Assembly (NCBI RefSeq): GCF_000143415.4
Contig: NW_003314339.1
Span: 117,751-181,750 of the forward strand
From: Selaginella moellendorffii
Lineage: Eukaryota; Plantae; Lycopodiophyta
DNA: 64,000 nucleotides
Direction: 5' to 3'
Shown: piece after piece, positions 1 through 64,000 of the stretch
How positions within the stretch are numbered: position 1 is the first letter of the stretch
Layout: every line of letters begins with the position of its first letter
Position numbers and translations under genes: made by a program
Notes under the pieces: generated by a model
Databases searched by the model: none
Seen by the model: only the letters and a program-made list of their open reading frames with translations
What the model was told of the DNA's origin: nothing

Positions 1-619
1 CAAGGTTGGAAAAAGTCGAATTGTTTTTACGTTTTGTTCTTCATCAGGTGGAAAGATCAGGTGCATTGATATCGTCTTCCTGGCTGCTATAGTTTCTAGT
101 TTGCTAAAGCTTTTGCTCCATGCCAAGAGAGCAAGTGAGGAACATGTGGGCTGCCCAGTTTCATGGCCGGCCTCTTCGGGCCGCATGTTTCAATAAGTTT
201 ATCTTCACGGCGACTCCTCAAACATCGCAAAGTTCATCCTCTTCCCCGTGGTTGCATCACTCTTTCTCGCAGGATCACCCTCGCTCTCATATCCGAGGCG
301 CTGCACCGAAGTGATCAGCTTCTTCTTCCAGGAATCTCACTTTCTACCTGGTTGTGCCTTCAGACAATCCCACTCCGTTCGGTCTCGGCGTGCTCGATGA
401 TTTCCTCACCGCCGAGCCTCCCGGTCTCTATGTTTTGTGAGATCCCATAAATCCGCTTAAAACAACAGACTGCACTCAACTCGATCCCAGTGCCCGGCCC
501 CCATTTTCTCTTTTCTCGCGCGGATCATAGCCGAGCGCCGAAGAAGAACACAAAGCCATCGAAATGCTGGCATCGGATCTCCGAATCAGGCACTCAATAG
601 TGAGGATCTGCTGCGGGTC

Positions 620-900
620 TTCACGCAGAGGCGAACTGCTGCTGTTCCTGCTCGTGTGATGGCACCTCCTGCTGAGCGCTCTGTGATGCCTGCCAGGGAT
701 CCATTTGGACCTGCCCCCATGGAGCTTGATGCGGCGTCCCATACTCTTCTCCCTGAAGAACGACAATGTCATATCTCCCTTGGTGTATGCATATACTGCG
801 GCGAACCTGGTCACCGTCTTCCTACTTGTCCCAAGCGTCCACAGGCCAGTGGAGATAGTTGCAGTGCATGAAGCTGTTCTTGACCCTGTACAACCTTCAA
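620..900 (+). mobile_element. Remnant of LTR-retrotransposon gag C-terminus (CCHC zinc knuckle)
   Basis: ORF 656-871 has PAPMELDA followed by CIYCGEPGHRLPTC (CX2CX4HX4C), typical of Ty3/gypsy gag ends. No intact pol follows. Confidence 0.65.
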
Positions 901-1079
901 ACGGTCTACAGCAAGGAGGCGAAAATCTGCAATATAGACCAAGGCCAATCAATTACCCTGCGAGAGTTGCCGAATCTTGATGGTTCGATCCGTGTCACCA
1001 AAACATGCCGAGATCTGCACCAAGTTGAATAGCGACAACGTGCATGTTCTCCAAGAGATCAATTTGGAAGGACCGGAGT

Positions 1080-2250
1080 TTACCATGTCTACCATTGAGG
1101 AGCTGCCTATTTGCGATTAAAGCACCAGATCACGCTGAGATGCTATGGGCGGTTGGACTGGCCTGGGTAGGTGGCAGATAAACTTGCTCCGTTGTTTAAT
1201 CTGTAGGGCTGGGCTCCTCATATGTAGATTGGACGCTTGCACTTTTGCAAAGGTGTTTGCCAGCCTGGCTGAAAAAGAATGGGCCGTATGCACAAAGGTC
1301 AAGCAGGCTTTTGCAAGTATTATTCGCATCTTGTTCGAACTGCTACGTTTCATGCAAACTGAGTGCTACTCCTGGGTTATGTTGATTTAACCAAAACTTT
1401 CGACTGTGTCCCACGGCATCTTTTGGTTTGGCGTCTGCTGGAACTCCAAATCCCCACCTCCCTCGTAGAGTGGAATTATACAAGGCTTTGCATTTGCAAA
1501 TAGCAGATAGCCAGTTGCTTGGGGGTTTGGCCCCCTCTCACCGAAGTTGTTTGCAATCTATATGGATGTGCTAGAGACTATGCTGCAGAGCAAGGCCCCT
1601 ACGCTATACCAACTCTCAGACATGTATCTCTATGTACTATTTACTACATGCTATTGCCGGCCGGAACAGCGCAACTGTGAATTCAGGGCATGGAAGTAAA
1701 CCATGCCAAAGCCCAAATCATGGGTTTTGTTAGACCTGCAGATATAGAATGCTTCTACCAGGGAGATCAGCTCACCATAGTGGACAGATATAAGTACCCT
1801 GGGTATGTAATACATAGGACCCATCCGTGGAAAGTAGGCATAGCTGACTGAATTGCAGCTCCTTGTTGCATTGCAATCAGATTGCCATTTTGCTCGGGTC
1901 ACAAGCTGGAGTGCAAAACACCAGTACTTTCTAACCAAGTTACCACTATTATGCTGTGTTTGTGAGGTCACAACAATCCTGGGATGGCTAAATCTTCGTG
2001 GGATCAGGTGGAGGACTTGCAAAATCAATTCTTTTAGATGGAGTTGCGCATGGAGAATGTCTTTAATCCAATAGTATTGTTGGAGTTTGGTCTCTGGCCG
2101 TGGATATATCAAAATGCAGTGATGTCTGTACAACTCCATATGGGTGTGCTATCGGTGATTTGATTGGTTGATGTCAAGCTGGACATTGGGGCTCAGTCTA
2201 AACCTCGGCATACAAATGGCTGGATGATTAAGTACGTCATTGCTCTTCAT
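1080..2250 (+). mobile_element. Degenerate non-LTR (LINE) reverse transcriptase remnant
   Basis: Manual translation from ~1300 gives QAGF...YVDLTKTFDCVPRHLLVWRL, and ~1530-1575 gives PLSPKLFAIYMDVLE. These are LINE RT motifs (QxGFR, DLxKAFD, PLSPxLF), interrupted by stops and frameshifts. Boundaries approximate. Confidence 0.7.
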
Positions 2251-2566
2251 GGTGGCTTGGTAGCATATATTTCTAGAACACAAGGAAAAGAAGGAAAGAG
2301 CAAAGTTATGGTAGGACCACAAGACATATTCACTCCGTGAGCAGAGAGGTGTCAAACAAAAACACACTTTTTTTGTTTGGTTTTTATTGGCATGGTCTAT
2401 AAAAAGTCAATGATGATTCTTAAGTTTTATCCATTCCTTTTTTATTTAAATTTATTATTTTTATATTTCTGAACCTTGTTCCTCATTTTGTATTGATTAA
2501 TAATTGGTTGACTATTATTAGTAATTTATCTTAATATGTTTAAATTATCATTCAATCTTTGTGAAG

Positions 2567-3445
2567 ATGAAGTTCATTTCAGCACTTCTTTTCTTTTTTA
2601 GTGTTGTTCAAGCCATGCGCTGGGAATTCTCTGACCAGCACAATGCTATAACGCTAGCCGATGTCACTATGATTCTAGATGCAGTGATTGAAAATCTGAG
2701 CATTTTCGACGACAATACTTACTATGAGAGTGGGGCAGCTTATATTGATCAAATCACTGTGACAAATAACGTTGTGATCGACATCGTCATCTTGGCTTAT
2801 CATACAGGCCCGAATCTGGATTTCTGCCATGTCAATCCAGGTAACACCATCAGAGTGAGAGGCTTTATTATCAAACTGATAATCCAAAACCTAGTAATGT
2901 ATACAAGAGGTCAAATGCAAGCCTTTCTAGCTAGCAGCATGCTTGCAGTCTCTGAGATGTTTGGAGTCCAATATCGCATAGCACCAAATCAACAGATGGA
3001 AACACTTCACAACCAAACGAAGATTCTATTTGAAAGCGATCGAGGCGATTGCCAAGCAAAATTGACAACGCTGGACAACATCTTCTATAATGGTCTTCAT
3101 CGAAATTTTGAGCTCCAGGCCCCGAATTTGATCTACACATTCAAGCTCCAGGATGATTGTAGCTTGTCTTTGAATGAGGCCAGCCGGGGGCAAGTTTGGA
3201 CGAATGGAGTGTGTGGGAGAGGAGGAGTCGATTGCTATCTCACAGTCGAACTTAATGGGAACATGGTCGTCAAAGAAACCCCAAGTCAGGCTGTTATATG
3301 GTCGCTAGATAGGTTCTGTGATGGACCATGCTATGCATTTGTGACTATGCAAAGAGATAGAAATGTGGTGCTCTATCATGTGTTTAAGTCCAGCCCAGGT
3401 AACCTTTATGCTGCTTGGGCCACGAATACTGTGAAAATTTTTTAA
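2567..3445 (+). CDS. Intronless secreted protein: unknown N-terminal domain plus C-terminal bulb-type (GNA/B-type) mannose-binding lectin domain
   Basis: Signal peptide MKFISALLFFFSVVQA. C-terminal ~110 aa with three lectin subdomains (LQDDCSLSL, VELNGNMVV, MQRDRNVVLY = QxDxNxVxY) ending AAWATNT. Confidence 0.8.
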   Translation: MKFISALLFFFSVVQAMRWEFSDQHNAITLADVTMILDAVIENLSIFDDNTYYESGAAYIDQITVTNNVVIDIVILAYHTGPNLDFCHVNPGNTIRVRGFIIKLIIQNLVMYTRGQMQAFLASSMLAVSEMFGVQYRIAPNQQMETLHNQTKILFESDRGDCQAKLTTLDNIFYNGLHRNFELQAPNLIYTFKLQDDCSLSLNEASRGQVWTNGVCGRGGVDCYLTVELNGNMVVKETPSQAVIWSLDRFCDGPCYAFVTMQRDRNVVLYHVFKSSPGNLYAAWATNTVKIF

Positions 3446-3782
3446 AATAAAAGACGGCACAAAAGAACGAAGATTTTCATTTAAAAGGTGCTTAGGTCGT
3501 GATCGATCCTATAATCTAGCTTGCGATGGGATTCGCTATGGAAGATTAGCCATTGCTGTATCTTTCATTAATTTCCTCTTTCCAAAATAAACCCCTCGCC
3601 CTCGCGAATATTGTGTGGTTCTACCTAGTTTGGGACGATGGCATGGGCCGGGCCACAATCCAAACAGCCACATTGTACGGTCACTGTCAGGGGGAGGGAA
3701 GAAGAGGCGAAGAAGACGAACAAGTGAGAGCTATGAGATTTTGGATTTAGGGCTCCCGGAGATAAGAGGAGGGAGGAGGGCA

Positions 3783-5440
3783 ATGGCGCAGCAGGGAGGC
3801 GCTGGCGAAATGTCGCCAGTCCAGTTCCGGGAGCTGGACGACGAATTCATGCAGGTAGATTCTTGACATTGTCGCTCGAGTCGATCGATTGAATGCCCCG
3901 AGTGAAATATTTCCATGGATTGGCTTTGGCACTCGCAGAAGCAAGCGAAGGTATGGCTAGAAGCTCTTTTGGAGGAACGATATGGTGGAGATCGGAGCTT
4001 GGCGGATTTGCTCGCCGATGGAGACATCCTGTGAGTCAATCTGAAAATCCGAATTGGACGAATGTGTCTCCTCCAAGAAATTTATTTATTTTTTACCTCT
4101 TTCCAGGTTTCGAGTTTCCAAGCTGTTCAAGGATCTTATACGAAGCAGCTCTGGAGGGGATGCCGCATTTCCAAGGCGGCCTTCCTCGGAGCTACCATCA
4201 AACGATGCAAAGGGTGGACGATATCTCCCATACTCTCACGTTGATTCATTCCTCAAGGCAAGCAATTTTTGTTTCTCGAGCTAGATATATGTTCCCACTT
4301 GCGTTTGCACAGATTTGCAAGAGAATAGGCCTGCCCGATGTTGATCTCTTCACTCCTCCGGATGTTGTGGAGAAGAAGGATATCAGAAGGGTCTGCTTTT
4401 GCATTCGAGCTCTCTCCAAAAAGGCTCGCGCTCAAAGTCTGCCGGTGAGAAGAAGAAAAGAAAACCGGAAGAAAGCTAAGCGTGTGGTGTGATGTTTCAG
4501 GTTCCAGATTTTGATAAGGTAGCTCACGCAGGTCCCATGCCACCGACGGACAAAGTTGGAGGTATCCGAGAGCATTTGCAACAAGCAGCGGTGGCGAGCT
4601 CCTCTCCAGACTACAAGTCTCCACGGGTACGAGATTTCTGTTCACCTTCCTTGCTACAATAAAAACGAAAAGACTGCTTGCTGTGCAGACTTCTCAGCCG
4701 ATTGGCAAAGTTCTATCGTCTCCGAGTCTCGCCGGCTCGGCCTTTATGGAAACGCCACCCTCGATCAAGCAGCAGGAAAGCGGGACTCCCGTAGAGCTCC
4801 AGCAGCAGGAAAGCGGGACTCCTGTAAAGTTCGAGGACGAAACCGCATCTTCAGAGCTTCAAGATGAGGAAGATAAGCAGTCAATCTCAGTATTGTCATC
4901 GCAAGTGGGCGAAACTGAGGATGACGAAGATGATAACAATCCCAAGCTTGTGGACGAGGAGAGATTTGGTGATCGCGCGCCGCCGCAAGTCAAGGATCAA
5001 CAATGCTGCTCCGCCCAGGTATGTACTTTAGAAAAACTATTCCCAGGTGGAAAGAGGTTTCTTAAAATCTCTCTTTTTGTCTCTTTCATCACAGGCAAAA
5101 GAGAAAGAGCCGCCGAGTTGCGTGCAGCGAAATGGAAGTACTGGGTTTGTTCTTCCTTTGGTGATTGGAGCAGTGGCACTGGTCGTGAGTGTTCTGGCAG
5201 TGGTAGCAGTCAAGCGGCCGAGGTACTAAAAACTTTCTAGTTTTCGCGACTCTTTCTCTAAGTTTGCTGTTCTTGGCCAGGAAAACTCGCGGCTACTATG
5301 TCGTCAAAGAGGGTGATACTCTGGCCAAAATCTCCCGGACCTGTGGAACTGGGCGCTGGACGGAGCTCGTGGACAAGAATCCGGGCCTGGCATCAAACCC
5401 GGATCTCATCTACCCCACTGACAGACTCAAGCTAGCGTAG
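3783..5440 (+). CDS. Calponin-homology domain / acidic linker / single TM helix / C-terminal LysM protein (8 exons)
   Basis: Exons 3783-3854, 3939-4030, 4107-4257 (GC donor), 4313-4444, 4501-4626, 4689-5018, 5095-5222 and 5281-5440 splice in frame. CH motifs: VWLEALL..LADLLADGDIL..VDSFLKICKRIGLPDVDLFTPPDVVEKKDIRRVCFCIRAL. TM: FVLPLVIGAVALVVSVLAVVAV. LysM: YVVKEGDTLAKISRTCGTGRWTELVDKNPGLASNPDLIYPTDRLKL*. Confidence 0.85.
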
Positions 5441-5683
5441 AAACATCATCGACGAAAGAGAAGTCAGTCCTTTTCATTCTTTCAAGCTTAAATCTGTGTT
5501 TGTTTTTCCAGTGTGATTCATCCTAGAACCCGAAAAACTAGAGCTGGAGTGGATCGATCGATCGACCACCAATACAGGAATAAGAACCGAGAGAGGAAAA
5601 AGAAAAGGAAAGGAGAAGAACAGTATGAATGAGCTGTGGGTGTCAAACTTCACCTCGTGTGTTCTTCGCTAAACTTCTTTCTT

Positions 5684-6186
5684 TCACTCCTTTTTGGGCG
5701 TCTTGTTGATGAGCGACTTGTGGATGTGAGGAATCACTCCTCCTCCCGCGATGGTGCCTTTGATTAGCGCGTCCAGCTCCTCGTCTCCACGAATCGCGAG
5801 CTGGAGATGCCTGGGAGTGATGCGCTTCACCTTGAGATCTTTGCTCGCATTCCCAGCCAGCTCCAGCACCTCGGCCGTGAGGTACTCTAGAATCGCTGCC
5901 GAGTAGACCGCCGCTGTCGCTCCCACTCTCCCGTTGGCCGCCACGCGCGTCTTGAGCATACGATGGATCCTCCCCACTGGGAACTGCGAAGAACACAGCC
6001 AAGCGCGTGTGAGAGAGAAAGAAAGAAGAAATCGATCGAAATTTTGGAATCGCGGCACAGATTTCGATCGCTACACACCTGGAGGCCGGCCTTGGAAGAT
6101 CGAGACATGGGCTTCTTCTTGGAATCCTTGAGATCGAGCGCCGACTTGGCCGATAGCAGCCCCTTGGCGCCTTTCCCTCCCACCAT
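5684..6186 (-). CDS. H2A.Z: Histone H2A variant H2A.Z (2 exons: 6186-6079, 5983-5684)
   Basis: SRSSKAGLQ|[75 protein letters not shown] is diagnostic of H2A.Z. Confidence 0.97.
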
Positions 6187-6375
6187 TGTGTCTTCTTTCC
6201 ACAAACCCTAACCTTCCATCGCTCTAACGCGCTGGTTTAAATACCAGTCGTGTTCTTCAAAGAAAGCACGGAGGAAAGAAGGGCGAGGTTTCTTGGAGAG
6301 GAACGATCGACGCGGCGCCGCCTCATCGCGCTCTCAAATGCCGCCAGCGCGCCGCCGGTGATGGGATTGCGGAGA

Positions 6376-8179
6376 ATGGCGGACAAGGTGAATCCAGCGT
6401 CTTCCTCGGCCGCCGCCGCGGAGGCGAGCAGGGATCGGCTGTGGTTCGCGAGCTGGATGCGATGGATCCCGACCTCGCGCAGCGATGTCATCCAATCAGA
6501 GCAGCGCCTCCTGACGCTCGTCAAGTAAGATCGAAGAATCTCTGGAAATCTCTCCCTCTCCCTCTGATCGGATATTTCGATCCACAGGACGCCCTATGTC
6601 CAAGAACAGGTGAATATCGGCTCGGGGCCGCCGGGATCCAAGGTGCGCTGGTTTCGATCCGCTAGCAACCAGCCGCGATTCATCAACACGGTCACGTTTG
6701 AGAACAAGAATGCCGCGAGCGCGCCGACGCTGGTCATGGTGCACGGCTATGCCGCCTCGCAGGGTTTCTTCTTCCGGAATTTCGATGCTCTGGCGGCGCA
6801 TTTCAGGATCATAGCCATGGATCAGCTCGGGTGGGGAGCTTCCAGCCGGCCGGATTTCACTTGCACCAGCACGGAAGGTATGGCTTGGAATCTGGATGGA
6901 GAGGGAGTGATTGAGAGATGAGAATTTCCTGGCTAGCTCTGGCTTTCCCACGTAGAGTTTTCTACTTAGATGGAATGTTTCTCACAAACCAGCACGGAAG
7001 GTATGGATTAGAGTGAGTGATAGATGAGAATCTCCTGGCTAGCTCTGGTTTTCCCACGTAGCTACTTTGTGACTTGGCACTTATTTTTTCTTGCGCTGAT
7101 GCGTGGTTCTCTTTGTAACTAGAGACGGAGGCTTGGTTCATCGATTCCTTTGAGGAGTGGCGCAAGGCCAAGAACCTCGACAAATTCATTCTCTTAGGAC
7201 ACTCGTTTGGAGGCTATGTTGCCGCTCGATATGCTCTCAAAGTAAGTTACTCCCTGGATTCTTTGTTTTACGATTTTTAAACTGGGACGTGTGCGAGCAG
7301 CATCCAGAGCACGTCCAGCATCTCATTCTCGTTGGTCCAGCGGGGTTTTCCCCTGAGTCCGATCGCTTCATACAGTTCCGATCAACGTGGAAAGGAGCTG
7401 TGGCAAACTTTTTCTGGGATTCCAACTTGACTCCTCAAGCAATAATACGGTAAGGTCTTTTCTCGCTTGTTTGTAGCCATCGCAAGCTTATCTCTTGCAC
7501 TCTTGCACTGGACAGGAGTCTTGGCCCATGGGGTCCCAATTTGGTCCGCAGATACACCGGTGCGCGTTTTGGAACCTATGCATCCGGAAACATTCTAAAT
7601 GAGCAAGAGTCGACACTACTTTCAGGTCTGAAAACCGCCTCCGGGTAGATCTCGTATCGTTATAACTCATTCTCGTGTTTGTGTCTTTCGCAGATTACAT
7701 CTATCACACACTGGCAGGGAGAGCAAGTGGCGAGCTGTGCTTGAAATATATATTCAAGTTTGGAGCGTTTGCAAGATCCCCACTCCAAGAAAGGTGTGGT
7801 TTGTTTACTCGAAAAGATCCAAGGCTGATGTTCTTGGTTCCTCCCAGTGCTCCCCATTGGAAAGTTCCCACCTCGTTTATCTATGGCGTGGACGACTGGA
7901 TGGACTACAAAGGCGGGATAGAAGCCAGCAAGCGAATGAAAGTGCCAAGCGAAGTTATCCGCGTGAGAAAGGTAAGCTTGACAAACTTGTGATTTCGCGA
8001 TTGGCTTGAAACGTTGTGGTGTGATTTGCGCGCAGGGAGGACACTTTGTTTTCTTGGACAATGCCGTCGCGTTCCATGCGGCTGTGTTGTATAGCTGCAG
8101 GAAGCATCTTCCGGAGACCACGGAAAAGGAGGCCAAGGACGATGGAGATTTCTTTCCAGCGTTCTCGTCTTTCGACTAG
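6376..8179 (+). CDS. CGI-58/ABHD5-like alpha/beta hydrolase (lysophosphatidic acid acyltransferase/lipase), multi-exon
   Basis: [44 protein letters not shown] nucleophile elbow, [10 protein letters not shown], and C-terminal GGHFVFLDN (HX4D). Stop TAG at 8177-8179. An alternative in-frame ATG is at 6361. Confidence 0.9.
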
Positions 8180-8286
8180 AAAGTGAAAAATGCGAAGCAT
8201 GTAAACTATACATATCTATACAAGAAAAACTCTCACAAAAGGATATAGTTTCGCTGTAAAGGAGAAAGAAATCGAATACCTTGTTT

Positions 8287-11200
8287 CTACGTTCCATCCG
8301 AAAGGATTTGCAAGACTCGGTGCCGCAAACACTCGATCGCCTGAGGCGAGGTGTTTGCCCAGCGCGAAACTAATGCAGCAGGCTTGGATAAGTGGTGATA
8401 CGCGCTGGAGCTGAGCTTGGACGAGTAAATCGTGAGATTTGTGGCCTCCGCAACCCACATTTGGTTCCTCTCGTCCGGGTGTTGCTTCACGAGGTTGCAA
8501 AATCCAACCTGGTTGACAATTGACAACCCAGAATCACACAAAACTCACCGAACTTAAATGCTCAAAAGCTTACCACTGTGTTGGAGTAGGCAGACTCGAA
8601 CCGTAAGAAAGAGTCCTCTGAGGCCGAGAAGTCGATGGCCAGTAATGCTGCTTCTCCCTCTTGCATTGAGCCGTCCGATACAAACACCCACTGCCTCAAG
8701 CGATCGCCGCTCTTGTAAACTTCACCCACAAATATGACTAGAGCAGCAGCGTCGAATTCACTGCAATCCAACGCAAACTCGTCAAATGGAAAACAAAGAG
8801 AAGCGTGTGTACCTGTAGGCTCGAAGTTCCACTAGACTCGAGAGCTGTAATCCTTGACGAGGAGTGAACTCGAATCTGGAAAGACTATCCAGCGTCAGGA
8901 AATACAAAGCGAAAGGAGCATTACATACGTAAACCCTTTGGAGGATATTTTTCGCCATCTTGACGACTTGTTGGCGCTTAGGAGACGATTCCCCGCTCGG
9001 GATTGCGGTGCCGGCTTCAAATTCGAAACCACGTAAGCAGCTCCTTCTACCAATTCCCTGGTCTACAAACAAAGATTAAACAATCAATAGTGAAAGAATG
9101 CACATACCAGAGTATCGCTTGGGTTCCAAATCATGATGGAACCATTTGAGCTCGCGACGTCAATAAAGTTAGATTGGAGTCCAGTGACGCCAATTTTCAG
9201 AAATGGAGTAACATCCCTGGAATGAAGGTTAGCATGTTCAAGAGCTTTCTGCACATGTTTCTCCACAGCAGCCTGGCTCGAACACTACAAGAAGCGCGCT
9301 TAGAGAACAAGGCATGCATTAAAGCTTACGAGCCTACCAGTTTCCTCGCTTGATAAGCCGAAAGAGCCGCGTGATCCTCGCTTGTCATGTCCGCCATCAC
9401 CACTTCAGGATCAGAAGCACACTCCAGAAGCTGGTACAACTTTGCTCCTTCATGAAACCTTTCATCTTCGTTGAAAGCCTCGGCGTCACTTTGGAAATTA
9501 GCCATCACGTCTTCTGCAATATTTGCTCTTCTGCAAAAACTAGAGTCAGCAATAGAAAGAATGCATTTACATGTTCCAACCTTTGCTCGAAGTTCACCTG
9601 CGCGGCGTTCTCTGCTCTTGTAGTTCTGACTACAAACATCCCGTCTTTCAGCCTGTGCCAAATTAAAAAGAAAATCAATATACGAACAAAGAGCATTATG
9701 CTTACTTTTCTCTATAAAGAAGCGGATATATCCGCGTAATAGCTATGCAAGTTGAAGAAACAATTCCACCGTCAGCTTTGATACATCTAAACGCCAATGG
9801 TAGAGGACGCTGCCTGCCTGGAATTGCCAAGGATTGCGCTTGGTCAACATAACCAGTAACAAAGGAAATCAGTCAAAGAACTTACGAGCTCCCAACGGAT
9901 CTGCCCAGTGTGCTCTGTAAGTACCATTGATGTGCACAGCCAAATAGGCGACGCTAAAAGCCTGAAGAGAAAGATAAAGCAAACAGTTAATGGAAGAGAA
10001 AAAAGAAACACCACACCTCGAGAGGGGGAAGACCACCAATTGCGCCGGTTAGCGAAGCGCCAGATATCTGAAAAGAGGTGGCACTCAAGAATTTGAGGTG
10101 CTTAAGCCGGTTACCTGCAATTTTTGTCCAACAAAAACCTTTCCTGCTTTCAGCTGTTTTGATAGAGGTGCGTCCAATGCAGCATTCAGGCAATACCTGG
10201 ATCAAGAGCTGAAATATGAGGTTAGATGGCACTATTACCTACATGTTCTCTTACCATCCATCAGTAACTTCCACTAGACAGCGTTCATTTCTTTCTTCAC
10301 CCGTCTTCCGCACGGCCGAAATGCACAGAATCATCGTGTGTGCCGCCGAAGCATCTCTTTCACAAATTTTCCTTAAGACTGATCGGTGTCCATTTTCGAT
10401 TTCCTTCACATACCTGCGACAAACACACGGTCGCTAGAGGTTTAAGTGCAGAACAAACACAACATACCGGTACTTCAACTCGCGAAGGACGTTACGTAAG
10501 CAAAGAAATCCTCGGGCTTTTCGAGGATATGAACGTTGTTGCGATGCGAGTTTCCAAACGATCCATCTATAGTGATTTTCCACCCATCTGGCAAGAACAC
10601 GAGCTAAGTTTTGCACGAAGAATCAAAATCATAAAAAGCTTACTCGTTGGTAGCCAAATGCGGTTTCGCACCGGCTTCCAAAAGCATGTTTCGAAGCTCA
10701 GAGGCACCAGCCTTCCCGCACAGCAGTTTCATCTTGTAATCCCTGGCAGTATCCGATGTCATGCATAGGATCTCCTTTGGTACAAACACCAAGTGCTTTA
10801 CAGGATGAAAAGTTCGTCAGTCTTGTTATGACGGCGTTCGACATACCTTGTCAGCTTGATGAGGCAGGTGCTGAAAATATTCCCGCAACTTCACTCGAGG
10901 TGGCAACCGGAATCCTTTCTCACGACCAATTGCATTGAGCTCAATGGCCATCCGATTCGCAGGAGCACGGGGCTTGTTTCCATCAATCTCACTCAAAGGC
11001 AAAAGCGTGCGCGTGTCCGTGGAGCTTCCATCTTTCGGCAGCTGGAAACGCTTGACGGATGCCAAAGCCATTGGAGAAGTAAATCTACATCCAAGAACAA
11101 AAGAATTCTTCAACGAAACAACAGAGAGAAAGAAAAACAAAAAGAGAGAAAACCCACCGACGTCGCGGCTGCTTGAATGGTGGCACTGAAGCAGGCAACC

Positions 11201-11834
11201 TCGAGAGACCTCCACGAAAGCCTGGAGTGGAAAATCCTTTGAGCTTTGATGCATCGTCTCGATTGCTCTCTGCGCCACCAAGTAGCGACCTTGCCTTGTT
11301 GAGCGCCGTGGAAGAGATTGGAACACTCTTTCCATTAGCTGTCTGGAACAAAGCGTTTGCTCCTCCCCCTGGCGATAAAAATCCCAATGCTGGTTCTTCC
11401 ACATTCGATCTCTTCTTGCTCGGAGTGGCAGCATCTTCGTTGCCGAGTAGGGCCAATGCTCTCTTCATCGCGGCGCCAGATACCTGGACCGATTTCCCTG
11501 TTCCAGTTTGGAACAGCGATGCCTGCGGCGCCGCCGAGATCGTGGCACGCATGCCGCTGGTACCCCTCTCAAGAACATCGATATTTCGATCAAGCTCCTC
11601 CTCCTCGCCGCGAGCTCGAGAAATCACACCTGGAGGGCTGACATCGGCGAGCTCGCGGTCGAAATCCTCCTTCGCTCGACGATCTTGAGCTTGGCGAGCC
11701 AAACCTGGAACGCTGAAATCCCCGAGCTCGTTCTCTTGCCGTGAATCGAGCACCCAGGCGCTGCTGGCGCGGATCGTCCCGCAAGGATCCAGAGAATGGC
11801 CGCGCACTCGCCAGGAGGGAATCCTCCCTTCCAT
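8287..11834 (-). CDS. BRCA2: BRCA2 homolog (multi-exon)
   Basis: BRC repeats FQTGTGKSVQVSGAAMKRALALL and FQTANGKSVPISSTALNKARSLL. Helical/OB-fold motifs WVENHYRWIVWKLAS..NVLRELKYRY, VEVTDGW, FTPR, GFCNLV. Start codon is a best guess. Confidence 0.92.
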
Positions 11835-11878
11835 CGATCCGCGCTTCCAAAACCTAGGGCTCTTTCTCTCACCACAAA

Positions 11879-12869
11879 ATGGCGGCATTTCTTCACAGGA
11901 GAAAGAAGAAGAAGGTCATGGTAGCTCTTCTCGTCGCCGCCATAGCCATTCTAGTGATCGGCGGCAGTGTAGGCGCGGCTAGGCGCGCAAGATCCTCCTC
12001 CTCCTCCTCGTCTTCCTCCTCGGCGTCTTCCTTCTCTGGCAACTACGATATTACCTGGGCGCCGGATCACGTCGACGTGATCGGCCATGGCCAGGAGGTC
12101 GATCTGAGGCTCGATCGCTCCTCCGGCGCTGGATTTGGATCCAAGAACAGGTTCTTGTTTGGGCAGCTGGGCCTCCAGATCAAGCTCGTACCCTACGATT
12201 CGTCCGGCACGATCGTGGCTTACATGGTAAGAGATTTTCACCATGGCGATCGATCCTCTCTTCGTTGTGGCAGCTCTCCTCGCTCACGGACGATCGCGAC
12301 GAGCTGGATTTCGAGTTCTTGGGGAATTCCACTGGCCAGTCCTACACACTCCAGACGAATCTCTTCGTGAGCGGCAAGGGAAAGCGCGAGCAGCGATTTA
12401 AGCTCTGGTTTGATCCCACTGCCGACTTCCATTTCTACTCGTTCGTCTGGAATCCTTTCCAAGTAATGTGAGTTGTGAGAGTTCTTGAAGTGAGTTCTTT
12501 GATCGAATGCTAGCTCTTTCCAGATTCATGGTGGACGACATTCCAGTCCGGGTCTTCAAGAACACCACGGATCCATACCCGAGCACGAAACCCATGGGAA
12601 TCTACACGAACATCTGGGGCTCCTCCTCAGTGGACTGGGATCACGCTCCATTCGTAGCGTCCTACCGAGGATTTACCATCGACGCTTGCCAATACTCCGA
12701 GACTTCTCCAGATGATTGTCACGACACTAACAGCCAAAGGTGGTGGAGCTCACTCGAATGGAACGATCAGCTCCAAGGAAATCTCTCATTCGTCCGGCGC
12801 AACTATATGATCGACGACTACTGTAGCGCGTACGAATCGCCACCTCTCGAATGTACGACAAACTCGTAA
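11879..12869 (+). CDS. XTH: Xyloglucan endotransglucosylase/hydrolase (GH16), divergent, 3 exons
   Basis: Catalytic DELDFEFLG followed by an NST glycosylation site; [30 protein letters not shown]; C-terminal NYMIDDYC...PLEC. Start is 11879 or 11918. Confidence 0.92.
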
Positions 12870-13084
12870 CTTGGATCATCGCTATGATCCAAGCGTTTTC
12901 CACGAATCCAAGGTAAGCACCGACACTCTAGCTCTGATACTAACACCTGGATTGCACAGCGCGATCAATCTTACACGAAAGCTTTTATCTGACTGAATGG
13001 AGTACTAGTAGACAAACGAGCAAGCACAAAAAGTGATATCAACCAGATCGAGCTCGAACGAGAGAATGGTACGTAGTTCTTGTT

Positions 13085-14422
13085 CTACAGTTCGTCGCGC
13101 GAAGCTTTCAACTTCTCGCCCAACTCGCCCGTGGCCTTCGACGCGGCCTCCTTGGCGGACTCGTATTGAGACTTTGCCTTCTCGCTACCACTCTTGCTCG
13201 CAGCCTCGGACTTCTCATTCACAGCCTGCTTCGCGGCATCCGCTTTTTCCTGAGCTTTCTTCGCAGCGTCACTTCCCTGCTCTGTTGTCTTCTTGGTGGA
13301 TTCTCTCGCTTGATCCTTGACCTTCTTGGCCGATTCACTCGCTTGATCCTTGGCCTTCTTGGCGGACTCACTCGTTTGATCTTTGGCATTCTTGGTGGTC
13401 TCACTCGCTTGATCTTTGGCTTCCTTGGCTTTCTTGGTGGCCTCGCTCCCCTGTTCTTTGGCCGATCCAGTGAGCCCCTCGGCCTTCTCCTTCGCGTAAT
13501 TGGTTCCACTGCCGATCGAGTCTTTGGCGCTCTTGAGCTTCTCACTCGCCTCGCTGCTTGCTCGCTCGGTCACCTCCTTGATCTTCTCGCCAGTCGCGCT
13601 GGTCTTCTCCTTGGCAGCCTTTGCGGCATCCTCGGCCTGCTTCTGAGCGGCATCCTTGGCATCCGCCACTTTCTCTTGGGCTTGCCCGGCAGTGCTCCCA
13701 GCCTTGTGCTTTGCCTCGGCTGCCACGCGCTGGGCCTCGCTCGAGAGATCTTCAAACTTTCCACTGGCGCTTCTGGCGGCTTCTTTCGCAGTACCTTGGG
13801 CTTTCTCACTTCCGCTCTTGACAGTCTCCTTGGTTTTCTCCTGGGCTTTGTTCGCGTTTTGCTTTCCTCCTGCATGGAATGGATCGCGATGGGCGTTAGA
13901 AAGAAAAAGCAATCTTAGAACCTGAGACTGTCTGCGTGATCTTCTCTTTCACTGCATGCAGATGCTCGCTGGCTTTGTGAAGAACATCGTTTACAATGTT
14001 CTTACCTTCTTCGTAAGGCTCGGACACCTTGCGAGCTAAATCATCCGCCACATTCTTCATGGCTTCGTTTTGCTCGGCGGCCTCCCTGAAGATCAAACCA
14101 AGCACACGGATCAATCATCTCGAATCAATAAAAACCACGCTAGCCATCGCTTAAGAACCAAAGCTACGATGGAAATATCGAAATATTTCAAAGAAACTTA
14201 CTTCGATCCAGTCTCGGCGAACGAATGAACCTTCTCGCGCGCCCAATCCGTCCACGTTTGCCCCTCATCGGCGGCCTCCTCCACCTTCTGTTGCTGCTTG
14301 TTCTTGACATCGTTCACGCCCTCCCACGCCTTGTCGCTCGTTTCTTTGGCGGTGCCCAGCGCCTGCGCCACGATCGCCGCCAATGCCAGCAGCAGCAGCA
14401 ACGCAATCCCGATCCTCTCCAT
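13085..14422 (-). CDS. Group-3-like LEA protein with signal peptide and C-terminal RDEL ER-retention signal
   Basis: MERIGIALLLLLALAAIVAQA signal peptide; TWTDWAREK motif; A/K/E-rich 11-mer repeats (AKKAKDQASES); ends ASRDEL*. Confidence 0.88.
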
Positions 14423-14569
14423 CTCCTATCGATAGATCAAACCTGTGAATCTCTCCTCTGTCACACACACTCCTCTCAATCAAACCCTCGCCAATGCTCG
14501 AATCACAAATCCTTGCAAGATTGTTTTCATCCTTCCTTCCATCGAATAAAAACCACCAGGGCCGAGCCC

Positions 14570-14623
14570 TGCATGTAGACACGTGGCGGGCGGTGGACGC
14601 CCCAGGTAGCGCTGCCACGCGTC
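14570..14623 (-). promoter_or_regulatory. ABA-response module upstream of the LEA gene: RY-like (CATGCA), ABRE (GACACGTGGC) and CE3-like (ACGCGTGGC)
   Basis: TGCATG at 14570-14575, GACACGTGGC at 14578-14587 and GCCACGCGT at 14614-14622, 150-200 bp upstream of the LEA ATG. Confidence 0.65.
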
Positions 14624-14676
14624 ACACTGCAGGGTCAACAACCTTGACAAGTGTAGCCTTCCGGGCACAGTGCTAA

Positions 14677-17065
14677 TTATCCTTGCTGGATAACCAACGG
14701 CCTGGATGCGTTCATCTTTTGCCATGCAAGAGCCACCCATGCAATCACTTGGAGGCTCAAGAGCCGCAGCTCCACTTCCAGCCTTTGGACTAAAACACTG
14801 ACGTACGACCAAAAATTCGATCCTCCTTCGCGCAGCTGGAGTCTCGCTAGTGCTCGAGAGGATTCCCTCCCGACAATCACGTAAGTGTTCACTGGAGCTC
14901 CCTGGATTTCAATCGAAAACTTATCAGTCTCATCACGCTCTAGCGAATTCAATCATACCAGTGCTCTATCCACAGTTCGCAAGCAATCGTTCGTCTTGAG
15001 TAGCATCAACACAACTCGAGGAAGCCTTCGCAGGAGCTCCGAGAGCTCCATGACGTATTGCGAGGCGTACATCTGCAAGTATTCCATACAAGTTAAGGCA
15101 TTGAGCTTGAAGAGTGAAAACATCCTACCTGAATCTCTTCGCGTCCCTCCTCCGATGGTGGGACGTTTAAGTGATCTATAGAGCTCTCGACCACACGACT
15201 CCACGGCCGCATTGTGAGTACTCCAGCAAAAAGTACGTACAAATCTCCAGCTCCCAGTCCTAAGCTGTGCTCTTTGATCTTCTGAGCATCAGCAAAAACA
15301 AGAGCCTGCGAGACAATATATCATCGTAAGTTTTGACTTCAAATGAAGCTTCCGAACCTTCCAAAGTCCAGCGTAGTGTGCTCGTATAGATGGTTCGAGC
15401 GTTTTGTACATTCCATGATCCAGCAAAACAAGCTGAGGTCGTTTCCTCTGTCCTACATCGCATTAAATTTTATAAGAAACTCTTAGAGATGTTCTAGCTT
15501 ACCAAGTATACCACCTCCGCTCGGAGCTACTCTAACGAGTAAATTAGCTGCATGGGGATCGCAATGCACAAAGCCATGGCGAAAAATCATGTGTGCAAAT
15601 GCCTCGCTTATCTAACAAAGCACCATATGAATAAGTTTACCAAAAGCAAGTCCGAATCCTACCAGTTTAGCAACATCGTTGGGCCGGAGATCAAGGTTCT
15701 TGATTCCCTCCACCGACGTGACTTTGATTCCGTCGATAAACTCCATTGTTAACAGCTTAGAGGTACTCAGCTCCAAGTGAACTTCGGGAACAGAGATAAA
15801 TGGCACAATACGCGGCGAGAGTTTTTTAAAATTGTCCATGCACATTCTGGCATTCTCAATTTCATTGTTGAAGTCGAGTTCCTGCATTCAGCGTAAGTTT
15901 CCAGCCAAAAATGTCGAAAAACTTTGTAGGCTTTTACCTTTGGAAGACTTTCCTTCACCTCGTCCAAGAGCCACCTGAAATACCAAAAACTCTGTTAGAT
16001 CAAGGTGCAAACGTAAAAGCGGAATGATTCCGAGGTAGAAATGCAAAATGCAGAAATGCAGCGCTCGAGAGGCTGAAGTACCGGTAATCAAAAGATGGAA
16101 ACAACCAGTAAACCAAATTAACAACAAAACCAACTGTAGCTGTATCAGCAGCTGCTGAGTCCGTGAGATGCATGTGTTGCACCTGTGACGAAAAAGTGAA
16201 ACAGGAAAAAAAAAAAAGGAAAATAATTGTCTCTACTTGCTCCACAGTATCCAAGCATACCTTGACCGCAACTTTCTTCCCGTCGTGTGTTTTAGCCACA
16301 TGAACTTGAGCCAGAGACGCACTTGCAAATGGCTCAGGATCAAACTCCACGAAAACCTGTGATCCAAAGATAAAAAAAAGAAAAGAAATCGACTGAAAGG
16401 CAAGGAAAAAACACGTATTTACCTCGTGAGGGAGACGACCAAGTTCCGACTTGAAAACATCGCACACCCGTTCATACGAAGAAACGGGACACTTATCAAG
16501 CAGAGAATCTTGCATCACTTTGACGTACTCGGGAGGAATAAGATACTCCTGAAACGCAAGATAAAATCGTATCACGCAAAAGACCCAGAAAAAACTCACC
16601 AATTGCCCCAAGTGCTGCCCAAGCTTGATGTAAATTCCACCGTTCTTGAAACAAAGAGCTTGGAGGCGATTGGCACATCTTAAGTGAACTTCATGCTTGG
16701 CGAGAGTCTTCTCTAAGCTGCCCTCTTCAAGTCCCCACAAAGAGTACTTATAATCTACTCAAACGAGCAATTCAACACCGAAGGAACTTAGAACACTGAT
16801 AATTCGCACCTGCGACAATGGCCGAGGCTGTAGCCACATCCCGAGCAAGACGAAGAGGCACAGTCCACAGCAATTTCAGGCGGCGCTGCCGATCGCCATC
16901 GCCAGTGAGCGCCCAAGCCAGCGCCAGCGTCCCGATCCCTCCCAAGCTCGCAGACCCTACTTTGATCCATTTGCTCCTGGCGCCGGCGTCCGAGGACGAG
17001 AACGATGCTCCTTTCCGCGAGCGCAGCAAGACCAGAGGCTCAATCGCCTTGCGCGCCCACCGCAT
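14677..17065 (-). CDS. ABC1/UbiB-family atypical kinase (ADCK1-like), multi-exon
   Basis: NGGIYIKLGQH, EPFASASLAQVHVA, VAVKVQH, ELDFNNEIEN, LLTMEFIDG, HCDPHAAN, LPRVVLMLLKTNDCLRTVDRAL. Confidence 0.92.
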
Positions 17066-17279
17066 CGGAAGGAGGAGCCCTAAATTGGTCTCATCCAATT
17101 TAAAGGAGAGACTTAAAATATTTAAAGGTAAAGGGTCTTTACTATTCCTATAACTTTTTTAACGGCAAATCTGCTGAAGGGTTTTGTTGACGTGGCCAAC
17201 GGTCAGGGTTTCTAGGGTTCTTGGCTAGGGCTTGTGGGGGAAAGCAAGGGCGCCGCGCGTGGGAAGCAATGTGGATCCC

Positions 17280-19532
17280 ATGAGGCGATGGATTTGCATG
17301 AAGGCCACCAGTATTTGCCAGCAGGATGTGTTGCCATTGCCCGGATTCTTGCTTCTTGGAAGCGCGATTCGATCCAGGAGGCAGCAGGAGCGCAATCGGC
17401 AGCAGCAACAACAGCAGCAATCTAGGGCGAGTAGCAGCGGTATGATGGGTGAGAATCACACGACGAGTAGCAGCGGCGGTGGCAGGAGAATGGGGGGATT
17501 ATCGCGAGGTGAGGGCTTTCGATTCGAATCGCCAAAGAGATTATCGTCTAGGGGCAAGAAGAGCGAGGAAGCTGACGCGACGGAGCTGGGCCGGCGATTC
17601 CAGAACGCGGTCAGCTGCCATGACTGGGAGATGGCCGAGAGCTTCATCCCTTTGGCGGATCCACAGCGCCTCAACGATGGTTTGTGCGTAGCGCTCGACT
17701 CTTTGTGGTTCTTAAGCACCGAGGACGAGCTCTCCGGCGCAATGCGGCTGATCGAGAAGCTCATCCATGCCGGCGCCGACGATTTCACGCGAGCAACGCT
17801 GCGTACTTCCTTCTTGGTTTCGTGCGTCTCGGCTTGTAGAAGCCGGACTATGTCTCTCTCGGACACGGTGACCGTCATGGCTCAAAGGTACACACGCTTC
17901 TTAGTTGTTTCCTTGACGATCTTCCTTTTCTTTTCTTCGGGACGAGCAGGACGAGTGTCAGTGTATAGCATTTTTCTTCTTGGGTTTCCTAGGTGACGAG
18001 TCCATGACTGAAGCGTCCATCCATCAAATCTTCCTGGAGATAAGTTTTCCCGATCGACTGGTATCTTCCAAAGGCTCGGTGATCGTCGTCACTGGTATCT
18101 TCCTGGATCAATCTATTTGTCAAGGACACCGGAAGAAAGCCCAGTTCTAGCAGCACTGACAGATCAACTCTGAGTTAAACACAGGCTACACGATAGACTA
18201 AAGGAAAGTAACGAGGACGAAGACATGAAAGCTGACGCTGCTGCCAAGGTGCAAAGATTCACAGACTGGGCGCTCAAGTGCATTGGCTCTCACTCGAGAG
18301 GCAAAGGGAAGTTCAGTCGAGGGGAAGGCAGCCGCGGTCTCCAGAGCTCCATCGTCGAGTCGAGGATGCAGCTCATGGCTTTCAAGAGGTTTCTAGAGCT
18401 GGCCGGAAACAAGCTGACTGTGAAGGATATCACGGAAGCTTTCGACGCTGCGTGCTTTCCACTCACGCTCTTCTCCAACGCGATTGATCCGGGGTGGGCG
18501 ACGGGGATTGCCGCGACTGCCATGCAGGGACTCTTAGGAATCCTCGTGGAGGCGGGTGCTGATAATGTCAACCAGTGCTTCCTCGAGGCCTCGCGATTTG
18601 GAAGCACCGAGCTCGTTCGAATTCTTCTACAGGCAAGCGCGATCTTCTCTCTTTTCGTCTTTAGTTCTTTGACCGATCGTGCCTACTTAACTCGTGTTTT
18701 TCTCTCGCAGATCGCTCGAAGAAGCAATGTCGAGTTGGACGTAGACTTGGCTCTGGGATTCGCTGCTCACTACTGCAAGATCAACACCATGGAATGCCTG
18801 GTGGAAGACGGCGGAGCCGACGCATTCTTGGGACCCCTGATGAGAGCCGCGGAGAGAGGTTCGATGCAAGTGGTGCTGTGGTTTGTGGAGCGCGGCTGCA
18901 AGGACATGGAACTCTGCCTGGCTCTTACAGCGGCGGCGGCAAGCTGCCGCCTCGAGGTGGCGGACTATCTCCTGGCTCGAGTTCCCAGATACGTCTTGCA
19001 AACTCTCAGCGTGGAGATCATCAAAGCCGCGGGAGAACGAAGCAGCGGGTCACTGGGAGGCATCGCGTTCCTGCTCCAGTCGGATTTCTTGAGCAATCCA
19101 GAGGCGACTTACAGGCTCGCAGATACGATCTCGCGCTCCGAGGACGAGGCCATCACTCCGGAGCTGCGGAGCTTCTTGCAAGAACAGTGGTCCGAGGCAG
19201 CGTTTGCGAGGGGACGGAGGCTGGGCGAGGTACACCACTTGAATGTGATGAGAGTTCTCAAGAAGGGGAACTCGGCGCTTCATCTGGACGAGCTCCCGCT
19301 CCAGCTCCAGGTGATCATCGCTTACATTCCGCTCTACAAGGAATGCGTCGCCGCCAAGGGGGTGATCTTGTCGCAGCTGCTGCGAGGCCAATTGTTTGAT
19401 GCGGCGCTGCGATTGAGCGCCGGGACGCTCCCGGGGACTGAGGACATGCTCCTCAAATCCAACAAGCAGACGCTCCTCTCCATCGTCCAGTCGCGCTTCC
19501 CCACCTTCTTGCTGTGGAAGCAAGAGCCCTAA
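17280..19532 (+). CDS. Ankyrin-repeat protein, SKIP35-like (3 exons)
   Basis: FQNAVSCHDWEMAESFIPLADPQRLNDGLCVALDSLWFLST, KVQRFTDWALKCIG, GADNVNQCFLEASRFGSTELVRILLQ, FLGPLMRAAERG. Start uncertain (17280 or 17442). Confidence 0.82.
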
Positions 19533-19744
19533 CTTTTGAATTTGAAAAGATCCGAAGGAGATTCCTCCAGCCAGCGGTGGCGATTTTCTCAGCCCATCAA
19601 CGGTGACGATTAGCATCTAGCTTTTGAACGGTAGAGATTTGTCTTTTCGAAATGATATGCAAGGCGGGCATATTCTAGGGTTCTAGAAAGCTTCTAGTGC
19701 TGCGTGCTTGATCAGGCTAAGGCGCGGGCGCGCGATCCATCGCA

Positions 19745-20801
19745 ATGTCGAGTTATTTCTCTGTCCAGCCGGTTCCCGACGTTCCGGTGGTTCCACCGTT
19801 CTCCAGCACGGAGATTCAAGCTTGTTTCTCGGATTTCATCCGGTAACGTAGAAATGCTTATGATTTTCGGTGCCAATCCGCTCTTTCCGATGCAGGGAGC
19901 ACGGATTTCCTGCCCCGAGGCAGCCGCATCAGCCGCAGCATCCAGGATCGTCGTCTGCGCAAGGTCTCAGCGGTTCGCTCAATGTCCCGCCAGGGTAATC
20001 TCCGCGTTTCCTATCGATCGATCGATGCGATATTTCTAATCGATGCAGTGATTCCGGCCGCTATCTCGATCCGCTGCTTCTCCACTCCTTGTCGACACCT
20101 CCGCAGCCTTATCAGCCCTGGGTTTGCTACGATCATTTCTTCAGGTAAAGTCTATTTCTTCCAGCAGCGACGATCGATCTATGAGAATCCATGTGGTTTT
20201 CTTTGTATGCAGTCAGTCGGGGTGTCCCAATCCAAGGAGCTGCCAGCATCTTCATGTCTTGCGCCAGATAGAACCATCGGCTCGGAGGGAAAACATCGCC
20301 AGTGATTTCTACGCTTTCGATGGTGCTGTGAGGCCCGGCGGTGATACGAGGATGGTCTGCCGCTACTGTCCGAAGGACCTGGCTCCTTGCCCTTTCGCTC
20401 ACCCGCAGTACTACACAGAGCTCTACACGTCGGCAGAAACTCTCCGGCTGAACATCTACAGATCTGTAACCGGGGCAGTGATCGGCAGAGGTGGCGAGAA
20501 TGTCGATTTCATACGACGCTTGACAAACGTCGAGGTGGGAATCTATGCGGACGAGGAGGAAGCTGAGAAGAGCATCGTGGTCGTCCTCGGGCCTTGGCCG
20601 CAGATTGAGCGGGCTAGGCAGCTCCTGGACTACCTCTTGCGGTGCTGCCGGAATGCCATCCAGGACGTGGGATTTGGCTGCTACAAAGAAAGGCTGTGTG
20701 CCGACTACTTCCATGGTACGTGCCGCTTTGGAAATTCCTGCCACTTTGCTCACGGTAAGAGGGAGCAGCGGAAACCTCCGAGTCCTCCTCGTCCTTCCTG
20801 A
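19745..20801 (+). CDS. CCCH zinc-finger + KH-domain RNA-binding protein (4 exons)
   Basis: Spliced CCCH VCYDHFFS|QSGCPNPRSCQHLH; second degenerate CCCH VCRYCPKDLAPCPFAH; KH GAVIGRGGENVDFIRRLT; terminal CCCH LCADYFHGTCRFGNSCHFAHG. Confidence 0.8.
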
Positions 20802-21310
20802 TCATGCGTCTGGTGCTGATTTTGTCTGTACAGTGAGCGCGCGTGTGAGAGTCCAAAGTTCTCGTTCGGTCTTTCGTCTGATCTGCCTGGGTCTTGTCTT
20901 CCTGGTTTGATTTTGTGACGTCTTCTCCTGGAAGTCAAAACCTGTGATACCTTGTACACTTCCATTCTTTCTTTTCGCTTTTGTTTTAGTTTTCTTCTAG
21001 TTTCGTTTTCCGCGGTTCTCAAAGTCGTCGTTAAAGTCTTGCCGAGATCTCTCCCGTCCTTGAGGAAGTGGTACATCCTGTCATCCAAGAACTATGCTGG
21101 GTCTAGACTGACACGACATGCGCATTTTTGTGCACGCGTGTTTGGTGAGATGCCAGCTTAAATCTATTTTTCCCATGCCAAAGGTCGAGCGTGTTTTGAA
21201 AATGTTTGAAGTGGGTGGAATAAGGTTGGTGCTTGCGCTTCATGCTGCCTGCCTCCCGGACCTGCCCAGGCCCGACGGAGCAGATCGGGCACCCGATCGA
21301 GCTTTGCGAC

Positions 21311-21318
21311 ATATAAAT
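21311..21318 (+). promoter_or_regulatory. TATA box of the type III PKS gene
   Basis: ATATAAAT ~90 bp upstream of the ATG at 21405. Confidence 0.5.
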
Positions 21319-21404
21319 ACTTTTTGCCCGGCCTGAGCAAAGAGAGTGTCAGCTTTCCAAGCTTTTTGCATCTCGGCACAACAGACGTAGAGCTCTACAC
21401 TCCC

Positions 21405-22682
21405 ATGGCAACAGCTGCTGAGAACGCCATGTCTAATGGAAGCAGCAGCGGTGTCAAGCGGAAGAACTTGAGAGCTGCTCGTCCGGGGAAGGCGACGCTC
21501 CTTGCCTTTGGAAAGGCCTTGCCAGATACAGTGGTGAAGCAGGAGTACCTGGTGGATGGCTACTTCCGGGACACCAAAGTGGAGAACGCAGCACTCAAGG
21601 AGAAGCTCCAAAGGCTCTGTGAGTATACTTATTCGAATTCTTTGTCTCCGGAACATCTGGGACTGACCGATGATGTTTTTAATTCTCCAGGCAAGACTAC
21701 GACAGTCAAGACTCGCTACGTGGTCATGTCCAAGGAGATCCTGGAAAACCATCCCGAGTTCTACACGCCAGGGACCCCGAGCATCCGACAGAGGCTGGAA
21801 ATAGCTGGTGAGGCCGTGACAAAGATGGGAGTGGCTGCTGCCACTCAGGCTCTGGCCGAGTGGGGGAGGCCCATCTCCGACATCACTCACCTCGTCTACG
21901 TCTCCTCGAGCGAGGTCCGCTTCCCCGGCGGCGACCTCTACCTGTCAAAGCACCTCGGCCTCAGCAGCGACATCAGTCGAGTAATGCTCTACATGCTGGG
22001 GTGCTGCGGCGGCGCTGGCGGGCTCCGGGTGAGCAAGGACCTGGCGGAGAACAATCCAGGCAGCCGGATCCTCCTCGTCATCAGCGACACCACGCTCATC
22101 GGCTGGCGTCCTCCGAATCCACAGCGTCCCTACGACCTGGTGGGCGCGGCGCTGTTTGGCGACGGCGCCTCGGCGGTCGTGATCGGCGCCGACCCGCTAC
22201 CATCGGAGAATCCGTGCTACGAGCTGGTGACCGCGAGCCAGTGCTTCGTCCCGGGCTCGGAGAAGACCATCGATGGCCGGCTGACCGAGGATGGGATCAT
22301 CTTTAGCCTGGGGAGGGAGCTGCCCCAGATGATCGAGAGCGAGGTGGAGGGATTCATCCAGGGGCTGCTCAAGCGCTCGGGGCGAGTGGAGGCGGGCGGC
22401 GTGGACTATGATCGATTGTTCTGGGCGATCCATCCCGGCGGCCCGGCGATCCTCAACGCCTGCGAGAAGAAGCTCCAGCTGGCAGGGGACAAGCTCAAGT
22501 GTAGCCGGCAGGTGTTGTCGGACTATGGCAACATCAACGGCAGCACAATCATCTACGTGCTGGATTACATGCGACAGGTGAACGCCGCGGCCGACAAGCC
22601 GGATCCCGAGTGGGGGGTCATTCTTGCGTTCGGTCCGGGCGTTACCATGGAAGGCATGGTTGCCCGCAACCTGGTGGCGTGA
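21405..22682 (+). CDS. Type III polyketide synthase, anther-specific chalcone-synthase-like (ASCL/LAP5-LAP6) clade, likely sporopollenin precursor synthesis
   Basis: PGKATLLAFGKALP..QEYLVDGYFRDT, VSSSEVRFPGGDLYL, catalytic Cys (GCCGG), His (IHPGG), Asn (YGN), RPYDLVGAALFGDGA, AFGPG. Single intron 21619-21690 splits the conserved Cys codon. Confidence 0.92.
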   Translation: MATAAENAMSNGSSSGVKRKNLRAARPGKATLLAFGKALPDTVVKQEYLVDGYFRDTKVENAALKEKLQRLCEYTYSNSLSPEHLGLTDDVFNSPGKTTTVKTRYVVMSKEILENHPEFYTPGTPSIRQRLEIAGEAVTKMGVAAATQALAEWGRPISDITHLVYVSSSEVRFPGGDLYLSKHLGLSSDISRVMLYMLGCCGGAGGLRVSKDLAENNPGSRILLVISDTTLIGWRPPNPQRPYDLVGAALFGDGASAVVIGADPLPSENPCYELVTASQCFVPGSEKTIDGRLTEDGIIFSLGRELPQMIESEVEGFIQGLLKRSGRVEAGGVDYDRLFWAIHPGGPAILNACEKKLQLAGDKLKCSRQVLSDYGNINGSTIIYVLDYMRQVNAAADKPDPEWGVILAFGPGVTMEGMVARNLVA

Positions 22683-23126
22683 CACCTTGCTATAGATTTT
22701 TCCAAGGGTGTAAGTAACCGCGAATGGGAAAAGAATATCCCCTCCTCCCGCCAAAATTTGCAAAACCACGTCCCCCACTAAGCAAAGAATTTCATTGGCA
22801 AGTCCTATGATGCTGAACGGATTTGTGTTTGCATCGACGAGATCGCAAACATATTCCACGGAGCAATACGGTCAGTTTTGTGTTTTTCCAGCTAGCCGCT
22901 ATATAAGTGTAAATTATGAAATTCTTTGCTTGGTGGGGACGTTGCAAGACCTATGAAATATGTTGGGCCCTACACCTCCATAGTGAGTTACAAAATCCTT
23001 CCAACGAGAGAGCTACAAATGCTTCCAACGAGAAAGCTACAAATCCTTCCAAGGCAGTTTTGTCTTTTTCCAGCTAGCCCCTATATAAGTGTAAGGCTTG
23101 GTTGGTTTATTTTCCGGTACTAAAAG

Positions 23127-23354
23127 ATGGATGCCGCCCAGCATTTAGATGCTAATGCTCACATTGATGCAGATTTTTCGGGGGAGGTTGATTTGTCTTG
23201 CGATGAGGTACTGTCGGAAGTTCTAAACGATGACGATTTCTATTTCTTGAGAGAATTATTTCTCGATCTCGGCTTTGAAGTGGAATTTGACAATGTCGCT
23301 GTGATAAATCCCAGCGATGAAGGTGAAACTAGTGTCAATACAGTCGAGTCTTAG
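23127..23354 (+). CDS. Small acidic protein (75 aa), paralog A, unknown function
   Basis: Open ORF with CTATATAAG ~40 bp upstream. Paralogous to 26407-26610 with only frame-preserving indels. Confidence 0.45.
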   Translation: MDAAQHLDANAHIDADFSGEVDLSCDEVLSEVLNDDDFYFLRELFLDLGFEVEFDNVAVINPSDEGETSVNTVES

Positions 23355-23489
23355 AAATAATAACTGATTTTGATAATAATTAGAACCGATGACCACCTTT
23401 CCCGGTTCTTGATTTTACAATGAAAAGTGCCACCGTTTCGCAAAATCGAGAAGCATTAGAGATCCTTTCGGTTTTTGGTGGTGCATACA

Positions 23490-26370
23490 CAGGGATGAAT
23501 AGTAGCAGCAGCAGTAGCTAGCAATCCTTGCTTTCTTTAAGGTTTATCATCTGTTGCCACTTCTTTACCCTTCTTCCACCTCCACTCTTTTTGGAACTCT
23601 TCACCCATGAAAGATGGCGTTTGTAGTACTAGTAATGCTTGTCGCGCTGCTGTTCATCACCTGCGGGCGCAAAGGACGCACTTCTTGCTTTGCTCCTCGG
23701 CACTGCCAGGACTCATGTCCTGGAGGCACTTAAGGTGGTAAGAGTGGCCGCAGAAAAGCGTTACCACTGCCACCCTCTGGCTAACCAGGTGCTCCGAGCA
23801 TATGCAGCATGGCTTGTTGCCGGCAACCACCAGCTTCCTGTAAGAGTTGTAGCGCTTCAGCTGTAAATTGTAGCAATCAGCCTGGATTACAAGTTTTAGT
23901 GCCAGGATCTATCTTTTGCTGATACACACACCTTGAGAATGTTATTGCAACCCTCCCTGGGCGATGCCTCCGTCTTATAATCTGTGATCACCTTTACAAG
24001 CCTGTCTCTCAAACTGCGCAAAAGCCCAATGTCAACCGAGATTTTCCCTCGTCACAGTGATATCGTGATATCATACAGTGGCACTGGCATGTCTTTGGGA
24101 ATTCTGTTTATAACTTGCATGGAATGAATATCTCCCATGGTATGATCCAAAGGCACGCCAATCTGCATTGCACACAAGCCATCAATATGAGAGGATCATC
24201 TTAGTAGTACTGACCATATCTGGATTGTGCAAGCTCTGGTTGATAAGCTCATTCCATAAATCATCATCGTTGTGAGACATCACAAACTCCATTGCCTGCA
24301 TTCAAGAAATCATTGTCAGTTCACATCTAGGAATAAATTCATCACAAGTGCTTACAACTTTCATGTTTTTAAGGTCATTGATTATCAAAGTTAAAGCCTC
24401 TTTTGCATTTCCCATTTGACTCAATAAATAAACTTTTTCTTTGACAAGATTTAATCTTGTACAAACATCGTATGCCTGTAAAAGTATATTACATATTCAA
24501 AAACAAAATTAACAAGTTTATACCTTGTTAAGATTGTAATACTGACTGCTATGTAAAAAAGGTAGCAACAATCGTGGTTCGAATTCAGCATATAACTGCA
24601 CCTGCACATAAACTCAATAGTCTACAACCTTCCTGTAAAATAAATCTCAAAACCTGTAAGTCATGATATTTCTTTCCAGCGTTTGTGTCTTGTTCGAACA
24701 AAGTATGTAAATAGTCGTGTCAAAGACACTGGCAGCTCTCTGTTTGAGGCAAGTTGTCTAAAGAAGAAACCACCTCACTTGCACTAATTCTGTCTCTTTG
24801 CTGAACGAGTAAGCCAATAGCTAAAAGTAGAAATGCAACATGGATCAGAGGTTCCACATAAAACTTAGATGTAGCTTACATTCCCATGAAGAGCATCATA
24901 AAGATGGTGCTCCTTGATAATATCAAAGACTGCGTGCTTTTGCAGCTGCAAAAATACGATTTAAAATTAGCAATGCTAGTGGATATAAATGGTTATACCT
25001 CGAGATATAGCTTTAGCACGTTATCAAGCTGTCCCTGAGAATGGTAAAGAATTGCAAGCGCCTTCATCCTTACTGTACCAGCTTACACTCTCTTCAAACA
25101 ACAACAGTAGTTACCTCGAGAAAGGAGTTTTTCCACTGGCACTGCATTGTATCTCAGCGACAGATATAATTGTTGGTACAGAATGGGCCAACTCCGAACC
25201 AGCACTAAGAATTGCTCATGATGCCCAGGATTTGCAAGCAACCGATTCAGGACAACCTTAAGACATTTAAAAATCCATGTTAGAGCTCGCGCTGCACATT
25301 CGGAGCTCACCTCATATACAGTATTGCAAAGCTGCGGATTAACAACAGGTATAAATGGGGCCAGAACGTGCAACTGTCTCAATTGGTCGAAATGAGATAC
25401 CTGTCTGCGTTTACTCGTCTGCCTCAGAACGTCTTCCGAAATAAAAACAGTAGCCTCACCTTTCTCAAGCCGAAACACTACCACCCAAGATCTTTGGACA
25501 CATAGAAGCAGCAAGCGCGTACTGCCTCCTCAGGATCAAGTGATCTAAGTATTGTGCACCAACCTGCACGAGAACACATCGGTCATTGCCTTTTACCATG
25601 AAAAATAACACACCTTGTCCAACAGCTCAACACGAGCATTTCCAGCTTCTACAGCTACTAGTGCTTTCTCAAGCCACCTGAGGAAAAAGAAACTAATAAA
25701 GTAAAAATAAATCGCAAGTGAGGAATGTTGCTCTTACTTTTGATGCTTTTGTACTGTAGAAAACATCGACAAGTCAGAGCGCCCATGCTTGAGAAGCCAT
25801 TGAACATGGTCGTCCGCATCCCTGCCAGGAAAGATTTTGCAGAAGAAATCAGCTGCCTGTACAAATAATTCTAGCCAACCTTCGTCGAGCAACAACCACG
25901 TCCTTTGGCGAGACTATGTAGTATAAGGGCTCGTCTCCAGCAGCCCACTGAACACCAGCGCAGCTACTTCCTACACACCACAAGCAAATGAGTTTTCTTT
26001 TTAACATCTTATCATACCAGAGAATGGAGCGTGAGCAAATTTGTAATCCTTAGCTTTGTAGTGCTCACAACTATGCATAGAGAGCTTATCTCTTATCACT
26101 TGTTCGTTTCTCCAGTTCAAGATGCATACTTCAGGCCGTTGGTCTTAACACAGTTAGCATTTAAGGTTACGCACTGAAGAAATATAGACGAGCCATGTAC
26201 CTGTTTCGGTGTACCCCGTTGCTAGTAAGAATCAGAAGAGCTTCCGCACACGGAGCCAGGCCGCAGATGCCATCATCAGTTTGCAAAACTGATACTATCT
26301 CGACGTACTTTAGTGCTTCGCGTGGAAAATCTGTCCTTGCATAGACGAGAATTCCAAAGCAAATGGCCGC
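23490..26370 (-). pseudogene. VPS41: 5'-truncated, intron-containing VPS41 (HOPS subunit) pseudogene
   Basis: Fragments QWAAGDEPLYYIVSPKDVVVAR, DADDHVQWLLKHG, LRQLHVLAPFIPVVNPQLCNTVYEV, DDDLWNELINQSL, RLVKVITDYKTE. Premature stops (SA*ER*, expected AWERW). The N-terminal WD40 part is missing. Confidence 0.8.
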
Positions 26371-26406
26371 AGACTAATCTATGGTTTTTCCTTCTTGTAC
26401 TGAAAG

Positions 26407-26610
26407 ATGAATGCCGCCCAGCATTTAAATGGTAATGCTCCCATTGATGCAGATTTTACAGAGGAGGATTTGCATTGCGATGAGGTACTACTCAACAATG
26501 ACGAGAGAGAATTATTTCTGGATCTCGGCTTTGAAGTGGAATTTGTCAATGTTAGGAGTCCCAGCAATGAAGGTGAAACAAGTGGACAAGAAGTTATTAC
26601 ACTCTCGTAG
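26407..26610 (+). CDS. Small acidic protein (67 aa), paralog B, unknown function
   Basis: Diverged direct-repeat copy of 23127-23354; shares AAQHL.NA.IDADF, CDEVL, RELFLDLGFEVEF and PS.EGETS. Confidence 0.4.
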   Translation: MNAAQHLNGNAPIDADFTEEDLHCDEVLLNNDERELFLDLGFEVEFVNVRSPSNEGETSGQEVITLS

Positions 26611-26678
26611 ATTATAATTAAAATCGGTGACCACCTTTCCATTTCGTGGTTCTACTATCCACGCTAGTTTGATGAATT

Positions 26679-28569
26679 TTAGCTATAGATAGGCTTGACT
26701 CCACCACCGGCCTTTTCTTCACCTTCGTAGCGACAAACTCTGGCGGATGCAAACACTTTGCCTGGCCTGCAAAAGAATCCAGACTCGGGAGCGCAGTGGC
26801 GGTCTTCGCTGCAAATACACATCCCTTCCAAGGCACAGTGATCGTGGAAGCTGATAATGCCGTCTCTGTCACCGCCAAGGATAGCGTCAGACCACTCGCT
26901 CGAGAAGAGGCCCGCCGGATCTAGCCTGCTCTTCGCCCAAACAAACCTGTCCAAATCCTTAACTCTGTCCCGGATGGAGGTGAAAGCTATGTTCCTGTTC
27001 TTTCCCCAGTGAGGCTTCCCTTGATACTTGAAGAGCGCCATCTGTTCTATCTCTTCCACCACGTCTTCGTTGAGCCTGGGAGTCCCCGCGTCCCTGGAGC
27101 GGTAGTAAGTTATGTCGAACTCCACCGCGTCTTCCTTCTGCCCGAGGTAAGCGCTGGACGCTTTCACGTAGCGAAGGTAGATGCCACCGTAGAGGCTTAA
27201 GCCGCACAAGCTGCTGGGATCCATGTCACGGAGTTTCTTGATGTCTAGGATCAGGTCCTTGACCTTGTCAAGGCTCACGGAAAAGGCCGTCTGATGGTAG
27301 AAGGAACCGGCGACTCTCGGATCCCAGCTACACACGTCCGAATTCACCTCTTCTTCCTGTTCTTGCAAGCAGTTCGCAGGCAAGCTTCCAGTCATCTCGG
27401 CAATGACAAAACGAGGAGGCGCGTCCTGGCAACCACCTGCGGTCTGCATGAGATTGTTGTATCCCACAACGGGAAAACCCGTGAAGTTGATCCCGTCGTT
27501 TAAGTACCCGTTACCACTCGGAACCCGGCTGTTTAAAACCATCTCAGAGAGCCTGCAAAGCGTCCATTCGTCCTTGTCCTGTTCGATCTTTTCCTCTGCA
27601 TATCAGACAAATATTAAGCGAGTCAGAACTAAGAGACACAACTGCTGCTATAAGCCTACCACTGCGCCTGGACTGCTCAGCTCGTTCTACTGGAATTGGC
27701 TGAAAGCCCCTGTATTTGTTCGTTCCTCCTCCAGGCGTCTCGAGAGGAGCTCTTCCGTCCAGCTTAAACAAGGACGCCTTCAAGGACGGGTGCCAGCAGA
27801 TGTCCCCAAACTCGTGGTCACTTCCAAATCGCAGAACTTGTTCTTCGATCTCACAATCGTCTTTTACTTCCAAAGCCACCGACCTCTTAAACATGGGCTC
27901 AATGCTGAGAGTTATCTTCGAGATTGCTCCAAGAACTCCGAGCGAGAGCTTGGCTGCATCCAGCAAGTCCTTGGAAGAATTCTCGTCCAGCCTGACTACC
28001 TTCGCGAATCCATCTTCCTCAGTTGCTGGAACCACCAAGGATACTCCCACAACGTAGTCATGGAGAGCACCTCCGCGTCCCCACAGACTGCTTCCATGCG
28101 CTCCAGTGCTCACTGCTCCAGCCACAGAAACTGCATTCCAGTATGTAGCAGCCGGTAGTGCAAAGCCAAGCGTGGAAATAGTATCGACCAACTGTTGAAG
28201 GAGAACTCCCGCATCAACTGTAACAGTCATTTCCTCCGAATTTACCACGATGCCTGAATTCAGATCCCTGGTGCTTATAATCACTCCCGAATCACCCCCC
28301 GGACATGCCAGTTTCGGAATACTCTGCGACCATCTGCTCACCATTTTCATCTTCCGATTGTTACTCGCGGCGTATGCAACTGCTGCTAACAGCTCCTCCT
28401 CTGTTGCTGGATAGAACACTTGAGCTGCTCTACATGGAATCCTGTCTGGCCATACCCCCAAGTAGTTCCTTAAGCTGCATCCCAATGCATCGCATTTCAC
28501 AGGAGACGGGGACACTGCCACAGCAATACGGCAGAGCGTGGCAATAGCGGCAAAGAATATGAGCGCCAT
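26679..28569 (-). CDS. L-gulonolactone oxidase-like FAD-dependent oxidoreductase (plant GulLO/ALO family), 2 exons
   Basis: Signal peptide; SIPKLACP, STGAHGSSLWG, SLGVLGAISKITL, RYVKASSAYLG, PHWGKNRN; Cys-rich C-terminus CALEGMCICSEDRHCAP. Intron ~27598-27659. Confidence 0.92.
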
Positions 28570-28667
28570 TATTGTGTTCTTCTTCAACTCCGCTTTCTAC
28601 CTCGCCTGCTAGACTGATACTTGCCTGAGCCAGACACTGTTTTCAATGGAAGGAAAAGCAAAAGCGT

Positions 28668-32875
<4,208 letters not shown>

Positions 32876-33091
32876 GGCGTTGGAGATTTTAGCCCTAGAG
32901 ATAAGTAGGGGATAGAATTAAAGTAGGGGAATATCCAAAGCTCCAAACAAGCCTTGCTTGCTTCTAGGGCTGGATAATCGCGCGGGGAGAACAGGCATCG
33001 GCGTCTCGGCATCGGCATCGCGATCTAGCGCCAGGTTCTTGAGCTCCATTCGACTAGGGCTTTGGCGACGGGCGGCGCGCGCCGGCGAGAG

Positions 33092-34878
33092 ATGGATAAT
33101 CAGGGCATGGGATCGCACAGCGAGCCATTCTTTGACTTGCTCCAGCCCAACACGCCCTCGATAGCTCATGCCAGCGGCAGCAGCAGCTCGAATTACGTCC
33201 AGAACGGGCCCCGGAGGATGGATTCTTCGCCGACTTACTCGTTCAACAACGACGATGTTCTTCCGAGCTACGATTTCCAGCCGCTTCGCAGCAACGGTAG
33301 CGGCGGCGGGGCACGCATCGAGGAGGCCGGGGGCAAGTTTCGCCAGGCGAATCCCTCTTTCGAGCAGCAGGTATTCTCTTTTCTTCCTTGTTCTTCGTTT
33401 CCTTTGGGTTTTTTAGATCTATCTACTTTCAACAACACTGGGTTTGTGCGTAGGTGCGCGATCCTCCAGTAACTTACGAGAAGTATGAGTCGACTCGATC
33501 GAGGCATGAGTTTGACAAGGATGCTTACGACTCCGCCACTGCCGCTGCTGTGGAGCGTACCATGAAGAAGTATGCTGACAATCTTCTACGTGTTTTGGAG
33601 GGGATGGGGGGTCGACTATCTCAACTGGAAGCCGCTACTCAGCGTCTCGAGGTTGCTTTTGAGAAGTCTAAGAGCGCCAACGCGAATAACCACGGCGAGA
33701 CTGATGGAAGACTCCGGATGCTAGAAAACATGCTTCGCGAGGTATGTGTATATGGAAGAAACAAGGTTTGCTTGACACTACTTGTCCTTCTTTCCAAGGT
33801 GCAAAGAGGAGTACAGGTCGTGAGAGACAAGCAAGAGATCAACGAGGCACAGTTTCAGCTGAAGCTGCAGCAAGATAAAACCGAAGCGCCGACGACCAAA
33901 GTTGAGGTTCAAGCACCGCCGGTTGCTTCCTCACCGCAGCAGCCACCTCCAATGCCGCAGCCTCCTCCAATGCCGCAGCCTCCTCAAGCTATCGATTCCA
34001 GCGTCCATCAGCAGCAGGCTCCGCCTCCTCCACCGCCACTTCCAGTCGTCCACCAGCCACCTATCCAGCCGACTCACATCCAGCAGTCTCCACATCCTCC
34101 TCAGCATGTACCTCACGCGATCCAGCAACAGCAGCAGCCATCTTACTCGTATCCTCCACAGAACCCAGCAGCTCCGCCACCACCTCCGCCGCCACCAATG
34201 CAGCAGCCTCACCCGCAGCCATATCCTCACCAGCCGGAAGCACCGCCATATCCTCCAGCCCCAGTTCCAGTCTCCCATCCTCAAGGACCACCACCGCCAC
34301 CACCGCACCACTCTCAAGCTCCTCCCGTCAACTACTCTCTCGACATTCCTTCCTATATGCCACCACCACCACCGCCACAATCTTACGGTGCTCCTCCGCC
34401 TCCTCCTCCACGGCAACATCAACAGCAGCAGCAGCAGCAGCAGCACGGCCCTCCGCCTCCACAGATGTACGACTCACTCCCGGGAAGAACAGGCTCAGGG
34501 CCGCTGGCATTGCCTCCACCACCGTCAGCTTATCAGCAGCAGTCATATGAGACCTCCGGCTATGGTGGCGGAGGCGTGAACTACGGGCGGATGCACAGCG
34601 GCGGAGGTGGTGGTGGCGGCGGTGGCTATCCTCATCTCCCAACAGCGCAGCCGATCCAGCAGTCTCTTCCCAGCGCCAGGCCTGCGAGCCGGTCGGGTGT
34701 AGACGATGTGATCGACAAGGTTGCGGCGATGGGATTCCCGAGAGACCAAGTTCGTGCCACGGTCCAGAGGCTGACGGAGAATGGACAGGCTGTGGATATG
34801 AACGTAGTGCTGGACAAGCTCATGAATGGTGGCGGGAGTGATGCTGGTCCTCCAAAGGCTGGATGGTTTGGACGGTGA
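33092..34878 (+). CDS. FLOE1-like DUF1421 protein (DS-rich N-terminus, coiled coil, Q/P-rich disordered region, UBA-like C-terminus)
   Basis: FFDLL and DDVLPSYDFQP N-terminal motifs; VERTMKKYADNLLRVLEGMGGRLSQLE; YPHLPTAQ; DDVIDKVAAMGFPRDQVRATVQRLTENGQAVDMNVVLDKLMNG; GWFGR*. Confidence 0.88.
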
Positions 34879-35005
34879 AGAAGAAGAAGAAGAAGTCCTT
34901 TTAGATTCTATACCTATTGGAGTGAATGATTTGTTCTGTACATAGAGAGGTGTTCGTTCTTCTTTGTCTAGAAGCTCTTCTATTCTTCAAAGAGATTAAA
35001 ATGGC

Positions 35006-35653
35006 TTAGCTTAAGAAGCGTTCTTTGAACTGTTCATCCGAAGTTCGGCAGTGATTTGTCTGTCCAAAGAGTGAGTATCGATTGTTGGCGATCAAATCGT
35101 AAGTTGGGTCTCGGAGAAAGCTGGAAATTCAAGATTGATTTATGCCGATTTTCCAGAGAATTTGGAAAGGGAGAGTGACTTAACAGTGGGAAGAGCAATG
35201 CAAGAGTTGCGAGTGATGGATATGGCTCGTCTAGGTAGTGGGCGATTCTCAACACTGCTTCCGACTTGATGTAAGATCTAGCAAGTGAAAATCTCTCTCA
35301 CATATCGCGAGGAAAGAAGAGATATGGTTATACCTCTGTTTCTCAACGAGGACGATGCTTGAGATATCATCGCGAGAGCGTCCAGATCTCTCGAGCAGAG
35401 CCCTCCCTGCGTTGCTCTGGAGTGCCGCGAATCGCAGGCGAGCGCGAGGGTCCCTGTCAAGAACGAAATTCACGCCGCCATTGCAGAGGTTGCAAACACC
35501 TGAAAGGGGAGAACGCAATTTCTCGATCAAAATCGAGAGAATTGGATTGCTGTGCTTGTGCGTACCATCGAAAAGGATTACTGGGCGAGTGTCGCTCGCG
35601 AAGAGAGGCTGCCATGGCGAACTAGCACAGAAAGTGCGTGGACATAGAGTCAT
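35006..35653 (-). CDS. DCC-family thiol-disulfide oxidoreductase (DUF393), 4 exons
   Basis: VILFDG|VCNLCNGGVNFV (DxxCxxC), RFAALQS, SYIKSEAVLRI, last exon FLRDPTYDLIANNRYSLFG. The 5' end is uncertain. Confidence 0.85.
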
Positions 35654-35951
35654 TTTCACCTTTAGAAACCCTAAAATTGAAAAACCATTGATTTAGCTTC
35701 AAAACCCTAAACAAGGAGCGCGAGTAAGTCTTTCAGGATTCCATATCTGGGCCCTGCGCACATCTCTGCTGGCGTACAAAGGCTGAGTTCTTCTCTGAAG
35801 GTGTTTGAGGCCACGTCATGTTTGCCATCTGGAAGGCTATACAAGTTTGAGCGAGTTCCCAATAGTGAGAGCCTATGAATCACAAGTGATTCGCTGCTTT
35901 AATTATATTTTGTAATCTTTCATCTTGTGGATCTTGCAACCTGTGAACACA

Positions 35952-36480
35952 GCTCTGATGCCATGTTGGGTGCAGAAACCCATCGTAGGGTAACTCTGTT
36001 GAAAGAAAATATATATACATGATGTATCCTACCGTTTGTTCTATCTACCAACTACTTTAATTTCTATTCTACTTCACTTTGATCTGATTTATTACCTCCA
36101 CTTTGGTCTCCTTTCTAGCGGCATGCAGCCATTCTGGTCTTGTTGATCAAGGAAGGTCCTAATTTGAGTCGATGGAGTCTAAATTCGGGATCAAGCTAGA
36201 CACGAAGCATTTCCATTACATGGTGGACATTCTCTGTCGTGTCAACGAGCTCAAAACGGCTCTGGATCCGGAAACGATTTGAGCCGAATGCTGCCACTTG
36301 GAGAACAGTTTAGGAGCATACAAGAGGTGGAGGAACATAGATGTGGGAAAGGTTTCATTTGAACCTCTTTTGCGTTTGGAGGCTAGAGATTCCGCGTACA
36401 GTAAAAAGGCTTAAGAGTTGAAGCAGGAGCTAGCCTGAAATGAGCCTCGATGAGGTGACAAAGCTAGTATTTTTCACAAG
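35952..36480 (-). mobile_element. Possible LTR with adjacent tRNA-iMet primer-binding site (remnant)
   Basis: GCTCTGATGCCA (reverse complement TGGCATCAGAGC) directly followed by TGTTGG on the plus strand. The right boundary is a guess. Confidence 0.35.
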
Positions 36481-36963
36481 TTCTTTGCTGGAGATGCCCA
36501 CAGTCAGAATCACCCACGAAGTCTTGAGATTGAAGCAAGCTTAAGGAACTTGGCTCTCAAGAGCAGCTGCAGCTGATTTGCCGGGAATGTTCTGCACAAC
36601 GTTGATCATATTGGAGAGGAGGAGCTCTGCAGGCATAGCGAGAGGCTGCCTATGGCTTGCACTATCAGGATGACTGCCACCAGTTGAACACCGAGGTTTC
36701 ATGTCTACATGTTTACAGGGATAGAAGCTGCTCATGTGGTGACTACTGGTAATAATGGAATTCAAGTGTCAAGCATCATCATCCATGTCACGGTATGTGT
36801 TTTGATACAAGGGAGGCATTTGCACGTGATGGAATTCAAACAACCATCATTTTCACAAAGTTTGGTTGTTTCATACTTCTATACAGAACACGTACAGTGG
36901 TTTTATGGAACCAAATTTATGACAATTACAGAAAGTTATCGAAAGAAGAAGCCTGGGATGCTA

Positions 36964-37078
36964 TGCAATTGGCTGGGATGCTATGCCTCAGCCAATTGCA
37001 GTTTGCAGCCTGCTTGATCTTCAATTGGCTGGGATGCTATGCCTCAGCCAATTGCAGTTTGCAGCCTGCTTGATCTTC
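36964..37078. repeat. Two tandem copies of a 56-bp unit, each containing a perfect hairpin
   Basis: Units start at 36966 and 37022. CAATTGGCTG..13 nt..CAGCCAATTG forms a 10-bp stem. Confidence 0.85.
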
Positions 37079-37139
37079 TTTTGGTCCACCATATCAAGAC
37101 CACACCAAAATCCTATGACTGTAGAAAGAAGGGCAGTGG

Positions 37140-37597
37140 TGTTAGGATCTTATCCTTTACACCTTAAGCCAACTGGCTAAAGGGGTGATCACTTGATTGT
37201 AGAGCCTTTTTTCCTTATCCTCAGTTGGCTGAAGGGGTGATCACTTGATTGTAAGGCCCTTTCTTTATCCTATTATCATATTATCCTTGCAATCAGTTGG
37301 CTGAAGGGGTGATCACTTGATTGTAAGGCCCTTTCTTTATCCTATTATCATATTATCCTTGCAATCATACTTAGGCCACCCTCTGGTCACCATGGTCCTT
37401 CTCTTAGGGTCTACTAAACTTTGGTTCTCCCTCTAGATCCACTATGTTGAATATTCCTTCAAAATATTCCTGCCCCACTCGTCAGCCACGAGAATCGAAC
37501 TAGGCTCCGATACCATTGTTAGAGTCTTATCCCTTACACCCTAAGCCAACTGGTTAAAGGGGTGATCACTTGATTGTAGAGCCCTTTCTTTATCCTA
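37140..37597 (-). mobile_element. LTR fragments with internal 72-bp tandem repeats and a tRNA-iMet PBS
   Basis: TGTTAG(G/A)..CTTATCC..AAGCCAACTGG.TAAAGGGGTGATCACTTGATTGTAGAGCC occurs at 37140 and 37517. GCTCCGATACCA (PBS, minus) at ~37504-37515. A 72-bp unit repeats at 37223 and 37295. Confidence 0.65.
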
Positions 37598-40500
37598 ACA
37601 TGGCAAAGTAAGGACTTAACTTGGTTCCACTGTGTTGGCTATTGTTGTAAGCAAATTGCACTAACGGAAAATATAGATCCCACTGTCCTTGCCTTTGACC
37701 AATGCTACAATATAGCATATCCTCCACCACCTGATTCACACGCTCGGTTTGCCCATCCATCTGAGGATGATCTCCACTCGAGAGTTTCAAAGTCACTTGC
37801 ATAACCTTTGCAAAGCTTTTCCAAAATCCACTGGTGAACTTAATGATGTCCTCCGACAAACCAAAATCAGGAAAAACCTTCTCCAAGTAAACCGCAGCCA
37901 AGTTTGAAGCAGTGACAGTCTTCTGAAAAGCCAACAACCGCACATACTTCATCAACCGATCCACTATAACCCATACTTGCTCCTTTTGCCTCTGTGTTCG
38001 TGGCAAACAAGTGATGAAGTCCATAAAGATACTACATCAACAGCTCTGAGGAATAAGTAAAGGTTGCAAAAGTCCCCCCGGCTTCTCCCATGGCACCTTA
38101 ACCCGCTGACAAAGCTCGCATGATTTACAATACTTGAGGATATCAGCCTAAACAACACTACACCATAAAGATAGTGCCGCCATGTCCGCAAAGCATGAAC
38201 AATAGAGAGCAACTCTTGCTCATATGTGGAATAGCATTGCTCTACGGAATTCAAAGTTCGACTCTCATATGCAATAGGCTGTCCCTCTTGCATGAGAACT
38301 CTTCCCAGTGCATAACCACTCACATCACATGTCACCTCGTAAGGTTTCGATGGATCAGCAATGCGAAGCACTGGAGTCTCGCTCAACAATTGTTTCAGTG
38401 CCACAAAACTCTCCTCTTGTGGCTTCTTCCACTCGAATAGCACATTCTTGCGTAAAAACTGCGTCAAAGGAATAGCCACCTCTGGAAATTTAAGATGGAA
38501 ACGTCGGTAGTAACTAGCCATACCAAGAAAATTGCGCAACTTAGCCATTGTAGTCGGTGTAGGCCAATTTTCCACCACAGCCACCTTCCTTGGATCCGTC
38601 TTGACACCCTTAGATGTCACAATATGGCCTAGATATTCCACCTCCGACTTTGCAAATTCACATTTGCTCTTCTTCATATAAAGTTTGCTGTCTTGGAGCA
38701 ACAAAAGAACCTTACGTAAATGCACCCTATGCTCCTCTATATTCTTGCTGAAAACAAGAATATTGTCTAAGAAAATCTCCACAAACTCATGAAGATAACA
38801 CGCAAATACCTTCATCATCAACTGAGTAAATGTGGCTAGTGCATTCGTCAAACCAAATGGCATAACTGTAAACTCAAAAATGTCTGAAGCTTGTGTTGAA
38901 TGCCGTCTTAGAGATAGATGCATCATCTATTGCAATCTGATGATATCCACTCCTCAGGTCAATCTTGGTAAACACTTATGCTTCACCAAGCTTGTCCAAG
39001 ATATCATCCACACATGGCATCGGCATTTTATCCTTCACTGTCTTCTTGTTCAAAGTGTGGTAGTCAATACACATCCATATTGAACCATCCTTCTTCTTCA
39101 CAAGCAAGACCGGAGCACCAAACGGACACTTACTTGGCTGAATAAATCTAAACGCAAGTAACTCTTTGACTTGTTGTTGAACTTCTTGCTCCTTCGTATA
39201 ACTTAACCGAAATGGACACCGGTAAATTAGCTGCGTCCCTGGCTCCAATGTAATCCCATGCTCCACACCTCGTAATGGAGGCAACCCATGAGGAAGTTCA
39301 TGTGGAAAAACATCAGAAAACTCATTTAGTACATCCCGTATTGCTGCTTCTCCCCCACACGTGCCTTGGTTCCCCAAGTCACGAATAAACAACAAGTAAC
39401 TCGAAAGTGCTTTTCCATTACAATAAGCCTGTTTCAAAGATGTAGCAAAGAGCATAACAACTGGTGGTTGAACGCCCTCGCTAAACCACACATCTTTAAT
39501 GCCACTATACTCCAGCGAGATACACTTAATACTCCACTTTATCTCTGGATCCACCTTCACCAACCATGGCATCCCAAGAATGAGATCCACACGATGGATA
39601 TCCACGAGATAAAAAGTCTCCACAAGTGTGGTTTTGCCAACCAACACTTCCAGCCCCTCAACACAAGCATCAAAATGCTAAATAGAGGTAGTTGCACCTT
39701 TCACTGTGTATGGAAAAACTTCACGTGTGATCAGGCCATGCTCCGCAACAAACTTTGCCAAGGCAAAGTTGTCATCGCTCATCTGCACTAGATTGCCACG
39801 GAACACGCCCTCCAGCATTAAAGCTGATTCATGTGTATCCTCGAGCTCCATCTTGTTCCACACACAGTTGAGCTGACGAGCAACGACTAAAAGTCTCTTC
39901 CTCCGACCGGAATGGTTATTTTTGTCATCCTCACACTGCAAAGTTTGCAACTTTTTAGTATCTAACTTACCGTGAGAAGAAGATTGGCCATTCTTCTTGT
40001 CCTGCTGCTTGTTCTTCAATTGCAGACAATCAGCCTTGTAGTGTCCAAGTTCGCCACAATGATGACAACCCTGTCTATAATTCTTCACAAAGAACTTCTG
40101 TTTCTTGGACCCTTTTGCATCTGAAGTAGTCACCACCGATTTCAACTTGTGATGCTTGTTCCCATCCTTGTGTCCATGGTGATCATCACGATGATTCTCG
40201 ACAAAAGAACTCCGCGAACGCTTGCAAGATTTGTGCTTATCATTGTTAAGTCGACGAGCTACATCAAAGAGCACCTCCAAACTCTTTGTAGGCTGAGAAT
40301 GACGCAAGTGTTGCCGCATGCTCTCACTATGTAGGCCATCAATGAAGTAGGACTTGTTCTAATTCGGATCCTTCATTGGAACACGACTAATCAAATGAGT
40401 AAGCTTCTCAATATAGTCCCCGAGTGTCATTTTCCCTTGCTGGAAATGTCGAAGTTCTGTACAAGCATTCTCCACGTCATAATGAGGGGCAAAACGTAAA

Positions 40501-40817
40501 CGGAAAGCAGCCTCAAACTCATCTATGGTAGACACTGGTGGTTTCTTATCCGCAACATGGGACTCCTCAAGCCAATTCCACCATCGAAGACCTGCATCAT
40601 GCAAAACCATCGGAATAGCCACTAAAGCCTCTGCATCTGGAGTTCCTCTAGCAGCCAAGAACTTCTTCACATTGACTAGCCAAGTGAGACATTCATCCAT
40701 ACCACCATCACCGGAAAAAGTTGGAATCTTGAGTCGATCTACCAAAGAAGGCTTACTTAGAGCGCTACCCCATCCAGCCTTGAATGTTTGTTGTTTTTGG
40801 AGTCTAGTTGACACCAA
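37590..40817 (-). mobile_element. Degenerate Ty3/gypsy gag-pol (gag, zinc knuckle, protease, RT, RNase H, partial integrase)
   Basis: IPTFSG gag; CHHCGELGHYKADC; DLILGMPWL; APVLLVKKKDGSIWMCIDY; MPFGLTNA; FLDNILVFS; CDVSGYALG; MDFITCLP..GQTERVNQ. Order PR-RT-RH-IN. Stops, frameshifts and an internal deletion near 38150. Confidence 0.93.
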
Positions 40818-42069
40818 TCACTGAAATAGTGACCATGCAATAGGAAGATACAGTAGCAGGAGAGAACTCCTTCAGCAGAAGAATATCCAAGGGATGAAGA
40901 AAGTCCATAGTAGAGGCAAGCCACTCTCATAGAAGTCTGTGTGAAAATCTCTATGGCAAAACAATGGTAGTTTGGATCTTAGCCTTCACCTTATAGTGCA
41001 GAATGCATTACCACCTCAATGGCTTTAAAACGTGGGCAGCCAAGGCTAGTGAAGCTGTGGCAAGATGCTTACCAAAAGCATCAGTGAAATTGATATTGAT
41101 AAACCTGGAGGTAAGTGGCCTTGCAGTGAAGGTGGCTTCATGCTGGAAGTCATAAGTGCCATAGTGCGATAAAATATAAAGCAAAATTGGCCAACTTGGT
41201 GTAAATCAGCAATGTGACCAAATGTGAAGTGTGTCTTTGAGGCATCCCATAAGGCAGGCTCCAAGATGCTATGTAACTGTAAATTTGATCAAGATGGAGC
41301 AACAATAATATCAAAGAAGATGCTTACCACCAATCATGCTTTGTGGTGAGAGTAGAGCTTGGGCAGGTTTAGATCTATTACACTCTTTCCAAGATGGAAA
41401 ATTTTGAAAACTACCACCAATATTTGGGTTTAAGCTTCAGCTAACACTAAAGAAAGAGCATTTAAATAAAGTTATATTTACCTCCAGGTTTGGTCAACAT
41501 TCTTCTAGTCCACTAAAACTTTATTTGGAGCTTGGAGAGAAAACTCACAACAATTCTTCAATTGAGTGTACAGTGTGTTCTTACCTATTGCAGCCATGAG
41601 AACTTGGGGAGTTTGTATGTACTACTTTGGAGAAGCCATTTCCATGTCCTCACATCAATTGTTTGGGAAGAGTTATCTCCAGAAGGTGAAAATTCCAGAC
41701 ATTTTTTCAAAAGTTGTTATTTGAACAATTGATAATAATGTGACTTGGTCAGAGTGATTAAGTGGAGAACACATTTAAGGTGAAACTCATAAATTTATTA
41801 TGAGTTCAAGAAAATAATCTTTAAAGAAGGACTTATGAAAAAGTCAAGAAATTAGACCCCAGATAGGAGCAAGACTCACTAAGGGGTTGGATTATAAATA
41901 AGTCCAAAAGAGAAAAACTCTTTAGAATGTTCTACCATGGGGTGGGTGGAACTTATTGTTGAGACTGAGGTATTGGGACAACCTTCCCTCACCAGATCGG
42001 GAATCATGTACATGATAATCGACTCTCCGCCCGCCTTAGTCCTTAGATTGATAAGAGTTAAAGTGTCTT

Positions 42070-43400
42070 TAAGTAAGGAACTCTTCCAGATGGGAAAGTA
42101 GAGTTTGTATAACAAATGTGTACATAGGAAGGTGTCGAAGACATATAGAAAATTGACATAAGAAGTCAAATATTAAAGTTTTAAAAGATGATCTTTATAT
42201 TAATATAATTTGAGACTACTCTGAAGTGGGTAGTAAAGTTGAGGTAAAAAAGTATCTCTAAAGGATTTAGTGGGATCTAAGTCACAAATACTTCACCTAA
42301 GTTATCAGTTAAAGAGTGCAGATTTGTAAGACATGATGAGCCTTTGGTGTTAGTTTGGTATAAAAAGATAAAAAAAGTTTACATAAAAAAATAGGTTATC
42401 AAAATATTGAACTTTGTCTATAGATGGTGGAATTGTAAAACACAAAGAACTAAATCCTGAAATTGAGCCGAATATGTGCCATGTGGCAGTGGCTAAAAGT
42501 CCAACAAGTGTAACACATTTGAACCAAAAACTTTAAATTAAAAAGTCAAAAGTGGGAGTGAAATTTCTAAAGAAGCACTTGAGAGATGAGCATAAAGCAA
42601 TATATAAATGAATTTTAGAAAGAAATGAAAGAATGATTGACATGTGGGAAGTGTTATGACATATGGAAGTGTCAAGATCAAGTCTAAGACCTAATTCAAG
42701 TTTGACTCCAAGATCAAACCCGAAATTGAGTCCAAGATAGAGCCCAAGGCAAAGCCCAAGACTAAGTCTGAGACTAAAACCAAGTCTAAAATTGAGTCTA
42801 AGACATAGTTTGAGACCAATTCTAAATTTGAATTTGAGATCAAGTCCAAAACTGAGCTCAAGACCGAATCTAAGACTAAGATTAAGTAGATTGAGTTCAA
42901 TATTGAGTTCAAGACCAAATTTGAATACAAATATAGTTTGTAGGGTGAAATCCTAAAGTGATATTTTCCTAGACCTTGAGGACTTGTAATTCCTTGTGGG
43001 ATAGTAGGGGAGGACTCCAAGGAAACCAATGTAGCTATACCTGAGTGGTGGGTGATAATATGAATACTGAGGAGTATAAAGTTAAAATGAACATAGTGTA
43101 AGTGACTAAATTTTTCATTTTATTTTAGTCACTTAAATACACTTTTGACTACTTGGAGTGTCACTTACAACCTTTATAAGTTCCATTCTAAACTTAGGGA
43201 CATACTAACCCCATGAATGGCATTTATGCCTTCAGCCTTTGCACTTGGTTCAAGTGCTGAATGCATTTGATCCCATGACTAACACCCCTAGGGTACCATT
43301 GACATATTAACCCATTACACTAAGGCCATGTCCATTCACACTTGTCTTATTAATAGTCTAAGACCACCCATGCTATAGTTTTTTCTCTCAAAGATTGGGC
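42070..43400 (+). repeat. Old repeat-family copy (LTR-like unit starting TGTAAAACACAAA at ~42435, with a degenerate hexamer array)
   Basis: Homologous to 52375-53100 (direct) and 53950-54950 (inverted). Segment 43097-43350 is homologous in inverted orientation to 53650-53905. Confidence 0.6.
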
Positions 43401-43494
43401 TATCTATCCATTGTAAGGAACCAACTTGCCGAGGTGTCGTAGGCTAAAGGAGCCCTGAAAGCATGACCAAAATGATAAAAAGTTCATCGGATGG

Positions 43495-43760
43495 GACCGA
43501 GTCTAAGATTGAGTCCAAGACCAACTCTAAGATCGAGTTCGAGATAGAGTCCGGAATCGAGTCCGAGGCCGACTCAGAGACCGAGTTCGAGACCGAGTTC
43601 GAGACAGAGTCCGAGATCCGAAATCGGGTCCGAGACCGAGTCCGAGGTCGGGTCTGAGATCGGGTCCGAGATCGAGTTCGAGATCGAGTCCGAGACCGAA
43701 TCCAAAGTCGGATCCGAGATCGAGTCCGAGATCGAGCCAGAGACTAAGTCCAAGTACTAA
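43495..43760 (+). repeat. Degenerate GAG-NNN hexamer tandem array (GAGTCC/GAGATC/GAGACC/GAGTTC)
   Basis: Visible periodicity. Related arrays at 42680-42940, 52605-52907 and, inverted, 54030-54320, each followed by a GGGGTGAAAGCCCAAAG-like motif. Confidence 0.85.
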
Positions 43761-44337
43761 TACGGGTCAAGGGGTGAAAGCCCAAAGCGTGCGTCTCCCA
43801 GAGGGGGGGTCTGTAGGGGGTTCCAAAAGTATAGTAGGGATAGTGAGGTCCAAGAACCAGTTTTGAAGGAACTCTCCAATAGGGCTTCCAAATCGACTTG
43901 AGGTTGGGACTGGGACCGAGGGGCCTTGGGTGGGAGTGAGCATGGACTTGGTTGGTGCTGGAGGGGCCATCCAAGGAAGTGCTCAAGAGCAGCTCCCACT
44001 CCCGAAAGGGAAACCGACTGCGGTGCTCCCGGCTCATGTGGAGTGGTGCCCCACTTGAGTACCATGCGGCTCATTGGTCCTCGCCCTTCCTAGGGGCTTG
44101 GACCTTCCCTTCGGGATGGAAGAGGGGGGGTAGAGGTACCCATACCGGGCCGTTAGGCCACGGTGTTTCGCCTCAGTGTCCCGAAGCAAGTGTTGCACCC
44201 AGGACTTGGGATTTAGAGGGTCCCATGATCAAGTCTTGTGGTACCAAGGGATGTTAGGAACCTGGAGGTTTGGTGTGCTTGGTTGCTTGTGCTTGTGGGG
44301 ACTGTAGCCAAACCATAAGTCCAGTCTAACCCGGGGA

Positions 44338-45474
44338 TGTCGCGAATGTGACTTCAGGTATCGAAAGTTACCTGTCGGCTAGTCCTTACGGACACTCTTA
44401 CCTTACTGCCACGATGGCAGGAGGTCGGTATTGCTGGGCCTGTTATCAGTCTCCGCCTAAGCTAATTGAGAAACTGGTCATCACATGTGCACTTAGACCG
44501 GAAGGGCACTAAGGAAGGAAATCCTAAGTTGTCATTTAGTCAAGCAGACTTGACACGGTGATGAGAAACTCATGATGTTGGCTTGCACTTGCTAGTGTTA
44601 GGAACCCCCGCGATATTGAGATTGGTCCCTCAATATCGCTAGATGATAGCTTACCGTGTCTGCCAAACACCCTCGCTATCATGCCCTTTGTGTTAGTCTC
44701 ATTTTGGTCCCAAATGCTATTTATGGAAAGTGTCCAGATTTGCTCATTTGGCATATCTGCGGAATGTAGAGATTGTCCTGAACACAATGGTGTTCGTCCC
44801 GTGCCCAAATTCGCAATCTAGGGACATTCCATATTTAGTAAGTTTCGAGCTTGTCCCAGAGACTAACTCCTGATACTAAGGGAGGCTTGGGGTGAAAGCC
44901 CAAAGCGTGTGTTCCTCAAGGGGGGGGGGGCTGTGGGGGGTTCCAAATGTATAGTAGGGATAGTGGGTAGGTCGGGCATGGCCGACCAACCTGAGGCATA
45001 ATCTAGCTCCCGCTTGCGTGCCTGTCCTTGTTCTGCGTCCGGCTTGGGTCTAAGCCCAAGTTCCATTCCATGCTAGTTGGTGGAGTACCCATATCCTCAC
45101 GTTAGGCCACCGGTATGCCGAAATAGCGCCAGACTCCGTTTGGCTCCGTTTTGTGTGCTGGTCCTGGCATTGGGATGCTGGTTGCTCCAGGACTGTTCCA
45201 AGTCGCTCCGAGCTCCTGTCCCTTCGCTCCTTGGGCTTTATGCTTGGGAGTTGCTCCGTGGTTCGGTTCCGTCACTCCTTGGCTCCATGCTTGGGAGTTT
45301 GGCACCGTTCCTTTGTTCAGTGGCCCAAGGCCCTGAACCTCGGGTTCTTATGGACACGTGGCATGTGACACGTGGCATCTGTCACGTGGCACAAAGAGGG
45401 TTTAGGCTCCGCTTCGTGGTGTTATCCTATGGTAAATCACCATAGGATAAAGGGTCAAAACCACGTGCGCTACA
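44338..45474 (+). repeat. 5' LTR
   Basis: TGTCGCGAATG...GTGCGCTACA, followed by the PBS. Confidence 0.92.
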
Positions 45475-48400
45475 TTTGGTATCAGAGGATGAGTCTCAGC
45501 GAGTACTATTCAATGAGATTGGGCAACTAGTCTCGTTGCATACGCAGAGATGAAAACGATGATCCGAGTGGGTACACGTTTGGTGCAAAGGTTTCACATT
45601 CGTTCCTTGGGTATGGTTTTGGTTACCTTTTGTACCTAATAATGTGAGCTTGCTCTTGGGCTCATAGGATGGATTTGAGATGCTCCGTTAGCACGAGTTT
45701 ACACTTGGGCTCGTGAGTGAGGCACATTAGCAACTCAAGGTTGCACTTTGAGTTGGCAGGATTAATGTTAGCCTATCGTTGGTTCCATGAGTTGTTCCAT
45801 GTACTGTGGGTGAAAGCAAACTTTCCCTGGGTTTGCTATGAGTAGCAAATAGGCTAGTCCATAGCTGTTTAGCATGGCACTAGTGGATCCTTCCTAGGCA
45901 TGATTACAAGTGGATCAACTAAGACTGTAGGGATTAGTCTATTGGTTCAAGTAATCATTGTCGTGCTCTCTCATAAACTTTTCTTAGATTGGACTGAAGG
46001 TAGTGCGAAAGCAAGCTTGAGGTTTAGTCAAAGATGAAACCGAAAAGAGAGTCATCAGGGACGAAGGGTCAAACACGTAAATCATCTTCTCTTCTTGGAG
46101 AGATGATTTGCAACAAGGTGTTAACTCATTGCTCGTGGTCATATTATGCAATCAAGAGTCCCTACTTTGATGCATCTTGGAGATGATAGTCTTACAAGTG
46201 GTGAGTTATGGGATGGATAGCGGTGAAATGCTAAACCATTGTGTCTAGGCTTGCTATTGGAAGACTGGAGTTGCAATGCTCAATTCTTTTCCGGGGAACC
46301 TTGCTATTGCTCCTTGAGTAGCTTGGTGTTGGATTAGTGTTGAGTTTGGTCGAAAAGAGAGTGGCATGAGTTTGTCCATGTTGTGAGCAAAAGTTAGTGG
46401 TGCTGAGTGTTGTAAATCTCTATCGGTGGAGTGTGACATTTATGTTGCATTTTGTCGAATCGAGTTTGCACTTCAGACTCACATGAACCTTTGAAGTAAT
46501 GATATAGACATTACTCGTGGTGTTGCTCAATTGATGATCAAATCATTGTGATTTCCATATCATATCCATGTGATAATGAGCAATGTGTTTACGAAGTTGC
46601 TTGGTTAAACAATGATCAACCCTAAAGTGGTTGATAGTGAAGCTAGTCTACTTGCACGAAGTAACATTGTAGTAGCTTTGACTGGATTCTCGATAATGGT
46701 CCATTATGCTAAGCTTAAGTTGGTTCCTTGTTTCCTTGAAGGTTTTGGAAAGGGTCGTAGCATTTATTTGCTATAGCTCATAAGTTGATCTGTTAACACT
46801 TGGAGTAGATTGTTGGATAGAGAAGGTGTGAGGTTGAGGCATTAACATTACTAGCACTTGTGTTAGTGGAAGTGGCATTGTTATTTTAAGTGATGAGGAA
46901 GTTTCCTTAGAGCTTGATTTTCCATGTCATTTTTTTTTTGTTGGTGTTTTAGCTTCATATTGGAACTTGAAGGTGGTTGAAGAAGAGTGTTAGTGCAATG
47001 TGGATATCCGAAGATGTGGTCTTCGTGATCAAGCCTTGGATGTTCCATTTGCATTTTACGGATGTCGGAGTTGAATGTCGAAAGAATGGGCAAAAAGATG
47101 TTCGAGGCTTAAGCATACTATGGGTTATGAGAATTTATGTTGAGGTGAGCCTATGTGAAGTTGTTAAGTAGGAGGAAGTTGGTTGAGTTTTGAAAGTTTG
47201 TATTCCTGGACTGAGAATCATTCTTTCTCTAGGATGGAAAATTTTTCCATAAATTTTCGTAGACTTTTCCAATGGCTGATCTGTTAATCATTTTGCTCGA
47301 AAACCATTCCGTTTTCATAAGCCAGTACAAACTAGTGAAAGGGTTGGAGTTGACTACAGTTAGCTTAGACCTTAGTATGTAGTTTGTATGATGCAGCCCA
47401 AAAGGGATGTTAACTTTTGGGGCTAAGGCAATTGAGTTGAATAGAGTCTGGAGTTGGTGTAGAAAAGTGGCTATTGCGCTTTTCTAGAAAGGTGACCCTT
47501 ATGCCTTTCTTTTGTGGCGTTATGCTTGGTGGCAGGTTGCACTTTGCATTTCGTTAGACTCTATGAGAGTAGTGAGCTCTCACTGATCTTGACTTGGTCT
47601 TGGTGGCCTTGCACCTTGGCTGAGGATGGTGATGTCCAACTTAGTTGTTTGAGTTTGAGATGTTAGTACCCGTACTATAGCTTTGTTTATAAGGAGGTTG
47701 TGTACCGATATGGATCCATCTCATGGTCTTCACTTTAGTTTCGACTGAGTGTTGATCATGTATAGCTAGCCTCTTCAAGGCATGCTCAGAGCTAGTGGCT
47801 AAATGCATTGGTGAGCTTATCACGGTTGAGTTGGATTCGAGTGGTCATTCAGTTTGTGCTTGTCCATGAACTTTTATCTCATACCGAAGGTATCACGTTC
47901 ATGTTGGACAAGTGTATAACTAAATGACGTGAGTTTAGTGTTTGGGTCTTGTGAAGGCAAGTTGAAGGGTGATTGTTGGTTGCTTTGCGACTAGTGATCG
48001 CTTGTAGACTTTGTCAAGGACTGTTAACACTTGCTTCACTCAATGATGATTTAGCAGTGATGGGTTTGCTTTACTGAATGGGGTTGCGGAGGATCGTGTC
48101 ATTAGACTTACATGGGTTTTCTATATTGGCATGACGACTCTACCTCCGTCGATATCATTTGGTTGCGTTTAGTTCGTGGTGTTGGATTTCATGGAGTCTT
48201 GGATGTGGTGATTCACTCCTTGAGGAAGTGTTATCTGTGACTGAGTATTGTTGAGAGATTGGTCTCGAATATTGAGTAAAGTATCTCCGACTTTGGTTAG
48301 CTTGGTTGCTAGAGAGCTTTGAGTGGTGACACACTCGTGCTTTCTTCTAGCTTTGTTCTAGTGTTGGTGGCACTGAAGTGATGCCTTGTCGTTGACATTG

Positions 48401-50448
48401 TTGATGTTGAGATTTCAGTGAAATGAGATGTCTCTCCGCAAGATTGATGTCGAGTTTCATTAGTCTCGATGAAGATAGTGTTGATGGTTTGGTTGTCGCT
48501 TGGTGTTATTGGCATTTGTACAATTACTAGATAGCAACTATATTGACGTTTAAATGAACTGAGTGGCAAGTTTGAGTTAGTTGTGTTCTAAACGAGGTTA
48601 TTTAGTAGGGGTTAAGCTTTGGCTTTTCCTTGAAAAGTGATTCAATCGTGGACCATGCTAACTCTACAAGCGGAAGAGTTAGTGATTGATATTGGAATGT
48701 TTGAATCCTTATTGGATTTGAGTTGGAATATATCAATCATTTGATGATTCTTCTTGTGCTTGTTATGAAGTGAGTTACGTCTTGCTATAGATGGATTCAT
48801 GGAAGATCGTTTGGTGATCACTTGTTGAGCATAACTTCGTTATACTTAGCTTTTGGATTGATGCAGGCATGCTCTTCATTAGCTTTGCATTATGAAGTTT
48901 GGCTTATGGATGTGTTGAGGAAGATGTTGTGAGTTGCATCACAATTTCTTCTTTAGCATTAAAGTTAGCTTCTATAAGACTTGTGATCATTATTAGGTAA
49001 GACTTGGCTATAGGCTTCTTCGAGCTTTTGGTTCTTTGAGTTTTGTGCTCATTGTTCCATTTGTTAGAAGTTGTTGGGGAAGGCATTTTGGCTCCTAGCT
49101 TCAATGTTGAAGTTAGTATTTGCATCTAGCAATCATTGGTGATGATTCACTATCATCTAGGGTAGTTGATTATCCTTATCACAAGTTTTGCTTGATTATT
49201 GTTGGTTTGGGATTATTTGCTATTCTTCGGGATGGTAGATTCTTTCTTCAACGATGATTATACATCACTACATTGATGGGATAATTGATGATTTTTCATG
49301 ATGGTTAGTTGTTCTCTTTGATAGCTTTTGGCTTTTTGCAATACCATATGTTCTTTGTGGTTTGCTCTGGATTGGTCTTTTGGGTTTGAGACATCAGTAG
49401 GATGTTGCTAACACTTGCTTAAGCAACTTGAGTTCCTTGGTATTGTTGGCTGGGATCTATTTGGATTAGCTTTTGTGATAGTTGGCAAGAATGAGTGTTT
49501 GTTGGTCTTACCGCATTCATTCTCTTTTGTTGATTGTTGCTCAAGTTTGTTCTGATAGATTGGAATGTTATTTCCTCCGGGTGATACATTCGCAAGCATT
49601 TTGCTTGCCAGTTGATGATACTTTGTGTTCTTTGAGTTTTCTTTGGTAAGTTGTTTGGCATACTATCTGCCATCTTCAGTAGTTAAGTTTTGTCATTGAG
49701 TTTTCTCAATGATGCGCTTGCTATTGAGTTTTGTTAGATGGTGATTCCTATGTTTCCCAATTATGATGATCTTGGTGGTTCCTATACTATAATACTAGTT
49801 TATCGGATGATAACTTACTTGGAATACTTTTGTGTTCTAATATAAGATATACTCACTGATAATTAAGACTCTAAGATATCATTGTTTATGACTTTGATAT
49901 TGTCCATCTATTGATCTTTGAGTTTGGGCCAGTATAGGCAGACTGGCTTCGGCACTTCGTGTGCATGTTGAAATCTCTAGTCATGGGGTAGCTACTGTCA
50001 ACTGGTCACATAACCCGCCTCTCTGTCGATGTTCCTTATTCCGTTGAAAGGGCGTGACCGTGTAAACAACTCTAACTGCCTGTTTACAGTAGTCTATCTA
50101 AACCTTACCGACGGGTTTGGTTTCTTTGCTTAGGAGGGTTGGAGCCTCTGGCTTCTCTCTCTATGTCCCTGCGGGCAGGGCATATCACACTTTTGTAAGC
50201 TGGGTGACTCCCAGAGCAGCAAGGGTGGCTAATTCCGTTGGTCATTTCCTTGTCGGTGACGGCCGGAAGGTGTCTGAGCTGGTAGCGCATCTGCGTTAGA
50301 CAAAGAGGTTGCCCCCTAACTCATTTAAATTGGTGCATTTCTCACATAGTGTGAGTACCGTGAACTTTTTCTGGAGTTGTTTCCTTGGTGGTATTCTAGA
50401 CTCGAGTATGCATCGACGAGGACGTCGATCTTCCCAAGGGGGGGAGAG

Positions 50449-51601
50449 TGTCGCGAATGTGACTTCAGGTATCGAAAGTTACCTGTCGGCTAATCCTTAT
50501 GGACACTCTTACCTTACTGCCACGATGGCAGGAGGTCGGTATTGCTGGGCCCGTTATCAGTCTCCGCCTAAGCTAGTTGAGAAACTGGTCATCACATGTG
50601 CACTTAGACCGGAAGGGCACTAAGGAAGGAAATCCTAAGTTGTCATTTAGTCAAGCAGACTTGACACGGTGATGAGAAACTCATGATGTTGGCTTGCACT
50701 TGCTAGTGTTAGGAACCCCCGCGATATTGAGATTGGTCCCTCAATATTGCTAGATGATAGCTTACCGTGTCTGCCAAACACCCTTGCTATCATGCCTTTT
50801 GTGTTAGTCTCATTTTGGTCCCAAATGCTATTTATGGAAAGTGTCCAGATTTGCTCATTTGGCATATCTGCGGAATGTAGAGATTGTCCTGAACACAATG
50901 GTGTTCGTCCCGTGCCCAAATTCGCAATCTAGGGACATTCCATATTTAGTAAGTTTCGAGCTTGTCCCAGAGACTAACTCCTAATACTAAGGGAGGCTTG
51001 GGGTGAAAGCCCAAAGCGTGTGTTCCTCAAGGGGGGGGGGGGGGCTGTGGGGGGTTCCAAATGTATAGTAGGGATAGTGGGTAGGTCGGGCATGGCCGAC
51101 CAACCTGAGGCATAGTCTAGCTCCCGCTTGCGTGCCTGTCCTTGTTCTGCGTCCGGCTTGGGTCTAAGCCCAAGTTCCATTCCATGCTAGTTGGTGGAGT
51201 ACCCATATCCTCACGTTAGGCCACTGGTATGCCGAAATAGCGCCAGACTCCGTTTGGCTCCGTTTTGTGTGCTGGTCCTGGCATTGGGATGCTGGTTGCT
51301 CCAGGACTGTTCCAAGTCGCTCCGAGCTCCTGTCCCTTCGCTCCTTGGGCTTTATGCTCGGGAGTTGCTCCGTGGTTCGGTTCCGTCACTCCTTGGCTCC
51401 ATGCTTGGGAGTTTGGCACCGTTCCTTTGTTCAGTGGCCCAAGGCCCTGAACCTCGGGTTCTTATGGACACGTGGCATGGACACGTGGCATGTGACATGT
51501 GGCATCCGTCACGTGGCACAAAGAGGGTTTAGGCTCCGCTTCGTGGTGTTATCCTATGGTAAATCACCATAGGATAAAGGGTCAAAACCACGTGCGCTAC
51601 A
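50449..51601 (+). repeat. 3' LTR
   Basis: Preceded by the PPT; same termini; 13-bp duplication at ~51466-51491. Confidence 0.92.
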
Positions 51602-52374
51602 AGGGAGGGGGATTGGGAGAGATTTGGGAATCCGTGGATGGATGGTTAACACTCTGTTGCTCATGCAGTGAATAGCTGAAACCAAGTAGGACCAAGTAGG
51701 AGCTGGTACCATATGCGAGAACCTTGGCGAGGGAACTTAGCAAAAGCCAAGGCAGTGTTGGACGGATAGACAAGGTGAGCTAGCAAATTGGAAAGGAAAC
51801 ATTTATGGCTTACATCCATGAGTAGTTATTCTAAGACCACACTTTAGCATCCTTAAGATGCCCGGAAACATGAGGAACACCTTTCCCCAATATCCCTCCA
51901 TCGGTCCCTACCAAGTCCCACTTTATCTACAGCAATGCTCATTAACACTGCCATTGAGTTAGGGCCTGAAGGCCCGACTACTAAGTCCTATTGACATCTA
52001 GGACTTCCTCACTAGGTGACTATGCCCTTGGTCACTACACAAGAGGACTATTCTTCTTCTTTTCCACAGTCCGGGACTTTAGGATGACATTTCGAGTCAC
52101 CGTAGCCATATGTGAGCTTTATGGGTACTTTCCCCACCTTCTGCCTTTGGGTGCCCTAGCTATGTGGTTAGAGTGAGGTTTCAATGAGTCATGCCAAATA
52201 TCCAAGTAAGTAGTGCCACCCACATTTAGATTGGGAGTATTGACCATTCGATTTCCCAAGAGAGTTAAAACCAACTTTTGAACACTTCACCAAGTTACCT
52301 CACTTGTCCATCTGTGTTCATTTTAGCCTTGGACTCTTCAATGATTATATTATTATCCACCACATAGGTATAGC

Positions 52375-54950
52375 TGTGAGACACAAAATCCCTAGGCCCT
52401 AAAGTGGAGCCAAAAGGGTGCCACTTGGTAGTGGCCAAAGCGAAAGCCAAATGAGTGTAACACATTTGGACTAAAAACTCCGACTTAAAAGGTCGAGAGC
52501 GGGAGTGGAACTCTCAACGACGTGCTTGAGGAACAAGCATGAAGCAAACAATAAGTGAGTCTCTAGAAAAGGGACACAAGAGGACCAACACATGACACCT
52601 GGAGGAGTCTGAGATGGAGTCCGAGATGGACCCGAGATGGACCCGAGATGGAGTCTAAGATGGAGTCCGAGATGGACCCGAGATGGAGTCCGAGATGGAC
52701 CCAAGATAGAGCCTGAGATGGAGTCCAAGATGGAATCCGAGATGGAGGCCGAGAAGGACCCGAGATGGAGTTCGAAGTCGAGATCGAGATCGAGGCCGGG
52801 ATTGAGACTGAGACTGAGACCAGGACCAAGACTAAGACCAAGGCCGAGGCCGAGACCGAGCCCAAGCCCAAGTCCAAGTCCGAGTCTGACTCTGAGTTTG
52901 AGTTTGAGGGGGGTGAAAGCCCAAAGCGTTCGTCTCCCAGACCCTAGGGGTTGGTGAGCTCCAAGAGTATAGTAGGGGGGGAGGACTCCAATGGAGCCAG
53001 TTTGGCCAGGAAAGGCCAGTTTGGCCTAGGAAGGCCAGACCCAGTGTTAGGTGATGATCTGACCATTGGGAAGTCCAGGACTAAAGTGAATACGGACTGA
53101 CAAGCAAGGTAGCTTGGTGAAGTGTTCAAGAGCCAGCTTTAGTTCCCCCAGGAGATCGAATGGTCAATGATCCCAGTCCAAGTGTGGGTGGCATTACTTA
53201 TTTGGATACCTGGCGTGGCTCAATGAAACCTTGCTCTAATCCCATGGCTAGAGCACCCAAAGGCGGAAGGCGGGGAGAGTACCTACGAAGCTCGTGTAAG
53301 GCCACGGTATTCCAAAATGTCGCCCCAAAGTCCCAGACTATGAATAGGAAAAGGAGCAGTCCTCTAGTGTAGAGACCAAAAATACGGTCATGTGAGGAGG
53401 AAGTCCCAGAGGACCGTGGGACTTAGTGGTCAGGCTTGTGGGCCTTGATCTAGTGGTAGTGTTAGCGAACACGGCCATGGACAGAAAAGGGACTTAATGG
53501 GGACTGGAAAAGGGATATTGGGGAAGGCTAATCCCCATGTTTGTGGGCATTCTAAGGATGCTAAGGAGTGGATCTAGGATGATCACTCATGGATGGATGG
53601 CCCATTCCTTGAGAGATGAGACAGTGATGCAGGTGGTGTTAGACCACTAGTGTGACCAAGGTGAAGGGGCATGGCCTTAGTGTAACAGGCTGATATGTTA
53701 GTGGTACCTTGGGGTGTCAGTCATGGAACCGGACACATGGAGCACTTAGACCAAGTGCAAAGGTTGAGTGGCGGGGATGCCATTCACGGGGCTAGCAAGA
53801 CCAAGTCCAAAATAGGACTTATGAAGGATGTGAGTGAGACTCCTCCAAGTGGTCGGAGGTGTGGTTAAGTGATTAAAGTAGAATGGAAAAATTAAGTCAC
53901 TTACAATAGCCTTCCTTGGTCACATTGGGCTTTTTTGGCCAAACAAGTTTTATTGGAGTCCTCCTCCTACTTGGAGCTCATCAAACCCCCAGGATTTGAG
54001 AAATGATCACTTTGGCCTTTCACCATTGAACTCGAACTTGAACTCGGATCAAACTTAGACTCGGACTTGGTCTTGTTCTTGGTCTCAGTCTCAATCTCAG
54101 TCTCAACCTCGATTTTGGACTCGGTTTTGGTTTCCATCTTGGACTCGACCTTAAGCTCTATCTTAGACTCGACCTTGAGCTCTATCTCAGACTCCATCTT
54201 AAACTCTATCTTGGACTCCATCTTGGACTCTATCTCAAATTCCATCTCAAACTCCATCTTAGGTCCATTTTGGACTCTTTCTTGGACTTTATTTTGGACT
54301 CCATCTCGGGTCTATCTTGATATTTTTACATGTCATATGTTAGTCCTTTTATGTCCTTTTTCTAGAAGCTTACTTATTGATTACTTTATGCTCATTCCTT
54401 AAGCACTTTGTTAGGAGTTTCACTCCCGCTCTTGATTTTTCAACTTGGAACTTTTAGTCCAAATGTGTTATATTTGTTTGGCTTCCGCTTGGGCCACTAC
54501 CATATGACACCCTGTCGGCTCTATTTTAGGGCTTACAGATTTGTGTCTTATAATTGCACCACCCATAGACAAAGTTTGATGTCCTCATCAAATGATAAAC
54601 CATTTCATAAAGTAATCCCATCATAAATTACCATTTTCCTTAGCACTAAGATAATATTTGTCAATGGTTCAACACCGAAGGCTCACCATGCCTTTCCCAT
54701 CCTTTAAGGAGCTAATCAATCCAACTTAGAGTTTTATTAGATCATATATGATAATTCTTATTTTTTGTTCGTTTAATTCTCATTAAACCCGTTAGAAACA
54801 CCTTCTCTATCTTTACTACTCATTCCAGTAACTGTCATACTTTAAAACTATGATATTGACTTCTCAAATCAAATTCCTTGGTGTCTCTAACACCTTGCAT
54901 TGTACATACTATGCAAACTCCACTTCCCCATCTTAGAAAGCCTTTCAATT
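52375..54950. repeat. Nested, oppositely oriented LTR-like repeat copies forming an imperfect inverted repeat
   Basis: TGTGAGACACAAA..GCCCTAAAGTGGAGCC at 52375 (plus) and its diverged reverse complement ending at ~54552. Both arms carry the hexamer array. Confidence 0.6.
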
Positions 54951-56122
54951 GGGGATGGTCCAAAGTTGAGTTGAGCTCAATTCAACACAAGTCAATTCAA
55001 GACAACATGGTCAACTAAAAGTCTTATAAAGGAAATCTAAATTGAACAAATGAAAACTTTAAAATATTTAAATATATAAATATTTAAGTTAAAAGTTTCT
55101 ATAAGATTGAATTGTTTAAAAAAGATAAAGTTCACGAGAACTTATCTTTTGTAAAGCTATATTATTTTATTATGACTACTATTACAGTTGCCATATTTTG
55201 ATTTAAATACTTAATATTTTGAATACTTTTACAGTTGTAGATACTATTCCTTTATTCAAAAGATTTGTTAGGGTTTTTGAGAAGATGGGAAGCAAAGAAG
55301 ATACAAAATCTATGAATAAGAGTTATAATGCAAAGGTATGTAAAAATGTTAATTTTATTTCACTACCACAATTTCCATATTACACTTTTGATCTTTATTA
55401 CCCATATGGGAATGTGGAGACCATTATCACAATTGATAAAAATGCTTTTATTACTTCTGAAACAACAGTTCAGACCAAGAGAAATGAAGAAATGAACAGC
55501 ACGGCAAAAAACACCAAGAAATTTACTCCATAAAACTTTCTATGACATTTATAATTTATATATTAATTCATATCATAAACTTTGTTGCCTATCTATATTA
55601 CAATCTTCTTATATGATAAGACCAAGGTATATTTTTGCAGTGAATCCTCATTAAAAGTTTTCGGGAGTTGTTTGTGAATAATAATAAAAGAAATCGAAAT
55701 CTTTCAAAAGACTCAAAAATAATATCACATCAAAAAATCAACTTTATCTACATTTCCAAGACTGAAAAGCAATCTCATACAAGAGAATGGCAGCATACCC
55801 ACGTGCTTTGCCACTATAATGTGGTCTATATTTCCTTACAATCTATTTCCCTAGACATTTGGCATGTGTAGAAAGGAATATATGTGTAGCAAAGTAAGAT
55901 TTCATCATAATGATAGAGCATGTGTATACACAATAATCTAAAATTCTAAAAGCTTTTATATTTACAAGTAAGCTATGATTATGAAACCCCATTTCCAAGA
56001 CTAACATTTAAAGAATCTCAATATTATCAGTATCATAATAAATAAACCTCATTCCCAAGACTAGAACTTAGTATATAAACTATCTAGAAAAGTTATAGTT
56101 ATTGTAGTGTTTTTTTTTCTCC

Positions 56123-56680
56123 TTGAGCTCATTGGAAGTTTGTATTGAAATGGCTCGAAGGAAAGTCACTGTTACTCATACTTTGCCCCTTAGCATTTCA
56201 TATCAATCTCTATCTCCATCCCTAGGTTCTAGTAACATTCCACCTTCATCTCCATATAACAATCTTTTTTTTGTTGAGGGCTCTAGTGAAGTTAAACTAA
56301 AGCTCCCTATATATGAAATTTCGGATTTTGCTACTAGAGAAGGATTGCCTCTAGCACTTCAAGAGCAATGCTGCATGTTTTTGCCAAATCTTGCTCCTGA
56401 CATGGTAGAACTAGAAAGCACAGAATGCTATTACATTCGGTGTCTAATATGTTACTTTTTCTTGGACAAGACAAATGGTTTTATAGGTTTACAAACTTTT
56501 CTTGAGCACTATAGCAATTGCCCAATGTTGGGTTTGGAAAATGTGCATATGTGGATATACAATAGATTCAAGAATGAATTACAGGCATAAACCCATTATT
56601 CCTTTATGGTGAGGAACAACATTCCCTTGGGAAACATTGCATTGGCTAGTGCAAAATATGGGGTTTTTAGGCTGCCCTAC
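56123..56680 (+). pseudogene. Possible decayed exon of an unknown TE-associated gene with a CxxC...H..C zinc-binding-like pattern
   Basis: 155-aa open frame in very AT-rich DNA after a polypyrimidine tract; YIRCLIC...LEHYSNC. Confidence 0.3.
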
Positions 56681-57059
56681 AGTGGAATATAAGATCTAAA
56701 ATTACTTTACTATACTATAGTATTGTCAATTTTAAAAGAAAAAATATAATAAAATGATATTAGTTGTAAATAACATACTTTATTCTAGAAGGTGCTATCA
56801 TGAAGGCAACACACAAGTGCTACAAAGTGGTGGTGAGAGGTGAGAATGATAATTTACAATTATAATATTTGACACTAACACTAACATTTAACACTTTTAT
56901 TGAAATCTGATATATAACGTGTTTTTCATTTTATGTAAAGATGCAATTAACTTTCTTCTACCTCATCATCAACATATTGATTTCTTTTATGCTTACTTCT
57001 ATATTAGTATTGTGGGGAAGATTCACCTTATATATGTTAAGCTATAGCTTTTGCATAAT

Positions 57060-60000
57060 CGGGGAGACTTCCAAAGCCTCCAATTCTAGAAATTCCAAGT
57101 GACTGTGATCTATAAAACAGAATTAAACATATATTGAAATTTTAATAAACATAATTTACCTCCTTGAGGTTGGAAGCAACTCACGAATCCTCTGAGCCAG
57201 CATTTGAAGAAATGGTGTTCTTTAATAGCAAACACCAACCTACCAAAGTCATGTGCTACCTCCATCATACCTACTGTGCAATCAATCACAACACCATCTG
57301 GTGGGCAATAGAGCTCAAGCAAGACTTGCATTGTTAATGGAGTTTGAAATTAATACCTTGGAAACATGTTGCGGATCTGCTCATCACAAAGTTGGGTATA
57401 ATGTTAATGGAAATATCATACCCAGGAAAAACACATGTTGCACATTCGTTATCATGAAACCCATCATGTGTGTTTCTGCAGAAGGCATGATAGGTCCATA
57501 TCATAATCTAGAAAATAAAAAGTTTAGAAATTAAATAAAAATATAAAATACATACTCACCTTTTCAAGCTTCCCTTGGACACCCCTCGTATTGACGCCAA
57601 TAGGATTCATGATGCACCCGGAAGAGAATGACTTGAAATGAACTTCTACTGCATACGTCATAAGTTCATACATCCAATTAGGGTCATTTGGTAGGATGAA
57701 GACGACATGGCCAGCTTTGAGCATAAGGGCTTCGGATAAAAGGAATGCATCGCGCATATGGTCAAGTGTGAGAAAGTTCCAATTCTCAACTTTCCCATTG
57801 ATATTTGAAAGACCATTTAGAAAGTCGAAGAGAATGAAGTCCACAACTGGGAGCAAGGGCCTTTGTATCTTTCGGCACCAATAGTTGAATTGGTGCCGTA
57901 TATCCATGTTGATGTTGTCTTCTGTGAAAGACATTAACAATTTACTATAGAAGCTAATGAAAACACCCATAATGCCTCGTTATGTTATTGGGGAAACAAA
58001 ACGAACCTATAAAATAGCTAAGTGAATGAAAAAAGAAACAAATAATATACTACTGTCATATGGTATGTTGTTGATGAGAGTTCCTCCAACTCCTTTTCAT
58101 AAGCATCTTATCGAGCTGGAATGAAATTACTACCAATAGTCATTGTTGCAAAAAACATGTATTACCACCTTTCATTTATAAAATTCACTTTTGCTTACCT
58201 CGAGGTTAACATGATATTCTATGAACCACTTGATCATCATTATTTACTGGTGGAACTTGATCCGGATCTTGGTTGTTTGATGGTTGAACTAGAGCCTAAT
58301 CCTAATTATTTGGTGGTGGGAGGAGAATTTGATCTAAAGCTTCTTCATCCTCATTTCCATCATTACTTGTATTGCCATCATTATCAACATTGATAACTTC
58401 CTTTTGGTCTAGTGTAGAGGTCTCCTTCCTTAGGAGCTCCAACTCCCAAGGGCATTCTATCTCCGTGTCTTTGGAACTCTCACAAATATTGTTAGGTATA
58501 TTCCTTTATCCCTTACACCCTTTGCAACAAATCGAGTGCAAACTGGTGCCTCAAATGACATGCCTCTATATCGAAGATACTTGTAAATAATATATATTAA
58601 AAAAAAGTTTTAGAAATCATATTATACCTATAAACTGCATATCATATGAAATAAGGTTGACCATGTTAGCAATCATAAGTTGTTTTGCTTGTAGACTTCT
58701 TTGGCAGCCACCCCTCTTTAATCCCTTTCAATAATGTGTTGATATAACTGTTGAAAGACATAAATATGCCATTTAGATCATCACCAATGTGCAGTGCCAA
58801 GAACTTTTCACCTTCATTTATAGTTTGCATGATGTAGATAGCCCTTCTTATCATGTTTTCAAATAGTTCTGGTAGTCCTTTCTCTTTGTTCATCAAGTAA
58901 ACATTGAGGAACTCCAGAGTCTCTAACTGTTTCTTATATAGGAACTTCAATTTTGCAATATTATAAATTATATCATTTAGAGTTTTGTTCACTGCGAAAG
59001 TAACATATGCATAATTGAAAAAAATGAAGTGTGATAAGAAACTTACATTTATGAGAAGAAATTTTGGCTATAATCTCTAGCCACTCCTTTGGCCTATGAT
59101 TGTTTGCAATGCATACTAGTTTCTTTAACTTTGAAGTCTTTGCATGTTGAATTTTGTATTCAATTTGTACGAACTCAGCCAAGAGCTCTTCCTGACTCTT
59201 CTTGGATATGCAAGTTTATAAGCATCTTACTTGACCTTCATCAAAGGCTAAAAATGAAAATAATAAAAAGAGGCTCTTATAAAGTGAAAGGGAAAGACAT
59301 ACCTTACACCAAACAACGAACATAAAATTGATTGGGTTGTTGAACCAAGTTGTATTGTCATTTCGAGTGGATGAGTGCCAAACAAGTGTTGTGAGATCAT
59401 CACCATAATATTGGCGGATGTCATCCTCACTCAAAAATCAAAGTTGTTAGATTTCATGGATAAGATCTTGCTTTTGAACAATGAATTGCCCAAGCTTACA
59501 TTTATACACAATAAAACAAGTTAAAGTGGAGTTGGAGGTAAAATTATAAAACTTATACATTGATCTTTTGGCAAGCCAAGATAAGTCTATTGACATCCAG
59601 AGGTCCCTTTACGTAAACATGGCCAACTAAAACGTTGATATGGTAGATAGGATTATCGAAAAAATGATCATCGATACACTTCATCCAAGCCCTATATCGG
59701 TGGTTACCATCAATAATTTGGAATATTGTCCCCGCAAGTTGTTGAGTCTCAGGATGTTTAATAAGCATATTATCAAATTCCAGGGACTTCCTCTTCCAAA
59801 TAGAATCCCAACTATTCACAATCTCGAGTGTGACGGTAATGATCTCCGTTGTTCTTAACTTGCAAAAAGAGACTAGAAACACACTGATATTTGTCGCAAG
59901 TCCATTTTGTTTGAACAAGCTATATATGTCCGGATTGACATACTTGGATGCTGTGCAGAAAAGGTTTGTCAGCTGCAAACAGTAAAGAGGGATTTCTTTG

Positions 60001-60515
60001 ATCAAGTCACAAGGGTCTGGCCACTTGAACATCTCAAGTGTTTAGTGAACTGTTTTTTCCTTTGTCTATATAATAGTCTCTTAGAAACGCTTGTCCACCA
60101 CATTGTCAAGAAGGTCTGCAACTCTTTCAACTCCAAGTTGTTCCTTAGGTTCCCTATTATGAACACCATTAGATTGCCCAACTTTAAGAATTTGTGTTGG
60201 TGGTGGGCCAATGAGGAGTAATGGTGGAGGTGGTAGTGGTGATGGTGGGGGTGGTGATAGTGGCAGCAGGGGCGAAGGCAATAGTGGCAGTGGTAGTGGC
60301 AATGGTGGTGGTGGAGGTGGTGATGGTGGTGGTGGAGGTGGTGATAGCGGTGGTGGAGGTGTTGATGGTGGTGGAGGTGGTGGATATTTAAACAAATGTG
60401 TTTTTGTTGATATGCCAATAGACATGTCGATTGTAATGTCGTCATTAGTGCTGAATTAAACTTCTCATGTTTTCTTAGCTTCAACAACTTTTTTATGTGG
60501 TATAATTTTCCTTTT
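57060..60515 (-). pseudogene. Decayed multi-exon gene: poly-Pro N-terminus, ParB/sulfiredoxin-like domain, and beta-class N4/N6 DNA-methyltransferase-like C-terminus
   Basis: Branch point and acceptor ACTAAC..TTTTGCAG at ~60515. One frame runs 60425-59553 through TAA/TAG stops and contains FQIIDGNHRYRAW. Further on are VDFILFDFLNG..LMLKAGHVVFI (57970-57524) and KTPLTMQVLLELYCPPDGVVIDCTVG..AHDFGRLVFAIKE (~57345-57220). GT/AG-bounded AT-rich introns lie between. Confidence 0.6.
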
Positions 60516-60599
60516 CTGCAAAAGAAAAAATTTTGTTAGTCAAACTAAATAAAGATAATAAGAAATTCAAACAGTCAAAGAGAAAAAAGAAAAATCAAG

Positions 60600-62927
60600 T
60601 GGGCACTTTATCTTTAGGGACTTAACCTACCTTAGGGCTCACAGTGGAAAGGTGGCACAGTGGAGCTTTTGAGGTAGCTTGGGGGTGGTTGGGTGGTGAG
60701 GAACCTCAAGAGGTGGTATAGCATAGTCTAGGGTGACTTGATCTTTGTGTTTTTGCGCTAAATCATAATAGCTAGTGATCTTACCCTAATATGCCTTAAT
60801 ATACCCTTGAGCCTCCCTTTGACCAATGTTGACCATGTGGTCAAAGCTGGCGCCTAACAATTCTTCCCCCCCAACAAAGTCCTTATCCCAAGGACAAGTT
60901 GTATCAGTGATCACTAGGGAATCTTGCTCAAGCTCCTGATCCATCTTCCACAGCTGTATACATCAAGGAGACATTGGGCCTATCACTCTGAGATAGTACA
61001 CCTTTCAACTGACTGATATAAAATACTGGATGAATTTTCACCTTAGCTGGCAACTGCACCTGATAAGCTGCTTTACCAATGCGCTCTAGCACTTCATATG
61101 GACCAGCATATCGATAGAAAAGTTTATCACTCTTCCCTGTTCATAAAGGCACCAAGGTGTTCCACCACTCACTTAACGGAAAGATCACCCTCACAAAGAC
61201 GAGATCACCCACCTTATATTCTCGGAATTGGCGATGCTCATTGGCAAACTTCTTTGCTCTATCTTGAGCTGCTTGCAAATTTCGTTTGCACACCACCAGA
61301 ATCTCATCAAGTTCTGTGGTGAGATCAGTTGCCTCAGAATCAAGCTTATCTTGAACGTCCTTACTTAAATGCAATCCCAGCTCCACTGTTGTTTGAGGAT
61401 GCCTTCCAAACATGGCAAAGTAAGGACTTAGCTTGGTTCCACTGTGTTGGCTATTGTTGTAAGCAAATTGCACCAATGGAAGATATAAATCCCATTGTCC
61501 TTGCCTTTGACCAATGCTACAACGTAGCATATCCTCCACCACCTAATTCACATGCTCGGTTTGCCCATCCATCTAAGGATGATCTCCACTCAAGAGTTTC
61601 AAAGTCACTTGCATAACCTTTGCAAAGCTTTTCCAAAATCCACTAGTGAACTTTGAATCTTGATCACTAATGATGTCCTCCGGCAAACCAAAATCAGGAA
61701 AAACTTTCTCCAAGTAAACCGTAGCCAAGTTTGAGGCAGTGACAGTCTTTTGAAGAGCCAACAACCACACATACTTTGTCAACCGATCCACTATAACCCA
61801 TACTTGCTCCTTTTGCCTCTGTGTTTGTGGCAAACAAGTGATGAAGTCCATAGAAATACTACACCAACGGCTCTGAGGAATAGGTAAAAGTTGCAAAAGT
61901 CCCCTTGGCTTCTCCCATGGCACCTTAACCCGCTGACAAAACTCACATGATTTACAATATTTGAGGATATCAACCTTCATATTCCTCCAATAAAAGTTGT
62001 GTAATCAACTCATATGTCTTCTTTTCCTCAAAATGACCATCCTCTGGATGATCATGATAATGGAATAAAACTTGAGTAATTAACACGTCCACCCATGATA
62101 AATATGCACAACCATTGTAGTAGAGAATCCCATCCACCAATGAGAAAGGGGCTTCCATCTAGTCTCACAAAGAGGCCACCTCAACATCTTGAGCCTAAGC
62201 ATGCTCAACCAACTGCCCAAACTCACTGACCACCATATTTAAATGATGATAAAATCATGTTTGTAATGTCATTACATGACGAACACGAGATAAAGCATCT
62301 GCCACCACATTTGATTTTCCCGAACGATGCTTAATAGGAAACTCCCCAAACTCTATGATTTTGACCATCCAACGAGCTTGCCTAGTGTTCAACTCCTTTT
62401 GAGTGAAAAGATACACAGGTGGTTTGTGATCTATCAACACTACAAACACTGCACCATAAAGATAGTGCCGCCACATCTGCAAAGCATGAACAATAGAGAA
62501 TAACTCTTGCTTATATGTGAAATAGTGTTGCTTCACGGAATTCAAAGTTCGACTCTCATATGCAATAGGCTGTCCCTCTTGCATGAGAACTCCTCCCAGT
62601 GCATAATGACTCGCATCGCATGTCACCTCATAAGGTTTCGAGGGATTAGCAATGCAAAGCACTGGAGTCTCGCTCAACAATCATTTCAGCGCCACAAAAC
62701 TCTCCTCTTGTGGCTTCTTCCACTCTAATGATACATTCTTGCGTAACAACCACGTCAAAGGAATAGCCACCTCTGCAAACTTATGCTGAAAACGTCGGTA
62801 GTAACTAGCCATACCAAGAAAACTGCATAACTCGGCCACTGTAGTCGGTGTAGGCCAGTTTTCCACCACAGCCACCTTCCTTGGATTCGTCTTGACACCC
62901 TTAGATGTCACAATATGGCTTAGATAT
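60600..62927 (-). mobile_element. 3' half of a second degenerate copy of the Ty3/gypsy family at 37.6-40.8 kb (RT end, RNase H, integrase, PPT, 3' LTR start)
   Basis: FLGMASYYRRF, CDASHYALGGVL, NVVADALSR, HDHPEDGH..CKSCEFC, MDFITCLP, KIHPVF. PPT GGGGGGGAAGAA then TGTTAGG at 60859 on the minus strand. LTR left end approximate. Confidence 0.9.
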
Positions 62928-63533
62928 TGTAGCGCACGTGGTTTTGACCCTTTATCCTATGGTGATTTACCATAGGATAACACCATGAAGCGGAACCTAA
63001 ACCCTCTTTGTGCCACATGACAGATGCCATGTGTCACATGCCACATGTCCAAAGGAACGTGGTGCGGAACCCAAGTTCAGGGCCTTAGGCCACTGAACGA
63101 AGGAACAGTACCAAACCCCCAAACATGGAGCCTAGGAGCAACGAAACCGAACCACGGAGCAACTCCCAAGTATATAACTCAAGGAGCGAAGGGACAGGAG
63201 GCCGGAGTGACTTTGTACAGTCCTAGAGCAACCAACATCCCAATGCTAGGACTAGCACGCAAAATGGAGTCAAACAGAGTTTGGAATTATTTTGGCATAC
63301 CAGTGGCTAACATAAGGACATGGGTACTCCACCAGCTAGCATGGAATGGAACTTGGGCTTAGACCCAAGCCAGATGCAGAACAAAGACAGGCACGCAAGC
63401 GGAAGCTATACTATGCCTCAGGTTGGTTGGCCATGCCCAACCTACCCACTATCCCTACTATACATTTGGAACCCCCCACCCCTTTGAGGAACACACGCTT
63501 TGGGCTTTCACCCCAAGCCTCCCTTAGTATCAG
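62928..63533 (-). repeat. Inverted partial copy of the 44338/50449 LTR family inserted into the gypsy RT
   Basis: TGTAGCGCACGTGG at 62928 is the reverse complement of the LTR end. Homology stops at ~63533. It interrupts the RT VEYLGHIV motif (compare 38620-38645). Confidence 0.85.
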
Positions 63534-63559
63534 AGCTGGGTTTACCTTCACGATTGCCA

Positions 63560-63910
63560 CGAGCTCCTGATGCTAAGTCATGGGATCAATATTTAACAAG
63601 CATTCTTCCACTTGTCCGAGCAGAGTCTGCCAAACACTTAGGCCGCGTACAAGTGGGACAACAACAGCACTACAACTCCCATCATCGTCCACCTGCGGAG
63701 TACAAAGTGGATGATTTAGTGTTAGTCCATTTTCCCCATCTTACGGTACGTGGTTTATCTAAGGGGCTCCTTACGCAGTGGAAAGGACCGTATCGGGTGT
63801 TGTGGCAAGTTGGACCGCAAGTTTATGAGGTTTAGCATGACGTTCAGCAGGCTGATCCTCCGGAGATTGTGCATGTGTAGCGGTTAAAACGCTTCATACA
63901 AAGGGATCAG
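63560..63910 (+). mobile_element. Gypsy-type integrase C-terminal (GPY/F) remnant
   Basis: YKVDDLVLV..LLTQWKGPYRVLWQVGPQVYEV*..IVHV*RLKRF. Confidence 0.75.
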
Positions 63911-64000
63911 GAGCAGTTAATACCGTTTACAGATCTGCCGATGCCTCCACCTGACATTCCTCCAAATCCCGGCCCATCTACAAGAGAACCCTGACAGCCT

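What the first reader, a model, noticed from the sequence alone, without database searches (positions are those of the whole stretch)
3783..5440. Calponin-homology / TM / LysM protein: a possible trans-membrane link between cytoskeleton and GlcNAc polymers (plastid peptidoglycan or chitin)
Seen: eight exons splice in frame into an N-terminal CH domain, an acidic linker, one hydrophobic helix followed by KRPRKTR, and a terminal LysM exon (5281-5440) that the ORF track misses. There is no signal peptide and no kinase domain. The LysM end (NPDLIYP) looks bacterial-style. Known: CH domains bind actin or microtubules; LysM binds peptidoglycan or chitin; mosses and lycophytes retain plastid peptidoglycan pathway genes; basic residues after a C-proximal TM are typical of organelle outer-membrane anchors. 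Inference: CH and LysM sit on opposite sides of a membrane. The protein could tether the plastid peptidoglycan layer to cytosolic actin (positioning or division), or act as a kinase-less chitin sensor coupled to the cytoskeleton. I know of no characterised protein with this architecture.
Basis: partly seen in the sequence, partly recalled or inferred. Interest (0 to 1): 0.8.

Follow-up and report, generated by a model that had tools for sequence, protein, structure and literature searches.

The report
Ancient plant actin-membrane-LysM linker protein
This is a real, expressed Selaginella gene for a one-pass membrane protein with an actin-type CH domain on one side and a bacterial-style sugar-binding LysM domain on the other; it is the early form of the maize OPAQUE10 family, and flowering plants have lost the LysM part.

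Summary
Eight exons (3783-5440, +) splice in frame into a 396-aa protein. All seven junctions, including 5222/5281, appear in intron-less transcript contigs from four studies. One correction: intron 3 is GC-AG.

The domains are confirmed:
- N-terminal GAS2/IQGAP-type CH domain, by family profile against PDB and by AF2 plus Foldseek.
- Acidic disordered linker.
- One conserved TM helix followed by KRPRKTR.
- Pfam LysM, closest to bacterial peptidoglycan- or chitin-binding LysMs.

The protein is Selaginella moellendorffii SELMODRAFT_446318; the database copy is the other allele. It is not an orphan. CH-TM-LysM occurs in Closterium, Mesotaenium, a liverwort, Sphagnum, lycophytes, ferns and an unnamed clade sister to angiosperms (probably gymnosperms). 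Angiosperm homologues are the OPAQUE10 proteins. They keep CH and TM, but a basic 46-56-aa tail ending VYPAEKLKF replaces LysM.

The only functional O10 paper is retracted, and it noted neither the CH domain nor the LysM domain. No paper found describes a CH+LysM protein.

The membrane and the ligand are unknown. I favour an endomembrane actin linker with a luminal LysM. The plastid-peptidoglycan tether is not excluded: LysM loss coincides with PBP loss. It is weakened because angiosperms with nine of ten PG genes lack LysM, and a different family, PPASP, tracks that pathway.

The scan noted the same architecture on another piece of this genome, probably the other haplotype (not checked).

The parts
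3783..3854 (+). Exon 1: start codon and residues 1-24, the N-terminal lead into the CH domain
   Evidence: Splice model; joint 3854/3939 in four runs; N-terminus aligns with homologues (consensus)
3939..4030 (+). Exon 2: CH domain, first helices (residues 25-55)
   Evidence: AF2 helices 20-35 and 45-69 with pLDDT above 90
4107..4257 (+). Exon 3: CH domain with a low-confidence insert loop (about residues 70-95); followed by a GC-AG intron
   Evidence: joint 4255/4311 with 2 ambiguous letters = 4257/4313; loop aligns with the insert of the GAS2 CH3 domain
4313..4444 (+). Exon 4: most conserved part of the CH domain (residues 106-149)
   Evidence: 135 library hits with this exon alone; 100% identity to P0001 residues 106-149; invariant columns
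4501..5145 (+). Exons 5, 6 and the start of 7 (introns 4627-4688 and 5019-5094 inside): acidic, disordered, fast-evolving linker, residues 150-318
   Evidence: 31 D/E against 16 K/R; pLDDT about 45-55; all 8 allelic amino-acid differences lie at residues 257-310
5146..5214 (+). Transmembrane helix, residues 319-341, in exon 7 (5095-5222); followed by KRPRKTR across the 5222/5281 junction
   Evidence: KD 2.94; AF2 helix 323-340; conserved W.P..AG..A..G pattern in the family consensus
5281..5440 (+). Exon 8: LysM domain (residues 347-395 = 5288-5434) and stop codon 5438-5440
   Evidence: Pfam LysM 29.1 bits and 23.9 bits in the full protein; Foldseek 7r1l CtCBM50 with GlcNAc3, 38% identity, rmsd 1.9; family tail profile against PDB, 6ve2_O E 4e-14; joint 5222/5281 in four runs
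3600..3782 (+). 5' leader covered by transcript contigs; holds short upstream ORFs
5441..5700 (+). 3' untranslated region covered by transcript contigs; converges on a histone H2A gene on the minus strand

Best explanation
The locus encodes the Selaginella member of an ancient streptophyte family of C-terminally anchored, single-pass membrane proteins, the OPAQUE10 family. Shown: the spliced mRNA; a GAS2/IQGAP-type (type 3) CH domain at the N-terminus; an acidic disordered linker; a sequence-conserved TM helix; a C-terminal LysM of bacterial type; the family's spread from Zygnematophyceae to seed plants; and replacement of LysM in angiosperms by a basic tail that keeps only the last-strand motif. 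Inferred: with no signal peptide and a folded 150-aa N-domain, the CH domain and linker stay in the cytosol, where the CH domain binds F-actin as its closest solved relatives GAS2-CH3 and IQGAP1 do. The helix inserts after or late in translation, placing the roughly 55-aa LysM tail on the non-cytosolic face. My preferred site is the ER or an ER-derived endomembrane. There the protein would work as an actin-to-membrane linker whose LysM holds a GlcNAc-containing glycan or a luminal partner. The membrane and the ligand are not determined.
For: Gene and splicing. CH: with Pfam CH passed by orthologues P0011, P0119 and P0123. LysM. Family membership: maize opaque endosperm10 E 1.5e-41, 48% identity over the N-domain, with many 'protein OPAQUE10' and 'CH domain-containing protein' names. 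Distribution: Closterium, Mesotaenium, Riccia, Sphagnum, Diphasiastrum, Adiantum, Ceratopteris. In all of these except Closterium sp. NIES-65, a TM lies 8-25 residues before LysM. The tree places an unnamed LysM-bearing clade sister to LysM-less angiosperms with SH-aLRT 98. For an endomembrane site: the Selaginella helix is very hydrophobic (KD 2.94). Four relatives (P0056, P0087, P0002, P0115) carry 96-266 residues beyond the TM, which needs a protein-conducting channel of the ER type. The maize o10 mutant phenotype concerns ER-derived protein bodies, and the authors reported TM-dependent membrane and ER-associated localisation (PMC4991801; that paper is retracted).
Against: No topology or localisation data exist for any LysM-bearing member. 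The only localisation study of the family is retracted, and it describes 'unknown spherical vesicles' rather than a clear ER pattern. The residues just after the helix are strongly basic: +6 in Selaginella, and a net +8 median for whole angiosperm tails. In tail-anchored proteins, basic tails usually favour organelle outer membranes over the ER (my own knowledge of plant TA targeting, not tested here). The 55-aa tail is longer than in classical tail-anchored proteins. No ER-luminal LysM ligand is known. Single CH domains do not always bind actin.
Confidence: 0.45

Rival explanations
1. Plastid peptidoglycan tether. The protein is tail-anchored in the chloroplast outer envelope. LysM sits in the intermembrane space and binds the plastid peptidoglycan layer, and the CH domain binds cytosolic actin. 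This would couple the wall-bearing plastid to the cytoskeleton for positioning or division.
For: LysM is kept in exactly the lineages with evidence for plastid PG and a PBP gene. These are Closterium (antibiotic-sensitive plastid division, PMC3398972), mosses and Selaginella (PBP listed in Table S5 of PMC4815162), ferns (PMC9434261 abstract), and probably gymnosperms (tree; the title of Lin et al. 2017 cited). LysM is lost in all angiosperms, which lack PBP. Basic residues follow the TM. The LysM is closest to bacterial PG-binding LysMs of the TsaP, LytE and SafA types rather than to plant receptor LysMs. An outer-envelope TM-LysM protein has been proposed before for PPASP.
Against: The co-loss is a single evolutionary event at the angiosperm stem, so the correlation has n=1. 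Angiosperms that keep 9 of 10 PG genes (Mimulus/Erythranthe, Vitis) have LysM-less O10 homologues. PPASP, a different gene (Selaginella JGI 438100/438219, against 446318 here), follows the pathway through repeated losses. One study reports a PG layer in angiosperm chloroplasts (PMC9954125). Relatives with 96-266 residues beyond the TM are hard to pass across an outer envelope without a translocon. The very hydrophobic helix fits the ER better. No localisation data exist.
Confidence: 0.18
2. Cell-surface glycan sensor or anchor. After ER insertion the protein travels to the plasma membrane. LysM faces the apoplast and binds chitin or peptidoglycan fragments (or a wall glycan), and the CH domain couples that site to cortical actin. 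This is a kinase-less counterpart of LysM receptors.
For: The LysM fold matches a chitin-oligomer complex (7r1l) and fungal Ecp6. Single-pass topology with the cytosolic domain N-terminal follows. Tail-anchored proteins can reach the plasma membrane (my own knowledge).
Against: There is one LysM only, not the three-LysM ectodomain of plant receptors. LysM sits only 8-15 residues from the membrane, which is poor reach into the wall. Plant receptor LysMs are not among the best PDB matches. The angiosperm descendants lost LysM while LysM-receptor immunity persisted.
Confidence: 0.12
3. LysM stays on the cytosolic side. The hydrophobic segment would be a hairpin or monotopic anchor, or the protein sits on an organelle surface with both ends in the cytosol. 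LysM would then serve as a protein-interaction or small-ligand module, like the non-secretory plant LysMn proteins or the cytoplasmic bacterial Kbp.
For: Positive charge is higher on the C-flank than on the N-flank in Selaginella (+6 against +1), which by the positive-inside rule favours a cytosolic C-flank. Kbp, a cytoplasmic BON-LysM protein, is among the close PDB matches. Plants have intracellular LysM proteins (PMC2728734). The angiosperm tail of net +8 is hard to translocate.
Against: The hydrophobic stretch is a single uninterrupted helix of about 20-23 residues, too short for a hairpin. Its strict placement between CH and LysM in all members suggests a true separation.
Confidence: 0.12

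Closest known systems
Maize OPAQUE10 (opaque endosperm10) and 'protein OPAQUE10-like' / 'CH domain-containing protein' of angiosperms
   Same: Homologous N-terminal CH domain (E 1.5e-41, 48% identity). Variable disordered middle. Conserved C-terminal TM with the AG..x..G pattern. Post-TM tail of the same length class (46-56 aa against 49-66 aa in the LysM forms), ending in the [IV]YP..[KR]L.[LF] motif.
   Different: Angiosperm proteins are longer (about 500-1200 aa). Cereal O10 has lineage-specific repeats. The tail has no LysM by Pfam or by the family HMM and is strongly basic (net +8 median). The only functional paper (PMC4991801) is retracted. It called O10 cereal-specific with a TM of independent origin, which the family distribution found here contradicts.
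GAS2 CH3 and IQGAP1/Rng2 calponin-homology domains (type 3 single CH)
   Same: Best sequence-profile and fold matches for residues about 20-150. The insert loop aligns with that of GAS2. GAS2-CH3 has been solved bound to F-actin (9kbx title).
   Different: There is no GAR, IQ or RasGAP domain. Here the CH domain is joined to a membrane anchor. Actin binding was not tested.
Bacterial LysM/CBM50 modules (TsaP-like 6ve2_O, SafA/CtCBM50 7r1l, LytE, Kbp)
   Same: Same beta-alpha-alpha-beta module and the same motif series: GDTL..IS, W.EL, NP.I.NP.LIYP. E 4e-14 to 6ve2_O. 38% identity and rmsd 1.9 A to a GlcNAc3 complex.
   Different: Eukaryotic, intron-containing gene. A single copy placed 8-15 residues after a TM helix at the extreme C-terminus. 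Ligand unknown.
PPASP, the peptidoglycan-pathway-associated streptophyte protein (van Baren et al. 2016, PMC4815162)
   Same: A TM helix followed by a C-terminal LysM. No transit peptide. Streptophyte-specific. Proposed outer-envelope PG binder.
   Different: A different gene in Selaginella (438100/438219 against 446318). In PPASP the TM is N-terminal and there is no CH domain. PPASP persists in angiosperms that keep most PG genes. Sequence relatedness of the two TM-LysM modules could not be tested (one search found nothing).
Nesprin and calmin (CH domains plus a C-terminal membrane anchor) and plant CHUP1 (actin-binding chloroplast outer-envelope protein)
   Same: Same logic: a cytosolic actin-binding module tied to an organelle membrane by a terminal anchor. 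This is a functional analogy from my own knowledge.
   Different: No sequence relation was shown. Nesprins have tandem CH domains and a KASH peptide. CHUP1 is N-terminally anchored and has no CH or LysM domain.

Membership tests
Calponin-homology domain (Pfam PF00307) | Sequence match to the CH profile at or above the gathering score | tested here: inconclusive
   P0001 itself gives no CH hit at E<=0.01, and neither do the exon fragments. Orthologues pass: P0011 35.6 bits, P0119 34.2, P0123 26.6, against a cut-off of 26. Diphasiastrum P0136 has PF00307 precomputed.
Calponin-homology domain (Pfam PF00307) | CH fold (four main helices) and profile-level homology to solved CH domains | tested here: met
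   Family profile against PDB: GAS2 CH3 E 1.8e-9; IQGAP1 and Rng2 about 1e-4. AF2 pLDDT above 90 for about residues 20-150. Foldseek top 12 hits are all CH domains, probability 1.00.
LysM / CBM50 (Pfam PF01476) | Match at or above the gathering score (20.9 bits) and a beta-alpha-alpha-beta fold | tested here: met
   29.1 bits for exon 8 and 23.9 bits in the full protein. AF2 gives E349-351, H358-365, H370-376, E392-394. Foldseek 7r1l TM 0.72, rmsd 1.9.
LysM / CBM50 (Pfam PF01476) | Binding of GlcNAc-containing glycans (peptidoglycan or chitin) | not testable with these tools
   Only sequence and fold similarity to ligand-bound LysMs is available.
OPAQUE10 family | Homologous N-terminal domain plus a C-terminal TM near the end of the protein | tested here: met
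   names, E-values; N-domain HMM coverage; TM position; tree.
OPAQUE10 family | Central repeat region of cereal O10 | tested here: not met
   The Selaginella linker is 169 aa with no homology to O10 outside the N-domain; BLASTP coverage is 42% of the query. The repeats are cereal-specific according to PMC4991801. They are a lineage feature, not a family-wide one.
Tail-anchored membrane proteins | No signal peptide; a single TM within about 30-40 residues of the C-terminus; post-translational insertion | tested here: inconclusive
   No signal peptide and a single TM. But 55 residues follow the helix, and 96-266 in four relatives. The insertion route is not testable here.
Plant LysM receptors (LYK, LYR, LYP/CEBiP) | Signal peptide, three-LysM ectodomain, then a TM plus kinase or a GPI anchor | tested here: not met
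   No signal peptide, one LysM, no kinase domain. Plant receptor ectodomains are absent from the PDB matches at E<=1e-3.
PPASP (van Baren 2016) | N-terminal TM plus C-terminal LysM bi-domain protein; Selaginella genes 438100/438219 | tested here: not met
   This gene is SELMODRAFT_446318. The TM is preceded by 318 residues that include a CH domain.

The most novel reading that the evidence does not exclude
The CH-TM-LysM protein is the missing outside-in connector of the walled plastid. Anchored in the chloroplast outer envelope, its LysM grips the cross-linked plastid peptidoglycan and its CH domain grips actin. When angiosperms lost PBP and the cross-linked sacculus, the LysM decayed to a basic tail and the protein (O10) was freed for other membrane-actin tasks. 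A related possibility: TM-LysM is a shuffled C-terminal module that streptophytes attached to several cytosolic heads (CH here, C2 in another Selaginella gene, none in PPASP) to reach the same glycan.
Probability: 0.15. Interest if true: 0.85.

Novelty: new variant of a known kind. Interest (0 to 1): 0.58.

Why it matters
Three things follow if the reading holds.

1. It redefines the OPAQUE10 family. O10 would not be a recent cereal chimera. It would descend from a protein at least as old as the common ancestor of Zygnematophyceae and land plants, with a recognisable actin-type CH head, a conserved membrane helix and a LysM tail. That gives a concrete, testable mechanism (an actin-membrane linker) for a classic maize mutant whose only functional paper was retracted.

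2. It is a clean case of a folded glycan-binding domain decaying to a short conserved motif at the angiosperm stem.

3. It gives a named candidate, testable in Physcomitrium or Marchantia, for how a GlcNAc polymer behind a membrane could be mechanically coupled to the cytoskeleton. Plastid peptidoglycan is the most exciting option. How the plastid wall communicates with the cytosolic division and positioning machinery is an open question.

Tried and rejected
- Pfam on single exon translations found LysM but no CH. The full Selaginella protein also misses Pfam CH at E<=0.01, so CH had to be shown by family profile and by fold.
- The spliced protein has no reference of its own. I recovered the database copy (P0001) with a library search using exon 4. 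P0001 differs from the window protein at 8 linker residues, and I used it as a stand-in.
- A word search with the C-terminal 85 residues (TM+LysM), meant to look for PPASP-like small relatives, found nothing. Two ESM Atlas look-ups gave no usable hits.
- I tried to name the organism behind the unnamed LysM-bearing clade (P0012, P0185-P0188; runs SRR8475417, SRR8475524, SRR8475527 and SRR8475530). A paper search on the accession prefixes found nothing. 'Gymnosperm' therefore rests only on the tree position.
- Literature searches for calponin + LysM (+ plant) and for opaque10 + calponin found no relevant paper.
- Rejected: LysM receptor kinase or LYP (no signal peptide, one LysM, no kinase).
- Rejected: PPASP (different gene).
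- Rejected: a KASH protein. The tail does not end in a KASH-type motif. This was judged by eye against my own knowledge of plant KASH termini, not by a tool.
- Rejected: a gene-prediction artefact that fuses two genes. A single transcript contig spans all exons, and the fusion is conserved across streptophytes.
Full report
**1. Gene and transcript**

Reading 3000-6200 and joining eight exons gives an open frame of 1191 nt, that is 396 residues plus a stop. The exons are 3783-3854, 3939-4030, 4107-4257, 4313-4444, 4501-4626, 4689-5018, 5095-5222 and 5281-5440. Six introns are GT-AG. Intron 3 has a GC donor in the usual AAG|GCAAG context.

The index search found 20 runs that hold the stretch or part of it. 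The 17 best hold 51-68% of the sampled words of 3600-5700, about the exon share of the stretch. Contigs from four runs of four studies were laid on the stretch.
- They skip exactly the seven introns.
- One 1811-nt contig covers all eight exons without a mismatch.

The runs are only guessed to be RNA. But precise loss of seven introns in four studies is what spliced mRNA gives. A second allele is visible in three runs. Its differences in exon 6 are mostly non-synonymous, and the two in CH exon 4 are synonymous.

**2. Identity**

A library search with exon 4 alone returned a 396-aa protein, P0001, 100% identical over residues 106-149. P0001 differs from the window protein at eight positions, all between residues 257 and 310. 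Its source name is Selaginella moellendorffii hypothetical protein SELMODRAFT_446318, listed in UniRef as 'LysM domain-containing protein'. So the window is S. moellendorffii and the database copy is the other haplotype.

**3. Domains**

*LysM.* Exon 8 scores 29.1 bits and the full protein 23.9 bits, against a cut-off of 20.9.

*CH.* Pfam does not call a CH domain in P0001. A profile of 35 family members does match solved CH domains: the GAS2 CH3 domain at E 1.8e-9, and IQGAP1 and Rng2 at about 1e-4. The AlphaFold2 model has pLDDT above 90 for about residues 20-150, except for an insert loop at about 70-95. It also shows a helix at 323-340 and a beta-alpha-alpha-beta unit at 349-394.

*Fold search.* Foldseek ranks the CH domains of IQGAP1, GAS2 (solved on F-actin), Rng2, transgelin and calponin first. 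For the tail it finds CtCBM50 bound to a GlcNAc trisaccharide, at 38% identity and rmsd 1.9 A. Orthologues from Closterium, Mesotaenium and a EukProt transcriptome pass both Pfam models.

*LysM type.* A profile of the post-TM tails finds bacterial LysMs best: TsaP-like 6ve2_O (E 4e-14), LytE, SafA/CBM50 and Kbp. No plant receptor ectodomain appears at E<=1e-3.

*Other features.* The linker 150-318 is acidic (31 D/E, 16 K/R) and predicted disordered. The helix FVLPLVIGAVALVVSVLAVVAV is very hydrophobic (KD 2.94) and is followed by KRPRKTR.

**4. The family**

Homologues with the same CH-TM-LysM order occur in:
- Diphasiastrum, Adiantum and Ceratopteris;
- the liverwort Riccia, Sphagnum, two Closterium strains and Mesotaenium;
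- many unnamed transcript assemblies.

The angiosperm homologues are named 'protein OPAQUE10', 'opaque endosperm10 [Zea mays]' or 'Calponin-homology (CH) domain-containing protein'. A family LysM HMM finds the domain in all non-angiosperm lineages and in no angiosperm, not even Nymphaea.

A maximum-likelihood tree of the N-domain gives this nesting:
- mosses;
- lycophytes;
- ferns;
- an unnamed LysM-bearing clade of 758-787-aa proteins (P0012, P0185-P0188), sister to the angiosperms with SH-aLRT 98;
- the angiosperms themselves, a LysM-less clade with SH-aLRT 99.

I read the unnamed clade as gymnosperms, but I could not verify it. A fern paralogue clade (P0010, P0210, P0013) has separately lost or degraded LysM.

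**5. What angiosperms kept**

After the TM, angiosperm proteins have a tail of 46-56 residues, median 51. The LysM forms have a median of 54. The angiosperm tail has a net charge of +4 to +11, median +8, and ends in VYPAEKLKF-like sequence. Y and P are invariant in 36 sequences.

A profile-profile comparison aligns the last 15 columns of the LysM tails (NPDLIYPSERLxL) with the last 15 of the angiosperm tails, at probability 76% and E 2.3e-5. Together with the identical position, this makes the motif a probable remnant of the last LysM strand. I rate that as likely, not proven.

**6. Topology argument**

In every member inspected, a hydrophobic helix lies between CH and LysM. It is usually 8-25 residues before LysM. 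In four proteins (P0056, P0087, P0002, P0115) 96-266 residues follow the helix, with LysM still at the C-terminus. The helix itself is conserved in sequence, with the pattern W.P..AG..A..G, which suggests specific packing in the membrane.

With no signal peptide and a folded N-domain, the simplest topology is N-terminus in the cytosol and C-terminus out. This is inference, and nothing here tests it. One point against: the C-flank is more basic than the N-flank in Selaginella, +6 against +1.

**7. Which membrane?**

*For the ER or endomembranes.*
- The helix is very hydrophobic.
- The relatives with long post-TM segments need a translocon.
- The maize o10 phenotype concerns ER-derived protein bodies.
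- The O10 paper reports TM-dependent membrane association.

However, that paper describes 'unknown spherical vesicles' near the nucleus, and it was retracted in 2022 for figure and data problems. It used the Selaginella homologue as an outgroup. It did not recognise CH or LysM. It argued that O10 is cereal-specific with a TM of separate origin, and sections 4-5 contradict that.

- LysM is retained exactly where plastid PG and PBP are documented or inferred: Closterium (PMC3398972); mosses and Selaginella (Table S5 of PMC4815162); ferns (PMC9434261); gymnosperm gene retention (Lin et al. 2017 as cited).
- LysM is absent from angiosperms, which lack PBP.
- The post-TM residues are basic.
- The LysM is of the bacterial PG-binding type.

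*Against the plastid idea.*
- The co-loss is one event.
- Angiosperms with nine of ten PG genes (Erythranthe/Mimulus, Vitis) have LysM-less homologues.
- A different TM-LysM protein, PPASP, tracks the PG pathway through many independent losses and was already proposed as the envelope PG binder. Its Selaginella genes (438100/438219) are not this gene.
- One study reports PG in angiosperm chloroplasts.

My odds are:
| Reading | Odds |
|---|---|
| ER / endomembrane linker | about 0.45 |
| Plastid tether | about 0.18 |
| Cell-surface sensor | about 0.12 |
| LysM not translocated | about 0.12 |
| Other organelle | remainder |

**8. Comparison with the known, and novelty**

Each domain is a known kind, and the family has a name through O10. 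No paper in the searched library mentions CH together with LysM in a plant protein, or CH together with O10. The 2009 survey of plant LysM architectures lists C2+LysM and others, but the word 'calponin' does not occur in it.

What appears to be new:
- the CH-TM-LysM architecture;
- its age, back to Zygnematophyceae;
- its link to O10;
- the decay of LysM at the angiosperm stem.

I class it as a new variant of a known kind. An earlier scan note (s1-353506) reports a C2-like/TM/LysM gene in the same genome. With PPASP, that hints at a shuffled TM-LysM module. I did not test this.

**9. Limits**

- All structure and family work used P0001, the allele in the database, not the exact window protein. 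The two differ only in the linker.
- Taxon names come from source labels.
- Absence from Arabidopsis is only suggested: no Brassicaceae names appear, and there is a remark in the retracted paper.
- Statements about tail-anchor targeting rules, CHUP1, nesprin and KASH motifs are from my own knowledge.

Noticed in passing
window 5684-6200 (-): A histone H2A gene (Pfam Histone 60 bits plus Histone_H2A_C 41 bits), apparently with an intron, lies tail-to-tail with the CH-TM-LysM gene. The transcript contig of the latter runs past 5700 into it.
   Followed up: partly
window 2561-3445 (+): An intron-less 294-aa ORF with a hydrophobic N-terminus, probably a signal peptide, has no Pfam hit at E<=0.01. 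An earlier scan note, 34 kb before the window (s1-337476), speaks of an unrecognised secreted domain fused to a GNA-type lectin. This ORF may be a relative.
   Followed up: partly
window 3600-3782 (+): The 5' leader of the mRNA holds short upstream ATG ORFs, for example 3638-3727 (29 codons). They might regulate translation.
   Followed up: no
window 4871-4966 and 4342, 4357: Two expressed alleles are seen. Five of the seven listed exon 6 differences change the amino acid, all in the acidic linker. The two in CH exon 4 are synonymous. The linker evolves fast while CH, TM and LysM are held.
   Followed up: yes
P0010, P0210, P0013 (fern paralogue clade) and P0003 (Diphasiastrum): A second fern paralogue clade has lost or scrambled the LysM, independently of angiosperms (P0010, P0210), or ends right after the TM (P0013). 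P0003 is a short 280-aa form with no TM. These may be natural 'LysM-less' controls, or truncated gene models.
   Followed up: partly
P0002 and P0115 (Closterium sp. NIES-65 and an unnamed relative): These are long paralogues with several CH-like stretches, a TM-like segment and a LysM 230-270 residues further on. They are a different spacing of the same parts in zygnematophytes.
   Followed up: no
same genome, another piece (scan note s1-353506): A tail-anchored C2-like protein with a LysM beyond the membrane is noted in the same genome. With PPASP, it suggests a reusable TM-LysM C-terminal module in streptophytes.
   Followed up: no
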